Source: Longimicrobiales bacterium | Lineage (GTDB): Bacteria; Gemmatimonadota; Gemmatimonadetes; Longimicrobiales; Gaopeijiaceae | Length of the DNA stretch: 64,000 bases | Direction: 5' to 3' | Assembly: GCA_965204735.1 (NCBI GenBank) | Contig: OZ242008.1 | Coordinates: 1,184,001 to 1,248,000 of the forward strand | In this document: positions 1 to 64,000 of the stretch, in pieces | Numbering within the stretch: position 1 is the first letter of the stretch | How the letters are laid out: every line of letters begins with the position of its first letter | Program-made: the position numbers and the translations under genes | Notes under the pieces: model-generated | The model's database searches: none | Told to the model about the DNA's origin: nothing | Seen by the model: only the letters and a program-made list of their open reading frames with translations

Positions 1-1
1 G

Positions 2-754
2 CCAGGCGCCGTTCGTCGAGCCGTGGCGACGGCGTCGCCGGACGTGGTGTTCCACTGCGCGGCCTACACCGCCGTGGACCGGGCCGAGGCGGAGCCGGAG
101 AGGGCGTTCGCCGTGAACGAAGGCGGGGCGGCGAACGTGGCTGCTGCTGCGGCGACGGCAGGAGCGCTGATGATCTATCCGTCGACCGACTACGTCTTTG
201 CCGGAGATTCGGCGGTTCCTTGCCGTCCCGACGACGCCACGGCGCCTCGCAGCGTCTACGGGCGGTCGAAGCTGGCGGGAGAGGAGGCGGTGCGGCGTTC
301 CGGCGCGCGCCACCTGATCGTCCGCACCAGCTGGCTCTTCGGCGCCGGCGGGCGAAACTTCGTGGACGCAGTGCTCGCCCGGGCCCGGAAGGGCGAGCGC
401 CTTCGGGTCGTGGACGACCAGACGGGCCGGCCGACGTGGACCGACGAGCTGGCCCGGGCCGTCGCGGAGCTGGCGCGCGGCGGACGGGTAGGGATACATC
501 ACCTCGCTTGCTCCGGGCAGGCCACTTGGCGGGAGCTGGCGCAGGAGGCGCTTCGACTCGCCGGCGTCGCCGGGACGGTCGAGGCCGTGAGCACGGAGGA
601 GTTCGGCGCCGCGGCGCCGCGTCCAAGGTGGTCCGTGCTGGACGTGTCGGCGACGGAGGCGGCGCTGGGCCGGCCCATGCCCTCCTGGCAGGACGCGCTG
701 GCCATGTACCTGGGCGGCGCAGCGCGCGTCGGGCGGGAGGGCGCCGGTCGATGA
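2..754 (+). CDS. rfbD: dTDP-4-dehydrorhamnose reductase (5' truncated by window edge)
   Basis: CAAYTAVDRAE, STDYVF, YGRSK (YxxxK) and VDDQTGRPT motifs; stop overlaps next ATG (ATGA). Confidence 0.93.
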   Translation, partial: PGAVRRAVATASPDVVFHCAAYTAVDRAEAEPERAFAVNEGGAANVAAAAATAGALMIYPSTDYVFAGDSAVPCRPDDATAPRSVYGRSKLAGEEAVRRSGARHLIVRTSWLFGAGGRNFVDAVLARARKGERLRVVDDQTGRPTWTDELARAVAELARGGRVGIHHLACSGQATWRELAQEALRLAGVAGTVEAVSTEEFGAAAPRPRWSVLDVSATEAALGRPMPSWQDALAMYLGGAARVGREGAGR

Positions 755-1551
755 AGGGCGTGGTGCTGGCCGGAGGAATGGGCAGCCGCCTGCGTCCCAT
801 GACCCTGGTCACCAACAAGCACCTCCTGCCCGTCTACGACCGGCCCATGATCTACTATCCCCTGCAGCAGCTCGTGCACGCGGGCGTCCGCGAGATCATG
901 GTGGTGACGGGGGGAAGCTGCGCCGGCGACTTCCTGCGCCTGCTGGGCAACGGGAAGGCGTTCGGCCTGGACCACATCCACTACGCCTATCAGGAAGGCC
1001 ACGGAGGCATTGCGGAGGCCCTTGGACTGGCGGAGCACTTTGCGGACTCGGAGCCGGTCGTGGTGATCCTGGGGGACAACATCTTCGAAGACTCGCTGGC
1101 GCCGGCGGTGTCGGCCTACCGGGCTCGGAGCGCCGGGGCGATGGTGATGCTGAAGGCAGTCCCCGACCCGGAGCGGTTCGGCGTGGCGGAGCTCGAAGGC
1201 GGCGTCCTCGGGCGGATCGCGGAGAAGCCGATTGCGCCGGCGTCCAGCTTGGCCGTGACCGGGTGCTACTTCTACGACGCCCGCGTCTTTGCCATGATCC
1301 GGGCCCTGGAGAAGTCGCCCCGGGGCGAGCTCGAGATCACGGAGGTCAACAACCGGTACATCGAGATCGGCGCCATGTCGCACCGGGTGCTGTCCGGATG
1401 GTGGACCGACGCCGGCACGGTCGCATCCCTCTACCGGGCGACGCGTCTGGTGGCCGAAACCGACGCCCCGGTGCTGCGGCGGACTCGGCTTGCGCCCGGT
1501 CTGCCGGAGGGCGCGCTCCAAGAAGAAGCCCGGAGCGCAGGAGCGGCGTGA
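751..1551 (+). CDS. rfbA: glucose-1-phosphate thymidylyltransferase (RmlA/SpsI-like)
   Basis: MKGVVLAGGMGSRLRP, NKHLLPVYDRPMIYYP, RGELEITE; ATG 751 overlaps rfbD stop. Confidence 0.9.
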   Translation: MKGVVLAGGMGSRLRPMTLVTNKHLLPVYDRPMIYYPLQQLVHAGVREIMVVTGGSCAGDFLRLLGNGKAFGLDHIHYAYQEGHGGIAEALGLAEHFADSEPVVVILGDNIFEDSLAPAVSAYRARSAGAMVMLKAVPDPERFGVAELEGGVLGRIAEKPIAPASSLAVTGCYFYDARVFAMIRALEKSPRGELEITEVNNRYIEIGAMSHRVLSGWWTDAGTVASLYRATRLVAETDAPVLRRTRLAPGLPEGALQEEARSAGAA

Positions 1552-2567
1552 GGCTGCTGGTCACAGGCGGAGCCGGGTTCGTCGGCGCGAACCTCGTCCG
1601 CCTCCTTCTGGCCGAGACCCGCCATCGGATCGTCAACCTGGACCTGCTCACCTACGCCGGAAACCTGGACAACCTCAAGGGCGCGACCCACGCGGCGAGG
1701 CACCGCTTCGTCCGTGGCGACATCTGCGACGAGAAGCTGGTGCGGGAGCTCGTCGACGGCGCGGACGCCATCGTGAACGTCGCCGCCGAGTCCCACGTGG
1801 ACCGCTCCATCGCCAGCGCCGCGCCCTTCGTGCGGACGAACGTGCTGGGGACGCAGACCCTGTTGGCTGCCGCGGTGGAAGGCGGGGTCTCCCGGTTCGT
1901 TCAAGTCTCCACCGACGAGGTGTACGGCTCGCTGGGCAGGGACGGGCGCTTCACCGAAGAGACGCCGCTGGCGCCCCGTTCGCCGTACTCGGCGAGCAAG
2001 GCGGGCGGGGACCTGCTGGCGCTGGCGTACCACGAGACCTACGGGCTGGACGTGGTGGTGACCCGCTGCTCCAACAACTACGGACCGTACCAATTTCCCG
2101 AGAAGCTGGTCCCGCTGTCGATCACGAACGCGATTCGGCGGAGACCGATCCCGCTCTACGGCGACGGCCTTCACGTCAGGGACTGGATGCACGTGGACGA
2201 TCACTGCCGAGGCATTCTGGCCGCTCTGGAGCAAGGACGCGCGGGAGAGGCGTACAACTTCGGAGCGGAATCGGAGCGCACCAACTCGTGGATGGTGGAT
2301 CGGATCGTGGCGGAAGCCGGCGGGACTCCGGAGCTCGTGGCGATGGTGGCCGACCGGCCGGGACACGATCGCCGCTACGCCGTCGATCCGGCGAAGTCGA
2401 TGCGCGAGCTCGGGTGGAGCCCGAGGGTGAGGCTGGAGGAGGGCCTCGTGGAGACGGTGGCCTGGTACCGGCGAAACGAGTGGTGGTGGCGTCGGATCGA
2501 GTCCGGCGAGTACGCAGGCGCCGGGTCCCGCTGGACCGGAGAGCCGACGGACAGAGGAGCGGCGTGA
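1548..2567 (+). CDS. rfbB: dTDP-glucose 4,6-dehydratase
   Basis: LVTGGAGFVG, AAESHVDRSI, STDEVYG, YSASK, DRPGHDRRY; GTGA coupling. Confidence 0.95.
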   Translation: MRLLVTGGAGFVGANLVRLLLAETRHRIVNLDLLTYAGNLDNLKGATHAARHRFVRGDICDEKLVRELVDGADAIVNVAAESHVDRSIASAAPFVRTNVLGTQTLLAAAVEGGVSRFVQVSTDEVYGSLGRDGRFTEETPLAPRSPYSASKAGGDLLALAYHETYGLDVVVTRCSNNYGPYQFPEKLVPLSITNAIRRRPIPLYGDGLHVRDWMHVDDHCRGILAALEQGRAGEAYNFGAESERTNSWMVDRIVAEAGGTPELVAMVADRPGHDRRYAVDPAKSMRELGWSPRVRLEEGLVETVAWYRRNEWWWRRIESGEYAGAGSRWTGEPTDRGAA

Positions 2568-3934
2568 AGATCGCCGTCGTAGGCACCGGATACGTGGGAC
2601 TGACCACGGGCGCTTGCCTTGCCGAGACCGGCCACGAGGTGGTGTGCGCGGACATCTTGGAGGAGAAGATCGCCGAGCTGCAGGACGGACGGATCCCCTT
2701 CTACGAGCCCGGCCTGGAGCAGATCGTCCGCCACAACTTGGCCGAACGGAGACTGCTCTTCACAACGGACGTGGCAGCGGCGGTTCGGCGGTCCTACGTC
2801 GTCTTCATCGCCGTGGGGACGCCGCCCAACGAGGACGGCTCCGCCGATCTGCACCACGTCCTGGACGCGGCGGGCGCCATCGGTCGGGCGATGGACGGAG
2901 AGCGCATCGTGGTCACCAAGAGCACTGTGCCCGTGGGGACCGTGGCCCAGGTGCGGAGGGCGATGGAAGCCGAGACGCGCCACCCGGTGCACGTCTGCTC
3001 CAACCCGGAGTTCCTGCGGGAAGGCGCCGCCGTGCGGGACTTCATGCAGCCGGACCGCGTGGTGATCGGAGTGGACGACCCAGGAGCGGCCGAGGTGCTG
3101 CGGGACCTCTACGCGCCGTTCGCGGGCGCCGACCGCCAGGTCGTGGTGATGGACTCGGCGTCGGCGGAGATCACCAAGTACGCAGCCAACGCCATGCTGG
3201 CGACCCGGATCAGCCTCGTCAACGCAATCGCCGCGCTGTGCGAGCGAGTGGGCGCCGACGTGGAGTTGGTTCGCCGCGGGATCGGCACCGACCGGCGGAT
3301 CGGACCCGCCTGCCTCTTCCCAGGCGTGGGGTACGGCGGCTCTTGCCTTCCGAAGGACGTGAAGGCGCTGGCCCGCACCATGCGGGAGGCGGACCTGGAC
3401 TCGGCGATCGTGGAAGCCGTGGACGGCTTCAACGAGCGTCAGAAGGTGGTTCTGGTGGAGAAGGTCGTGGCGCGCTTCGGGCCGGTTCTGGACGGCTTGG
3501 TCTTTGCCGTGTGGGGCTTGGCCTTCAAGCCCGACACGGACGACATGCGGGAGGCGTCCAGCTTGGCGACGGTCCGCGGCCTGCTCGAACGCGGCGCCAA
3601 GCTCGTGGTCCACGATCCGGCCGCGATTGGGAAGGCGAAGCAGATCTTGGGCCGTTCCGTGGAGTACAGAAGCCGCGACTACGACGCCCTCGAGGGAGCC
3701 GACGCGCTGATCGTGCACACCGAGTGGCAGCAGTACCGGCGACCGAACTTCGGACGGATCCGGAGCCTGATGCGGAGGGCGGTCGTCTTCGACGGGCGCA
3801 ACCTCTACGACCCCGACGAGATGCGGAGGCGGGGGTTCGAGTACCACTCGGTAGGCCGGCCCCCGGTCGTGCCGGCGGCGGCCGGGCCGAACGGGGCCGG
3901 GGATGCGCAGGCGAGGGTCGCGAGCCCCCGATGA
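2564..3934 (+). CDS. ugd: UDP-glucose/GDP-mannose family 6-dehydrogenase
   Basis: [29 protein letters not shown] (catalytic Cys), [14 protein letters not shown] coupling. Confidence 0.93.
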
Positions 3935-4008
3935 GAGCGGTCGTCGCGGGAGCAGCGGGCTTCCTGCGGAACTGCTCTTCGCGCTGCGGGATGCCGAGTC
4001 CCCGATGA
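3931..4008 (+). CDS. 25-aa mini-ORF, diverged copy of the start of the next gene
   Basis: [12 protein letters not shown] vs [12 protein letters not shown] (31/36 nt identical); ATGA overlaps at both ends. Confidence 0.4.
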
Positions 4009-5003
4009 GAGCGGTGATCACGGGGGCCGCGGGCTTCCTGGGTTCCCACTTGGTGGACCGCTTCCTCGCCGAGGGCTGGGAGGTCGTGGGAGTGGACAAC
4101 TTGATCACCGGCGCCCGGGAGAACTTGGCCCACCTGGCGGGCGACCCCCGCTTCCGACTGCTGGAACACGACGTGGCGGAGCCCTTCGACGTGGGAGGCC
4201 CTGTGGACGGGATTCTGCACTTCGCGTCGCCCGCGAGCCCTTTGGACTACTTCGAGCTGCCCATCGAGACCCTGAAGGTGGGCGGACATGGAACCCACAA
4301 CGTCCTGGAGATCGCTCGGCGCCACGACGCCCGCTGCCTGCTGGCGTCCACTTCCGAGGTCTACGGCGACCCCAAGGTCCATCCGCAGCGGGAAGACTAC
4401 TGGGGCAACGTCAATCCAGTCGGCCCCAGGGGCGTGTACGACGAGGCCAAGCGCTACGCCGAGGCCGTCGCCATGGCGTACCACCGGACCTATCGGACAG
4501 ACGTCCGGATCGCCAGGATATTCAACACCTACGGCCCGCGCATCCGACCCGGAGACGGCCGGGTCGTCTCCAACTTCGTCGTGCAGAGCCTTCGAGGCGA
4601 GCCGCTGACGGTGTACGGCGACGGGTCCCAGACCCGGTCGCTCTGCTACGTGGACGACCAGATCGACGGCATCTTCCGGCTGTTCGGCTCCGGCTGGGCC
4701 CGACCGGTCAACATCGGGAACCCCCGCGAGTTCACGATCCTGGAGCTGGCGCGGATCGTCGCAGAGGAAACGGGCAACCCTTCGCCGGTGTCGCACCTGC
4801 CCATGCCGACGGACGACCCCGCAGTGCGGTGCCCGGACATCGCGATCGCGCGGCGGGAGCTGGGCTGGACACCGAAGGTCGGCCTGCGCGAGGGGCTGCG
4901 GAAGACGATTCGGCACTTCCAGCGGCTGATCGATGCGGGGGAGGACGTTCGGTCGCGGACGTGGGAGGCCGGAGGGAGCGTCGCCGCCCAGCCGCCGACC
5001 TAG
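4005..5003 (+). CDS. UDP-glucuronate decarboxylase / UDP-xylose synthase family SDR
   Basis: [53 protein letters not shown]. Confidence 0.9.
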
Positions 5004-5128
5004 CGACGGCCCGGCGTCCCAGCGGAACCGGCCGGATCGCAAAGTCGGGCCTGCCGGCGACGGCCGGGGCGCGTCGGCGCCGGGGAGAAGGAGCCCAAGT
5101 CCGCGCTCCGATTCGTTAGATTCAGGCA

Positions 5129-6136
5129 ATGAGACCGCGGAGAGATCAGCGACACGAAGCGGGACGCGGGCGCAGCGCCGTCGTCGCGGCACGGACCCGG
5201 GTCCGGCCCGCGGGCGCCGTCCACTCGCGGGCGACGTTGCTTCTGACCGGCGCTGCGTCCGTTCTGCTGGCGGCGTGCGGCTCAGGTCCGGGGCAGAACA
5301 CGGCTGCGGCGCGGGGGAACCGGGCGTTCGCGCAGGGGGACTACGACCAGGCTCTGGCCGAGTACCTCCTTGCAGTTCGGGAGGATTCCACTGCCGAGAA
5401 CTTGGCCAGGGCAGCCCACACATACGTGGCGTTGGGGCGGGTGGACGAGGCCCGGCTGCACTACCAGGCGGCGGTGTCGGCGGAAGACGGCGGCTGGGCC
5501 GATCAAGCGGCGGCGGACTTCCTTGCCCTCGCCCGGGACTTGAACGCGGAGGGAGACAGCTACGGCGCCGCCTACGCCAGGGAGGTCGCGGTGGCCTTTC
5601 GGCCAGGCGCGGGAGTCGACCAGCTGGCCGCCCCCCTTGCCCGCCACTACCAAGAAGCGGGAGAGCACGTGCGGGCCCTGGCGCTGTGGACGCGGGGGGC
5701 CGGCGTGAACGACCCCGACGAGGTCCACGCCACCGGCAGGGCCTACCAGGAGATCGGCGACTGCGTGCGTGCGCTGGCCTACTACCAGCGACTTCGGGAG
5801 CTGGCGCCGCGACGGGCGGCGGAGGTGCGTTCCAACGAGGGCACCTGCCACTACGAGCTCGCCTTGGATCGGGAGGAGGCGGGAGACCTTCAAGAAGCGG
5901 TCCGCTACCTGAACGTCTTCTTGCAGGAGTTCGGCGAGCCGAGGAGCCTGCGTCCACAGGCGTACTACAAGCTGGGCGAGGCGTACGAGGAGCTGGGAAT
6001 GTGCCAGGAAGCGGCGACCGCGTACCGCATGGCGACGCAGACGGGAGTGGCAGGCTCCAGCGACCTGGCCCGGCGAGCCGAGGAGCGGGAGAACGCGATC
6101 CGGTTCGGCGGCGGAGGCGGCAGCGCGCCGTGCTGA
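5129..6136 (+). CDS. tetratricopeptide-repeat lipoprotein
   Basis: LLAAC lipobox; repeated TPR-like helices (AYYKLGEAYEELG). Confidence 0.7.
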   Translation: MRPRRDQRHEAGRGRSAVVAARTRVRPAGAVHSRATLLLTGAASVLLAACGSGPGQNTAAARGNRAFAQGDYDQALAEYLLAVREDSTAENLARAAHTYVALGRVDEARLHYQAAVSAEDGGWADQAAADFLALARDLNAEGDSYGAAYAREVAVAFRPGAGVDQLAAPLARHYQEAGEHVRALALWTRGAGVNDPDEVHATGRAYQEIGDCVRALAYYQRLRELAPRRAAEVRSNEGTCHYELALDREEAGDLQEAVRYLNVFLQEFGEPRSLRPQAYYKLGEAYEELGMCQEAATAYRMATQTGVAGSSDLARRAEERENAIRFGGGGGSAPC

Positions 6137-6963
6137 GGCTGGACGGACCGGGAGGCCGGGGCTGGGGGGCGACGGCGGCGCTCCTGGGGGTCGCGTGCTC
6201 GTCGACGGCGCCGTTTGCCGGATGGACGGCGGATCAGCTCTTCGAGCACGGGCAAGAAGCCTTCGAAGAGGAGGACTGGGACGAGGCGCGGAGGGCGTTC
6301 GAGCGGCTGGTGCTCACCTTTCCCGGCTTCGACAGCACGGTGGCGGCGCGGCACTACCTGGCCGGGGCGTTCTTCGCCGACGAGGAGTACCTGAGCGCGG
6401 TCTCCGAGTTCACCCGGATCGTGCAGGTGCACCCCGACGACGAGCGCGCGCCGGAGGCGTGGATGGGCCTGTGCCGATCCTACTCGGCGATGTCGCCCCA
6501 CCCCCAGCGGGACCAGCAGTACACGGTGCAGGCTCGCACCACATGCCAGAACGTGGCCTCGGACTTCCCCGAGACCCCGGTCGGGGATTCGGCGACGGCG
6601 ATCGCCCTGGAGATGCACGCCAAGTTGGCCGCCAAGGCCTACGGCGAGGGCTACTTCTACTTTCAGCGGAAGATCCTGGAGTCGGCCGAACTCGTGTTCC
6701 TGGACTTGGTCGATTCCTTTGCGGGCACCGTGTGGGCGCCCCAGGCGATGGCTCGGCTGATCGACATCTACGAAGAGTGGGGCTGGGCGGAACAGCGGGA
6801 TGAGTTCGCGGCCAAGCTGCGGGACACGTACCCGGAGTCGCCGGAGGCCAGGGCGCTGATCCAGGCCGCCCCGAGCGACACCGCCACGTCGGTCCGAAGC
6901 CGCGCCCCGCCCCGAGCCGAGGGAAGGCGCCCGTCGCGACCATGGGCTGCCGGAAGCGCGTAG
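6130..6963 (+). CDS. bamD: outer membrane protein assembly factor BamD
   Basis: LGVAC lipobox, TPR pattern, PQRDQQYT motif; start GTG 6130 inferred. Confidence 0.8.
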   Translation: MLRLDGPGGRGWGATAALLGVACSSTAPFAGWTADQLFEHGQEAFEEEDWDEARRAFERLVLTFPGFDSTVAARHYLAGAFFADEEYLSAVSEFTRIVQVHPDDERAPEAWMGLCRSYSAMSPHPQRDQQYTVQARTTCQNVASDFPETPVGDSATAIALEMHAKLAAKAYGEGYFYFQRKILESAELVFLDLVDSFAGTVWAPQAMARLIDIYEEWGWAEQRDEFAAKLRDTYPESPEARALIQAAPSDTATSVRSRAPPRAEGRRPSRPWAAGSA

Positions 6964-7613
6964 GGGTCTTCGGGGGCGCCTTCGACCCGCCGCACCTGGG
7001 GCACTTGGCCGTCGCCCGGGCGGCGGCGGAAGGAGCCTCGCTGGACCGGGTCCTGTGGGTGCCGGCGGCGGTTCCTCCCCACAAGGTGGGCCGGGCGCTC
7101 GCCCCTGCCGAAGCGCGGCGGCGGATGGTGGAAGCGGCGATCCGCGACCACCCCGGGTTTCAGTTGTGCGACGTCGAGCTGCGGAGAGGGGGCGTGTCCT
7201 ACACCGTCGACACGCTGCGGACCCTCAAGGAGGCTCGCCCCGAGTGGCGGCTCTTTCTGATCGTGGGCGCCGATCTGCTCGCCGAGTTCTCTTCGTGGCA
7301 GGCGCCCGAGGCGCTCCTCGAAGCGGCCGAGCTGGTGGCAGTGGCGCGGAGGGGGGCGACGCTGGTCGGGAACTCTGCGAAGTTGAAGCTTCGGCCCAGG
7401 GTCGTGCGGATGCCGCGGGTCGACGTCTCGTCCTCGGAGGTTCGCAGGCGGGTGGCGGAAGGAAAGTCCCATGCAGCCATGTTGCCGGCCCAAGTCACGT
7501 CCATAATTGAAGGAGAAGGGCTCTACGGGCGCCGGACCGTCGGGTTCGGCCGAGCGAGCGGCCCCCAGAGGCGGACGCCTTCCCCCAACGGAAGGGTCCG
7601 AAGCGCAGAATGA
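6942..7613 (+). CDS. nadD: nicotinate-nucleotide adenylyltransferase
   Basis: GVFGGAFDPPHLGH, PPHK, SYTVDTL, IVGAD, VSSSEVR. Confidence 0.93.
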   Translation: MGCRKRVGVFGGAFDPPHLGHLAVARAAAEGASLDRVLWVPAAVPPHKVGRALAPAEARRRMVEAAIRDHPGFQLCDVELRRGGVSYTVDTLRTLKEARPEWRLFLIVGADLLAEFSSWQAPEALLEAAELVAVARRGATLVGNSAKLKLRPRVVRMPRVDVSSSEVRRRVAEGKSHAAMLPAQVTSIIEGEGLYGRRTVGFGRASGPQRRTPSPNGRVRSAE

Positions 7614-10600
7614 TCAAAGGCATCGTCAAGAAGATCGTCGGTTCCCGCCACGGACGGGAAGTCCGGCGACTGGCGCCCCTCGTCGGTCGGATCAACGCGC
7701 AGTGCGCGGCGCTGGCCGAGATCTCCGAGGAGGCGCTGAGGGCGAAGACCGACGAGTTTCGCGAGCGGGTCGGCGAGAGCGTGCAGGAGATCATGGCCGA
7801 GATCGAAGCGACCCGCGAACGGAAGCGCACGAGCGCCGACCCCGACGAGCGGGAGACCCTCGGCCTGGAGATCGGGAAGCTGGAAGAGCGCTGTCGCGAG
7901 GCGCTCGCAGAGGCCATGGAGGAGATCCTGCCCGAGGCCTTTGCCGTGGTGAAGGAGGCCTGCCGGCGGCTCGTCGGCCGGCAGGTGCGCGTGACGGGGC
8001 AGCTGCTGGAGTGGGACATGGTTCCTTACGACGTGCAGCTCATCGGCGCCGTCCAGCTGCACCGAGGGCAAGTCGCCGAGATGGCCACCGGCGAAGGGAA
8101 GACGCTGGTCGCCACCATGCCCCTCTACCTGAACGCGCTGGCTGGGCGGGGGGCGCACCTGGTCACCGTGAACTCGTACCTGGCGCAGCGGGACGCCGAA
8201 TGGATGGGGGCGATCTACGGCCTGCTGGGCCTGACGGTGGGGTGCATCGACCTCCACGAACCGGGCTCGCCGGAGCGCCGGGCGGCCTACAACGCCGACA
8301 TCACCTATGGGACCAACAACGAGTTCGGCTTCGACTACCTGCGAGACAACATGGTGCACTCCATGGAGCAGCGAGTGCAGCGCCGGCACTACTACGCGAT
8401 CATCGACGAGGTGGACTCGATCCTGGTCGACGAAGCCAGGACGCCCCTGATCATCTCGGGCCCGGTAAGCCGGGACACCTCCACGCCGTTCAAGCAGATG
8501 GCCCCGGTGGTGGGCGCGCTCTTCCGCAAGCAGTCGCGCACCGTGGGAGCCATGATCGCAGAGTCGGAGAAGTTCCTGGGGGAGGAAGGCGAGGAGCTCC
8601 GGTACGAGGCCGGAGAGAAGCTGCTGGCGGCGAAGCGCGGGGCGCCCAAGAACAAGCGGCTGATGAAGCTCTTCGCCGACCAGCCGGCGGTGGTGAAGCT
8701 CGTCGAGAAGGTCGAGGGGGACTACATGCGCGACAAGCGCCTCCACGAGATCGACGAGATGCTCTTCTTCGCCATGGACGAGAAGGGGAGCAACGTCCAC
8801 CTCTCGGACAAGGGGCTGGACGAGCTTTCGCCTGGAGACCCGGACGCCTTCGTGGTGCCGGACCTGTCGGAGGTCATGGGCCGGATACAGGAAGACGAGG
8901 AGCTCTCGCTGGAGGAGAGACGGAACCGAATCGCCGAGCTCGAGGCCGAGTACGCCGACAAGTCCCAGCAGATACACGTCATCCACCAGCTCCTGAAGGC
9001 GTACACGCTCTTCCACAAGGACGAGCGGTACATCATCGGCGACGACGGGGCCATCGTCATCGTGGACGAGTTCACGGGGCGGCAGATGCCGGGTCGCCGC
9101 TGGAGCGACGGGCTCCACCAGGCCGTGGAGGCGAAGGAGGGCGTGGAGGTGAAGGGCGAGACCCAGACCCTCGCCACGATCACGATCCAGAACTACTTCA
9201 GGATGTACGACAAGCTGGCGGGGATGACCGGCACCGCCGAGACGGAGGAGACCGAGTTCCACCAGATATACGGGCTCGACGTGGCCGTGGTCCCCACCAA
9301 CCGCGCGATCGCCCGCGACGACCGGGACGACCTGGTCTTCCGCACGAAGCGCGAGAAGTACGTGGCGATCATGGACGAGATCGAGCGTCTCAACCGCCTG
9401 GAGCTGCCAGTGCTGGTGGGGACCACCAACGTGGAGGTCTCCGAGACGCTCTCCCGAATGCTCCGCCGGCGGGGGCTGGCCCACAACGTCCTCAACGCCA
9501 AGCAGCACAAGCGCGAGTCGGAGGTCGTGGCCGAGGCGGGACGCGCCGGGGCGGTGACGATCGCGACGAACATGGCCGGGCGAGGCACGGACATCAAGCT
9601 GGGGCCGGGAGTGACCGAGCCCCGCACGATGGCGTGGGTGCGGGAGCGGGAGATGGAGCCGGAGGAAGTGGCCACCACCGATCCCAACCGTTGGGAGGAG
9701 CTGGACGGAAAGCCCGACGACCACATGGTCGAGGACGGCGGGCTCCACATCCTGGGGTCCGAACGCCACGAGGCGCGACGGATCGACCGGCAGCTGAGAG
9801 GCCGCGCGGGACGGCAAGGGGACCCCGGGGCGTCCCAGTTCTTCCTCTCGCTGGAGGACGACCTGATGCGCCTCTTCGGCGGCATGGAGCGGATCGCCAA
9901 GGCGATGGACCGGATGGGCGCGGAGGAGGGCGAAGTGATCACCCATCCGCTGGTCACCCGGTCGATCGGGCGGGCCCAGAAGCGAGTCGAGGGGAACAAC
10001 TTCGAGGCGCGCAAGCGGCTGCTGGACTACGACGACGTGATGAACCAGCAGCGGGAGGTGATCTACGACCTTCGGCTCTTCGCCCTCGAAGGAGGCGAGG
10101 ACCTGAGGAGCGAGCTCTGGGAGATGATCCGCCACACGATGGAAGCAGCCTTCGCGAGCCACCTGCCGGAATCGGGGCTGGAGGAGGGGATCGACGTGGC
10201 CGGCTTGCGGCAGCAGATGCTGCTCGACCTGCACACGGCGCTGCCGCCGCTGGAGAACGAGGGCGCGCAGGAGGAGTTGGAGCGGCGCGCCGTGCTGGAG
10301 GCGGCCGAGAAGGCGGTGCGCGAGTCCTTCGACCGGAAGATCGAGTCCTTCGGCGAGCTGCGGGAGCGGGTCATGGGCTTCGTCATGCTCTCGACGATCG
10401 ACAGCAAGTGGAAGGACCACCTTTACGACCTGGACCACCTGAAGGCGTCGATCGGCTTCCGGGGGTGGGGCCAGAAGGACCCGCTGGTCGAGTACAAGAA
10501 GGAAGCCTACGAGATGTTCGTGGGACTGATGGACGACATCCGGCGGACGGTGACCCAGAACTTCTTTCGGGTGCGGCTGGAGCAGCGGCCCGTCATGCGG

Positions 10601-11056
10601 CACCCGACCGCGGGGCAGCAGCGTCGGTTGTCGTACTCGGGGCCGTCGGAGACGCCGGGCCAGGGCGCGGTCGCGCGCCCGCGCCGAGGCGTCGGGCCTG
10701 CAGGGCGGGGCCGGCCGGCCGGAGACGCCGGGCCGGGCGCCGACGGCGGCGGGCGTGACGGGAGGAAGGAACCCGAGCCCTTGGTTCGCCGCACGGTCCG
10801 CGTCGACTCGTTGGGAATGGCGGTGCCCGGCACGCCGGTAAGCGGTGGCAGGGAGGGCGCCCTGGAGGGTCGCGACGGCTTTGGCGTGGGCGCCGGCAAC
10901 GGAGACACGGGTCCCGACGTGCGGCGACTCGCCACCAACCGAGGCGGATCGAGGTCTCGCGCGCCGGTCAAGGCCGCCAAGGCGCCGGGGCGGAACGAAC
11001 CTTGTCCCTGCGGCAGCGGACGCAAGTACAAGAAGTGCCACGGGGCGTTGGGGTAG
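7610..11056 (+). CDS. secA: preprotein translocase ATPase SecA
   Basis: [38 protein letters not shown], C-terminal [18 protein letters not shown]. Confidence 0.98.
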   Translation: [1148 protein letters not shown]

Positions 11057-11751
11057 TGGCCGGCGCCCGCCCGCCGGCGGCCCGGCCCCGGGAGCGGCTG
11101 CGGCGCTACGGCCCTGGTCCTCTGTCCGAGCAGGAGCTCCTGGCGCTGGTGATCGGGTCCGGGACGGGCGCCACGGCGGCGTGGGATTTGGCCGAGCAGG
11201 TGCTGGAGCTCTCCGGGGGGCAGCTCCGCGAGATGGCCCGGATCGACCTGGGGCGGTTGACCGGGATCGCCGGCATCGGTCCCGCCCAGGCGGCGCGGAT
11301 CGTGGCGGCCGTCGAGCTGGGAAGGCGAGTGGCGTCCGCGCGGTCGGCCCCCGAGGGGCCGATTACAGGTCCCCAGGACGTGCACGAGATATTTGCGCCG
11401 TCGCTGGCCCATCTGGAGCACGAGGAGTTCCACGTCCTTCTCCTCAACTCCCAGAACGGACCGATCTGCCAGCGGCAGGTGACCCGAGGCATCCTGGACG
11501 CGTCCCTGATCCATCCCCGCGAGGTCTTCCGGGACGCCATCGTGCTTCGAGCGGCGGCGTTGATCCTGGTCCACAACCACCCTTCCGGGAACCCTGAACC
11601 GTCCTCGGAGGACATGCGGGTCACCCGCCAGCTGGCGGCCGCCGGCGACCAGCTGGGCATCCCGGTGCTCGACCACATCATCGTCGCGGGCTCCAGCTTC
11701 GCGTCGCTGGCAAGCCGGGGGTGCTTCCCCGAAGTGGAGGAGGCGGCCTAG
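11056..11751 (+). CDS. radC: RadC family JAB-domain protein
   Basis: RPRERL, HhH motif GIGPAQA, IHPREVF, HNHPSGNPEPS, LDHII. Confidence 0.93.
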   Translation: MAGARPPAARPRERLRRYGPGPLSEQELLALVIGSGTGATAAWDLAEQVLELSGGQLREMARIDLGRLTGIAGIGPAQAARIVAAVELGRRVASARSAPEGPITGPQDVHEIFAPSLAHLEHEEFHVLLLNSQNGPICQRQVTRGILDASLIHPREVFRDAIVLRAAALILVHNHPSGNPEPSSEDMRVTRQLAAAGDQLGIPVLDHIIVAGSSFASLASRGCFPEVEEAA

Positions 11752-11951
11752 CTCCAGGGACTCGCGGGCGCCACGGCGCAGGCTCGGCTCGGCCTAGGCC
11801 TGGTCAGTCAAAGGCGATCCTGTCTGTCGAGCCGAGTCTGTCAAGCCAAGCTCCCGCTTCCGCAAGCCAAAGCTCCCGCTTCCGGCTTCCGTTGGGCCGA
11901 GTCCTGCGCGCCGCCGGCATCCTGCTCCGTCGCGAAAGGGGTCGACTCGGA

Positions 11952-12368
11952 TCACAGCGCCTTCCAGACCTTGGACAGGACCGTGTTCTCCGGGTCGTAG
12001 CCGGGAGCGGCGCCGCGGAACGTGGCGTCGGACACTTCAAGTCCCCTGACTTTGCCAAGGGCGAAGTGCTTCCATCCGGTGGGTGTCGTCCGGCTTCCGC
12101 CGCCCACCTGCCACGCCAGCAGAAGCGGGTTGCCGGAGGCGCCGACTCCCACTGCGTGGGGCAGAACGAGCCGCAGAGTCAGGTCCGAGCCGTAGACCAG
12201 GCGCACCTCCTTGCGCTTGGCGATGGCGGCGCCCAGTTCGATCAGCATCTCGGCAAGGCGCTCCTGGGCTACCCGTTCCCGCGCGAGACGCTCTCGTTCG
12301 GCAACGTCGGACGCCGCCGCACCGTCGGGCGTCGTTCGAGGTCCATGTCCGTCATCGGACTCGTTCAT
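11952..12368 (-). CDS. stand-alone WYL-like domain protein (138 aa)
   Basis: AIAKRKEVRLVY...RLVLPHAVG...LLLAWQ...WKHFALGKVRGLEVSDATF follows the WYL fold pattern; no HTH. Confidence 0.6.
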   Translation of the reverse strand: MNESDDGHGPRTTPDGAAASDVAERERLARERVAQERLAEMLIELGAAIAKRKEVRLVYGSDLTLRLVLPHAVGVGASGNPLLLAWQVGGGSRTTPTGWKHFALGKVRGLEVSDATFRGAAPGYDPENTVLSKVWKAL

Positions 12369-12532
12369 GGTTGCCGAGCCGGTCCCAGGTCGTCGTTGGG
12401 GATGCGAGCGGCCTCGGGCGTTCGCCGAGTCGCACAATCGTCGCACAGTCAATCTGGCGCCCGACTCGGGAATAGTGAAGCTGCCGGGGAACAGTGAAGC
12501 TGCCGGCTCGTGCTTGCAGGAGGAACCGACCG

Positions 12533-13795
12533 TCAGGGCTCGTGGCCCAACACCTCCGGGTGCGCTTCCAGGACGGCGGCAATTCCCCGTTCCAGGTTTC
12601 GCACGTCGGTCCAGCCTTGGGCGACCAGGAGCTTGGCGACCTCCAGGCTGCGGACGCCGCTGTGGCAGTACACCACCACTGGCCGGTCCCGAGGGATCTC
12701 GTTCAGGCGCTCGGGGAGCTGGCCCATGGGCACAAGCACCGCTCCCAGGCCGCTCAGGTTCATGGCGTGCCACTCTGCGGGTTCGCGCACGTCCAGAAGG
12801 AAGGGGCGGTCGTGGTCGGAAGACGCGGCCGGAGCGCTGCCGGCCGGGGCGTCGCCGGTCATCGCGGCGGTCAAGTCGCTCGGATCCAGCCTGCCTACGC
12901 CGTTTTCGTCGGCGCCCGGGTCCGGGGCCTGGGCCGTACCGCAGAAGTCGTCGTAGTCCACCGGCGCCGCGATCGTCGGACGGTCGCCGCACACGGGACA
13001 TCCGCGATCTCGCCGGACTTCGATCTCGCGCCACCGGTGCGCCAGCGCGTCGAAGATCAGGAGCCGGCCCGCCACGGACTCTCCCACGCCCAGCAGGAGC
13101 TTGATCGCCTCCAGCGCCTGGGCTGCGCCCACCACGCCGGGCAACGCTCCGAAGACGCCGGCCTCGGCGCAGTTGGGAACCATCCCCGGGGGCGGCGGCT
13201 CGCGGAAGAGGCAGCGGTAGCAGGGGCCGCCCTTCGTCGCGAAGACCGCAAGCTGGCCTTCCCACCGATGGACGGCGCCGTACACGTTGGGCTTGCCCGA
13301 GAGCACGCAGGCGTCGTTGACGAGGTAGCGAGTGGGGAAGTTGTCGCTTCCGTCCACGACCACGTCGTACTCCGCCACGATCCCCATCGCGTTGTGGGAA
13401 GCGAACTTCTGCGGGTATGTCTCGACGTGGACGTGAGGGTTGAGGTCGGAGAGCGCCTCCTTGGCCGAATCCACCTTGAGACGGTCCAGGTCCGACGTGC
13501 CGTGGAGGACCTGTCGCTGGAGGTTGGTCGCGTCCACCACGTCGGGGTCCGCCACGCCCAGCGTGCCCACTCCGGCGGCGGCAAGGTACAGCGCCGCGGG
13601 CGAGCCCAGGCCGCCGGCCCCGACCAGCAGCGCCCGGGCCGCCTTGAGGCGTTCCTGTCCCGCCCGGCCCACTTCGGGGAGGACCAAGTGGCGGGCGTAG
13701 CGAACCGCCTCGGCCGGGGCTAGGGGAGCCGCTAGGCCGAGGGGAGCCGCTGGGGCTGGGGGAGCGTTTGCGGTCAACGGGCGGCTACATCGCAA
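12533..13795 (-). CDS. moeB: MoeB/ThiF adenylyltransferase with C-terminal rhodanese (MoeZ-like); start uncertain
   Basis: RYARHL, GAGGLGSP, NLQRQ, CYRC, CPVC; rhodanese DVREPAEW...YCHSGVRS. Confidence 0.9.
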   Translation of the reverse strand: MRCSRPLTANAPPAPAAPLGLAAPLAPAEAVRYARHLVLPEVGRAGQERLKAARALLVGAGGLGSPAALYLAAAGVGTLGVADPDVVDATNLQRQVLHGTSDLDRLKVDSAKEALSDLNPHVHVETYPQKFASHNAMGIVAEYDVVVDGSDNFPTRYLVNDACVLSGKPNVYGAVHRWEGQLAVFATKGGPCYRCLFREPPPPGMVPNCAEAGVFGALPGVVGAAQALEAIKLLLGVGESVAGRLLIFDALAHRWREIEVRRDRGCPVCGDRPTIAAPVDYDDFCGTAQAPDPGADENGVGRLDPSDLTAAMTGDAPAGSAPAASSDHDRPFLLDVREPAEWHAMNLSGLGAVLVPMGQLPERLNEIPRDRPVVVYCHSGVRSLEVAKLLVAQGWTDVRNLERGIAAVLEAHPEVLGHEP

Positions 13796-13899
13796 GGGGG
13801 AAGGGGGAGTGTGCGGCGGAGCGCCGAGGCGGGCCTAGGCGGGGCGAATGCAAGCGGGGCAGGGCGGCCACGGGGGCGAGCGTCGGCAAGGCCCGCAAC

Positions 13900-15762
13900 C
13901 TATTCCGACGAGCCATCTTCGCCAAGAGCATCGGGCGCCGGTTGCGACGCCGAGGCGTGCTCCAGGATCAAGGCCACGAACGCTTCGCCGTAGCGGTCCA
14001 GCTTCGTCTCGCCTACGCCGGAGATGCGGGCGAACGCCTCCAAGGTCGTGGGCCGCTGTTCCACCATCTCCCGCAGGCTCATGTCGTGGAAGACGACGTA
14101 CGGCGGGACTCCCTGCGCCTTGGCCAGCTCGGTTCGCCGGCGGCGGAGGGCTTCCCAGAGGGCGTCGCTCCACGTCGACGGGTCCGCGGGCGGCCGAGGG
14201 GCCGCGCGCTTGCTCGGCTTCTTGACGCGCTTGGGGCGCAGGTCCCGACGCATGCGCACCTCGACCTCGCCTCGCAGCACGGGGCGGCTCGCCTCGGTGA
14301 GGCTGAGGCTCCCGTACCCCTCCATGTCCACCTTGAGGAAGCCGCGGGCCACCAGCTGCCGGAAGACGGAGCGCCACTCGTAGGCGCCGATCTCCTTGCC
14401 GATGCCGTAGGTCGAGAGGCGGTGGTGGCCGAAACGCCGGATGCGGTCGGCTTCGCTGCCCCGTAGCACGTCGATCACGTACACCGCGCCGAAGCGCTGG
14501 CCGGTGCGCTGCACGCACGAGAGGGCCTTCTGCGCGGCTTCGGTGGCGTTCCACGTCTCCACGGGGCGCAGGCAGTTGTCGCAGGCGCCGCACCGGGCGG
14601 GCGCCGCTTCGCCGAAGTACGAGAGCAGCGTTCGACGCCGGCACGTGGTGAGCTCGCAGTAGCCCAGCAGCGCGTCCAGCTTGCGTACTTCCAGTCGCTT
14701 CCGCGCGTCTCCGGCCTCCGAGTTCTCCACCATGTGCCTGAGCATGACCACGTCCTGCAGGCCGTAGGCCATCCAGGCGTCGGCGGGGTCGCCGTCCCGT
14801 CCCGCCCGTCCCGTCTCCTGATAGTAGGCCTCGATGCTCTTGGGAAGGTCCAGATGGGCCACGAAGCGCACGTCGGGCTTGTCGATGCCCATCCCGAAGG
14901 CGATCGTCGCGACCATGACCACGCCTTCCTGGCGGAGGAATCGGTCCTGGTTCGCCTGGCGCTCCCGCTTGCCGAGGCCCGCGTGGTAGGGAAGGGCGTC
15001 CACGCCGGCGTCCCGGAGCCACTCGGCGGTGCCGTCCACTCCCTTTCGCGAGAGGCGGTAGACGATCCCGGCGCGTCCCGCATGGCGCTCCTGGAGGAAG
15101 GCGTGCAGCTGCTTGCGCGGGTTGTCCTTCGGAACCACCGAGTAGCGGATGTTGGGGCGGTCGAAGCCGCTGACGAATACGGGCGAGCCGCCCAATCCCA
15201 GCCGGTCGACGATCTCGCGGCGAGTGGGCTCGTCGGCGGTCGCCGTGAGGGCGATCCGGGGGACGCCGGGGAAGCGCTCGCGAAGGGCCGAGAGGCGGAG
15301 GTACTCGGGGCGGAAGTCGTGTCCCCACTGGGAGACGCAGTGGGCCTCGTCGATGGCGAAGAGGGCCAGCGGAACGTTGGACAGCAGTTCGAGGGTTCGG
15401 TCTCCCAGGAGGCGTTCGGGGGCGACGTAGAGGAGGTCGAGGCGACCTGCGGTCAGCGCGGACTCGACCTTGCGCACTTCGTGGTAGGGCAGGCTCGAGT
15501 TGAGGCCGGCCGCTCGGACGCCGGCTTGCCGGAGGGATTCGACCTGGTCGCGCATGAGCGCGATGAGAGGCGACACCACGACGCCGGTCCCGTCGCGGAC
15601 GATGGAGGGGATCTGGTAGCAGATGGACTTGCCGCCGCCCGTGGGCATGAGGACCAAGCTGTCGCCTCCGGCCACGGTGTGGCGGACGACTTCCTCCTGC
15701 TGGCCCCGGAAGTCGGAGTAGCCGAATACACGGGCGAGGACGCGACGGCTTTCGTCGGTCAT
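13900..15762 (-). CDS. recQ: ATP-dependent DNA helicase RecQ
   Basis: [37 protein letters not shown], Zn-binding RQC, HRDC (PPYVVFHD). Confidence 0.97.
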
Positions 15763-16226
15763 TTGGCGGTGGGCGTCGCTTTGGCCCTGTGGAAGGACGA
15801 CTTCGTGCTGCCGGCCAGCTGAACCAGGGCTGCCGACGCGCCTCCGGCGGCGCCGGCGAGCAGCCCGGCAAAGAGCAGCACGACGAGGAAGAACGCAGGT
15901 CCAGGAATACCGCCAAGGACGCCGCCGACAAGGCGCGCCACCTGGGCCACTGGACCACGGGCGGCGGCCAAGAGGAGCAGGGCGCCCCATCCGACGGCGC
16001 CGGCGAGGGCGGCCGTGGCCGCCGGAGCCCAGCGGCGGGCGGCAGGCGTCCAAGGGTGGACAGGCTCCAGGGCGCCCTCTCTGTCGCCAGGGCGATCTCG
16101 CCGCGCGGCCCAGCCGAGCCACGCTCCGACCACGGCGCCCACCACGGGCAACGCAACCCATCCGACAAGCCAACTCCCGGCGGCCACGCCTGCGGCGCCC
16201 ACCGCGACTGCAAGGAGAGCGGTCAC
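15759..16226 (-). CDS. small multi-pass membrane protein
   Basis: Several hydrophobic segments; 4-nt overlaps with both neighbours. Confidence 0.55.
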
Positions 16227-18871
16227 TGGCGGGAGTTTGCTGGCGGACGAGACGGCGCCGCCGCGGGACGACGGGCGGGCTTCGGCCCCGACGCCGGGGT
16301 CAGCACGAGTTGGGCGCGAACCCGGCCAGCCGCCTGCAGCTCCCTCTGGGTGCGGGGAAACCGCAAGTCCTCGAGCTCGCCCGCGACCCAATGGACGAGG
16401 CGGTCGTCGTAGTCGCTGCTCGCGGGGTTGCCCGACTGTCCGCCGGGGAAGGTCCCTCGCGCCCGCGTCTGGTCCCCCACTTCCACGACCATCCGCCAGC
16501 TGGCGCCGTGGGTTCCCGTTCCCGTCATGGGGCTGAGAAGACCGGGGCCACCGCCGGTGGCAAGGTCCAGGCGGGAGAGAGCGGGCAGGCGCAACAGGTG
16601 GCGAACGTTGTGGTGCCCGAAGTTGCGCCAAGCCCATCCGCCGCCGTTCGGGGGGCCGTGCTCGCCGCGGACTCGCTCCAGCGCGGCGCCGAGCGCCCGG
16701 ACCACGATGGCGTCCCGGTCTTCGGTCTCGGGGGTCGCCACGTCGTCCCACCAGGGGCTGTCGGGCTGCTCGAGCAGCGACCACAGTACTTGTTCCCTGG
16801 GGACGGCCACGCGCGCGCTCGTGCCGGCGGCGCGGTCGTCGGTGTCGGCCAGCTCGTCCCAAAGGGCGTCTTCGAGCGCTTCCATGGCCGCCTCGAAGAG
16901 GACGGCGCGTTGGTTGGCGAGGTCGTAGCGGCCGTCCCACTCCTCGAGCAGGCGAAAGGCCGCGGCGGCCTCCGGGGGCAGGCCGTCACGCTCGGCGACC
17001 TGGGACGCGATCGCAAGGACCGCCCCCCTGAAGCTTCGGGCGCGCGCGCTTGCCGGGTGGGTCTGGTACGCCTCCATGTCCTGCGTTGCGTGTCGCTCCC
17101 GGTCCCGCAGGAGTTCGTTGATGGTGAGGGCGCGCCACGGGTCCGGCCAGTCCGCCCCGAGGTAGGCAGGCTCCATCTCCGGGTCGTAGGGCTGCTGGTT
17201 GGCTGAAGCCAGGTAGCCCTGCTCCGGGTCGCGTACAGGCGGGCAGCAGGGAGCGCGGCCCAGCCAGTCGGCGGCCCGCGTGGCGCCGTCGTGAACGATG
17301 TCGCCCCGGACGCCGTCCGGCCGCAGCGGAAACCACCCGAGGCTCCGGACAGCGATCCCTCCGCCGCGCCCCGCCACCATCCCGTTCTGGGCCGGGGCGT
17401 GCCAGCCGTCCATCGCGTCGAGCCACTCGTCCACGGAGCGCGCGCGGGCCGCGCCCATCAGCGAGCCCAGCTCCTTCTGGCCTTCCAGCACCGTCCAGCG
17501 GAGCGACATGGGCTCGCCGGCGACGTCGAGGAGGGGACCCCGGTGGGTGCTCCGAACCGTGTCGGCCGCCAGAAGTTCGCCGCTCGGTCCCCGAAAGCGC
17601 TCCACGCGAACGTCCAGCGGTTCCCAGGCGCCGTCGAGGTAGTAGCGGGTCGGGGCGTCGGGGTCGTCCAGCCGCTCCCGGTAGTAGTCCATCACGTCGG
17701 CGCCGGTGTTGGTGAAGCTCCACGCCACGTCCCTGTTGAACCCGATCACGATCCCCGGCACGCCCGCCAAGGTGACCCCGTACACGTCCATCTCGCCCGG
17801 CACCACCAAGTGCGCCTCGTACCAGATGCTCGGCAGGCTCAGGGAAAGGTGGGGGTCGCCGGCCAGGATCGGGTTGCCGGATGCGGAGCGGGACGGGCCG
17901 ACGGCCCAGTTGTTGCTTCCCAGGGCGGGAGCGCGGGCGCCGTAGTGGGACGCCGGGCAATGGACCGGCGTCGGGCCGATGCAGGACGTCCGACCAAGGT
18001 CCGGCCCCGAGCCGATTTCGACCGGCGTCGGGCCGTCGTCCGCCGCCGCCCCGGGTTCTGGGATATGAGGGGCCGGAAGACGCCCGCCCACCCATCGTGC
18101 TCCCTCGTGCGGCACAATAGGCTCTTGGATCGGGGCGTCGGCGGGAAAAAGGGCGTCGGCGGCTTCGCGGCCCACTCGAGCGGTCACCCGTTCCTTGAGG
18201 AGCTCCACCGGCGAGAAGGCGAGTATCCATCCCATGCGCTTGAGCAGGTAGAAGGTGTGCACGGGCTGCCAAGGGGCGGGCGCGGCGCCCAGGAGGTGGT
18301 ACTCGAAGGGCTTCTCTTCGGGCGAAAGGCTGCCGATGAAGGCGTTCACGCCGTCGGCGTAGGCGACCAGAGCTTCGGCGACTTCCGGGTCCTGGTCCGC
18401 AAGGCGAGCGAAGTCCCGCTCGGCCGCTTTCGCCAACCCAAGCCTTCGGACCTGAACGTCTGTTTCCAGCAGCGCCGCGCCGGCCACTTCCGAGAGGGTG
18501 CCGGCGGTGGCCCGGGTCTGCATCTCCATCTGAAAGAGGCGGTCGCGGGCGACCACGTATCCCAGCGCCCGGTAGGCGTCGGCAGTCGTGGACGCGAAGA
18601 CGTGGGGCACCCGCCGGTCGTCGTAGGCGACGCGAACGTCGTGGCCAAGTCCGGGAATCGACGCGGCGAACGAATCGGGCAGCTCCGCCGAGCGCGCGAC
18701 GCTCCAAATCCCATGAACCGGGTCGAGCAACGGCCCCAGCGCAGGCAATGGTCCGACGCGCCGAGAGGCGGACGCCAGCAGAACCCCCAGCGCCGCCGAC
18801 CACAGGACCAGACGCGGGAACGGCCTCACCGCCCTGCTCCTCGAGTCCCCTGGCGCGGCCCGCGCCGGCAA
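16223..18871 (-). CDS. penicillin acylase family (Ntn hydrolase)
   Basis: DRLFQME, GSNNWAV (catalytic Ser), DPHL, PGGQSG. Confidence 0.92.
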
Positions 18872-18946
18872 GAAGGCGCTCGCGCTGGACTGCGCCGCTT
18901 CACGGTGGGCGCGGACCGGCGACGCAACACCGGCGACGAAGCCACG

Positions 18947-21880
18947 TCAGGCGCGCGTGGTCTTTCCGCCGTGAACGGTGGGCTCGGCGCACCAGCTGTC
19001 GCGCAGCGCCGCCAAGCTGTCCAGAAGCTCCTCGGACAGCCCCAGCACGTCCACCAGCAGCGCCCGGTCCAGATCCTGACGCACCGGGTCGCGGTACGCC
19101 TCGTTGGCGGGCAACATCTTGCGGTCGCGAAAGTCGGCGAACGCGGCTTGGGCACGGGCCGACTGCTCTTCCGACAGCGCCCGCGCATCAAGTGCAAGCA
19201 GGTCGGGCAGGCGACTGATCGTCACCCTGGCCCTTCCCTGCTGCTGTCTGGACCCGATCCACCAAAAGCACATCAGCCCCAACGTGCTGTTTGCCCAAAG
19301 CGCCAGCGGCTTCTCCCACGATTCGCGCTCCGCGACGAAGTTCGGCCAAGCGACGCCGCCGATGCTCTTCTCCGGCGTCAGGCAGGCGGCCAAGCTCTGC
19401 GAGTTGAGGCGGAAGTCCAAGTTGAAGTGGAGCTTGGACGCCGTGCTCTGCCACACCTCTACGGCCTCCGCTCCCTTGCCCTCCCGGACGACGCCCTCTC
19501 TGTCGGGAGCGACCACCAAGCGTCGTTCGCGGTCGGCGTCGTGAGCCCAAAGGACCGGGTACAACGGCCGGTCGCGCGCAACCAGAATGTCGAACGGACC
19601 CCTGGGCGCGCCGCCGGGGTGCTTGCCCGAGATGTCCCGGTGAAGCAGCCCTCGCCTTCCGAGCCGGCCCAAGGGTGCGACCGGAACCGCGGGGCGTTCG
19701 CTTGTCCTGGGAAGCGCGAGCGTGCCCGCCCGAAGCGACAGCATGGCCTCCGCCAGCGTCGGCTCCCGCAACGCCGCGCATCCGCCCTCCGCCAACGGCG
19801 CGCGAACGAAGCTGCCGGCGTCGTCGGCATCGCCCAGCTTCAGCCGTCCGCTTCGGCGCTGCGGGTCGATCCGCCGCACGACGTCGGCCAGCACCGCCGC
19901 CTCCCCCAGCGTGCGCGGACGGCGAAGCAGGTTGACGAAAAGGGCGTCTCCCGGCTCCGGCGCCGCTTCGGCGCTGCGCTTCCTGGTGCCGACGACCAGC
20001 GCTTCCGCCATCCCCGTGTCCGCCGAGAACGCCCGCTCCGTCTTGCCGCTGGCCGCGATCGACACCACCAGCACGTCCTCGTAGTGGCGGGCCAGCAGGA
20101 CCCGGGCCGCCTTCCACGAACTGCCCTGCACGAAGGCGGCGGGCAGCACCAAGGCGACTACCCCGCCGGGCTTCGCCTTTACATGAGCCAAGTCCACGAA
20201 GTACGACGCCAGCCCCGCGTTTCCCGCCCCGGCCGGTTCGTCCAGCCCTTTTCGCAGCCGGGCGAGCTTGCCCGACATGGCCTTCTGCTCGGCTTGCGAC
20301 GTCTCGAAGCCCGCGAACGACGGCACCGGGATCGTCGTGGACTCGTGGTTGGTGGGCCGCGTGAACGGGGGATTCATGATCAGCAGGTCGCCGCTCTCGT
20401 CGGAGAGGTCCACCACGTGCGGGTCGGCGGCCTCTTCGGCCTCGCCTGTGCCGCGAACCTGCTTGCGGCCCGTGCCGAAGGCGTCGATCTGCAGGCTTGG
20501 GCCCGTGCCCATCAGGGATCGCGCCGACTCCTGGCCCAAGAGGTCCAGCGATCCGATGGAGAGCGGACGGCCCGTTTCCGACGGCTGCTCCCCATAGGGC
20601 ATCGTCACGATGCGCGTGCCGCCGAAGGGGACGGTCGGATGAGCGCCCGACAGGATCGAGGCCGTCAGGTGCGTTGCGGCTGGCATGATGTCCGCCGCGA
20701 TCAAGGCCCCCTCCATCATCCCGGCATGGATGTGCTGGTCGTCTCCGGCGGCGCGGCGGTGACGGGCGCGGACCGATTGGTAGGCGGCGTTCAACAGGGT
20801 GCCGGTCCCGCACGCCAAGTCGGCGATCCGTAGTCCGCACACGTCCTCAGGACTGCCCCACTCCACGTCCAGGCGCGGAACCGACAGCTCCGACAACAGC
20901 GTCGCCGACGCCGGCAAGGTGTAGAAGGTGGCCAAGAACTTCCGGTCCACGATCAGACGCTGGAACATCTGGCCCGACAAGTCGTGCGTCCCCGCCGCGC
21001 CCATCTGGGCCAAGCTCCTTGCCGCGGGCACCAGTCTGTTCAGGACCACGCACCCAAGGTCAACGGGAAACGGCCGCAGCAGGTCGGTGGCTATCTTGAA
21101 GATCGGCCAGTAGTTGATCTCGCGCAGGATTCTGCGCCAGCAGTCCAGGACCAGGGCCTTGTCGAAGTTGCCCGTGTTCTGGAAGCGCAAGTCGTCGAGC
21201 GGCGAAATGTCGTGGGAACCCTCGATCGTTGCGTGAAAGGTGAGCGCGTTGGCGACGATCGCCATCGCCATCCGCGTGGTCTGCTCGCTCGGCTCCTGGT
21301 GCAGCACGGCGGAGATGCGGTCCAGCGTATTCTTGTTCTGCCACCGCACGAGTTCTTCTAGCCGAAACGCTGCTTGCCGGACCGCGACTTCGAGGATCTC
21401 GGTGCCCTCGGCCACCTGCCGTTCCGACAGGGCTGCGTGTTCGATGCACGCCGCCAAGTCGTTCGCGTCTCCGTCCAGCCATCCTGCTTCCGGCCAGCGG
21501 GCGGGCGCCTCGGGCTCGCCCGCAAGAACGGCGTAACGAAACCGAGCTTCCGCGACCCGGCTCGAGAGCCGGCCCTGGTCGCTCCGAAGCTCCCGAGGCA
21601 ACAAGACGGCGATGGCCTGCTCTACAACTTGACCAGGGTCGTCCACGACTTGGCCCAGCCGAGCGCAAGCGTCTCGCTCGACTCCTGCACCGGGCGCAAA
21701 CTCCGTCTCGAGGACCACGACTTGACCGCCGGGATGACGAACTACGATGTCTGGACGCCTAGCTGCCTCCCGCAGGACGCGCGACTGCTCGACGCCGATC
21801 CCGTCCCGCCAAGCCGGGTGCTTGGTGCGCAGGACTTCGCCCAGCTGCACGTTGACGGTCGCTTCGCTGTTGGTCGGCAT
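18947..21880 (-). CDS. Type IIG-like fused restriction endonuclease / N6-adenine methyltransferase
   Basis: N-terminal PD...ETE nuclease-like motif; FYT, motif I DLACGTGTLL, motif IV NPPF; long C-terminal putative target-recognition region. Confidence 0.75.
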   Translation of the reverse strand: MPTNSEATVNVQLGEVLRTKHPAWRDGIGVEQSRVLREAARRPDIVVRHPGGQVVVLETEFAPGAGVERDACARLGQVVDDPGQVVEQAIAVLLPRELRSDQGRLSSRVAEARFRYAVLAGEPEAPARWPEAGWLDGDANDLAACIEHAALSERQVAEGTEILEVAVRQAAFRLEELVRWQNKNTLDRISAVLHQEPSEQTTRMAMAIVANALTFHATIEGSHDISPLDDLRFQNTGNFDKALVLDCWRRILREINYWPIFKIATDLLRPFPVDLGCVVLNRLVPAARSLAQMGAAGTHDLSGQMFQRLIVDRKFLATFYTLPASATLLSELSVPRLDVEWGSPEDVCGLRIADLACGTGTLLNAAYQSVRARHRRAAGDDQHIHAGMMEGALIAADIMPAATHLTASILSGAHPTVPFGGTRIVTMPYGEQPSETGRPLSIGSLDLLGQESARSLMGTGPSLQIDAFGTGRKQVRGTGEAEEAADPHVVDLSDESGDLLIMNPPFTRPTNHESTTIPVPSFAGFETSQAEQKAMSGKLARLRKGLDEPAGAGNAGLASYFVDLAHVKAKPGGVVALVLPAAFVQGSSWKAARVLLARHYEDVLVVSIAASGKTERAFSADTGMAEALVVGTRKRSAEAAPEPGDALFVNLLRRPRTLGEAAVLADVVRRIDPQRRSGRLKLGDADDAGSFVRAPLAEGGCAALREPTLAEAMLSLRAGTLALPRTSERPAVPVAPLGRLGRRGLLHRDISGKHPGGAPRGPFDILVARDRPLYPVLWAHDADRERRLVVAPDREGVVREGKGAEAVEVWQSTASKLHFNLDFRLNSQSLAACLTPEKSIGGVAWPNFVAERESWEKPLALWANSTLGLMCFWWIGSRQQQGRARVTISRLPDLLALDARALSEEQSARAQAAFADFRDRKMLPANEAYRDPVRQDLDRALLVDVLGLSEELLDSLAALRDSWCAEPTVHGGKTTRA

Positions 21881-21933
21881 TGGTCACCTGACTTTCGGAC
21901 GCAATAGAGAAGAACCCACAGAAACGACGAACG

Positions 21934-23187
21934 CTAACTTGTTCCGCCCCCTGCCCCCACCCGGAACGGCTGGCGCCGCATGTAGGTCAGCGTCCGCCAC
22001 AGCCACTCGAGCGGCCCGAAGCGGAAGCGTCGCAGCCACCACGGCGACCAAGCCAGCTGCACCCCCCACACGACGACCACGACGACCGCCTGGCCCACGC
22101 CGCCGATCCGCCCGAACATGCCGAGCCCGTGCCCGTAGAAGAACAGCGTGCAGAGGACGCTCTGGGCGATGTAGTTGGTCAGCGCCATCCTGCCCGTCGC
22201 CGCCAGCCGCCGCTGAAGCCGGGGGAGACGGTCGGACCGGACCGCCAGCATCACCAGCGCCAGATACCCCAAGAAGACGCCGAGCGAGCCCACGTAGTTG
22301 AAGAGCGTCCCCTGGAACATCGAGCGCTCCACGGAGAAGCCGGCGTTCACGTTGTACGCGATCCCCGCCGCCGCCAGCGGCAGTCCCGCGGCCAGCCCAA
22401 CAGCCGCCGTCCGCCGGTAGAACGCCGACGAACGCGACGCCGACAGGACGCCCAGCCGGTAGAGGGCCATGCCCACGAGCATCAGCCCTCCTGCGCGCCA
22501 GAGGAAGTACACGAGGAAGACGTCCGTCTGGAGCCCGAGGGCTTCGCCGGCCCTGTACGGCATCTGATCCAGCCATCCGCCCCGGAACGCCGCCGTCTCG
22601 GCCGCCAGCTCCGACGGCGGGGGCGACCACTCCGCCGCCAGCGCCGCGCGCTCCGCCTCCGGCCAATAGGGAAGGGAAAGGCCCAAGGTCAGCCAGAGAG
22701 CCACGACCACGGCCACCATGCATCCGCCGGCGATCAGCAGGAAGCGGGGCCGGGCGTTGCGCAGCGGGTAGAGCAGGAGGCCGCAGAGGGCGTACGCGAC
22801 CAGGATGTCGCCGTGCCAGATCAGGTAGGCGTGGGCCAATCCGAAGACGAGGAGCCAGAGCTGACGGCGGCAGTGGAGGCCGGTCGCCGGGAGTCCCCGC
22901 CGGGCCATGCGGTCGGCGGTCATCGCCATCCCGGCGCCGAAGAGCACCGAGAAGATCGAGATGAACTTGGTGTCGGCGAAGAGGACGGTGGCGGCCCACA
23001 CCCAGAAGGAAGCGCCGTCCAGTCCATCGCCCACCGCCGGGTTCAAGTAGGCCACCGACACCGTCGCGAAGCCCCGGACGTTGACGATCAGGATGCCCAG
23101 CACGGCGAACCCCCGCAGCACGTCGATGGCGACGATGCGGTCGGTACGGGCTGTGGGAGCAGGCGCGTGCGACGGGGTCTGGGACAA
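21934..23187 (-). CDS. DUF418 (YeiB-like) membrane protein
   Basis: DVLRGFAVLGIL, FSVLFGAG, GRMALTNYIAQS, GPLEWLWR. Confidence 0.9.
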   Translation of the reverse strand: MSQTPSHAPAPTARTDRIVAIDVLRGFAVLGILIVNVRGFATVSVAYLNPAVGDGLDGASFWVWAATVLFADTKFISIFSVLFGAGMAMTADRMARRGLPATGLHCRRQLWLLVFGLAHAYLIWHGDILVAYALCGLLLYPLRNARPRFLLIAGGCMVAVVVALWLTLGLSLPYWPEAERAALAAEWSPPPSELAAETAAFRGGWLDQMPYRAGEALGLQTDVFLVYFLWRAGGLMLVGMALYRLGVLSASRSSAFYRRTAAVGLAAGLPLAAAGIAYNVNAGFSVERSMFQGTLFNYVGSLGVFLGYLALVMLAVRSDRLPRLQRRLAATGRMALTNYIAQSVLCTLFFYGHGLGMFGRIGGVGQAVVVVVVWGVQLAWSPWWLRRFRFGPLEWLWRTLTYMRRQPFRVGAGGGTS

Positions 23188-23371
23188 ATCCGGGGCCGGG
23201 GGGCCGGCGGGCGCCGGCAGGGATTCGGGAGCGGTCGCGGGGCAACTCCGCCGATCCTGTTCGGAGTCTGGCGGGACCGCTCATATTAGCGCGCGGGCGC
23301 CGAAGGTGACAGAGTGACGGGCGGGCCGGCCGCGGGCGTCGGCGCCAAGACTGCGAGGAAGGACGGATGCA

Positions 23372-24838
23372 ATGATCGGACGGAAGACTCGACACGGACG
23401 GAGGGCTCGACGCGCCTTGGCAACCTGCTTGCTGGGCGGGTTCGCCGCATGGCCGGCGACTGCCTGCGGGCCGGCGGCGGGATCGGGTTCGGGTTCGGGC
23501 GCTCCCGAAGCAACCGACGGCGGAGCGCAGAGCGTCACGGTGTTCGCCAACGTCGGCGTGCTCCCCATGACCTCCGAGACGGTCCTTTCGGGACAGACCG
23601 TGGTCGTGGTCGGGGAAGCGATCCGCGAAGTGGGGCCGGCCGACGAAGTGGAGACGCCTGCGGGAGCGACGGTCGTGGACGGCGCCGGCCGCTACCTGAT
23701 GCCCGGCTTGGCGGAGATGCACGCCCACGTGCCTCCCGGCGCCGACCCTCCACGGGACGCCGTCGAGGACATTCTCTTCCTCTACGTGGCCAACGGCATC
23801 ACCACGATCCGGGGGATGCTCGGCTCCGCGTACCAGCTCCCCCTTGCAGACGAGCTGGAGCGGCGCGAGGTCCTGGGGCCGAACTTCTACGTCGGGGCGC
23901 CTTCGATCAACGGCGGCTCCGCGCCCACGCCGGCGGACGCCGAGCGGCTGGTCCGCGCCCACAAGGAGGCGGGCTACGACCTGCAGAAGATCCATCCCGG
24001 CGTGTCCAGGGAGACGTGGGACAGGATGGTGGAGGTGGCCGCGGAAGTGGAGATCACCTACGGCGGCCACGTTCCGGCCGACGTTGGGCTGGTGCACGCA
24101 GTCGAGACGGGCATCTCCACCGTCGACCACCTGGACGGCTACGTGCAGGCCATAGCCTCCGACGACGTTCAGGCCCAGGTCGGCGCCGGACCGATCCGCC
24201 TGGGCGGCCTGGCCCGCGGCGTCGACGAGGGGAAGCTGGCCGAGATCGTGCAGCTGACGATCGACCGGGACGTGTACGTGGTGCCCACGATGTACCTGTG
24301 GGAGAACCTGTACGGCGCCCCCGACGTGGACGCGATGCTCGCCCAGCCCGAGATGAAGTACGTCTCTTCCCGGCAGCACGCGGCATGGCGGCGCCAGGCC
24401 GGGGGCGGACCCAGGGGCGCTCCGGACGAGGTCGAGACCTACCTGGAGCTTCGGAAGCGCATCCTGAAGGCCCTCTCCGACGCGGGCGCCGGAATCCTCA
24501 TGGGGACCGACTCGCCGCAGCTCTTCAACGTTCCCGGCTTTGCGCTCCATCGGGAGATCGCAGTCATGTCGGAGGCCGGGATGTCCAACTACGAGGTCCT
24601 TCGGAGCGGCACGGCGGCCGTCGGCGAGTACGTGGCGGACCACCTGGGACTCGACGGCGGCTTCGGGACGGTGGCGGAGGGACAGCGGGCCGACCTGGTG
24701 CTGCTGAACGCCAACCCGCTCGACGACCTGGCCAACCTGATGGACCGCGCCGGGGTGATGGTGCGGGGACGCTGGGTCGGCGGCGAGGAGATCGACGAGC
24801 GGCTGGCGGCGCTGGCCGCCAAGCACGCAGGCGGCTGA
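23372..24838 (+). CDS. metal-dependent amidohydrolase, probably exported
   Basis: PGLAEMHAH, GTDSPQ, GQRADLVLL; N-terminal signal ending ATAC. Confidence 0.85.
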   Translation: MIGRKTRHGRRARRALATCLLGGFAAWPATACGPAAGSGSGSGAPEATDGGAQSVTVFANVGVLPMTSETVLSGQTVVVVGEAIREVGPADEVETPAGATVVDGAGRYLMPGLAEMHAHVPPGADPPRDAVEDILFLYVANGITTIRGMLGSAYQLPLADELERREVLGPNFYVGAPSINGGSAPTPADAERLVRAHKEAGYDLQKIHPGVSRETWDRMVEVAAEVEITYGGHVPADVGLVHAVETGISTVDHLDGYVQAIASDDVQAQVGAGPIRLGGLARGVDEGKLAEIVQLTIDRDVYVVPTMYLWENLYGAPDVDAMLAQPEMKYVSSRQHAAWRRQAGGGPRGAPDEVETYLELRKRILKALSDAGAGILMGTDSPQLFNVPGFALHREIAVMSEAGMSNYEVLRSGTAAVGEYVADHLGLDGGFGTVAEGQRADLVLLNANPLDDLANLMDRAGVMVRGRWVGGEEIDERLAALAAKHAGG

Positions 24839-24904
24839 ATCGGGCCGGGGGGCGGATTCGGTCGCACGCCGCTGACCACCTCGCTGGCTGCCCAGCGCCG
24901 ACCG

Positions 24905-26140
24905 CTAGTCGAGCGCCGCCACTTCCTCCATCAGCTCTCGCAGGCCGATCGCCTCGACGCCGCCTCCCTTGGGGTAGCGCTCGTTGCCTCCGTAGACGAG
25001 GAACGCTCTGTCCACGGGAATGTCCTGCAGCGCGACGCGGAACCCCTTGGGCAACCGGGGCGCCGTGCTGCGCTTGATCTCCACCGCCCACCTCCGATTC
25101 CCCGGCAGATCGAGCACCAAGTCGATCTCGGCCCCGGTGGCCGTCCGGTAGAAGCTTGCCTGGGTCCACCCGCTGGCGGCCGCCAGCAGGTTCTCGACGA
25201 CGAAGCCCTCCCAGCTGGCCCCGGCGACGGGATGGCCGAGGAGCTCGTCGTGGTCCGAGATGCGGAGGAGCGCGTGGACGATTCCGCTGTCGCGAACGTA
25301 GACCTTCGGCGACTTGACGAGGCGCTTGCGCACGTTGGCGTGAAGAGGAGGCAGGCGGCGCACCAGCAGCAGATCGACCATCAAGTCCAGGTAGCGGGCG
25401 ACGGTCTTGCCGTCCACGCCCAAGCTGCGGGCCAGCTTGGCGCCGTTCCATACGCCGCCTTGCGAGTGGGCGAGCATCGTCCAGAAGCGCCGCAGCACGA
25501 CCGCGGGGACGCGAGGGCCCAGCTCGGGCACGTCCCGCTCCAGGTAGGTGCGCACGAAGCTCTCGCGCCACAGGGCGCTCGCCCGCGCGTCCGGAGCGAG
25601 AAACGACAGGGGGAAGCCGCCCCGGACCCACAGGCGCGTCGCCTCCGCCGGTCCCACCTCGCGCACGTCCAGGGGCGTCAGTTCCAAGTGTCCGATCCGG
25701 CCCGCCAGGCTCTCTCCCGACTGGCGAAGCAGCTCGACCGACGCGGAGCCCAGGATCAGGAACTGGCCCGCCGGCTCGCCTGCGAAGATGCGCTCGTCGA
25801 TGACTCCCCGCAGCGTCTGGAAGAGCTCGGGGGCGCGGTGGATCTCGTCCAGGACGACGAGTCGGTCGCGAACGGAACTCAAGTAGCCGGCCGCGTCGGA
25901 GAGTCGCTCCAGATGAGCGGGGTTCTCCAAGTCCAGGTAGAGGCCCGGCTCACGCCTGGCCGGTGAGTCGCTGCTCGGTCCGCCGCTCGCGGGTCCTTCG
26001 CGGACGCCCTGCTCCGCAACGAACCGGGCCAGGGTCGTCTTGCCGACCTGACGCGGTCCCAACAGCGCAACGGCGGGAAAGAGCTCGAGGTGCGCCAGCA
26101 GGCGCTGGTAGATGCGCCGGGGAACGATCGGAGAGCTCAT
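24905..26140 (-). CDS. AAA_14 ATPase with DUF4143 and C-terminal PD-(D/E)xK-like domain
   Basis: GPRQVGKTT, LDEIH, LGSAS, RGGFP, PKVYVRDSG, EIDLV...AVEIK. Confidence 0.9.
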   Translation of the reverse strand: MSSPIVPRRIYQRLLAHLELFPAVALLGPRQVGKTTLARFVAEQGVREGPASGGPSSDSPARREPGLYLDLENPAHLERLSDAAGYLSSVRDRLVVLDEIHRAPELFQTLRGVIDERIFAGEPAGQFLILGSASVELLRQSGESLAGRIGHLELTPLDVREVGPAEATRLWVRGGFPLSFLAPDARASALWRESFVRTYLERDVPELGPRVPAVVLRRFWTMLAHSQGGVWNGAKLARSLGVDGKTVARYLDLMVDLLLVRRLPPLHANVRKRLVKSPKVYVRDSGIVHALLRISDHDELLGHPVAGASWEGFVVENLLAAASGWTQASFYRTATGAEIDLVLDLPGNRRWAVEIKRSTAPRLPKGFRVALQDIPVDRAFLVYGGNERYPKGGGVEAIGLRELMEEVAALD

Positions 26141-26143
26141 CCC

Positions 26144-26174
26144 TGCAAATTAGGTGTAGCATTCCAGAATTGCA
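26144..26174. promoter_or_regulatory. imperfect inverted repeat immediately upstream of the AAA-DUF4143 start
   Basis: TGCAAATTAGG-N9-CCAGAATTGCA, 8/11 positions complementary, AT-rich in GC-rich context. Confidence 0.45.
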
Positions 26175-26289
26175 AGCGCGTTTCAGTGATGCAACTCGAG
26201 CCACCGGCGGGAGACATGCCGGCCGGGCCGCGACGACGGCTAGCCGGTCGCTTCTCCGTGCGCCGGAAAGGCCGCCCGGCGGCAAGGCG

Positions 26290-26946
26290 TCAGCGAACTC
26301 GGTGCGTCGCTTCTCCGCGCGCCGGAAAGGGTACTGGCAGCGCCGCGAAATCGAAGGCTCCGGGGAAGTCGGGCTCGACCTCCTTCTGCTTGCCGCTCCA
26401 AGTCTCCACGTCGATCCGGTAGACGGCGGTCCGCTTGAGCTCGTCGTCGGTGGTGGGCCGATAGTCGATGCCGGGCTTCAGGTGGGGCGCGTACTTGTCC
26501 AGCAGCATCTGGAGGGCGGACTTGGCCTCGACCCGGTCGGACACGACCCGTCCCCTGCCGAACGCCGTCACGCCCGCGTACTCCACGGAGAACTCCAGCG
26601 CTTCGGGCGCGGGAAGGAGCCGTCCCATGGCGACGGCGCTGAACGCCACGCGCTCCGCCGCTTCCAGGTTCCGGCGCGTGCGGCCCGTCCTGTGGGTGTG
26701 GAGGTAGATTCGCCGCTCGTGGCCGGTCTCCTCGAAGACGAAGAGGTTGGAGTTGAGGAACGGCTGTCCGTCCTCGTCCACGGTGGCCAGGAAGCCGTAG
26801 GGCGCGTGCCGAAGGAACGCGGCCGCCCAGGCGTCGTCCTTGCCGCGGTCGCGACGGCGGACGGCGGTGCGCGGGTCGTCGCGGCCGGCGTTGCAGGCTC
26901 CAGGCTTCGGCGGGTTGGAGGGAGGGACCGACTGCGGCGGGCTCAA
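26290..26946 (-). CDS. pyridoxamine 5'-phosphate oxidase-like flavin-binding protein (NimA-like); start uncertain
   Basis: VRRRDR, GFLATVDEDGQP, IYLH, FSVEYAGV, TAVYRIDVETWSGK. Confidence 0.8.
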   Translation of the reverse strand: MSPPQSVPPSNPPKPGACNAGRDDPRTAVRRRDRGKDDAWAAAFLRHAPYGFLATVDEDGQPFLNSNLFVFEETGHERRIYLHTHRTGRTRRNLEAAERVAFSAVAMGRLLPAPEALEFSVEYAGVTAFGRGRVVSDRVEAKSALQMLLDKYAPHLKPGIDYRPTTDDELKRTAVYRIDVETWSGKQKEVEPDFPGAFDFAALPVPFPARGEATHRVR

Positions 26947-27076
26947 GGAGGATCGGCTCCGGCTGCTGGGGGGTTTGCCGCGACTCGCGGGCGAGTACAA
27001 GATACCGGGTGCGCCAAGGATCGCTTCTCGTCCCAAGACGCCTATTGTGCCGCCCCCCTCGTCAGGAGAGCCGCTG

Positions 27077-28570
27077 GTGACCCGACTTTCGCGCGCCGAC
27101 AGCAGCCCAACCGCTTCTCCCAGCAGGAGCCCATGCCGGCGTGCCGGCGTCCCAAGCGTTCTCCTTGCGCTGGCCGGCTGGACGTCGGCGTGCATCGGCG
27201 ACGGGATCCCCGGCTCGGCCGACGCCCCGGACGCCGCGGACGGCATCCTGGTGGACGGGGGCACGGTGGTGGTCATGGACGATGCCGGGACCATTCTCGA
27301 GGGCGGCGCGGTGCTGGTGGAGGGCGACCGCATCGCCGCGCTGCTGGACGCGACGGCGCCTCGGCCCCAGGGCGTCCGGGTGATCGACGCCGCCGGACAC
27401 CTGGTGATCCCGGGGCTGGTCAACGCCCACGGACACGCCGCGATGTCGCTCCTTCGGGGACTTGCCGACGACCTGCCGCTGATGACGTGGCTGGAGCGGC
27501 ACATCTTCCCGGTGGAGGCGGAGCTGGTCGCTCCCGACTTCGTGTACTGGGGCACCTTGCTGGCGGCTGCCGAGATGCTGCGCAACGGCACCACCACCTT
27601 CGCGGACATGTACTACTTCCGGGACGACGTGGCTCGGGCGGCGGTCCAGGCGGGGATCCGAGCGGTGACGGGTCCCGGGATCATCGGCTTCCCGGCGCCC
27701 GACTTTCCCACTCCCGATGCGTCGCTCCAGGACGCCGCCTCGTTCCTGGAGAAGTACCGGGACCACCCGCTGATCGTTCCCGGCGTGTCGGCCCACGCCC
27801 TCTACACCACGCCCCTGGACGCCGTGGAGCGAGCGGCCCGGCTGGCGGTCGAGCACGACGCCGTCTTCCAGATCCACGCGGCGGAAGACGCCAGCGAGGA
27901 CTCCACCACCCGAGCGGCGACGGGGATGGGCGTCGTGGAGGCGCTGGGGTCGGCCGGCGTGCTGCGCCCGGGCACCGTGCTTGCCCACGCCGTCTACCTC
28001 TCCGATCAGGACATCGCCCAGATCGCCGCGTCGGGCGCCGGGATGGCGCACAACCCCCAGAGCAACATGAAGCTGGGCATTGCCGCAGCCTCTCCGGTCC
28101 CCAAGGCCCTGGCCTCCGGCATTCCCGTGGGGCTCGGGACCGACGGCCCCGCAAGCAACAACGACCTGGACCTCTTCGACGAGATGGACGCGGCCGCCAA
28201 GCTCCACAAGTTCGTCTCCGGTGATCCGTCGGTCCTCCCGGCCGAAGCCGTCTTCCGCATGGCGACGGCGGACGGAGCCCGCGCTCTGAACCTCCACGAC
28301 CGGATCGGCTCGCTGGAGCCCGGAAAGCTGGCCGACCTCGTGCTGCTGGACGCGGGCAGGCCCGGCCTGACGCCGCTGTACCGCGTCTACTCGCACCTGG
28401 TCTACGCAGCCCGAGGGAGCGACGTGGCGACGGTGCTGGTGAACGGTCGGGTAGTCGTGGAGAGGGGGCGCGTGGTGTCGGTGGACGAGCAGGAAGTCAT
28501 GGACCGTGCCCGGGGCTTCGCAGGCCGGGTGCGGGAGGTCGTGGAGCGGGTGGCGGACGAGGCCCGTTGA
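27077..28570 (+). CDS. amidohydrolase, MTA/SAH deaminase-like
   Basis: PGLVNAHGH, HAAE, LAHAV, GTDGPASNNDLD; AGGAG before GTG 27077. Confidence 0.85.
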   Translation: MTRLSRADSSPTASPSRSPCRRAGVPSVLLALAGWTSACIGDGIPGSADAPDAADGILVDGGTVVVMDDAGTILEGGAVLVEGDRIAALLDATAPRPQGVRVIDAAGHLVIPGLVNAHGHAAMSLLRGLADDLPLMTWLERHIFPVEAELVAPDFVYWGTLLAAAEMLRNGTTTFADMYYFRDDVARAAVQAGIRAVTGPGIIGFPAPDFPTPDASLQDAASFLEKYRDHPLIVPGVSAHALYTTPLDAVERAARLAVEHDAVFQIHAAEDASEDSTTRAATGMGVVEALGSAGVLRPGTVLAHAVYLSDQDIAQIAASGAGMAHNPQSNMKLGIAAASPVPKALASGIPVGLGTDGPASNNDLDLFDEMDAAAKLHKFVSGDPSVLPAEAVFRMATADGARALNLHDRIGSLEPGKLADLVLLDAGRPGLTPLYRVYSHLVYAARGSDVATVLVNGRVVVERGRVVSVDEQEVMDRARGFAGRVREVVERVADEAR

Positions 28571-28664
28571 CGCCGGGGCGAGCCCGTGCCACTGTACAGC
28601 ACGGGTTACTGCCCATCCGAGCGACTTCATGAAGACAACTGCCATGGGGGGATAGCCAGACAGC

Positions 28665-29120
28665 ATGAAATCCCTAAAGATCACTCCCGACTTCACGTTC
28701 ATCGCGTCACCGGGCCAATTCATCGCGTCACCGGGCCAGCAGGTCAAGATGAACCTGCTGGACGCCCTGTCTCGCGAGCAACAAAAACAGGTGGAGCGGG
28801 CCCGCAAGGCGGGAAGGGCGGTCGACATCAACGGCAAGATCGTGGTCTCTTTCCTGGAGGTCGGAGAGGACGAGGACAAGATGACGGAACTTCCCGGCGT
28901 CGGCGTAGTTCTCGACAGTGAAATAAAGTTCGACGCCAAGCCGAGAGCTATGGAATTGATCCGCGATGTCCTGGATGTGCTGACCAGCGCGTGTGTCCGC
29001 AAGAAGCCGATAAAGGTCCGCACGCAACTGGGAGAAGGCTCTTACAAGGTGACGCGCTTGGGCATAGAGGAGAACAGCACGTTGCTGACTTTCGCGAAGG
29101 AAGTGCCCACAGGTAGTTGA
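28665..29120 (+). CDS. hypothetical protein, lower GC than flanks
   Basis: 151-aa ORF with protein-like composition; internal 21-nt duplication 28698-28739. Confidence 0.55.
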   Translation: MKSLKITPDFTFIASPGQFIASPGQQVKMNLLDALSREQQKQVERARKAGRAVDINGKIVVSFLEVGEDEDKMTELPGVGVVLDSEIKFDAKPRAMELIRDVLDVLTSACVRKKPIKVRTQLGEGSYKVTRLGIEENSTLLTFAKEVPTGS

Positions 29121-29177
29121 GCTTGCGTTGAGCCTGCTCTATCCCGTAAAGCATAAAGGAGGTATCCATCATGGCTG

Positions 29178-29399
29178 ATGAAAAGCGTTTTCGTGTATCG
29201 GCAGAGTGTTGGCACCAAGGCGATAGTCGTAGTGACCTGCACGCTTGCATTCTGGACTCCTGCGTTTGATAGGGTCCTGAAGTTGCTGGAAACCATGGGA
29301 TCAGTGGGATGGAATGCGGGGATCACGATTGCCGCAGCGATTGTCGGCAGCCGCATCGCGCTTGCTTTCCCGCTCCGCCGTCGGCTGCGTGAAGACTAA
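29178..29399 (+). CDS. small putative 2-TM membrane protein
   Basis: Two hydrophobic segments; AAGGAGGT upstream, but an out-of-frame ATG at 29171 is better spaced. Confidence 0.4.
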   Translation: MKSVFVYRQSVGTKAIVVVTCTLAFWTPAFDRVLKLLETMGSVGWNAGITIAAAIVGSRIALAFPLRRRLRED

Positions 29400-29468
29400 T
29401 CTGCCTTCTGCGACGAGCGTACACAAGACATTGCCCAAACGAGCTTCCTGATCTCGAACACTCCGTCG

Positions 29469-30650
29469 GTGCGAGTCGCCCGCTTCCTGAGGGGCTGGTT
29501 TCGGGGCCAAGCCCTGCACGCCGAGTGGGGGAGCGGCGAAGGGAAGGCGGGCGCTGACGGCGGAAGCGCTTGGCCTCCCGAAGTTGCCGGAGTGCGTGCC
29601 GAGACCCGCGAGGTCGCGAGCCACGCATGGTCGGGCCGTCCGCCCGTTCGCGCCCGATGGTACGTGCGGGAGCGTGCGCGACGGCCGCTCCCGGGATGGC
29701 TCCTGCTGCACGGCGTCGCTGTGCAGGGACCCGACCATCCGGCGCTGGTGCGCTTCGCCGCGGCGGTGGCGTCGTCGGGCGCGGCCGTCATGGTCCCGGA
29801 GGTTCCGACCTGGAGCCGACTCGACCTGGACCCGGCGCCGGCCGATCCGATCGTGGAGCGGGCGGTGGAGTACCTGATCGGGGACTCGATGGTCGCGCCG
29901 GGGGGCGTCACGCTCGCCGGCTTCTCCTTCGGCTGCCCCCAAGCCATCCGGCTGGCCGCGGAGCTGGGGACGACCGGACGCCTGCGGGGAGTCGTCGGCT
30001 TTGGCGGGTACTGCGACCTGGAGGCGGCGGTCCGGTTCGGCCTGACGGGCGCCTACGAGCACGAGGGTCGGCCGCGACGCGCCGAGCCCGACCCCTACGG
30101 TCGCTGGGTGCTCGGCGCCAACTACCTGCACCGAACTCCGGGCTGCGAAGGAGCGGAGGAGGCGTCGGAAGCCCTGCGAGCGCTGGCGCGAGAGGCGGGC
30201 GAACGGGGCCTGCTGGCGTGGGACCCCTTCTACGACGCCATGAAGTCGGAACTCGCCGCCCCGATGTCCGCCCGCAACCGCGAGCTCTTCCGCGTCTTTG
30301 CTCCCCCCGCCGGAGCCGAGCCCGACGCGGCCGCTGCCGAGCGCATCGTCCCGCTGATCGCGCGCGCGGCCCGTCGCGCCCACCCGCACCTCGAGCTGCC
30401 CAGGTCGCTGGACGTGGCCGCGCTGCCCCCGGTGCGCCTCCTCCACGGCCTCGACGACCCCCTCGTGCCCTTCACCGAGACCCTGGCGCTGGAGCGCCGG
30501 CTTCGGGAAGCAGACCCGGCGGTGGATCTGCGTACTACCGTCACGAGTCTCTTCGGCCACGCCCGCGAGGCCGCGCCGATGCGCTCCCGGCCCGGCGAAG
30601 CGGTTCGCTTCCTGGCCGCCATGCGGGAGATGCTCTCGCTGTCGGGTTAG
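29469..30650 (+). CDS. alpha/beta-hydrolase fold protein
   Basis: LLHG, GFSFG nucleophile elbow, LLHGLDDPLVP, FGH. Confidence 0.7.
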   Translation: MRVARFLRGWFRGQALHAEWGSGEGKAGADGGSAWPPEVAGVRAETREVASHAWSGRPPVRARWYVRERARRPLPGWLLLHGVAVQGPDHPALVRFAAAVASSGAAVMVPEVPTWSRLDLDPAPADPIVERAVEYLIGDSMVAPGGVTLAGFSFGCPQAIRLAAELGTTGRLRGVVGFGGYCDLEAAVRFGLTGAYEHEGRPRRAEPDPYGRWVLGANYLHRTPGCEGAEEASEALRALAREAGERGLLAWDPFYDAMKSELAAPMSARNRELFRVFAPPAGAEPDAAAAERIVPLIARAARRAHPHLELPRSLDVAALPPVRLLHGLDDPLVPFTETLALERRLREADPAVDLRTTVTSLFGHAREAAPMRSRPGEAVRFLAAMREMLSLSG

Positions 30651-30807
30651 CTCAGCAGTCGGCCTCCTCCAGCCGATGGCATGGCCCGGCCAGAAGCAAG
30701 ATGCGTCTGGAAGCTGGGCGTTTGGATAGCTGGATCGGCCTACGTTCGCGGTTGTGACCCCGGGTTGCGAGCGAGGGATGCGGGCGCGGCTCGTGTGGCC
30801 GTTCCGC

Positions 30808-30836
30808 TTGACCTGCTCTCCCATGCCGCGTATCGT
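30808..30836 (+). promoter_or_regulatory. sigma70-type promoter
   Basis: TTGACC-N17-TATCGT about 50 nt upstream of ATG 30887. Confidence 0.55.
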
Positions 30837-30886
30837 CCATCCGGTGGGGTTGCCCGACGGGGTGCTCCTCATGCCCAAGGAGACCA

Positions 30887-31156
30887 ATGGTACGCTTCGA
30901 CATGTTGCCGCGCTTGGCTCCCGACTTCCACTGCGACACCGTTGGGGAGGCCCTCGCCGAGGTTTCCAGACGAAAGGCGTCTCCAATCGCCGAGGACGCA
31001 GCGACCCGGTTCGACCGATCTCCCTACGGGGGCTACCGCGTCTTCACCGTCTCGCTGAGCTTCGCGATGGACATGCTTGAGGACCCTGTAGTCTCGAGAA
31101 GGTTCGTGAGCACCGAACCGCCAGGACCCTCTCTTTACGACCAGGATCCGATCTAG
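30887..31156 (+). CDS. small hypothetical protein (89 aa)
   Basis: AAGGAG SD before ATG and a candidate promoter upstream. Confidence 0.55.
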   Translation: MVRFDMLPRLAPDFHCDTVGEALAEVSRRKASPIAEDAATRFDRSPYGGYRVFTVSLSFAMDMLEDPVVSRRFVSTEPPGPSLYDQDPI

Positions 31157-31342
31157 CCATGGAAGGCAACAAGAATCCAGCTGAATGCAATCGATGAACG
31201 GCAGTCCGTTTTCATACGGACAAACTTCACAGGGACGATGCATTCCGCAACCGCCGCTGGGCTCGAAACTGATTCCCGGCGCCAAGCTCCCAGGTACGTT
31301 CTAACGCACAACGACAAGATGCACGACCCCAAAGGATCCGCC

Positions 31343-34300
31343 ATGTCCAACCCCAGTCCCTCCGTGCCGTCCATCCTTCGCCCCGCCCCAGCCCAAGACA
31401 AGAAGCCACCGGCCGCCGGCGAAGGCTTCTCGTCCCCGCGCCTTGCACCCGCGCGCATCGTCGCCGTGGCCAACGCCGTCCTGGCCTTCGCATCCGTGCT
31501 GGGCGCCGTTCCCCTTCAAGCTCAGCTCGCCACCCAGCAGCTCGACGCCCTCCGCCCCCGCAACATCGGCCCGGCGGTGATGAGCGGGCGGATCGTGGAC
31601 TTGGCCGTCGTCGAGTCCGACCCGATCAAGTTCTACGTCGCGTCGGCCACCGGCGGCGTCTTCAAGACGGCGGACAACGGGATCACCCTGCTTCCCGTCT
31701 TCGAGAGCGAAGGGACCCATTCCGTCGGGGCGATCGCGGTTCACCAAACGGACACGTCGGTTGTGTGGGTTGGCACCGGCGAGCGCGCCAACCGCCAGAG
31801 TTCGTCGTGGGGCGACGGCGTGTACAAGAGCACCGACGGCGGCGCCACCTGGACCAACATGGGACTGCGGGAAAGCCGACACGTTGGCCGGATCGCCCTG
31901 CACCCGGACGACTCGGAGCTCGTGTACGTCGCGGCGATGGGCCACCTGTGGGGACCGAACGACGAGCGGGGGCTCTACCGAAGCGCCGACGGCGGCGACA
32001 GCTGGACGCGCATCCTTCACGTGGACGAGAACACGGGCGCGGTGGACGTAGCGCTGGACCCCGAAGACCCGCAGATCGTGTACGCCGCGACGTACCAGCG
32101 GAGGCGCCGGCCCTGGGGGTTCCACGGCGGCGGTCCCGGCAGCGCGCTGTACCGGAGCGCCGACGGAGGCGACAGCTGGGAGCGGCTCTCCGGCCCGTCG
32201 ATCGACCGGGGGCTGCCCGAAGGGGAGCTTGGACGCATCGGCATCTCGCTCTACCGCAGCGACCCGCGAATCGTGTACGCGAGCGTCGAGCAGGGATGGC
32301 GCTACAACGCCTCCACCGCATACGGGGAGCGGCGCGCGGGCGTCTACCGCTCCGAGGACGGGGGCGATACGTGGACGCACATGAGCGACTGGAACCCGCG
32401 TCCCATGTACGCGAGCCAGATCCTCGTCGACCCCAACGACGACCAGCGCGTCTACATGGTCAACAGCTACTCGTTCTCCGACGACGGAGGCAAGACCTTC
32501 ACCGTTCCCCCGCAAAGCCTGCACGGAGACGACCGGCTGGTGTGGGTCGATCCCTCCGACTCGCGCCACGTGATGAAGGCCGACGACGGCGGGTTGGGCA
32601 TCTCCTACGACCGGGGATTGACGTGGCTGTACATCTCGGACTTGCCCGTCAGCCAGTACTACCGGGTCGCGGTGGACATGGCGCGGCCGTACAACGTCTA
32701 CGGCGGACTTCAGGACAACGGATCGTGGATGGGTCCCAGCGAGACGCTGCGCAGCGCGGGGATACTCGCCGGCGACTGGCGGAAGCTGGGCGGCGGCGAC
32801 GGCTTCGTGAACATCCCGGACACGACCACCAACACGATCGTGTACACCGAGTCCCAATACCTGGGGCTCTCTCGCCTCGACCTGCGCACCGGCGAACGCA
32901 CAGCCATCCGTCCCGGCGACCCCCGGGGGCACATCGCCGCCCGGCGCAACTGGGAGACGTGGAAGGAGATCGGTCCCCCCGAGGAGCAGCGCCTGGGCAA
33001 CGCGATGGCGCCGGCGAACTGGGACGGGCCGTTCATCCTTTCCCCCCACGACGCCTCCACCCTCTACGCGGGCACCGACGTGCTGTGGAAGTCCACCGAC
33101 CGGGGCGACTCGTGGCTGTCGCTGGGCGCCTTGACCACCGGCGTGGACCGGCGCTCCCTGCCGATCATGGGGCAGATGCCCCACGAGACGCTGCCGTCCC
33201 TCGACGACGGGATTCCGTACTACCCGACGATCTCCGCAATAGCCGAAAGCCCGCTGTTGGAAGGGCTCCTGTACGTGGGTACCGACGACGGGCGTCTGCA
33301 CGTTTCGCGAGACCGCGGCGGAGAGTGGCGGGAGCTGACGGGCGGATTCCCGGGGTTGCCCGAGGGCGCGTGGGTCTCGGGGATCGAGCCGTCGCGCCAC
33401 CACGAGGCAAGGGTGTACGCGGTCTGGAACAACTACCGCAACGACGACTACGGCAACTACCTGTACAAGTCCGACGACTACGGCGAAACGTGGGCTTCGC
33501 TGGCGGACGGGCTGCCGCCGGAGCGAGTCCTGCGCACACTTCGCGAAGACTTGCGCAACCCGTCCGTGCTGTACCTGGGCGCCGAGATCGGTCTCTTCTA
33601 CACGATGGACGGCGGGGGCACGTGGATCGAGCTTCGCGGCGGGATGCCGACGCTGGCCTTCAACGACATCGCCCTCCATCCTCGCGAGAACGATCTTGTG
33701 CTGGGCACCCACGGCCGGGGCGTGTGGATACTCGACCAGATCAACGCCCTGCAGGAGCTGTCCCCGGAGGTCATGGAGAAGCCCGCCCACCTCTTCACGA
33801 CGGAGCCGGCCGTGCAGTGGCGGCGAGAGGGCCGGGGCGCCCACGCCGGCGACGTCCACTTCGCCGGCGAGAACCCGCCCGTCGGCGCGATCCTCGACTA
33901 CTGGCTGGCCCAGGAGGCCGACAGCGGCTCGGTGGCGCTGGCGGTGGAGGACGCCTCCGGCGCCGAGGTCGCGCTTCTGGAAGGCGGCGTCGCGCGGGGC
34001 ATGAACAGGGTCGTGTGGGACCTGCGGCACCGCGCGGCGGAGGCGGCGACGCGCAGCGCCCCCTCCGGCCGGCCGCGACGGGGACCGCTGGCGGCGCCGG
34101 GCCTCTACGCGGTCCGGCTGCGGGCCGCCGGCGCCGAGTCGGTGCAGTCGGTGGAAGTGCGGGAGGACCCGCGGATCAGGGCGTCGCCCGGCGTGCGCGC
34201 CGCGTGGACTCGGGGCTTGCTGGAGCTGTCGGAGGCCGGGGCGCGGGCCATGGCGGGAGCGGAGAGCGCCCGTGCGGCGCTGGCCGAGCTGGGCGAGGAT

Positions 34301-34495
34301 ACGACGGGACCGGAGGCGGCCCAGCTTCGCGAGCTGGAGCGCGAGTTCGACGAGCTGGCGAGCCGGATCGCTCGCCTGGCAGGCGACGTCGAAGGCGTCG
34401 TGGCGCCGCTCACGCAAGACCAGAGGAGCCGCCGCGCATTCTACATGGAGATGCTCGACACGCTGGAGGCCGAGCTGGCCGACGCTGTTTCCTGA
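31343..34495 (+). CDS. secreted VPS10/BNR-repeat beta-propeller (glycosyl hydrolase-like) protein
   Basis: RNIGPAVMSGRIVD, repeated S/T-x-DGG-x-T/S-W Asp boxes, GGLQDNG, THGRG. Confidence 0.88.
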   Translation: MSNPSPSVPSILRPAPAQDKKPPAAGEGFSSPRLAPARIVAVANAVLAFASVLGAVPLQAQLATQQLDALRPRNIGPAVMSGRIVDLAVVESDPIKFYVASATGGVFKTADNGITLLPVFESEGTHSVGAIAVHQTDTSVVWVGTGERANRQSSSWGDGVYKSTDGGATWTNMGLRESRHVGRIALHPDDSELVYVAAMGHLWGPNDERGLYRSADGGDSWTRILHVDENTGAVDVALDPEDPQIVYAATYQRRRRPWGFHGGGPGSALYRSADGGDSWERLSGPSIDRGLPEGELGRIGISLYRSDPRIVYASVEQGWRYNASTAYGERRAGVYRSEDGGDTWTHMSDWNPRPMYASQILVDPNDDQRVYMVNSYSFSDDGGKTFTVPPQSLHGDDRLVWVDPSDSRHVMKADDGGLGISYDRGLTWLYISDLPVSQYYRVAVDMARPYNVYGGLQDNGSWMGPSETLRSAGILAGDWRKLGGGDGFVNIPDTTTNTIVYTESQYLGLSRLDLRTGERTAIRPGDPRGHIAARRNWETWKEIGPPEEQRLGNAMAPANWDGPFILSPHDASTLYAGTDVLWKSTDRGDSWLSLGALTTGVDRRSLPIMGQMPHETLPSLDDGIPYYPTISAIAESPLLEGLLYVGTDDGRLHVSRDRGGEWRELTGGFPGLPEGAWVSGIEPSRHHEARVYAVWNNYRNDDYGNYLYKSDDYGETWASLADGLPPERVLRTLREDLRNPSVLYLGAEIGLFYTMDGGGTWIELRGGMPTLAFNDIALHPRENDLVLGTHGRGVWILDQINALQELSPEVMEKPAHLFTTEPAVQWRREGRGAHAGDVHFAGENPPVGAILDYWLAQEADSGSVALAVEDASGAEVALLEGGVARGMNRVVWDLRHRAAEAATRSAPSGRPRRGPLAAPGLYAVRLRAAGAESVQSVEVREDPRIRASPGVRAAWTRGLLELSEAGARAMAGAESARAALAELGEDTTGPEAAQLRELEREFDELASRIARLAGDVEGVVAPLTQDQRSRRAFYMEMLDTLEAELADAVS

Positions 34496-34561
34496 TCGGC
34501 CCCGCGGACTACATTCAACCATCTTGCACGCGCTTCACGTTACCCGTACCAGGCAATCGCC

Positions 34562-37402
34562 ATGAAGACTCGCCTCTCGCGGCTCGCGCCGACCGCTCTC
34601 GCCCTTGCTCTCGTCGCCGGAGGTTGGAGCGCCGCCGCTTTCCGGACCGCCGCCCAGCTCCCGGCCCTCGACGAGCCGCTCCCCCCGGACCCCGACGTCG
34701 TCACCGGCGCCCTCGACAACGGTCTCCGCTACTTCATCCACGAGAACGGCCGCCCCGAGAACCGGGCGCTGCTGCGGCTCGTCGTGAACGTCGGCTCCAT
34801 CGTCGAGGACGAGGACCAGCTGGGCCTTGCCCACTTCGTGGAGCACATGGCCTTCAACGGCACCCGCAACTTCGAGAAGTCGGCGCTGGTGGACTACCTG
34901 GAGTCGATCGGCATGGCGTTCGGTCCGCACATCAACGCCTACACCAGCTTTGACGAGACGGTGTACATGCTGCAGCTGCCCATGGACGACCCCGAAGCGC
35001 TCGTCACCGGCTTCCAGATACTGCAGGACTGGGCGGCAGGTCAGCTCTTCGACCCCGAGGAGGTCGACAAGGAGCGGGGCGTGGTCGTCGAGGAGTGGCG
35101 CGGCCGCCGAGGCGCCATGGCGCGCATCCAAGACCAGCAGGTGCCGGTCCTGTTCGAAGGGTCGCTGTACGCCGAGCGTCTTCCCATCGGCAACCCCGAG
35201 GTGCTGGAGACGGCGCCGCCCGAGACCTTGCGCCGCTTCTTCGACGACTGGTACCGCCCCGGCCTGATGGCGGTGGTCGCCGTCGGCGACTTCGACGCGT
35301 CCCGAATCGAAGGCATGGTGGAGGAGTACTTCGGCGAGCTGCGCAACCCGGAATCCCCGCGTCCCCGGACGACGGCCGAAGTGCCCATCGACCATCCGGC
35401 CCGCGTTGCGGTCGCCACCGACCCGGAGATGCCCCAGAGTCAGGTCGCCCTCCTCTACAAGCAGCCGCCCCAAAGCTTGAAGACGGTGGCCGACTTTCGG
35501 CGGGGCCTGTTGCAGGACCTCTATTCGGGAATGCTCAACGCGCGACTGGACGAGCTTCGCCTGCAGCCCGACCCGCCCTTCGTCTTTGCAGGGACTGGTC
35601 GGGGCGGCTTCGTGCGCGGAGTGGACGCCTACCAGATGATGGCCTTCGTCACCGAAGGCGGCGTGGAGCGGGGGATGGACGCCCTGCTGACCGAGGCCGA
35701 GCGCGTGGCGCGTCACGGCTTCACCGCCACCGAGCTGGAGCGCCAGAAGGTCGAGGCGACCCGTTCCTACGAGCGCCAGCTCGCCGCAAGGGAGACCCAG
35801 GAGTCGGCCGCCCTGGCTGCGCGCTACATCCGCGTGTTCTTGGAAGACAGAGCCTACCCCAGCATTGAAACGGAGGCGGCCCTCGCCGAGGCCTTCCTGC
35901 CCGGCGTCACGCTGGAGGAGACCAACGCCTTGGTCTCGGAGGGGATCACCGAGGAGGGGCGCGTGGTGCTGGTGGGGGCGCCGGAGAAGGAAGGAGTGGA
36001 GACGCCTTCGGAAGAGGCGCTGAACAACGTCTTCGCGTCCGTGGCGGCCAAGGACGTGGCGCCCTACGAAGACGCCGCCGTGGACGCTCCCCTTCTCCCG
36101 GAGCCGCCGACGGGCTCGGCCGTGACGTCGGAGGAAGTCGTGGAAGCGGTGGGCGTCACGGTTTGGACGCTCGAGAACGGCGTCAGGGTCGTGCTCAAGC
36201 CGACCGACTTCAAGGACGACGAGATACGCTTTGCCGCGACGAGTCCGGGCGGCACTTCGCTGGCCGCGGACGACGTCTTCGAAAGCGCCGACGTGGCGTC
36301 CCAGATCGTGGGCGACGGAGGCGTGGGGGAGTTCGACCAGACGGCGTTGCAGAAGAAGCTCGCGGGCACCGTGCTGGAGGTGAGACCGACGATAGCGGAG
36401 CTCTCGGAGGGGTTCCGGGGTTCGGCGTCGCCGAAGGACGTCGAGACGGCGCTTCAGCTGGTGCACCTGTACTTTACGGCCCCCCGCAAGGACGAAGGAG
36501 CTCTGGGATCCTTCAAGGCTTTGATGGCCGGGTTCTTTGCCAACGCGTCCTCCAACCCCGACATGGCGTTTGCCGACACGGTGGCCACGACCATGTCCCA
36601 GGACCACCCCCGGGCCAACGTCTTTCCCGATCCGGAAGACGTCGAGAGGATCGAGTTGGACGCCGCCTTCGACTTTTATCGGGAGCGCTTCGCCGACGCC
36701 GGCGACTTCACCTTCTACTTTGCCGGCGCCTTCGAGCTGGACGCCATGCGGCCCTTGGTGGAGCAATACCTGGGCGGGCTGCCGAGCGAAGGCCGCGCCG
36801 AGACGTGGCTCGACGTGGGGATCGATCCTCCCTCCGGCGTGATCGAGAAGGTCGTGCGCATGGGCGTGGAGCCCCAGAGCACCACCCAGATCATCTTCGC
36901 GGGCGACGGCGAGTACTCGGTGCGGGAGCGAAGCGCCGTCGCCGCGCTGGCCGACGTCCTGGAAATCCGCCTCCGGGAGCTTCTTCGCGAGGACTTGGGA
37001 GGCACCTACGGAGTCGGCGTGTCCGGCGTTCTTTCATACCGGCCCGACGAGGAGTATCGGGTAAGCATCGACTTCGGCTCTGCCCCCGATCGCGCCGACG
37101 AGCTGGCCGCGGTCGTCTTCGAGGAGATCGAGCGGCTGAAGACGGACGGCCCCGACGCCGAGACCGTGGCGAAGGTGCGCGAGACGCAGCGCCGCGCCAA
37201 GGAGACCAGCCTTCGCCAGAACTCGTACTGGATCAACCAGATGCGGAGCTTCGATCAGCAGGGGCGCGACTACGCCGACATTCCCAGCTACGATCAGATC
37301 GAGGCGTGGTCCGCCGCCGACGTGCGCGCCGCGGCCCAGCGCTACCTGCGCCTGGACCAATACGCCAAGTTCGTGCTGTTGCCGGAAGAGCCAGTGCCGT
37401 GA
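34562..37402 (+). CDS. M16 family zinc protease (PqqL-like)
   Basis: HFVEH inverted zinc motif, NAYTSFDETVY, LRELLREDLGGTY; signal peptide. Confidence 0.92.
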   Translation: MKTRLSRLAPTALALALVAGGWSAAAFRTAAQLPALDEPLPPDPDVVTGALDNGLRYFIHENGRPENRALLRLVVNVGSIVEDEDQLGLAHFVEHMAFNGTRNFEKSALVDYLESIGMAFGPHINAYTSFDETVYMLQLPMDDPEALVTGFQILQDWAAGQLFDPEEVDKERGVVVEEWRGRRGAMARIQDQQVPVLFEGSLYAERLPIGNPEVLETAPPETLRRFFDDWYRPGLMAVVAVGDFDASRIEGMVEEYFGELRNPESPRPRTTAEVPIDHPARVAVATDPEMPQSQVALLYKQPPQSLKTVADFRRGLLQDLYSGMLNARLDELRLQPDPPFVFAGTGRGGFVRGVDAYQMMAFVTEGGVERGMDALLTEAERVARHGFTATELERQKVEATRSYERQLAARETQESAALAARYIRVFLEDRAYPSIETEAALAEAFLPGVTLEETNALVSEGITEEGRVVLVGAPEKEGVETPSEEALNNVFASVAAKDVAPYEDAAVDAPLLPEPPTGSAVTSEEVVEAVGVTVWTLENGVRVVLKPTDFKDDEIRFAATSPGGTSLAADDVFESADVASQIVGDGGVGEFDQTALQKKLAGTVLEVRPTIAELSEGFRGSASPKDVETALQLVHLYFTAPRKDEGALGSFKALMAGFFANASSNPDMAFADTVATTMSQDHPRANVFPDPEDVERIELDAAFDFYRERFADAGDFTFYFAGAFELDAMRPLVEQYLGGLPSEGRAETWLDVGIDPPSGVIEKVVRMGVEPQSTTQIIFAGDGEYSVRERSAVAALADVLEIRLRELLREDLGGTYGVGVSGVLSYRPDEEYRVSIDFGSAPDRADELAAVVFEEIERLKTDGPDAETVAKVRETQRRAKETSLRQNSYWINQMRSFDQQGRDYADIPSYDQIEAWSAADVRAAAQRYLRLDQYAKFVLLPEEPVP

Positions 37403-38883
37403 GGACGGCTTCGGTCGTCGGGAGCGTCGCCGGACGCGTTCCGGAGCTGGCGTCCCGAAGCGCTCCGCAACGGGCGCATCGCGCGAGCGGGAGCACGTGC
37501 AGGCGCACCTCGCCCCTCCCTTCGCCGCTCCGCTCCGCCCTGGCGGGCCGCTTCGGCGACCGCTTCTCCACGGCGGCGGCCGTGTGCGAGCACCACGGCA
37601 AGGACGACTCCCATCACGCCATTGCACCGCCCGACGCCGTCGTGGCCGCGCGTTCCACCGACGAGGTGGCCTTCGCCGTCGGCGAGTGCGCCCGGCATGG
37701 GGTTCCAGTGATCCCCTTCGGCGCGGGCACGTCGATCGAGGGCCACGTGCAGGCCGTGCGCGGCGGCGTCTCCCTGGACCTGGCCGGGATGAACCGGGTG
37801 CAGGCCGTGCGCCCCGACGACATGGACGCCACCGTTCAGGCCGGCGTCACGCGGCGCCAGCTCGACCGCGCGCTCAAGGGTACCGGCCTCTTCTTCTCGG
37901 TGGACCCGGGGGCCGACGCCACCCTTGGGGGCATGGCCGCCACCGCGGCTTCGGGCACGACCACCGTGCGCTACGGCGCAATGCGCGACAATGTGGTCTC
38001 GCTCGTCGCCGTCCTGGCGGACGGGTCGGTGGCGCGCACTGGCGGGCGCGCCCGCAAGTCGGCGGCCGGCTACGACCTGACCAGCCTCCTCGTCGGCTCA
38101 GAAGGCACGCTGGGCGTGATCACCGAGCTGGTGGTGCGCCTGCACCCGGTCCCCGAGGCCGTCGCCGCGGCCGTCTGCGCCTTCCCGGAGTTGGCCGGGG
38201 CCGTGGCGTCGGTCGTGCAGGTGGTCCAGGCCGGCGTGCCTGTCGCCCGCTGCGAGCTGCTGGACGCGACGGCCATGTGCGCCGTCAACCTCTACTCCGG
38301 GCTCGACTGCGCCGAGTCGCCCACTGTCTTCTTCGAGTTCCACGGGACCGAAGCGGAAGTGGCCGCCCAGGGGGAGCTGGCGCAGGAAGCGTGCCGGGAG
38401 CTGGGCGGGGCCGACTTTCGGTACGCCCGCCGGCAGGAAGAGCGGCGCCGGCTGTGGAAGGCGCGCCACGACGCCTATCCCGCCCTGCTGGCGATGCGCC
38501 CCGGCTGTCGGGGGCTGACCACCGACGTGTGCGTGCCCGTGTCGCGTCTCGCGCAGTGCATCGCCGAAAGCATCGAGGACATGAAGACGGCCACGGTTCC
38601 GTGGGGGATCGTCGGTCATGCGGGCGACGGCAACTTTCACGTCGCGTTCGTCTTGGACATGGACTCGCCCGCAGAAGTGGCGGAGGCGGAAGGGTTCAAC
38701 GAGCGCATGATCGCCCGGGCGCTGGCGATGAACGGCACGTGCACCGGCGAACACGGAATCGGGATGGGGAAGCGCCGCTTTCTGGAAGCCGAGCACGGCG
38801 AGGCGACGGTCGCGGCGATGCGCGCCGTAAAGCAGGCGCTGGACCCGCGAGGGATCATGAACCCGGAGAAGGTGCTGCCGTAG
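37399..38883 (+). CDS. FAD-linked oxidase (D-lactate dehydrogenase / GlcD family)
   Basis: PFGAGTSIEG, DPGADATLGG, GSEGTLG, HAGDGNFH, GEHGIG. Confidence 0.9.
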   Translation: MRTASVVGSVAGRVPELASRSAPQRAHRASGSTCRRTSPLPSPLRSALAGRFGDRFSTAAAVCEHHGKDDSHHAIAPPDAVVAARSTDEVAFAVGECARHGVPVIPFGAGTSIEGHVQAVRGGVSLDLAGMNRVQAVRPDDMDATVQAGVTRRQLDRALKGTGLFFSVDPGADATLGGMAATAASGTTTVRYGAMRDNVVSLVAVLADGSVARTGGRARKSAAGYDLTSLLVGSEGTLGVITELVVRLHPVPEAVAAAVCAFPELAGAVASVVQVVQAGVPVARCELLDATAMCAVNLYSGLDCAESPTVFFEFHGTEAEVAAQGELAQEACRELGGADFRYARRQEERRRLWKARHDAYPALLAMRPGCRGLTTDVCVPVSRLAQCIAESIEDMKTATVPWGIVGHAGDGNFHVAFVLDMDSPAEVAEAEGFNERMIARALAMNGTCTGEHGIGMGKRRFLEAEHGEATVAAMRAVKQALDPRGIMNPEKVLP

Positions 38884-38952
38884 CGGGAGCCGGCGTCCTT
38901 TGCAGGCGACGCGCAGCATCTTGCCATGGCAACGCGCGTGCCGAGGGGGTCC

Positions 38953-40410
38953 TCACAAGACGGGCGACGAGTCGGAAGTCGCCGGTCCCGTCCTCGCCGC
39001 CTTCCTCGCCTGCGCGGTTGCCAGCCCAACCGAGAGCGCGATCCAGAAGCCGGCCAACGGGACCGCCGTCATGGCCAAGGCGGCGACGCCCAGCCCGAAC
39101 AAGGCCAGAAATCCGTCGATCCCGACTCCAGCCACGTCGCCGCCCCGGTACAGGAAGACGTCCACGACCGGCTTCGCCTTGTACTTCGCCCTCGAAGACA
39201 CGACGCTGAAGAGCGTCTCTCGTGCCGGCCGGGAAACGGCGTACCGGACTGCGCGGTGGACGGCGTCAAGAACGAGCATCACGCCCAGCACTGGCCAGGT
39301 CGCCAAGCTCGCAAAGCCCACGAGGGTCACCAGCGCAAGGATCGACAGGGTCGGGCCGATGCCGAACCACCTGATCAAGCGAGCGGTCACGAACACCTGC
39401 AGCAGCAGGGTCGCCGACTGCGCCACGAAGTTGAAGTAGGCAAAGCTGCCCACCCGCTGGCTGAAGGTGTCGGTGGCGTTGAGGATCAAGTTCGCTTCGG
39501 CGAAGTAGATCATGGTGTTGGAGACGGCCATGAAGACCACCCAGAGCCCGATCCCCAGCATGTACGGTGAAGTGGCCACGATCTTGGCGCCCTCCCAGAA
39601 CGAGCCGCCGACGGCCGCCCTGGAGTGGCGGGCGCCGCCCGAGCGTTCCAGCAACTCCGCAGCCGGCGTGGTCTTCGGCTGCGTCGTCTTGCGGTCGATC
39701 GCCAGCATCACGAGAACGGCGCACACGTAGAAGGCGCACGACGCCAGCATGAGGCCCGACGGCAGGTACGCCGACTCGCCGGCGACTTGGCTCGCCAACC
39801 CCGTCAGCCAGCTTCCGACGATGGAGCCCAGCGTGCCGCCGGCCCCGATGAAGGCGAAGAGCCGCTTGCCCTGGTCGAAGCTGAAGACGTCCACCATGAA
39901 CGCCCAGAAGACGCTGGTCATGAAGAGATTCACGACGCTGAGCCAGACGTAGAAGACGTAGCCGACGCCCTGGGCCACTGTCGTCTCGGCGTCCGTGCCC
40001 ACGAGGCCGCCCCCCGTCGCGGCGTCCCACGCCAGAAGTCCGGCAAACCCCAGCAGGCACGTGGTCACGAACAAGTACCAAATCGGGACGAATCGGCGCC
40101 GATTCGTGCGCGCCACTACGCCGCCGAAGGCCAAGACGACCACCAGCGACGCCGCCGACGTCGCGACGAACAGCCAACGCAGGTCGTCCATCCCCCTCGA
40201 CACGCCCATGGCGTCCCGCACGGGGCGCAGGAAGAAGTACCCGCACAGGAGGAGGAAGAAGAAGAGAGCGGAAAGCAGCGCCAAGGGGCGCTCCTTCGGC
40301 GCCATGCCGCGCAGGGTGACGACGCTGAACCCCAGCACCGTCGCCGCGGCGACGAGCCAAGCGACCCAGGCGACGGGCGAAGCGACCCACTGGCCTAACC
40401 AAGACGACAC
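38953..40410 (-). CDS. COG3202 ATP/ADP-translocase-like MFS transporter
   Basis: YFFLRPVRD, FWAFMVDVF, RPARETLF, KYKAKPVVDVFLYRGGD; many TM helices. Confidence 0.82.
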   Translation of the reverse strand: MSSWLGQWVASPVAWVAWLVAAATVLGFSVVTLRGMAPKERPLALLSALFFFLLLCGYFFLRPVRDAMGVSRGMDDLRWLFVATSAASLVVVLAFGGVVARTNRRRFVPIWYLFVTTCLLGFAGLLAWDAATGGGLVGTDAETTVAQGVGYVFYVWLSVVNLFMTSVFWAFMVDVFSFDQGKRLFAFIGAGGTLGSIVGSWLTGLASQVAGESAYLPSGLMLASCAFYVCAVLVMLAIDRKTTQPKTTPAAELLERSGGARHSRAAVGGSFWEGAKIVATSPYMLGIGLWVVFMAVSNTMIYFAEANLILNATDTFSQRVGSFAYFNFVAQSATLLLQVFVTARLIRWFGIGPTLSILALVTLVGFASLATWPVLGVMLVLDAVHRAVRYAVSRPARETLFSVVSSRAKYKAKPVVDVFLYRGGDVAGVGIDGFLALFGLGVAALAMTAVPLAGFWIALSVGLATAQARKAARTGPATSDSSPVL

Positions 40411-40579
40411 TTGCAGCGTTCCTGTCCCAAGCGTTCCCGTCCCAAGAGGGGGTTGCGACTCCTCCGCGCTGCCGGGCGTGCGCCGGAGGCTCGACTGCTA
40501 CCGATCAGCTTGACCGCTACCGATTAGAACGTCATCTTTCGCCAAGGGCAAGTCGCCTCGCCTGTGGGGCAAGGCGTCC

Positions 40580-42019
40580 GTGGGCAAGCCGCCCGTGGGG
40601 CAAAGGCGTCGGTGGACAAGCCGCTTCGCTCCTGTGAGGCGGACCGCCCACAGCCGCTGCAACGAGCGTCCTCGCCCGTCGTCGTCCCGCTTGCCTGTCG
40701 CCTTCGCGTCGCCTGTGAGCCTACACGCCTTTCCGACCCGCCTGCTCACGTCCGCGATCGGCGTCCGGCCTGCCGAGGCACGCGCAGTAGTGCTTTCGGG
40801 CGCCTACTTCTTCTTCGTCCTCTCGGCGTACTACGTCATTCGCCCGATTCGAGAGGAGATGGCCGTTGCCAGCGGCGTGGAAAACATCCCGTGGCTCTTC
40901 ACCGGCACCCTTGCGGGAACGCTGTTGGTCCATCCCCTCTTCACGACGGCCGTGTCCCGCTGGCCCCGCAGGCGCTTCGTATCCACCGCGTACCGCTTCG
41001 CCATGGCAAACTTGGCCCTGTTCTTCGTGCTGATGAAGACGTTGCCGGACGAAGCGACGGTGTGGGTAGGGCGGGTGTTCTTCATATGGCTCGCGGTGTT
41101 CAACCTCTTCGTGATCTCGATCTTCTGGTCCTTCATGACCGACATCTTCCGGGATGGACAGAGCCGTCGGCTCTTCGGGCTCGTGAGCGCCGGAGGCGGT
41201 CTTGGAGCGATCGCTGGATCGGCAGTCACCGCGTTTCTGGCCACGAAAGTGGGACCGATCAACTTGCTCTGGTTCTCAGTCGTCCTGATCGAGTGCGCCG
41301 TGTGGTGCGTCGGCCGGCTGGACGGCATCTCCATGGCCCGGCCGGACGACTCCCGCGCCGACTCCGCCGCGGAAACCGCCGACCAGATCATCGGAGGCTC
41401 CGCGTGGGACGGCATCAAGCGCTTGTCCGGCTCGCCCTACTTGCTGGGCATTTCCGCGTTCATGCTGCTCTTCACGGTGGGATCGACCTTTCTATATCAG
41501 ATCCAGGCCGAGATCGTCTCCACCACCTTTGTCGGCTCGGCGGAGCGCACAGCCGTCTTCGCGCGGCTCGACCTGGCCGTCAACATATTGTCCCTGTTTG
41601 CTCAGATACTTGTCACTGGGCGGCTTCTCAAGTGGCTCGGCGTCGGGATCACGCTTGCGCTGTTGCCCCTGATCAGCGCAATCGGGTTCGCCGCCCTGGG
41701 GACCGCGCCCGTGCTCGCCGTCTTCGTCGTCTTCCAAGTCGTCAGGCGAGCCGGGGACTACGCCGTCGCGCGTCCAACGAGAGAGGTCCTCTACACTGTC
41801 CTCTCCCGAAGCGAGAAGTACAAGGCAAAGAACTTCAACGACACCTTCGTCTACCGTACCGGCGACCAGGTCGGCGCATGGTCCTTCGCAGGTCTCTCCA
41901 TGCTGGGCCTGGGCACTTCGGCAGTGGCGCTGGTGATGGTGCCGGTGTCGGTGGCGTGGTTGCTGGTGGCGTTGTGGCTGGGCAGGCAGAGACGCGCCCT
42001 GGCCGGAGGGTCGCCTTGA
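40580..42019 (+). CDS. COG3202 ATP/ADP-translocase-like MFS transporter (paralog); start uncertain
   Basis: YYVIRPIRE, FWSFMTDIF, RPTREVLY, KYKAKNFNDTFVYRTGD. Confidence 0.82.
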   Translation: MGKPPVGQRRRWTSRFAPVRRTAHSRCNERPRPSSSRLPVAFASPVSLHAFPTRLLTSAIGVRPAEARAVVLSGAYFFFVLSAYYVIRPIREEMAVASGVENIPWLFTGTLAGTLLVHPLFTTAVSRWPRRRFVSTAYRFAMANLALFFVLMKTLPDEATVWVGRVFFIWLAVFNLFVISIFWSFMTDIFRDGQSRRLFGLVSAGGGLGAIAGSAVTAFLATKVGPINLLWFSVVLIECAVWCVGRLDGISMARPDDSRADSAAETADQIIGGSAWDGIKRLSGSPYLLGISAFMLLFTVGSTFLYQIQAEIVSTTFVGSAERTAVFARLDLAVNILSLFAQILVTGRLLKWLGVGITLALLPLISAIGFAALGTAPVLAVFVVFQVVRRAGDYAVARPTREVLYTVLSRSEKYKAKNFNDTFVYRTGDQVGAWSFAGLSMLGLGTSAVALVMVPVSVAWLLVALWLGRQRRALAGGSP

Positions 42020-43914
42020 ACGCCAGCGGAGGCCCGAGGGACGGAACGGCCGGAGGGGGTTGGTCCAATTGGTATTGGCGACGAGGCGTTCCGCTGATCG
42101 CCGGCTCGAGCGCGCTTGCAGCCGTCGCCGTCGTCGTGGACTGGCTGGGGGGTTTCGGCGCAGTGGCCTCCCAGGCCACCGACGGCGACTCCCAGGAGCT
42201 GGACGTGGTTGTCGCCGCAAGCGTGCTTTCGTTGTGCCTGCTGGCGTGCCGGCGCCTGGTGCGGCACGAGGCCGGCGCCTGCGCCCGCTCCACTCAAGTC
42301 GAGCCCCTGGCCGGTGGTCGGCACGGCGCGCGCGCCGAAGTCGTGCTGGTGATCGTCGTGATCGCGGCTGGCGTCGCGCTGCACTCGTACTTCCTGGACC
42401 TGCCGCTGCGGTTCGACGAAAGCCTGACAGTCTTCGAGTTGGCGTCCCAGTCGTTCGGCACGGCCGCAAGTTCGTACCATACCCCCAACAACCATGTGCT
42501 GCACACCTTGGTCGTGTGGGTTGCGCACCAGCTCGGCGACTGGAATCGGATCGTTTGGCGACTGCCGGCGTTCCTCTCGTTCTGCCTTCTGCTTCCGGCG
42601 ATTTGGTGGTTCGCGCGTCGGGAGTACGGCCCGACGGCCGCCGCGTTCACGACCGCCCTCGTGGCCTGCACGCCCTACTTCGTCGAGTTCGGCACCCAAG
42701 CGCGGGGCTACACGCTGCTTCTGCTCCTGTTCGCGGGGGCGCTGCTCTGCGGCCAATCCATTGTGCGGAAGCCGGCAAGCACTGGTCTGTGGGCGACGTG
42801 GGCCGCGACGATCGGCCTCGGCTTCTTCACCATACCGCTGATGGCGTCTCCGGCGGCAGCGACCGCGCTCTGGATGGTGCTGGCGCGTTGGCGCCGATGC
42901 GGCCGCGAGGGACTGGGGTCGTTCGCGCTCAAGACCGCGGGATGGTCGGCGGCGGCGCTCGTCTTTGCTGGAGCTTTGTACGCGCCGATCCTGGCTGCGC
43001 AGGGGATCGACGGCGTGCAGGCGGCTCTTTCGGGCTTCGGCCTTCTCGGCGTAACTCCACGCCGACTCCTGTGGTATCCTGTCGTGGTATGGTACCGCTG
43101 GCACTGGACGAGTCCCGCCTGGGTTCAGGGCGCGCTGCTGGCGCTGGTTGTTGTCGGCAGCGCCGTGCCGGCCCGCGCGTGTGGGCGCGCGGGGGCGCTC
43201 CTTGCGGCAACGATCGTCGTCGCGACGGTCATGTTCTTGATCAAGCCGGTCATGTTTTCGCCACGTATGCTGATCTGGATGCTGTTGGTGCTCATGATCC
43301 TGGCGGGCGCAGGAGCGGCGCTCGTGTTCCAGGGGATGGCGGGCCGGGCGAAAGCGCGTTGGCCGAGCCTCGCCGCGCCGTCCAGACAGGTCGCTGCCGC
43401 ATGCGGCGCGGTGCTGTTGCTTCTTTGCGGATACGGATGGGTGACGCAGCCCGACACGACCCGAGTGTACGGACAAAACAGCATTCTGGCGCGATCGCTG
43501 CCGGCCATGGCGTTCTTGGTTGCGGAAAGCGTTCGGGACGGCGACTACTTCACCATCCACAACAGGATTGCGATTTCCACGGTCTTGTACATGAGAAGCT
43601 TTCGCCGTGTCGACATGGACGCAGGCTGGTACTATCCCATGGGCAGGCCGCGGAGCCGCTGGTCGGTTCACCGAGTGTCGGCCCCTGCGGGCGGGCGAGC
43701 GTCGGATTCGTCCGCCGGCGAACTTCTCGGGGACATGGCGCAGGGGCGGCTCTTCGTCTTTCAGGCCAAGGGGTTTCTCGGCGAAAGAGCGTTCGGCGCC
43801 GAAGGCATGACGGCCCCGGAGTTCCTGGAGGCGCGGGGCTCCAGCCACGAGCTGATCGCCGCCTTCGACGACGGAAGCGTCCACGTGCTGGACGACTGGA
43901 CCAGGCATCCGTGA
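42016..43914 (+). CDS. GT-C fold membrane glycosyltransferase-like protein
   Basis: PLRFDES acidic loop, PNNHVLH, ARGY; many TM helices; TTGA coupling. Confidence 0.7.
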   Translation: MNASGGPRDGTAGGGWSNWYWRRGVPLIAGSSALAAVAVVVDWLGGFGAVASQATDGDSQELDVVVAASVLSLCLLACRRLVRHEAGACARSTQVEPLAGGRHGARAEVVLVIVVIAAGVALHSYFLDLPLRFDESLTVFELASQSFGTAASSYHTPNNHVLHTLVVWVAHQLGDWNRIVWRLPAFLSFCLLLPAIWWFARREYGPTAAAFTTALVACTPYFVEFGTQARGYTLLLLLFAGALLCGQSIVRKPASTGLWATWAATIGLGFFTIPLMASPAAATALWMVLARWRRCGREGLGSFALKTAGWSAAALVFAGALYAPILAAQGIDGVQAALSGFGLLGVTPRRLLWYPVVVWYRWHWTSPAWVQGALLALVVVGSAVPARACGRAGALLAATIVVATVMFLIKPVMFSPRMLIWMLLVLMILAGAGAALVFQGMAGRAKARWPSLAAPSRQVAAACGAVLLLLCGYGWVTQPDTTRVYGQNSILARSLPAMAFLVAESVRDGDYFTIHNRIAISTVLYMRSFRRVDMDAGWYYPMGRPRSRWSVHRVSAPAGGRASDSSAGELLGDMAQGRLFVFQAKGFLGERAFGAEGMTAPEFLEARGSSHELIAAFDDGSVHVLDDWTRHP

Positions 43915-45833
43915 AGAACGACTCCCGCGGCGAGGGCACGTCGCTCGCTCCCGCAGGCCGTCCCCGCGCAGCCGTCTGCCCACCGACGGACGGGCGGCGT
44001 TCCGGCTGGCTGTGGCGGCGGGGCGTTCCGCTGACCGCCGGCTTGAGTGCGCTGGCGGCGGTCGCGGCCGGTGCGGACTGGCTGTGGGAGTTCGGCGTAG
44101 TGGCCGCCCAATCCGGCGACGGCGATCCCGAAGAGCTGGCAGTCGTCGTCGCTGCAAGCGTCCTCTCGTTGTGCCTGCTGGCGTGCTGGCGCATTGCGTC
44201 ACCCGGGGCCTACGCCCTCTCGGCCAAGGTCGCGCCGGCGACCGGCGGGCGGAGCGCGCGCTCCGAAGTCGTCCTTGCGGCGGTCGTGACCGCGGTGGGC
44301 GTTGCGGCGCCCCTGTACTCCTTGGACCTGCCCTTGCGCTTCGACGAGAGCATCACCGTGGACTTCGCGTCCCAGACGTTCGGCACGGTCGTGAGCAGGT
44401 ACGACACCACCAACAACCATGTGCTGCACAGCTTGCTGGTTTGGGTCGTCCACCAGTTCGGCGCCTGGAGTCGGATCGCTTGGCGACTGCCGGCGTTCTT
44501 CTCGTTCTGCCTTCTGCTTCCGGCGCTGTGGTGGTTCGCGCGTCGGGAGTACGGCCCGACGGCCGCCGCATTCGCAACCGCCTTCCTGGCGAGCACGCCC
44601 TTCTTCTTCAAGTTCGCCACCAACGCGCGGGGCTACACATTGCTGCTGCTCCTGTTCGTGGGAGCGTTGCTCTGCGGCCAATCCCTTGTGCAAAGGCCGG
44701 AGAGAAGAGGGTTGTGGGCGGCATGGGCCGCGACGATCGGCTTGGGCTTCTTCACCATACCATTGATGGTGTTTCCAGCTGCAACGACCGCGATCTGGAT
44801 GGTGCTGGCGCGCTGGCGCCGGTGCGGTCGCGAGGGAATGGGGTCCTTCGCCTCCAAGACCGCAGGCTGGTCGGCGGCGGCGCTCGTCTTCGCCGGGGCG
44901 TTGTACGCGCCCATAGTGGCAACGACAGGGATCGATCACCTGCAGATCGCTCTTTCCGGGATTGGTCTCGAGGAGGCGGTCCTTCCCGAGATGCTGTGGT
45001 ATCCGGTCGTCGTCTGGCGCCAATGGCATTGGACGAGTCCCGCCTGGGTTCAGGGCCTGCTGCTGGCGCTGGTCTTTGTCGGCGTCGCCTTGCCCGCTCG
45101 GACGTGTGGGCGCGCCGGCACGCTCTGCTTGGCGATGATCGTCGCCACGGCGGCCGTGGCGTTGGCAAAGCCTGTCGTGTATTCCCCGCGCATGGGGATA
45201 TGGGCATTGCTGGTGTTCATGACCTTGGCGGGCGTCGGAGCGGGGACCGTGTTCCAGGGGCTGGCGGCCCGGGCGGAGTCGCGGTGGCCCGGACTCGCCA
45301 CGCCGTCGCGGGAAGGGAGGGGGCGCGTTGCGACGTGGGGCGCCGTGCTGCTGGTACTTGCGCTTGCGGTCAAGTCGGTGGTGCAGCTTGGCGCGGCCCG
45401 AAGGCACGGACTCGACCTCCAGGAGCCTGGGATGCCGACGACCGTGTTCTCAGTTGCGGAAGAGATCCGGGTCGGCGACTACTTCACAATCCACCGCAAC
45501 CGCGCGCTTTCCACGGCCGTTTACATGAGGAGCCTTCACCGTGTCGACATGAACGCGGGCTGGTACAATCCCTCGGGCAGGTTGCGACGCCCCTGGCCGG
45601 TTCACCGAGTGTCGGCCTCCCCAGGCGGGCCGCCGTCAGGGGCGTCCTCCAGCGGACCCGTCGAGAACGTGGCGCAGGGGCGGCTCTTCGTCGTGACCGA
45701 AGGCGAAGCAACGGTGGTCCGGGAGTTCATGGCAGCGGGCGGACCCAGTCACGAGCTGGCCGCGGCCTTCGACGACGGAAGCGTCTATGTGCTGGACGAA
45801 TGGACTTCCCTCAGAACGCCCCGATCCCCGTGA
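43911..45833 (+). CDS. GT-C fold membrane glycosyltransferase-like protein (tandem paralog)
   Basis: Colinear with previous gene (PLRFDES, NNHVLH, ARGY, HELxAAFDDGSV); GTGA coupling. Confidence 0.7.
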   Translation: MKNDSRGEGTSLAPAGRPRAAVCPPTDGRRSGWLWRRGVPLTAGLSALAAVAAGADWLWEFGVVAAQSGDGDPEELAVVVAASVLSLCLLACWRIASPGAYALSAKVAPATGGRSARSEVVLAAVVTAVGVAAPLYSLDLPLRFDESITVDFASQTFGTVVSRYDTTNNHVLHSLLVWVVHQFGAWSRIAWRLPAFFSFCLLLPALWWFARREYGPTAAAFATAFLASTPFFFKFATNARGYTLLLLLFVGALLCGQSLVQRPERRGLWAAWAATIGLGFFTIPLMVFPAATTAIWMVLARWRRCGREGMGSFASKTAGWSAAALVFAGALYAPIVATTGIDHLQIALSGIGLEEAVLPEMLWYPVVVWRQWHWTSPAWVQGLLLALVFVGVALPARTCGRAGTLCLAMIVATAAVALAKPVVYSPRMGIWALLVFMTLAGVGAGTVFQGLAARAESRWPGLATPSREGRGRVATWGAVLLVLALAVKSVVQLGAARRHGLDLQEPGMPTTVFSVAEEIRVGDYFTIHRNRALSTAVYMRSLHRVDMNAGWYNPSGRLRRPWPVHRVSASPGGPPSGASSSGPVENVAQGRLFVVTEGEATVVREFMAAGGPSHELAAAFDDGSVYVLDEWTSLRTPRSP

Positions 45834-46998
45834 CCGCTTGGCCCAGGATCAGCGAGTGCACGTCGTGGGTGCCTTCGTAGGTGTAGACCGACTCCAAGTT
45901 GGCCATGTGGCGCATCGACGCGTACTCCGCCAGGATGCCGTTGGCGCCCAGGAGCCGCCGGGCCTCGCGCGCGACGTTGCACGCCATGTCCACGTTGGCG
46001 CGCTTCGCCAGGCTGACCTGCTGCGGAGTCATCTTGCCTTCGTCCTTCAGGCGTCCCAGCCGCAGGCACAGGAGCTGGCCCTGGGTGATCGAAGTGAGCA
46101 TGTCGGCGATCCGCACCTGCTGGATCTGCTTGCCGGCGATGGGGCCGTCGAACATGACCCGCTCGCCCGCGTAGTCCACCGCTTCGTGGAAGCAGGCCAT
46201 TGCCGCGCCCACGGCGCCCCATGAAATGCCGTAGCGAGCCTGGGTGAGGCACATCAGCGGGCTGCGCAGGCCGCCCGTGCCGGGCATCAGAGCGTCTTCG
46301 GGAAGGCGCACGTCCTGCAGCGCCAGTTCGCTCGTGTCGGAGGCCAGCAGCGACAGCTTGCCCCTCTGGTCCCGCGCGCTGAAGCCCGGCGCGTCGGTCG
46401 GGACCACGAACCCGCGGATCCCCTTGGCGTCGCCCGGCTCGCCGGTCTGGGCCCAAACCACCGCCACGTCGGCCATGGATCCGTTGGTGATCCACATCTT
46501 GGCGCCGTTGAGCACCCAGCCGCCGTCGGAGGTCTTCCGGGCGGTCGTGATCATGCCGGCCGGATTGGACCCGTAGTCGGGCTCGGTAAGTCCGAAGCAC
46601 CCGATCTTCTCTCCGGTCGCAAGCTTGGGCAGCCACTCGCGCCGCTGCTCTTCGCTGCCGAAGGCGTGAATGGGGTACATGACCAGCGCCCCCTGCACCG
46701 AAGCGAAGGAGCGCAACCCCGAGTCGCCCCGTTCCAGCTCCTGCATGATGAGGCCGTACGAGACATTGCCAAGCCCCGCGCAGCCGTACTCCTCCGGCAG
46801 GTTGGCGCCCAGCATTCCCAGCTCGCCGATCTCGGGCACGAGCTCCTTGGGGAAGCGTCGCTCCACGTACGCGTCGCCGATCACGGGCATCACCCGGTCC
46901 TCCACCCACTCCCGGATCGTGTCCCGAACCATCCGCTCCTCTTCGGCGAGGAGCGAGTCGACGTCGTAGAAGTCCGTCCCTGCGAATCTGCCGGCCAT
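45811..46998 (-). CDS. gcdH: glutaryl-CoA dehydrogenase-type acyl-CoA dehydrogenase
   Basis: ELERGDSGLRS, CFGLTEPDYGS, NLESVYTYEGTHDVH. Confidence 0.85.
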   Translation of the reverse strand: MAGRFAGTDFYDVDSLLAEEERMVRDTIREWVEDRVMPVIGDAYVERRFPKELVPEIGELGMLGANLPEEYGCAGLGNVSYGLIMQELERGDSGLRSFASVQGALVMYPIHAFGSEEQRREWLPKLATGEKIGCFGLTEPDYGSNPAGMITTARKTSDGGWVLNGAKMWITNGSMADVAVVWAQTGEPGDAKGIRGFVVPTDAPGFSARDQRGKLSLLASDTSELALQDVRLPEDALMPGTGGLRSPLMCLTQARYGISWGAVGAAMACFHEAVDYAGERVMFDGPIAGKQIQQVRIADMLTSITQGQLLCLRLGRLKDEGKMTPQQVSLAKRANVDMACNVAREARRLLGANGILAEYASMRHMANLESVYTYEGTHDVHSLILGQAVTGIGAF

Positions 46999-47052
46999 TT
47001 GCGTTGCGGCGCTCCGGTGAGGGGAAAGTCGGTCGGGGACTCCGGGCTGGGT

Positions 47053-47394
47053 CTACTCGGGCGGGCGGCGGGCGCGGAAGCGCAGGATGCCGAACCAGAT
47101 CGCGCGTCCGGCCCTGGCGCCCAGCCACAACGTCGCGACCACGGCGCCGATCCAGCCGCCGATCACGATCTCGGACGGCCGCTGCACCAAGAATATCCAT
47201 GCGGCAAGGCCGGCGGCCAGGGCGCCTCCGAGCCGCCAGCCGAAGCGCTTCGCCTGGCTCCGGGCATTCGCGATGCACTCTTCGCACCACAGGAGTCGGT
47301 CCAGGTCCGCGGCCTTCCTGGGCTCGCCGCAGCACGTGCACGTCAGGTCCAGGCTCGCCCCCGCCCGGTTCGCGGGGCGCCGTCCGGCGCTCAC
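47053..47394 (-). CDS. small membrane protein with zinc-ribbon-like N-terminus
   Basis: CTCC...CEEC followed by two hydrophobic helices. Confidence 0.6.
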   Translation of the reverse strand: MSAGRRPANRAGASLDLTCTCCGEPRKAADLDRLLWCEECIANARSQAKRFGWRLGGALAAGLAAWIFLVQRPSEIVIGGWIGAVVATLWLGARAGRAIWFGILRFRARRPPE

Positions 47395-47492
47395 GGGAGC
47401 GGAGGCGGGCTCACGCCGGTGCCCGGGTTCGCGCCGGCCCGGTCTCGCGGCAGCCCAGTCTCACGCCAGTGCGGTGTCACGCCAGTCCGGGC

Positions 47493-48557
47493 TCACGCCA
47501 AGGCCCGGATCACCGCATCGGCGAAGGCGTCGGTGCCGTCCGTTCCGCCCATGTCCCGGGTCCGAGCGACCCCGTCGCCGACGACCGTGTCCAGTGCCTT
47601 TCGGATCCGTGCCGCCGGGGCGTCCCGTCCCATGTGGTCCAGCAGCAGGCACGCCGAGAGGAGGAGTCCGGTCGGGTTGGCCACGCCCTGTCCCGCGATG
47701 TCGGGCGCCGACCCGTGCACCGCTTCGAAGACGGCGTGCTCGCGTCCCATGTTGCCGGCGGGCGCGAACCCCAGGCCCCCGACCAAGCCCGCCATCAGGT
47801 CGCTCAGGATGTCGCCGAACATGTTCTCCATGACCAGCACGTCGAAGCGGCAGGGGTCGAGCACCAAGTACATGGCGGTGGCGTCGATGATCCGGTCCTC
47901 GAAGCCGATCCGGCCTGCGTACTCGTCCGCCAAGCGCTTTCCCACGTCGAGGAAGAGGCCCTGCGTGTGCTTGAGGATGTTGGCCTTGTGCGCCAGCGTG
48001 ACCTTGCTCCGTCCGTGCGCGCGTGCGTACTCGAAGGCGAAGCGCACGACCCGTTCGCACCCGTAGCGCGTGGTGATCATGACCGACTCCGCGGCCGCCT
48101 TCGGGTCGCCCTCCATTCCGATGAAGTGCTCGACGCCGACGTAGAGCCCCTCGGTGTTCTCGCGGATCAGCACCAAGTCGATGTCCTCGTAGCGCCCGCC
48201 GGGAACGATCGTGCGCACCGGCCTGACGTTGGCGAAGAGGTCGAAGTGCTTGCGGATCGCCACGTTGACGGACCGAAAGCCGGAGCCGGCGGGCGTCGCC
48301 AGCGGCCCCTTGAGCGCCACCCGGTTCGCGTCGATCGAGGCCAGCGTCTCCTCGGGCAGCGGGCTCCCGTGGGGCCGAATCGCCGCGATCCCGGCCATCT
48401 GCATGTCGTACTCCAGCCCGGCCCCGGCCAAGTCCAGGATGCGGAGGACCGCCGACGTGACCTCGGGTCCGATCCCGTCGCCGGGGATGACGGTGACGGC
48501 GCTGGACGGGGGCGGCGCGGGCGGCACGGCTTCGGCGGCGTCACGCATGGGGCTCAT
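47493..48557 (-). CDS. isocitrate/isopropylmalate dehydrogenase family (NAD-IDH-like)
   Basis: [44 protein letters not shown]. Confidence 0.9.
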
Positions 48558-49005
48558 GGGATTTGATCTGATGGAGCTCCGGATCGTGGGGCTGGACCTC
48601 GCGGAACTCCGCCTGGCGGGGCTCGAACGTCAGCGAGGCCGAGTTGATGCAGTAGCGAAGTCCCGTCGGCGGCGGACCGTCGGGGAAGACGTGGCCCAAG
48701 TGGGCGTCGCAGGCGGCGCAGACGACCTCCGTTCGCCGCATGAAGAGCTTGCGGTCGTCCTTCTCGTCCACGGCGTCGGGCGCGGCCGTGTGGAAGCTGG
48801 GCCAGCCGGTGCCGGAGTCGTACTTGTGGGCGGACTCGAAGAGGCGCCGGCCGCAGCAGACGCACAGGTAGGCGCCGGCGTCCTTGCGGTCCCAGTGCTC
48901 GCCGGTGAATGCGCGCTCGGTGCCGCCCCTGCGGGCGACCCTGTACTGCTCCGGCGCGAGCTGGGCGCGCCACTCGGCGTCGGTCTTGCGCGTGGGTTGG
49001 GACAT
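48541..49005 (-). CDS. msrB: peptide-methionine (R)-S-oxide reductase
   Basis: [35 protein letters not shown]. Confidence 0.96.
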
Positions 49006-49105
49006 TGGTGGGCAGGGGGTGGGGCGGGGAAGGAGGGGAGGGACGGAAGGGCGGCAGAAAAGCAGTGTTGCTGGCCCATAGCAGGAAATATGGCTAATAT
49101 GGGGC

Positions 49106-49366
49106 ATGAAGACCACCATCGACATACAGGACCACCTGTTGGTCAGGACCAAGGCTCACGCCAAGAAGACCGGGCGCTCGTTGCGGTCGGTCGTCGAGGA
49201 GGGGTTGCGCATGGCGTTGGACGCCTCCCGGGCGACGGCGCGACCGTACCGCCTTCCCGACCTCAGCGTGGGCGACCCGCAGGCCAACGATCCGCTTGAA
49301 GCGTATTCGTGGCAAGACTTGAGCGAGGCGGTCTACGGAGAGTCGATGCGCGGTGAGTCTCCGTGA
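49106..49366 (+). CDS. vapB: VapB-type ribbon-helix-helix antitoxin
   Basis: [12 protein letters not shown]...[15 protein letters not shown] overlap with PIN gene. Confidence 0.8.
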
Positions 49367-49833
49367 CGGCTGTCGACACGAACATTCTCGTCTATGCGCA
49401 TCGTCGCGAGTCGGCGGCGCATCAAGTCGCCGACCGGACGCTGCGGGAGCTGGCGGAGGGGTCCTGCCTCTGGGCGATTCCTTGGCCGTGCTGCTACGAG
49501 TTCCTTTCCATCGTGACCAACCGCCGCATCTGGAAGGACGCGGCCACTCCCCCCGAGCACGCTTGGCGCCAGCTTCGCGCCTGGACCGATTCGCCCTCGA
49601 ACCGCCTGCTCCAAGAGACGGACGGCTTTCTGGACGTCTTCGGAGAGCTCGTCCAGCGGCCCAAGGTGAGGGGGCCCGTCGTGCACGACGCTCGGGTGGC
49701 GGCCCTCTGTCTGGTTCACGGGGTCGAGGCCCTCCTGACCCGGGACCGCGACTTCCGGGCGTTTCCCGAGCTTCCGACGCGGGACCCGCTGGTGCCAAGA
49801 CGCTCGTCCCGGGCTCGCCGAATCTTCCCCTGA
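49363..49833 (+). CDS. vapC: VapC PIN-domain toxin
   Basis: VDTNILVYA, YEF, VHDARVAA, TRDRDF. Confidence 0.9.
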   Translation: MTAVDTNILVYAHRRESAAHQVADRTLRELAEGSCLWAIPWPCCYEFLSIVTNRRIWKDAATPPEHAWRQLRAWTDSPSNRLLQETDGFLDVFGELVQRPKVRGPVVHDARVAALCLVHGVEALLTRDRDFRAFPELPTRDPLVPRRSSRARRIFP

Positions 49834-49908
49834 TTGTTCGCCGAATCTTCCTCTGATCGTTCGCCGAATCTTCCTCTGATCGTTCGCCGAATCTTCCCCT
49901 GATTCGGC
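49815..49908. repeat. four 23-nt tandem repeats of the vapC 3' end, last copy closing a hairpin
   Basis: TCGCCGAATCTTCC(C/T)CTGAT core at 49815, 49838, 49861, 49884; GCCGAATC-N7-GATTCGGC. Confidence 0.9.
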
Positions 49909-49943
49909 TGGGCCAGCCGGCGATGCGATCCGCCGCAGGGGTG

Positions 49944-50267
49944 CTACCGCGAACGCTGCTCGGCAGCCCCGTTTCCTGCGGTCTCCAGCAGCTCGTCGCC
50001 GGTGTCGCTGTCCACCACCGCGTCCCCGACCCGAGTCAACTCCTTCGCGCCCATCCCCTCCACCAGCCCCTTCAGCTGCTTCGCCGTCTCCGCGCCGAAC
50101 CGCCGGGACGCCAGCCGCAGCACCATCGACCGGCCCTGCTCGGTCCGGCCCTCTGTCCGGCCCTCAGCCCGGCCCTCAACCCGGCCCTCAGCCCGGCCTT
50201 CCGCCCGGCCCCGCTCCCGGCCCCTCTCCTCGTGGCCTCTCGCCCAGTCGTCGTAGGTCTCGCTCAT
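49944..50267 (-). CDS. putative intragenic in-frame small protein (RpnS-like antitoxin, 107 aa)
   Basis: AAGGAG (50282-50277), 9-nt spacer, ATG at 50267 just before the EGR repeats. Confidence 0.6.
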   Translation of the reverse strand: MSETYDDWARGHEERGRERGRAEGRAEGRVEGRAEGRTEGRTEQGRSMVLRLASRRFGAETAKQLKGLVEGMGAKELTRVGDAVVDSDTGDELLETAGNGAAEQRSR

Positions 50268-51050
50268 GTCGTCTTGCTCCTTCGGTTGGATGATCCACTG
50301 CACGGCTTGCCGCCGACGCTCCTCCGGCCCCCTCGCAACCCGCAGCCGCTCGTCGACCCAGACCGACAGCGCCCTGCGCACGTCCGAATGCGCCGGTCCG
50401 CCCCAGCGCTTCGCCAAGCTTCGGCGAACGCTCGGCAGGCTCGTCCACGGCGCCTTCTCCATCGCCGCAAGCCAGGCGAGGAGGCTGTCCTCGGGAAGCA
50501 AGTCTTGCGCGAAGGCCGCCTGCAAGTCAAGCACCCGGTGGCCGTGGGAGTGCTGCCACTCGCCCCCCAGGCCACGCGCCACCTCCGGCAACGAGGGCGT
50601 CCGCCTGCGGGCGAGTTGGGCCAACGTCGGAACCGCGCTCCACGGTTGCCCGCCGGAGTAGACGACGACGGACACGATGTGGGGCATGGCGCCGCCGGGG
50701 TCGAGCATGCCTGGATTGCGGTGAAACACCAAGTGCGCCCCGTGGCTGTAGTCCATGGTGCGGAAGACCATTTCGTGGTCCACCGAGGACTGGAACTCGA
50801 CGAGGAAGACGACCGAAGCCCGGCGGTCCTTGAACCAGACGCGCCAGGCGCAGTCGCCGAGCCGGCGCTTCAAGTCGGCGCTGACGCTCTCGGTGGGGAA
50901 CGCCTCGACGGCGCGGAGGTCGAGCCCGTGGACCCAGCCCTTGGCGGCGAAGTCGCGGACCAGGTCGGTGGCGGCGGGGGGGTGCGAGAACAGGAGCTTG
51001 CTGGTCTGGTCGTGCCTGCGCGAATCGGGTTCTTGGGCGGGGCGGTCCAT
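49944..51050 (-). CDS. Rpn/YhgA-like PD-(D/E)xK nuclease (Transposase_31 family) with DUF4351-like tail
   Basis: HDQTSKLLFSHP, GD...FLVEFQS, VVYSGGQPW, EGRxEG repeats, RRFG tail. Confidence 0.85.
   Translation of the reverse strand: MDRPAQEPDSRRHDQTSKLLFSHPPAATDLVRDFAAKGWVHGLDLRAVEAFPTESVSADLKRRLGDCAWRVWFKDRRASVVFLVEFQSSVDHEMVFRTMDYSHGAHLVFHRNPGMLDPGGAMPHIVSVVVYSGGQPWSAVPTLAQLARRRTPSLPEVARGLGGEWQHSHGHRVLDLQAAFAQDLLPEDSLLAWLAAMEKAPWTSLPSVRRSLAKRWGGPAHSDVRRALSVWVDERLRVARGPEERRRQAVQWIIQPKEQDDMSETYDDWARGHEERGRERGRAEGRAEGRVEGRAEGRTEGRTEQGRSMVLRLASRRFGAETAKQLKGLVEGMGAKELTRVGDAVVDSDTGDELLETAGNGAAEQRSR
50130..50230 (-). repeat. 12-nt coding repeats (EGRA/EGRT) in Rpn C-terminus
   Basis: ERGRERGRAEGRAEGRVEGRAEGRTEGRTE. 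Confidence 0.85.
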
Positions 51051-51363
51051 GCGATGGCGGCCTTCCATGCGGGCGTGCGAGGGGTGGTGCTTCGCGGCGG
51101 ACGCCGACCGCGTCCGCCGGAGCAGGCCACCAAGATGCGACTGCCGCATCAAGGTTCCTTCATCGCGCGGGGCGCTCGCATGTCCGAATGGGACGGACCC
51201 CCTGGACTGGACATCGATTGTCGCTCCGACTTCGCCGACGCGATTGCTTGGAGGGCTTGACCGGCGCGTTACGCATGTAGCCACGCCGACTCCCAGGCCC
51301 GGGATCGGCCAGGCACTCGCAGATACGACTGACCGGCCGGCCTGGAGATAGGCGAGCAACCCG

Positions 51364-51708
51364 ATGGACTTCCTCGCCAGCGACGCATTCATAACCGTCG
51401 TTTCCGTCGTCGGCTCCGTCGCGGGGCTTCTGCTGGCGTTGCGGGCCGACATTGGAAGGCGCATCGACCGGCTCGAGGAGCGCGCCAAGGAGAGGGACCA
51501 AGCCCTCGGAAAGCGCATCGACCGGCTCGAGGATCGGACTCGCGTCGATCACCAGGAGCTCGTCGCCGAGATCGGCCAGCTGAAGACGGCCGTGAGCGTC
51601 ATCGACGCCAAGCTTGACGAGAGATCGTCGCCGCAGCACCTCGTGGTAAAGGAACCTCCGGGGGACTACGCGGCGGGCAACGAACCGGAGGGCGACCCGG
51701 AGCCGTGA
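51364..51708 (+). CDS. N-terminally anchored coiled-coil protein
   Basis: One TM helix, duplicated RIDRLE heptads; GGAG upstream. Confidence 0.65.
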   Translation: MDFLASDAFITVVSVVGSVAGLLLALRADIGRRIDRLEERAKERDQALGKRIDRLEDRTRVDHQELVAEIGQLKTAVSVIDAKLDERSSPQHLVVKEPPGDYAAGNEPEGDPEP

Positions 51709-51800
51709 CGTGGCGTTGGCGGGCCTTGGCCGGCCGCAACAGCGCGGGCATGGAGGTCAGCCCGGACTACCTCGACATGGCCCGACGCCGCTTCCTGGCC
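51709..51800 (+). pseudogene. C-terminal remnant of a site-specific DNA methyltransferase
   Basis: ALAGRNSAGMEVSPDYLDMARRRF resembles the GRxxxGxEIxxxYxxxAxxR end of N4/N6 MTases; DPFxGSGT and catalytic motifs absent. Confidence 0.5.
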
Positions 51801-52966
51801 CGAGACCCGGCGAAGGCTTCCAGCAGTCCGCGCCCCGGAGCCAAGCTCAGCAGGAACTCCTCCACGGGCACGCACCAGATGCCGTTGATTCGGAGGCGTT
51901 CGCGGCCGCGATGGAGGAGCGCGGCGTTCGCCTCGGGGTAGTCGTCCGTGAACGCCCGCAGGGGCCGCAGGTGCCGGGGGTCGACCTTGGCCCGGTTCTT
52001 GACCTCGATGGCATGGACGCCGTCGTCGTTGTAGACCACGAAGTCGACTTCGGCGCCCGCCTGGGTTCGCCAGTAGTGCAGGCTCGCGCCACGGTCCGAG
52101 TACGCGGCCCAAGCCCGCAGGTGCTGGGCCACCAATCCCTCGAGCGCTTGGCCGTCGATCTCCCCGGGGCGGTCCAATGGTCCCCTGGGACGCAACGACC
52201 GAAAGACTCCGGCGTCGAACAAGTAGAGCTTTCGGCGGGCAACCGTGGCGCGCTTGGCGCGCTTTCGGAAGACCGGCAACCGAAACGCCAGCAGCAGGTC
52301 CTCCAGTATCTCGATCCAGCGGGCGGCCGCCTTGCGCTCGACTTCGCACTCTCGGGCCATCGCCGACACGTTCAGCACGGCCCCGTGCGAGAAGCTCGCC
52401 GCTTCCAGGAATCGCGCGAAAGCGCCCACGTTGCGGGTCATGCCCTCGGCGCGGACTTCCTGTTCCAGGTACAAGCTTGCGTAGGCGTCCAACGTTGCCG
52501 CCGGGTCGGGGGCCGCCACCGCCAGCGGCAACAGCCCGATCCGCAACGCGGCCTCCAGCGAGAAGCTGGGAAGCTCGGCGGCCATGAACGGGTGCAGTGT
52601 GCGCAGGAGGGCCCGCCCACCCAGCAAGTCCGGCCCTCCCCGCCGCAACTTGCGCGCACTGGAGCCCGTGAGCACGAACCGGGGCGGGGAAGGTTCCTCC
52701 AGCAAGGCGTGGACCACGGTCAGGAGTTCCGGTATCCTCTGGACCTCGTCGACCACGACGGTGGCCGCGGCCGGAGACCCGGCCACCAGATCGCGAAGGC
52801 CCTCGGGACGAGCGGCCAACCTGCGGTGCAGGGCCGGATCCAAGAGGTCGAGATGGAGGGCGCGCGGGAGTTCGTGCCTCAACCAAGTGGACTTGCCGGT
52901 GCCGCGCGGTCCGAAGAGGAAGCAACTCTGCGTCGGAATACGGAAGAATCGTCTCGTGATGTCCAT
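51767..52966 (-). CDS. AAA_14 ATPase with DUF4143 and C-terminal PD-(D/E)xK-like domain
   Basis: GPRGTGKST, VDEVQR, TGSSARKL, KLYLFDAG, EVDFV...AIEVK. Confidence 0.9.
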   Translation of the reverse strand: MDITRRFFRIPTQSCFLFGPRGTGKSTWLRHELPRALHLDLLDPALHRRLAARPEGLRDLVAGSPAAATVVVDEVQRIPELLTVVHALLEEPSPPRFVLTGSSARKLRRGGPDLLGGRALLRTLHPFMAAELPSFSLEAALRIGLLPLAVAAPDPAATLDAYASLYLEQEVRAEGMTRNVGAFARFLEAASFSHGAVLNVSAMARECEVERKAAARWIEILEDLLLAFRLPVFRKRAKRATVARRKLYLFDAGVFRSLRPRGPLDRPGEIDGQALEGLVAQHLRAWAAYSDRGASLHYWRTQAGAEVDFVVYNDDGVHAIEVKNRAKVDPRHLRPLRAFTDDYPEANAALLHRGRERLRINGIWCVPVEEFLLSLAPGRGLLEAFAGSRARKRRRAMSR

Positions 52967-52987
52967 TTTCGGTCGAAAAATGGACAT
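52959..52987. promoter_or_regulatory. perfect 11-bp inverted repeat overlapping the start codon
   Basis: ATGTCCATTTT-N7-AAAATGGACAT. Confidence 0.7.
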
Positions 52988-53071
52988 TCCGAGGGCAGGC
53001 GTCAACGGTGCGGCGAGGATGTGACGCTCCTTGGTTGTCGCTACCGTCTCAACATGGTTGTCGCTCGGCGC

Positions 53072-53899
<828 letters not shown>

Positions 53900-53971
53900 G
53901 GTGGAAGAGGATGGGCCGGCGACTGCCCAGTGGTCAAGCCGTCACAGGGCCGGGCGCGCTGGAGTTGCAGG

Positions 53972-54976
53972 TTACAGCAGCGACAGCAGCAAGTTGACGG
54001 TCAGCGAGCCGCCCACGTCGCGCACGAACTGGCCCCGTCCCGCGTTGGCGACCTGTTGCAGGAAGGACTCGGCCACGACGTCGGAAACCCCGGTCGTGTT
54101 GATGTAGACGGTAGACACACGGTGCCCGCTCCCCCGAGCGATCTGGGCAGCAGTGAGGATCGAAGAGCTTACCTCCTCGGGGTAGGCCGTGTTGTCGGTG
54201 ACGAGGACGATCACCCGCTGCTGTGCATGAGGGCGCCATTGCATGCGGGCGGCTTCGGCGAGGGCCATCAGAACGGCTTCCGGTCCATCGGAGTTCCTGC
54301 CCCGTCCCACTCCCATGCCAACCGCCAAGTTGTTCACGAAGCCGCGGAACGCGGAACGATTCAGCGTGGGGCCCGAGACCTCCCGCAAAGGGAAGACCGT
54401 CAGAGGCCGTTCCCAGTATCGGTCGCCGAACGCCACGAGCCCGAGGCCCAAGCTGGGCGAGAGGCGGTTCAGGAGGTCGCTCAGCTGGCCCACCTCCGTC
54501 TTCAGGGACGCCACCTGCCGGCCCATGCTGCTGGTCACGTCCAGGGCGATCACCAGGTCCAAGTGCGGGAACTGCGTGACCCTCTCGGCGGGGCGCGTTG
54601 CAGTCGGCCGCATTGGGACCACCGGGGGCGGCGCCGCGGTTGCGATTGACGGGCACTCGGGCTCGGGCGCAACCGACGGGCAGACCGGACACACGGGCGG
54701 ATCGTCCGCGTCTTCGGGCGCAGGGACGGCCGGGCATACGGGTGCCGGCACCGGCAGGCACACGGGGCAGGCGGCTGGTTCCGGCGGAGGCTCCATGGGC
54801 TCCGCGGGCGGGACGACGGCAACGACGGGCGGGGCAGGCGCGACCGGGGCGGGTTCGGCGTTGCGAACGTAGGGGAAGATCACGATCGCGATGAGGATGA
54901 ACGCGCCCATCGCCGATGCGAAGAGGTCGAGGGACGCCATCCCGAAGATGTCGATCTGCCGGTTGTGTCGTCTCAT
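53972..54976 (-). CDS. ExbD/MotB-like TM(Asp) protein with Pro/Cys linker and VWA domain
   Basis: FGMASLDLFASAMGAFILIAIV single TM with Asp; DVTSS MIDAS-like motif, DGPEA, VLVTD. Confidence 0.8.
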   Translation of the reverse strand: MRRHNRQIDIFGMASLDLFASAMGAFILIAIVIFPYVRNAEPAPVAPAPPVVAVVPPAEPMEPPPEPAACPVCLPVPAPVCPAVPAPEDADDPPVCPVCPSVAPEPECPSIATAAPPPVVPMRPTATRPAERVTQFPHLDLVIALDVTSSMGRQVASLKTEVGQLSDLLNRLSPSLGLGLVAFGDRYWERPLTVFPLREVSGPTLNRSAFRGFVNNLAVGMGVGRGRNSDGPEAVLMALAEAARMQWRPHAQQRVIVLVTDNTAYPEEVSSSILTAAQIARGSGHRVSTVYINTTGVSDVVAESFLQQVANAGRGQFVRDVGGSLTVNLLLSLL

Positions 54977-54994
54977 GGCCGAAAACGGTTGTCT

Positions 54995-56395
54995 CTACCG
55001 CCGACGGGTGTAGATCAGCAGCACACCGTTCTCGCCCCGGGTCCCGTACCGGATCCTGGCTTCGAGCCCCGGGATGAACTCCACGCTGGCCACGTCCCGG
55101 GCCGACATCGACTCCAGAAGCCCTTCTGGATCGCCGATCGACATGTCGTCCAGGAACACGGACACGGGCTCGCAAGGCGGTCCGAAAGCACCGGGGAACC
55201 GCCTTATCCTTCGGCGGGACTCGACGCACAACCCTACCCGGAAGCCCGACCTGTCACGCAACTCCCTAATCGTCAAGCTGGGAATGTTGGCCTGCCGGAG
55301 CACTGTGGCCATGGTCGTCACTCGATCCCGGATGGCGTCCATCTCGGTCTCCGTGAGGCCCAGGAAACGAGTGGTCATGTTTCGTCGCGGGTCGCGAGTT
55401 CGCGACGGCGTCGAAACCACAACTGGATCCAGGGGTATCGCTTCCACCGCGAGAGGGAGCCTTAGGCCAAAGGCGTTGCTCAGCAGGGACAGGGAGTCGG
55501 CCCGGAAGACGTATCCCATTTGCTTGGTTTCAATGACGTGGTCGCCTGGCGCCACCCCGACGAAGGCGAACTTGCCCTCCTCGTTGGTATGGGTCGCCTG
55601 CCCCGTGCCCGCAAGAGAGACGGCGGCGCCGACAATCGGTTGCTGCGTCGAATGGTCCAGCACCGTGCCCATGATCGCCACGGGGTCCGAAACCTCGACC
55701 GAGAGGTTCTGCATTCGGGGGCCCGGCCCGTCGATCCTTGCCGGTTCGCCGTCGTTCGACCCGAAGGTGGCCCGCACCAAGACGTCGCGCCCCGTCTCCA
55801 CGTTGCACAGACGGAACTCGCCGCCGATCCCGGACACCGTGGAGACCCTTCCCTGTCCGCCGGCGCTCTCGACGGGACCGACAAGAGCCTCTACCCGGGC
55901 GCCAGGCAACGGCCTCCCGGTGCGGGCGTTGGAGACCACACCGGCCACGTGAGCATCTCCGGCGCCCGGCTGCTCCCTGCACCACGCATCGAGCATCGAC
56001 TCCAGAGAAGGCACGGCCAGGGCCACTTCGGAAGTCGAGCCTGGACGGACGACCACCGGCTTGCCCGCCACCGAAATGCCGTAGTCGTCGAGGCGGGGGT
56101 GGTAGAACGAGACTTCGTACTCGCCGGGGGGCACGTCTTCGATGCGGAAGCGCCCGAATTCGTCGGTCTCTCCGGTGGCGTAGACGCCGATGATGCTCAC
56201 CTGCGCCTCCGCCAGCGGCGCGGCGACGGCGCTGTCGTACACCGTTCCGACTACAGCACCGGCCTGCCCCCCGGCCCGACCGGCCCAGGCGCCGACAAGG
56301 GCAACTCCAGATACGACGGCAACTCGCAACGCGAGCTCGCCCCTCTGCAACCGCCGGCCGTTGCCCGGCAACGCCCCCGCTGGCGTCGACCTCAC
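54995..56395 (-). CDS. secreted carboxypeptidase-regulatory-like domains plus TonB-receptor plug domain, no barrel
   Basis: Signal peptide; three GxVxD/N...PL/IxGAxV beta-sandwich repeats; DVASVEFI...RYGTRGENGVLLIYT. Confidence 0.75.
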   Translation of the reverse strand: MRSTPAGALPGNGRRLQRGELALRVAVVSGVALVGAWAGRAGGQAGAVVGTVYDSAVAAPLAEAQVSIIGVYATGETDEFGRFRIEDVPPGEYEVSFYHPRLDDYGISVAGKPVVVRPGSTSEVALAVPSLESMLDAWCREQPGAGDAHVAGVVSNARTGRPLPGARVEALVGPVESAGGQGRVSTVSGIGGEFRLCNVETGRDVLVRATFGSNDGEPARIDGPGPRMQNLSVEVSDPVAIMGTVLDHSTQQPIVGAAVSLAGTGQATHTNEEGKFAFVGVAPGDHVIETKQMGYVFRADSLSLLSNAFGLRLPLAVEAIPLDPVVVSTPSRTRDPRRNMTTRFLGLTETEMDAIRDRVTTMATVLRQANIPSLTIRELRDRSGFRVGLCVESRRRIRRFPGAFGPPCEPVSVFLDDMSIGDPEGLLESMSARDVASVEFIPGLEARIRYGTRGENGVLLIYTRRR

Positions 56396-57330
56396 TGGCT
56401 GCCGGCCCGGGGCGACGGGGGCCGGCCCTCGGGCGCCTTGCCGCCGGGTTCCGGGTGCTCGGACAACCGGCCCACGAAGTGTCGAAGACAGTACTGGCCG
56501 ATTTGGTTGAGAGCGCCTTCCTCCTTCTCCTGGGTCAGGTGCAGGGCCAACATCAGCACCGCGGCTTGCAGCAGCGCCAGCAACGTCGTGTAGAACGCGA
56601 CACCGAGATCGCCGGTCAGGGTCTGCATCATGTCGGGACCCATCGCCGTCGAAGCCAAGCTGGCACTGGCAAACAGCGTGCCTGCCGTCCGCAAGGCGAA
56701 TGCGATTCCCATGACCGTTCCTACGAAGCCGAGCGTGGGGATCAGCCAGACCAAGTAGCGCACGACGTTGTACCGCAACTCGATTTCGTGCTGGTACAGG
56801 TCCATGGACAGGTTGATCGTCGAGTTCACCTGGTCGATCGATCCGTTGGCCCGAAACTGCAGCAGTGCGCCGGACAACAAGCCCTGCAACATGTACCGTC
56901 GTCCTGGGTCGGAGTCGCCGACGCGTCGTTGCATGGCTTCCAGGTCCTCCGGCCGGAGGGCTGCATCGTCGTCTTCGGAAAGCAGCTTCAAGTCCATCTG
57001 AGCGCGTTCGCGACGGCCCGCCAAGTTGCGGACGAGCAGTTCGCCGCCGGCCGTGCAGAACACAAGCCACATGACGTTCTGGATCGTGAACGGATAGGGG
57101 AATATCCGGGTGTTCCGGTCCAGCAGCAGGTCGGCGGCGACGCTGTCGTGCCCTGCCGGAATGAGATACGAGAGGATGCCGACCAAGACGATGCCGGCGA
57201 GCGCCGAGCCGAACAGGACGACGACGCGGAAGGGGATGTGGTCCTCGCCGCCGGAGCCGGCGAGGGGGAGTGCCACGGGCCACCGGGACGCCGGCGGCTT
57301 CGGCGACCGGCTGGTCAAGGAGCCTGGCAC
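56392..57330 (-). CDS. MotA/TolQ/ExbB proton channel family protein
   Basis: IPTLGFVGTVMGI and LGVAFYTTLLAL signature helices; two additional N-terminal TMs. Confidence 0.88.
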   Translation of the reverse strand: MPGSLTSRSPKPPASRWPVALPLAGSGGEDHIPFRVVVLFGSALAGIVLVGILSYLIPAGHDSVAADLLLDRNTRIFPYPFTIQNVMWLVFCTAGGELLVRNLAGRRERAQMDLKLLSEDDDAALRPEDLEAMQRRVGDSDPGRRYMLQGLLSGALLQFRANGSIDQVNSTINLSMDLYQHEIELRYNVVRYLVWLIPTLGFVGTVMGIAFALRTAGTLFASASLASTAMGPDMMQTLTGDLGVAFYTTLLALLQAAVLMLALHLTQEKEEGALNQIGQYCLRHFVGRLSEHPEPGGKAPEGRPPSPRAGSQ

Positions 57331-58784
57331 CTGGGCAGCCGCACTCCGTTTCTCTGGGGGTTGATCTCCGACTCGAAGCGTCGCAGGCCGCGGGGGATGC
57401 AGCCTGTGAGGAGGTTGTTGTGCAGTGTGAGTCGTCGCAGGCTCCCGAGGTTCTCGAACGTCTCCGGGATTTCGCCGGACAGCTGGTTTCCGTTCAAGGT
57501 CAGCAGCTCGAGATCGGACAGGTTCCCCAGGTCGGGCGGCAGCTCGCCAGTCAGCTGGTTGTTGTGAAGGCGCAGGCGCCTGAGCTTGGTCAGCCGCCCC
57601 AGCTCCGACGGAATCGCTCCCGACAATCGGTTGTTGTCGGCGTACAGGTCCTCCAGCTCGCGCAACGAACCGAACTCCTCCGGGATCGGGCCGGAGAGCT
57701 GATTGCCTTCGAGGTACAAGACAGTCAGCTTGCTCAGGGATCCGATCTCCGGCGGTATGGGACCCGACAGACGGTTGCCGAAGAAGCTCAGGTACGTCAG
57801 GTCGTCAAGGTTGGCCAGTCGTCGCGGCAGCGAACCGCCCAAGTTCTGCCGGCCCAGGTCCAGGCCGTCAACCTGCCCCTGGCGGCCGATCGCGACTCCG
57901 GTCCACGTCACCAAGTTGGCGTTGCGACGCCAGTTGAGCTGCCCCGTAGCGCCCACCAGAGCGCTGGCGGTCGCAAGCAGCACGTCGGGGTCGCTCTCCG
58001 CCGCTTCCGCCGCCGCTTGCGCTTCGGCTAGGCGTTGCGCTTCGGCCAGCCGCTGGGCCTCCGCCAGCATCTCGGCTTCCCGGCGCTCGGCTTCGGCGCG
58101 ACGCTCTTCTTCTGCCCGACGCCGGGCCTCGGTCAGTCGCGCGGCTTCTTCTCGTTCCGCCTGGGCGCGACGCTCCTCTTCGAGTCGCCGGGCTTCCTCT
58201 CGGGCCAGCCGCTCCTCTTCGAGCCGCTCGGCTTCCGCACGCTGCTCCGCCTCGAGCCGTTCCTGCTCGGCCAGCCGCTGGGCCTCCGCCAACCGTTGCG
58301 CTTCGGCCAGCCGCCGGGCCGCCAGCCGTTCCGCCTGCGCTGCGCGACGCTCCGCTTCTTCCAGGCGCTGGAATTCGGCTTGACGTTCGGCCTCGGCCAG
58401 CCGTTCCGCCTCGCTTTGCTCCGCTTGGGCGCGACGCTCCGCCTCGCGACCGGCCGCGAGGAGCGCCGACAAGCTTGCGCCGTCCAGGTACCCGGTCTCC
58501 TCGGCGCCCCGTTCGGCCTGCCACGCTCGCAACGCCGCACGCGCACCCGGCTCCATTTCGCCGTCCGGCTCGCGGCCGTAGTACCCTTCTTCGGCCAGCG
58601 CCCTTTCGACCAGCGCGATGGACTCGGCGTCCAGTTCCAGTTCCGCTTCCGCCGCAACGGCGCGCTCTTCGGGCGTGAGCGACCGGCTCCGCGAGACCCA
58701 CACCACGACCACGGCGCTGGTTGCGAGAACCAGAATCGCAAGACTGTAGAAGAGGTGCCGCCTGCTGATCCGGCGCAGGTCCAC
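57315..58784 (-). CDS. TM anchor + peptidoglycan-binding domain + TolA-like helix + plant-type LRR domain
   Basis: N-terminal TM; LAEEGYYGREPDG...AALRAWQ...TGYLD; about 150 aa E/A/R/Q helix; seven 24-aa LxxxxNxLSGxIP repeats; start GTG 58784 inferred. Confidence 0.82.
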   Translation of the reverse strand: MDLRRISRRHLFYSLAILVLATSAVVVVWVSRSRSLTPEERAVAAEAELELDAESIALVERALAEEGYYGREPDGEMEPGARAALRAWQAERGAEETGYLDGASLSALLAAGREAERRAQAEQSEAERLAEAERQAEFQRLEEAERRAAQAERLAARRLAEAQRLAEAQRLAEQERLEAEQRAEAERLEEERLAREEARRLEEERRAQAEREEAARLTEARRRAEEERRAEAERREAEMLAEAQRLAEAQRLAEAQAAAEAAESDPDVLLATASALVGATGQLNWRRNANLVTWTGVAIGRQGQVDGLDLGRQNLGGSLPRRLANLDDLTYLSFFGNRLSGPIPPEIGSLSKLTVLYLEGNQLSGPIPEEFGSLRELEDLYADNNRLSGAIPSELGRLTKLRRLRLHNNQLTGELPPDLGNLSDLELLTLNGNQLSGEIPETFENLGSLRRLTLHNNLLTGCIPRGLRRFESEINPQRNGVRLPRCQAP

Positions 58785-58786
58785 TC

Positions 58787-59875
58787 CTACCACGTCCACC
58801 TCAGTCCCGCGACGGTTCGACGACCTTCGCGCCCCATGAAGAGTTCGCTGGTCACGGCCCCGTCGGGGCCGTCGCCCAAAGGACCGACGGGGACGGCAAG
58901 CGCAGTGGTAGTAGCCCGGACCGCGGCTTCGATCTCGGACAGCTCCCTCGCGGCCAGGACCCACTGGGTGCCTCCCCACGCCCCGAGTCCGCCGCCGACG
59001 CCCATGATCCACCTTCTGGCCTTTTCTGAGCTAGCCCGTCGGTCCAGGGCGTCCTCGTACTCTTCGGGCGTCTCGAAGTCTTCTGCCGTCGGCTCTCCGA
59101 AGTAGGGGATCCACTCGATCGTCGCGTAGCTTGCTCCCATGAGGAAGAGGCCCCACCACACCTTGGCTCTGCCCGACGAACGCTTTTCCTGGGCTTGGAC
59201 GTACCGTTCGTCGATGGAAGGCGCGGAGGCTTGTCGAAGGTTCAACCCCAGCTTGCGCGTGTTCCGCCAACCGTAGCCCCACTGGAATGCGCCCCAGGCG
59301 CCGAGACCGGCACTCAGGCCAGTGACGACGGATCGGCCCGTTTCGGCAGCTTGGCGCTGGTCCACGGCGGACAGATAGTCTTCGTCGCTGTCGTAGTCCG
59401 CCGTGTCGGGAACCTGCAGGGGCGGAATGTACTCCAGCGCCGCGTAGGCGGCAGCCGCCAGCACGACGCCCCAAATGACCTTCTTCCGTCCCGACCGTCG
59501 GCGCCCCATCTCCCTCTCGTACTGACGCTCCAGGTCGGGTATGGACATCTCGGCGGCGGCCGCCCCTCCGGTCGTCTGGGCGATTCCTCCCGTGGGAACT
59601 CGCATTCCCACTATCTCCACTTCGCTGGCCAGGACGTACCCCACCAAGTTCTCCTGGCCCGTCTCTCCCGGAAGCGAGATCGCGTAGTAAGGGCCGGATT
59701 CGCCGACCCAGTCCACCAGCGTGCCGGCGGAGAGCGTAGTGATGACCGGGCTGGAGGCGTCGGGGTCGAGCCGCACGGAGACCTCGTCCGACACGGTGCG
59801 GACTTGCTGGGCGTGCAGCGTCGCCCCTCCCGACGCAAGCACCAGGAGGGAGACGGCGAAGGCTGATCGGATCAA
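58787..59875 (-). CDS. secreted SH3b-like protein with duplicated hydrophobic hairpin and C-terminal beta-signal-like end
   Basis: Signal peptide; VRLDPDASSPVITTL...GYVLASEV; two SGRxKVxWG...GLGAWGxxQW repeats; ends VAGLRWTW; AAGGA before TTG 59875. Confidence 0.65.
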   Translation of the reverse strand: MIRSAFAVSLLVLASGGATLHAQQVRTVSDEVSVRLDPDASSPVITTLSAGTLVDWVGESGPYYAISLPGETGQENLVGYVLASEVEIVGMRVPTGGIAQTTGGAAAAEMSIPDLERQYEREMGRRRSGRKKVIWGVVLAAAAYAALEYIPPLQVPDTADYDSDEDYLSAVDQRQAAETGRSVVTGLSAGLGAWGAFQWGYGWRNTRKLGLNLRQASAPSIDERYVQAQEKRSSGRAKVWWGLFLMGASYATIEWIPYFGEPTAEDFETPEEYEDALDRRASSEKARRWIMGVGGGLGAWGGTQWVLAARELSEIEAAVRATTTALAVPVGPLGDGPDGAVTSELFMGREGRRTVAGLRWTW

Positions 59876-60084
59876 TGGAGTTTCCTTTGGTTGATTGGGC
59901 CGCAAGCGCTGACGGTGGGCCACGTATCGTAGCCCTGCGCCCGAGCAACAACTACGTCAGAATCGGGTCAGTTTATGTCGATATCCGATCCGCACTTCTG
60001 ATGCCGGCCTTTCTGGCACTTCGACTGACCTGCACCTCCAGATTCGGCTCCAGAAGCGCTCGTGCCCTGTCCGGCTGTGCCGCG

Positions 60085-60165
60085 GCCCCCATCGATCTCT
60101 GCCGAGAAGGCGCGATGTCGCCAACACCAACGAAGCTGAGCACCGCCGAGTCCGGCGTGACGTTT
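60085..60165 (-). pseudogene. possible frameshifted fragment of an Ig-like (Big_2-type) domain gene
   Basis: Minus strand reads VTPDSAVLSFVG.GDIA then FSAEIDG in a shifted frame. Confidence 0.25.
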
Positions 60166-60237
60166 CTGCCTACTCCCTCAACTCAACTCAACTGTGCCGG
60201 ACTGGCCCACGTACCATCCAGTCCGCCCCTACTACTA

Positions 60238-63057
60238 CTACTGGCAGGAGCCGGGCCGGCAGGCGTATTTCGAAGCGTCTTCGATTGTGTACTGCAAGGC
60301 CTCTGTAGCGTCCACATGAAAGGTCTCGCCGTCCACCACGACCGGGCCGCCCAGCCGAATCGAATCGCCGGCCAACGCGTGTCCGTGGTTCGGGCAAAAT
60401 CCGTAACCGGTCTCGTAGTCGTATCTCGTGGCGTCGCCGCTGCACACTTCCGACTTCGGCAAGACCCGGCCGGGACCGCCGATGAACGGAACCCGGCTCG
60501 CACCGATCGACATGATCGTGCCGTAGGTCACTGTTCTGCCGCCGGTGAGGGCAATCTCGCCTTTGTATCCCCAGCCGCTCGGATGAAAGATGTATTCAAC
60601 GCTCTTCCCGATGTAGTACCCAGGATGGTGATATAACCCCAGGTTGTGACCGATCTCGTGCGCGACAACTCCTATGAAGTTATTGCGCCGGATGGGGTGA
60701 TTCACGTTGGGCATCTTGCGGCCGCTGAAACAATACGGGTCGGTAAGGGCGATACTGGGCCATTGGCGTGCATCCTCTAGAGAGTCGCCTTTGTTGCGAA
60801 CGCCTGCCATGCCACAGATACCGCCGCCAGTCCCCGATTGTATTATATGTATCAGATCAACCTTCAACACCGCCCTCGCGCTTTCAGCCAGGCCCGAGGC
60901 TGTTGCATATAGTGCGACATTGTTACGAACCATATTGTCATACTGACAACGGACGAAGTGCTTGTAGTCTTGATAGGCCACAATGACGGGCCGGAATTCG
61001 ATGTTCACTCCAGACCTCTGGAAGATGCCCGTCACCTCAGGAACTCCGACTTCCGTCATCCACTCGGCCCAACCGCCCCGCCAATACTCCTTGTCCAATA
61101 TGAAGGCGACGTCGATCACATACGTCGTGTTCGGATCGGCCTTCCTGCCCAGCCATTTCGCAGTCGCTGAGCGACGAGTCGCACCTGTGCCTCTTGCAAA
61201 CACCATGTCGCCGCCGACGACCTGGAAGAGCTTATCGAATCCGGCTTGCTTGGCACAGTTCAAGGAGCCACGGCCCCCAGTGGAATCGGCATCGATGGAG
61301 AACTCCAGCGACGGCGAGCCCCCGAACGACAACGCATAGCGGCCGGCCTGATAGACCCGCGTTGTGTCGCCCCAGACCCACCGCCATGCGTCTTGAGGGC
61401 CGGGCGGCTGGACCTCGACTACCGTCTGCGAGCCCGTCGCGACCACCGACACCTGGTCGTCGCAGATCGGGCCGCAGCTGTCCGTGCCGCCCCAGCGCCG
61501 CGCCGCCAGGTCCCAGCCGCTGTCGTGCGCGTTGCCCACCGTCTTCACCTCCAGCATCCGCAGCACGTTCGCCACCGCGCCCGGATCGCCCGCGTCCAGC
61601 GGCAGCCAGCCCGCCGCGCCCGCCGGGCCGGGCTCGTACCCGTCGATCGCGATCTTCACCACCGTCCGGGGATCGCCCGTGCTCGCGCTCGTCTCCGCGC
61701 CGTCGCTCGACACGAACGACCAGCCCACGCGAGGAACCGTCGTCACCTTCATCGCACGCGAGCAGTTGTTCCCCGTCTCCCGCTCCCCCTCCACCGCCTC
61801 CACGCACGCGCCGACCCACGACACGCTCCACAACGCCGACGCCGAATCCGCACCGTACTCCGCCGCCAGCCTCGCCGACCCGCCGCGCGCCAAAGCCTCC
61901 ACTTCCCGCGGCTCGCCCACGCGCTCGTCCGTCGCCTCGATCACCGAGTCCGGCGACACGTACGCCGCCACCGTCGTCGCCGCTGCCGACCCGGCGTCCT
62001 CGCCCACGTTGCGCACCTCGACCTCGAACTCGACGCTGCCGCCCGGCGCCAACGCCACACTGTCCCTCGACACTGCCGCCGCCAAGTCCGGCCTGCCCGT
62101 CACCGTCACTCTGATCGACTCCGAGCAGTTGTCGCCCGTGTCCGCCTCCCACTCCACCGGGTCCACGCACTCGCCCACATAGAGGATCGCCCCCAGTTCC
62201 GCCGCCGGGCTCACCGTGAACGAGCCCGTCCTGCTCGCCGACTCGCCCGGACCCAGCGCTGGCACTGGGGACGGCGCACCCACCACATCGTCCGAGGTCG
62301 TGATCATGTTGTCGGTCGACACGAACGTTCTCGCTCGGGTCGCTGCCGCCGCCGTGTCGCCCCGGTTGCGAACGGTGGCCACGTACTCGAAGCTGCCCCC
62401 CGCCCAAGTCGCCGCGCCGGCGGGCGACAGGCTCGCCGTCAAGTCCGGCAGGACCGCTAACGCCGTCGCCCGGACCTCGGCCGACACGCCGTCGCGCACC
62501 GTTGCCGCCAGCACTTGCTCGCCGCCCGAGTCCCCAAGCGTCCATCTTGTGGACGCGAGCCCGGTCGAATCGCTTCGCGCCGCCCAGGGATCGGCTGTGC
62601 CGTGGCCCTCCGCCGGCACGAACGTCACGCTCGCACCCGGCACTGGCGAACCGCCCGCGTCCAAGAGCCGCACGACGACAGGCTCCCGAAGCGACTCGCC
62701 GACACGGGCCCACTGGTCGGCGCCCGCAAACGGCTCCACCACTGCGACCGCTCCTTCGTGCGGCTCCGTGCCCGACTCGCCGCACGCGGCAAGCCCCGAT
62801 GCGCTGAAGATGAGTGCAAGAGACGGCCACTTGCAACGACTTGGACCACTTCGCCTCGGCAACACTGCCACAGAAAACGTACATCCCAGCTTGCGACGTT
62901 CCTTGCCACGCCGAGCTTCAGCACCCGTGCACGGCTCCGGTTGCGGCGTCGCCTCAGCGTCGGCCCATCGCACCGCCGTGCCGACACCATGCAAACACTT
63001 CAGCCAACCGATTCGTTCCAACTGGCGTCTCGTCTCATCATATTCATTCATTGTCAA
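60238..63057 (-). CDS. lipoprotein with Ig-like and two CARDB-like domains and C-terminal metzincin peptidase (true start probably near 62870)
   Basis: GLAAC lipobox; PDL...VRNxG...NNCS repeats; HEIGHNLGLYH zinc motif with TIMS Met-turn. Confidence 0.8.
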   Translation of the reverse strand: MTMNEYDETRRQLERIGWLKCLHGVGTAVRWADAEATPQPEPCTGAEARRGKERRKLGCTFSVAVLPRRSGPSRCKWPSLALIFSASGLAACGESGTEPHEGAVAVVEPFAGADQWARVGESLREPVVVRLLDAGGSPVPGASVTFVPAEGHGTADPWAARSDSTGLASTRWTLGDSGGEQVLAATVRDGVSAEVRATALAVLPDLTASLSPAGAATWAGGSFEYVATVRNRGDTAAAATRARTFVSTDNMITTSDDVVGAPSPVPALGPGESASRTGSFTVSPAAELGAILYVGECVDPVEWEADTGDNCSESIRVTVTGRPDLAAAVSRDSVALAPGGSVEFEVEVRNVGEDAGSAAATTVAAYVSPDSVIEATDERVGEPREVEALARGGSARLAAEYGADSASALWSVSWVGACVEAVEGERETGNNCSRAMKVTTVPRVGWSFVSSDGAETSASTGDPRTVVKIAIDGYEPGPAGAAGWLPLDAGDPGAVANVLRMLEVKTVGNAHDSGWDLAARRWGGTDSCGPICDDQVSVVATGSQTVVEVQPPGPQDAWRWVWGDTTRVYQAGRYALSFGGSPSLEFSIDADSTGGRGSLNCAKQAGFDKLFQVVGGDMVFARGTGATRRSATAKWLGRKADPNTTYVIDVAFILDKEYWRGGWAEWMTEVGVPEVTGIFQRSGVNIEFRPVIVAYQDYKHFVRCQYDNMVRNNVALYATASGLAESARAVLKVDLIHIIQSGTGGGICGMAGVRNKGDSLEDARQWPSIALTDPYCFSGRKMPNVNHPIRRNNFIGVVAHEIGHNLGLYHHPGYYIGKSVEYIFHPSGWGYKGEIALTGGRTVTYGTIMSIGASRVPFIGGPGRVLPKSEVCSGDATRYDYETGYGFCPNHGHALAGDSIRLGGPVVVDGETFHVDATEALQYTIEDASKYACRPGSCQ

Positions 63058-64000
63058 TTTTTGTGATTAGGGTCAACGTACCTTGCGGCTCAGGCGCCTC
63101 TTGGAGCAACCGCGAGTGCAACCGCGAGTAGTCCGACTCAGCTTCCTCCACGACCAGCGAGTACTCCCCTCTGGTGTCGGCGGAGTAGCTCCCCGCGAGC
63201 ACCGTCACCTTTCCCGAGTCGGGCATGACGAACTCGATCTGGCTGTCCGAGCCCAGAGACCGATAGTCGTCCGAGTACTGCACCTCGCCGTCGCGCAGCA
63301 CGTACAGCACCGCGTCCACATCGCTCGACCGAGCCCGCACCACGACCCGCTTGCCCGAATCCGCCTCGACAGTCCACCTGCTCAGACGATGTCCCCGGAT
63401 CGGATCGACGAAGCTGGACCTGTCGGCCGAAGACAGAGAGTCAGACACCAAGTCCGGAACGGACAGGGGGGTGTCTCTGGACTCAGGCTGCGCCTCTTGG
63501 AGCAACCGCGAGTAGTCCGACTCAGCTTCCTCCACGACCAGCGAGTACTCCCCTCCGGTGTCGGCGGAGTAGCTCCCCGCGAGCACCGTCACCTTTCCCG
63601 AGTCGGGCATGACGAACTCGATCTGGCTGTCCGAGCCCAGAGACCGATAGTCGTCCGAGTACTGCACCTCGCCGTCGCGCAGCACGTACAGCACCGCGTC
63701 CACATCGCTCGACCGAGCCCGCACCACGACCCGCTTGCCCGAATCCGCCTCGACAGTCCACCTGCTCAGACGATGTCCCCGGATCGGATCGACGAAGCTG
63801 GACCTGTCGGCCGAAGACAGAGAGTCAGACACCAAGTCCGGAACGGACAGGGGGGTGTCTCTGGACTCAGGCTGCGCCTCTTGGAGCAACCGCGAGTAGT
63901 CCGACTCAGCTTCCTCCACGACCAGCGAGTACTCCCCTCCGGTGTCGGCGGAGTAGCTCCCCGCGAGCACCGTCACCTTTCCCGAGTCGGGCATGACGAA
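63044..64000 (-). CDS. protein of tandem PPC (pre-peptidase C-terminal)-like domains, 5' end outside window
   Basis: VRARSSDVDAVLYVL...SDD...DSQI...GEYSLVV repeated every 128 aa. Confidence 0.7.
   Translation of the reverse strand, partial: FVMPDSGKVTVLAGSYSADTGGEYSLVVEEAESDYSRLLQEAQPESRDTPLSVPDLVSDSLSSADRSSFVDPIRGHRLSRWTVEADSGKRVVVRARSSDVDAVLYVLRDGEVQYSDDYRSLGSDSQIEFVMPDSGKVTVLAGSYSADTGGEYSLVVEEAESDYSRLLQEAQPESRDTPLSVPDLVSDSLSSADRSSFVDPIRGHRLSRWTVEADSGKRVVVRARSSDVDAVLYVLRDGEVQYSDDYRSLGSDSQIEFVMPDSGKVTVLAGSYSADTRGEYSLVVEEAESDYSRLHSRLLQEAPEPQGTLTLITKIDNE
63121..64000. repeat. near-identical 384-nt tandem repeats (2 full + partial)
   Basis: Units start at 63121, 63505, 63889; one substitution noticed between the first two. 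Confidence 0.93.

Follow-up and report, generated by a model that had tools for sequence, protein, structure and literature searches.

A predicted ExbB/vWA membrane motor with a kinase-less LRR receptor and an SH3 protein in one Gemmatimonadota family

Introduction

Williams-Jones et al. 2025 (PMC12204202, section 8, Fig. 4c-d) predicted motors in which a TolQ-like protein is paired with trans-pore-helix vWA (TPH-vWA) subunits, the vWA subunit itself being proposed as the transducer; the vWA genes of these motors mostly come as heterologous pairs, a feature that is typical but not absolute, and TPH-vWA motors are known as predictions only. The main text of that paper contains no mention of kinase, leucine, SH3 or Gemmatimonad.

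Here we describe five co-oriented minus-strand ORFs at positions 53972-59875 of a 64,000-nucleotide stretch of contig OZ242008.1 from a Longimicrobiales bacterium (the window), a cluster that fits, as a predicted ion-driven membrane motor, the type proposed in 2025. Like the motors of PMC12204202, it has a tolQ-like gene without syntenic tolR, exbD or motB, a threonine ring, and a vWA protein that carries an Asp-bearing trans-pore helix without the SHLS motif; unlike them, it has a single vWA gene together with linked receptor-remnant, SH3 and plug genes. The ExbB/TolQ fold, the Thr ring and the Asp helix are shared with ExbB-ExbD-TonB and TolQ-TolR-TolA, from which the cluster differs in an extra N-terminal helix on the channel subunit, a vWA domain in place of the ExbD/TolR domain, and the absence of an SHLS transducer, of tolB and pal, and of a barrel. 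The sequence-only reading had presented the motor pair as undescribed; the ExbB-like/TPH-vWA pair was already predicted in PMC12204202, and what is new here is the kinase-less receptor/SH3 variant, of which a literature search (with most subscription papers out of reach) returned no description.

Results and Discussion

The gene cluster

ORF calls confirm that the five genes are joined by overlaps or by gaps of less than 20 nt, as had been read from the sequence: from the SH3 gene to the vWA gene the junctions measure -13, -16, -4 and +18 nt with the longest plausible starts. These sizes depend on start choice, since alternative in-frame starts are available in the LRR gene (58799, 58793 or 58784, minus strand), the ExbB-like gene and the plug-like gene (56395, 56350 or 56329, minus strand). 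Sponge-metagenome contigs span all four junctions with identical gene order, so the order is no assembly artefact. A scan of the cluster found no match to a sigma-70 promoter, and one terminator-like site where 3.7 were expected.

Motor pair

The channel subunit (56392..57330, minus strand) matches Pfam MotA_ExbB (PF01618) at 35 bits over a cut-off of 22.9, and its structure model (pLDDT 88, pTM 0.80) has the ExbB/TolQ fold with one additional N-terminal membrane helix. The first 20 Foldseek matches listed for this model are all ExbB or TolQ at probability 1.00 (best E 0.004), and a sequence search of the PDB with the ExbB profile returned MotA alone, at E 0.16; the Pfam and Foldseek matches support the earlier assignment to MotA/ExbB/TolQ-type channels. 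The lumen threonines T187 and T231 (numbered from the 57276 start), which lie outside the peptide patterns that fetched the loci, are both present in 81 of 81 aligned rows.

The partner (53972..54976, minus strand; Pfam VWA, 36 bits) consists of an N-terminal membrane helix with Asp17, a Pro/Cys-rich tether of ~100 residues, and a vWA domain whose profile matches the integrin alpha-1 I domain at E 1e-9. Asp17 is invariant (55/55 aligned rows), which bears out the reading of a single-TM partner with an Asp in its helix and a VWA domain, and the MIDAS residues D146, T148, S150 and D261 are kept in all 27 Gemmatimonadota rows. Of 80 loci, 69 have an Asp-helix partner no more than 8 kb from the ExbB-like gene; there is no ExbD in the cluster, the genome's three ExbD genes adjoining other ExbB genes. 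From the analogy to ExbBD, to TolQR and to the 2025 models, we infer a 5:2 assembly and rotation; a complex prediction run at a non-native stoichiometry, with four ExbB chains (residues 55-272) and two vWA helices (residues 1-42), scored 0.17 against a mark of 0.32.

Paired vWA genes occur in 4 of the 80 loci (L070-L073). The comparison with the family of PMC12204202, whose query is from Idiomarina, went through a look-alike, the paired-vWA cluster L143 that fits the paper; by hhalign its ExbB is homologous to the one described here (99.5%), with 92.8% for the vWA protein.

Parent system and receptor

Parent clusters in Latescibacterota, Acidobacteriota and Pseudomonadota (L027-L080) comprise seven to ten genes with a phospho-switch; cultured bacteria that have one include Aliiglaciecola lipolytica E3 (L063) and Nioella ostreopsis (L036). 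FHA is found in 51, PP2C in 47, a kinase in 46 and trypsin-FHA in 39 of the 53 non-Gemmatimonadota loci, against 0, 0, 3 and 0 of the 27 Gemmatimonadota loci; FHA was not found in the source genome (98% complete) or in 4 of 5 related genomes. The Gemmatimonadota form shares with the parent the same ExbB (38-62% identity) and TPH-vWA families and a receptor kinase with a TM helix, and with sister loci of the parent form a PG-binding domain in the receptor; it differs in having no FHA, PP2C or protease genes, in a kinase that is dead or deleted, and in an added SH3 gene. Judged by gene content, the cluster is evidently a derived form in one Gemmatimonadota family, with the phospho-module lost.

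The LRR protein (57315..58799, minus strand) runs from a short basic tail through one membrane helix, a PG_binding_1 domain and a Glu/Arg/Ala stalk of ~150 residues to a capped LRR domain, whose six full 24-residue repeats and one atypical repeat extend to the C-terminus. Related loci encode kinase-TM-PG-stalk-LRR in one frame (L059, L159, L163, L164, L165), the same order interrupted by an in-frame stop (L001), or the first half of the kinase alone (L004 and L160); a kinase remnant was looked for at the window locus, and none was found. The window protein is 59% identical to kinase-bearing L059 in the PG region and 58% in the LRR, and its PG region is 43-44% identical to that of the active kinases of Acidobacteriota L027 and L032, which are sister loci in the ExbB tree. 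Neither beta-3 Lys nor DFG Asp is present in any of the 6 full-length kinase domains of Gemmatimonadota relatives; in non-Gemmatimonadota loci, Lys, HRD Asp and DFG Asp are all retained by 74 of 74 full-length kinases, 11 partial kinases being unscorable. A single clade of kinase-less LRR forms is rejected by an AU test on 18 full rows, L024 being left out (p 1.3e-5); an earlier tree that gave p 0.16 was set aside because 13 of its 19 rows held the PG part only. Judged from these alignments, the LRR protein is evidently the ectodomain of a receptor kinase whose kinase part has been lost, and in relatives the kinase is predicted to be dead in all six full-length cases, is truncated in two, and has apparently been deleted at least twice independently. 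L059 may have regained a dead kinase by recombination, in which case there would be fewer losses to count.

The protein thus differs from Hanks-type receptor kinases in having no kinase domain at the window, and it shares its ectodomain descent with kinase-fused orthologues. Plant LRR receptors, which have 24-residue LRRs with an xGxIP motif, likewise include kinase-less receptor-like proteins beside kinase-bearing ones; the likeness in architecture is by analogy only, the protein here being, unlike the plant receptors, bacterial and periplasmic with a PG-binding domain and a stalk. A metagenome scan with the LRR protein gave 18 loci, left out of the analysis, nearly all of which match the low-complexity stalk only, and two runs of a word-index search with the PG region returned only 3 proteins, too few to count fused versus unfused forms.

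The reading that we prefer, at about even confidence, is a predicted ion-driven 5:2 motor in which the LRR protein is a receptor without its kinase and likely a wall-anchored motor scaffold; its likely present role is to anchor or gate the motor with no phosphorylation involved. The concave face of the LRR is more constrained than the convex face (pN/pS 0.26 versus 0.61), which fits a fixed partner. The membrane helix is the least conserved part of the protein (21% mean identity to the window over 28 rows, dN/dS 0.5), which means that a link to the motor, if there is one, would run via periplasmic domains. These two observations also bear on whether the receptor remnant has kept a sensory function, with an LRR ligand switching the motor directly and the kinase step bypassed. 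Descent from receptor kinases, whose outer domains vary in related systems (ankyrin, Sel1, FGE-sulfatase, PEGA, PPC, PG-binding), would suit a sensor, as would a stalk length held at 169-212 residues across relatives and the position of the LRR gene immediately before ExbB in every arrangement seen; but the helix needed to pass on such a signal is the part conserved least, the cytoplasmic tail measures about 10-15 residues, and the binding face is not diversifying, and we consider such a sensor improbable.

The sequence-only reading had instead seen a TolA-like transducer, which would dock on the side of the pentamer and pass force to the outer membrane as TolA and TonB do. The LRR protein does have a single membrane helix, the elongated charged helical stalk of TolA domain II and a terminal binding domain, its stalk matches TIGR02794 TolA weakly (33 bits, under the cut-off of 59), and its gene overlaps the ExbB gene; yet the helix has neither SHLS nor a conserved His in the 28-row alignment, Pfam and TIGRFAM profiles find no TolA/TonB C-terminal domain, an arm with a PG-binding domain at its base would be held fast, and PMC12204202 makes the vWA subunit the transducer. 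Given also the receptor-kinase descent and the poorly conserved helix, the claim is unsupported, and we regard a TolA-like arm as quite unlikely.

SH3 and plug-like proteins

The SH3 protein (58787..59875, minus strand) has a signal peptide, an SH3b domain at residues 24-88 (Pfam SH3_3 at 25 bits, cut-off 27; Z 9-11 to SH3b folds), two long helical hairpins with hydrophobic stretches, and a C-terminal beta-hairpin whose last residue is Trp, with a mean pLDDT of 72 and a pTM of 0.38 for the AF2 model. It is predicted to be, and likely is, outer-membrane associated. Fold matches to the C-terminal part are generic helical hairpins and nothing else, the best in the ESM Atlas (0.86) having no family. 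DUF5683 and Borrelia P13 also matched this part at 0.80-0.81, as leads only. The gene occurs in 25 of 27 Gemmatimonadota loci, the two misses being contig ends, and in 0 of 53 other loci, and of 1.84 billion representatives 15 match the protein at E<=1e-30; by this distribution the SH3 gene is apparently a core member in one Gemmatimonadota family only.

The ORF at 54995..56395 (minus strand) encodes an exported protein with three Pfam CarboxypepD_reg domains and a SusC-like plug-type end. The label 'plug' is weak: TIGR04056 (the SusC N-terminal part) matches at E 8e-9 and TIGR04057 at E 0.017, and Pfam Plug has no match at E<=0.1. The ORF ends directly after the plug-like region (0 residues follow), so there is no barrel, as the sequence-only reading had it and unlike TonB-dependent transporters. 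The gene adjoins the vWA gene only in L001 (4-nt overlap), L161 and the remnant in G002, a genome of the same genus, and the source genome holds an unlinked paralogue at 43%. The L001 copies are 45-46% identical to the window protein and 37-42% to unlinked paralogues. We had regarded the gene as a passenger brought by inversion, a reading softened by the vWA adjacency and by the slightly closer L001 copies. On present gene content, the protein is apparently an optional exported accessory, the fifth member of the cluster.

Distribution and selection

Conservation beside ExbB/vWA homologs, expected for the LRR, SH3 and plug genes alike, holds for the LRR gene (27/27 Gemmatimonadota loci) and the SH3 gene and fails for the plug-like gene, which is present in 2 of 33 related loci and is no core part. 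The SH3, LRR, ExbB and vWA genes are kept through four gene orders. ExbB and the vWA gene sit on different strands in 25 of 27 loci, which excludes their co-transcription there. Median pairwise dN/dS over 22-24 kinase-less loci is 0.19-0.37 for these four genes; the pairs share ancestry and are not independent, and 0.2-0.4 is not strict constraint. The four genes are under purifying selection.

The cluster is found in 13 of 300 phylum genomes, all of the source family (13/48). The ExbB-like gene was found in none of the three genomes of the same genus, so the system is dispensable, and in G002 an IS-like fragment stands in place of ExbB and LRR. This patchy distribution and IS-disrupted remnant, with the in-frame stop in the L001 receptor and one TAG reported inside the ExbB match of G308, might suggest that what is left of the parent system is in slow decay and has no present function; dN/dS well below 1 in all four genes, the invariant Asp, Thr ring and MIDAS, and the cohesion of the four genes through rearrangements make such a relic very unlikely. 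Least probable of all is a Zorya-like envelope sensor directed against phages or epibionts. The patchy, island-like distribution would speak for it, as would a weak match of PADLOC ZorA to the membrane helices (E 6e-4), but this match spans 90 of 505 profile positions, no long ZorA tail, OmpA-type ZorB or effector match was found among the 6 proteins scanned, and the recognition surface is conserved, not diversifying.

Conclusions

In the preferred reading of a wall-anchored scaffold, the ExbB-like ring and two Asp-helix vWA subunits would form a 5:2 inner-membrane motor that tugs an envelope target via the metal-binding vWA head. The vWA subunit has no wall anchor of its own; the PG-binding domain of the LRR protein would provide one in trans, and the LRR would grip a fixed partner, for which the SH3 outer-membrane protein and the target of the vWA head are the likeliest candidates; the output may be the handling of outer-membrane or surface proteins. 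A further step, tentative and in our view rather doubtful, is that the receptor kinase is a motor subunit in the parent system and that only its mechanical role was kept, the receptor bracing the motor on the wall and coupling it to the SH3 outer-membrane protein; a signalling receptor would then have become, on more than one occasion, a structural component of a rotary motor at the symbiont surface.

The cluster would be a natural four-gene minimal version of a motor that has seven to ten genes in the parent. The graded series of active, dead, half and no kinase shows which parts such a motor would need without phosphorylation: the receptor's wall-binding domain, stalk and LRR. That these were retained points to a physical receptor-motor link, hidden in the parent clusters, and the cluster offers a small construct for tests of structure and function. 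For one class of 'eukaryote-like' LRR proteins in sponge-associated bacteria, it would offer a role inside the envelope, not host mimicry.

Organisation and conservation of the cluster

Five genes, all on the minus strand, fill positions 53972-59875 of the window, and we documented their domains, conserved residues, descent and linkage. Read in the direction of transcription, the first encodes by domain search an SH3b protein that is exported; the second, a PG-binding/stalk/LRR protein anchored in the membrane; the third, a member of the MotA/ExbB/TolQ family; the fourth, another exported protein, which has three carboxypeptidase-regulatory-like domains and ends in a plug-like region; and the fifth, a vWA protein whose N-terminal helix carries an Asp. 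With the longest starts taken, the junctions measure -13, -16, -4 and +18 nt; contigs of an independent sponge-metagenome run bridge them in the same gene order at roughly 90-93% identity, bearing out the tight, co-oriented arrangement claimed in the sequence-only reading. The genome holding the window (G000) is 98% complete, and only the sponge-metagenome contigs suggest its host habitat.

The SH3, receptor, ExbB and vWA genes are kept together through four orders: the window's own, on the minus strand; SH3-LRR-ExbB with a convergent vWA gene (25 intact or partial loci and L001); vWA-SH3-SH3-receptor-ExbB (L004, L159, L160, L163, L164 and L165; L162, a duplicate of L004, was left out); and SH3-LRR-ExbB-vWA-plug (L161). 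The LRR and SH3 genes are conserved beside ExbB/vWA homologues, as the sequence-only reading had expected of them and of the plug gene; the last is an optional member, since 2 of 33 related loci, besides a remnant of the cluster in a same-genus genome (G002), have it next to the vWA gene, and unlinked relatives of it occur in 7 of 24 related genomes, G002 counted (E<=1e-30). Across 22-24 kinase-less loci the median pairwise dN/dS, from non-independent pairs, is 0.19 for vWA, 0.24 for ExbB, 0.28 for LRR and 0.37 for SH3. The model of the SH3 protein comprises an SH3b domain, two helical hairpins and a C-terminal beta-hairpin with a terminal Trp, an ending shared by single-hairpin relatives; the protein is probably located at the outer membrane.

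Directly after the vWA gene lies a 275-aa gene (53072-53899, minus strand) that resembles a receiver plus AraC-type regulator and had no match in a Pfam search. It has a 67% paralogue in G000, and its homologues occur near a few related loci at no fixed position; a 36-G run at about 53406-53441, which reads as poly-Pro, could reflect either a variable tract or an error of assembly. The minus strand at 60238-64000 encodes large, exported proteins, a CARDB/Big/M12-type metalloprotease and a protein of exact PPC repeats, and exported LRR plus Ig-like proteins of 1,200-1,600 aa flank the cluster in other lineages (L004, L161, L163, L165, L111, L105). Such repeat proteins are possible motor clients; they are not beside most convergent-type loci.

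The predicted motor pair

The ExbB-like protein has the ExbB/TolQ fold (model pLDDT 88) with one additional N-terminal helix, and the first 20 PDB matches listed for the model are all ExbB or TolQ. Its two lumen threonines are kept in 81/81 aligned rows, and Asp17 of the vWA partner is present without exception in 55/55. Among 27 Gemmatimonadota rows, the MIDAS residues of the vWA protein are invariably kept and its tether is 99-113 residues long; the tether (54565-54860 in the window) carries one to four CxxC repeats per protein among its prolines, possibly for disulfide stiffening or metal binding. Of 80 ExbB loci (the best 80 of 82), 69 have an Asp-helix partner no more than 8 kb away, and the three ExbD genes of G000 each sit beside an ExbB gene other than that of the cluster.

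In the portion of PMC12204202 available to us, this pair is already predicted: it matches the second vWA family there, for which the predicted 5:2 complex has its Asp inside the Thr ring; that portion gives no function for these TPH-vWA motors. A paired-vWA cluster that fits the description in that portion (L143) is homologous to the window's motor family. L143 (2122-11988) also includes PEGA/FGE-type and TPR-type genes and is the second TPH-vWA cluster, a paired one, of a Halioxenophilus genome that holds the kinase-linked cluster L058 as well.

Receptor kinase ancestry of the LRR protein

Kinase, membrane helix, PG-binding domain, stalk and LRR stand in one frame in five orthologues (L059, L159, L163, L164, L165); the L001 receptor has the same layout with an in-frame stop within the stalk, those of L004 and L160 keep the first half of the kinase only, and the LRR protein, decapitated, has no kinase in the window, in L161 and in another 24 loci (two of the 24 are cut short by contig ends). 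The PG region of the window is 59-62% identical to kinase-bearing orthologues and 43-44% identical to the active kinases of the Acidobacteriota sister loci L027 and L032. Neither the beta-3 Lys nor the DFG Asp is left in any of the 6 full-length kinase domains of the orthologues, whereas 74/74 full-length kinases of parent loci keep both. By this comparison the family ancestor probably lost catalysis to begin with, and the domain was deleted afterwards. A single clade of kinase-less forms is rejected (AU p 1.3e-5; tree of 18 selected rows), and the domain was therefore deleted two or more times, barring its recovery in L059.

Proposed mechanism and alternatives

The cluster's assembly, contacts and output we infer as follows: ion flow past Asp17 would turn the vWA dimer inside the ExbB-like ring, so that MIDAS heads on 100-residue tethers would grip and tug an envelope target, while the receptor remnant would brace the machine on the wall and bind a fixed partner through its LRR, and the SH3 protein would be the outer anchor or the target. 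This mechanism is the likeliest of the readings, and as a whole we give it about an even chance. The LRR concave face is under tighter constraint than the convex face, a pattern that suggests a fixed partner and is unlike a diversifying sensor; that the remnant is a kinase-independent sensor gating the motor is unlikely. The sequence-only reading took the LRR protein for a TolA-like arm, which gives way to receptor kinase descent and is improbable: the SHLS motif and the TolA C-domain are absent, and no segment is less conserved than the membrane helix (21% identity vs 56-57% for PG and LRR).

ExbB was not found in 3/3 same-genus genomes searched (92-98% complete). In the G002 remnant an IS-like fragment (L111, 10199-10987) has taken the place of ExbB and LRR as well as of portions of the plug and SH3 genes; the regulator and vWA genes remain, with a piece of the plug gene and an SH3 gene that carries a frameshift. 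These absences and the remnant speak against a vital role. That the cluster is a relic earns little credence from us, and Zorya-like defence slightly less.

Probable reduction from a kinase-linked parent

The best 80 of 82 ExbB loci were scored for the parent system, with short contigs counted as misses in both sets. Among 53 loci of other phyla, FHA stands beside the motor pair in 51, PP2C in 47, kinase in 46 and trypsin-FHA in 39; the corresponding figures for 27 Gemmatimonadota loci are 0, 0, 3 and 0. The lost parts have not been relocated: no FHA was found in G000, and its sole kinase match lies inside a 1,359-residue gene of a different kind; FHA was likewise not found in 4/5 related genomes. 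G000, without FHA or receptor kinase, carries an orphan PP2C far from the cluster (G000:C1:2432445-2433320, minus strand; L102 7443-8318), which is of the type found in the parent clusters, 46% identical to L027 and L029, and adjoins a YhgA-like transposase gene. Three large genes at G000:C1:2468000-2478800 (L103), the first encoding a protein of 1,359 aa with NERD-like and kinase parts, presumably resemble a BREX/Pgl-type defence locus.

The motor pair itself is already predicted in print; the new part is the reduced form with its pseudokinase-to-no-kinase series, of which we found no description in the literature searched. In the portion of PMC12993501 available to us, LRR is counted among the eukaryote-like proteins that sponge bacteria carry, and ExbB does not occur. 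The Gemmatimonadota clade adjoins Acidobacteriota loci in a quick ExbB tree (SH-aLRT 93-99), and among 300 evenly sampled genomes of the phylum the ExbB family occurs in 13, all in the window's family (13/48). A single acquisition, followed by reduction, would be the simplest reading.
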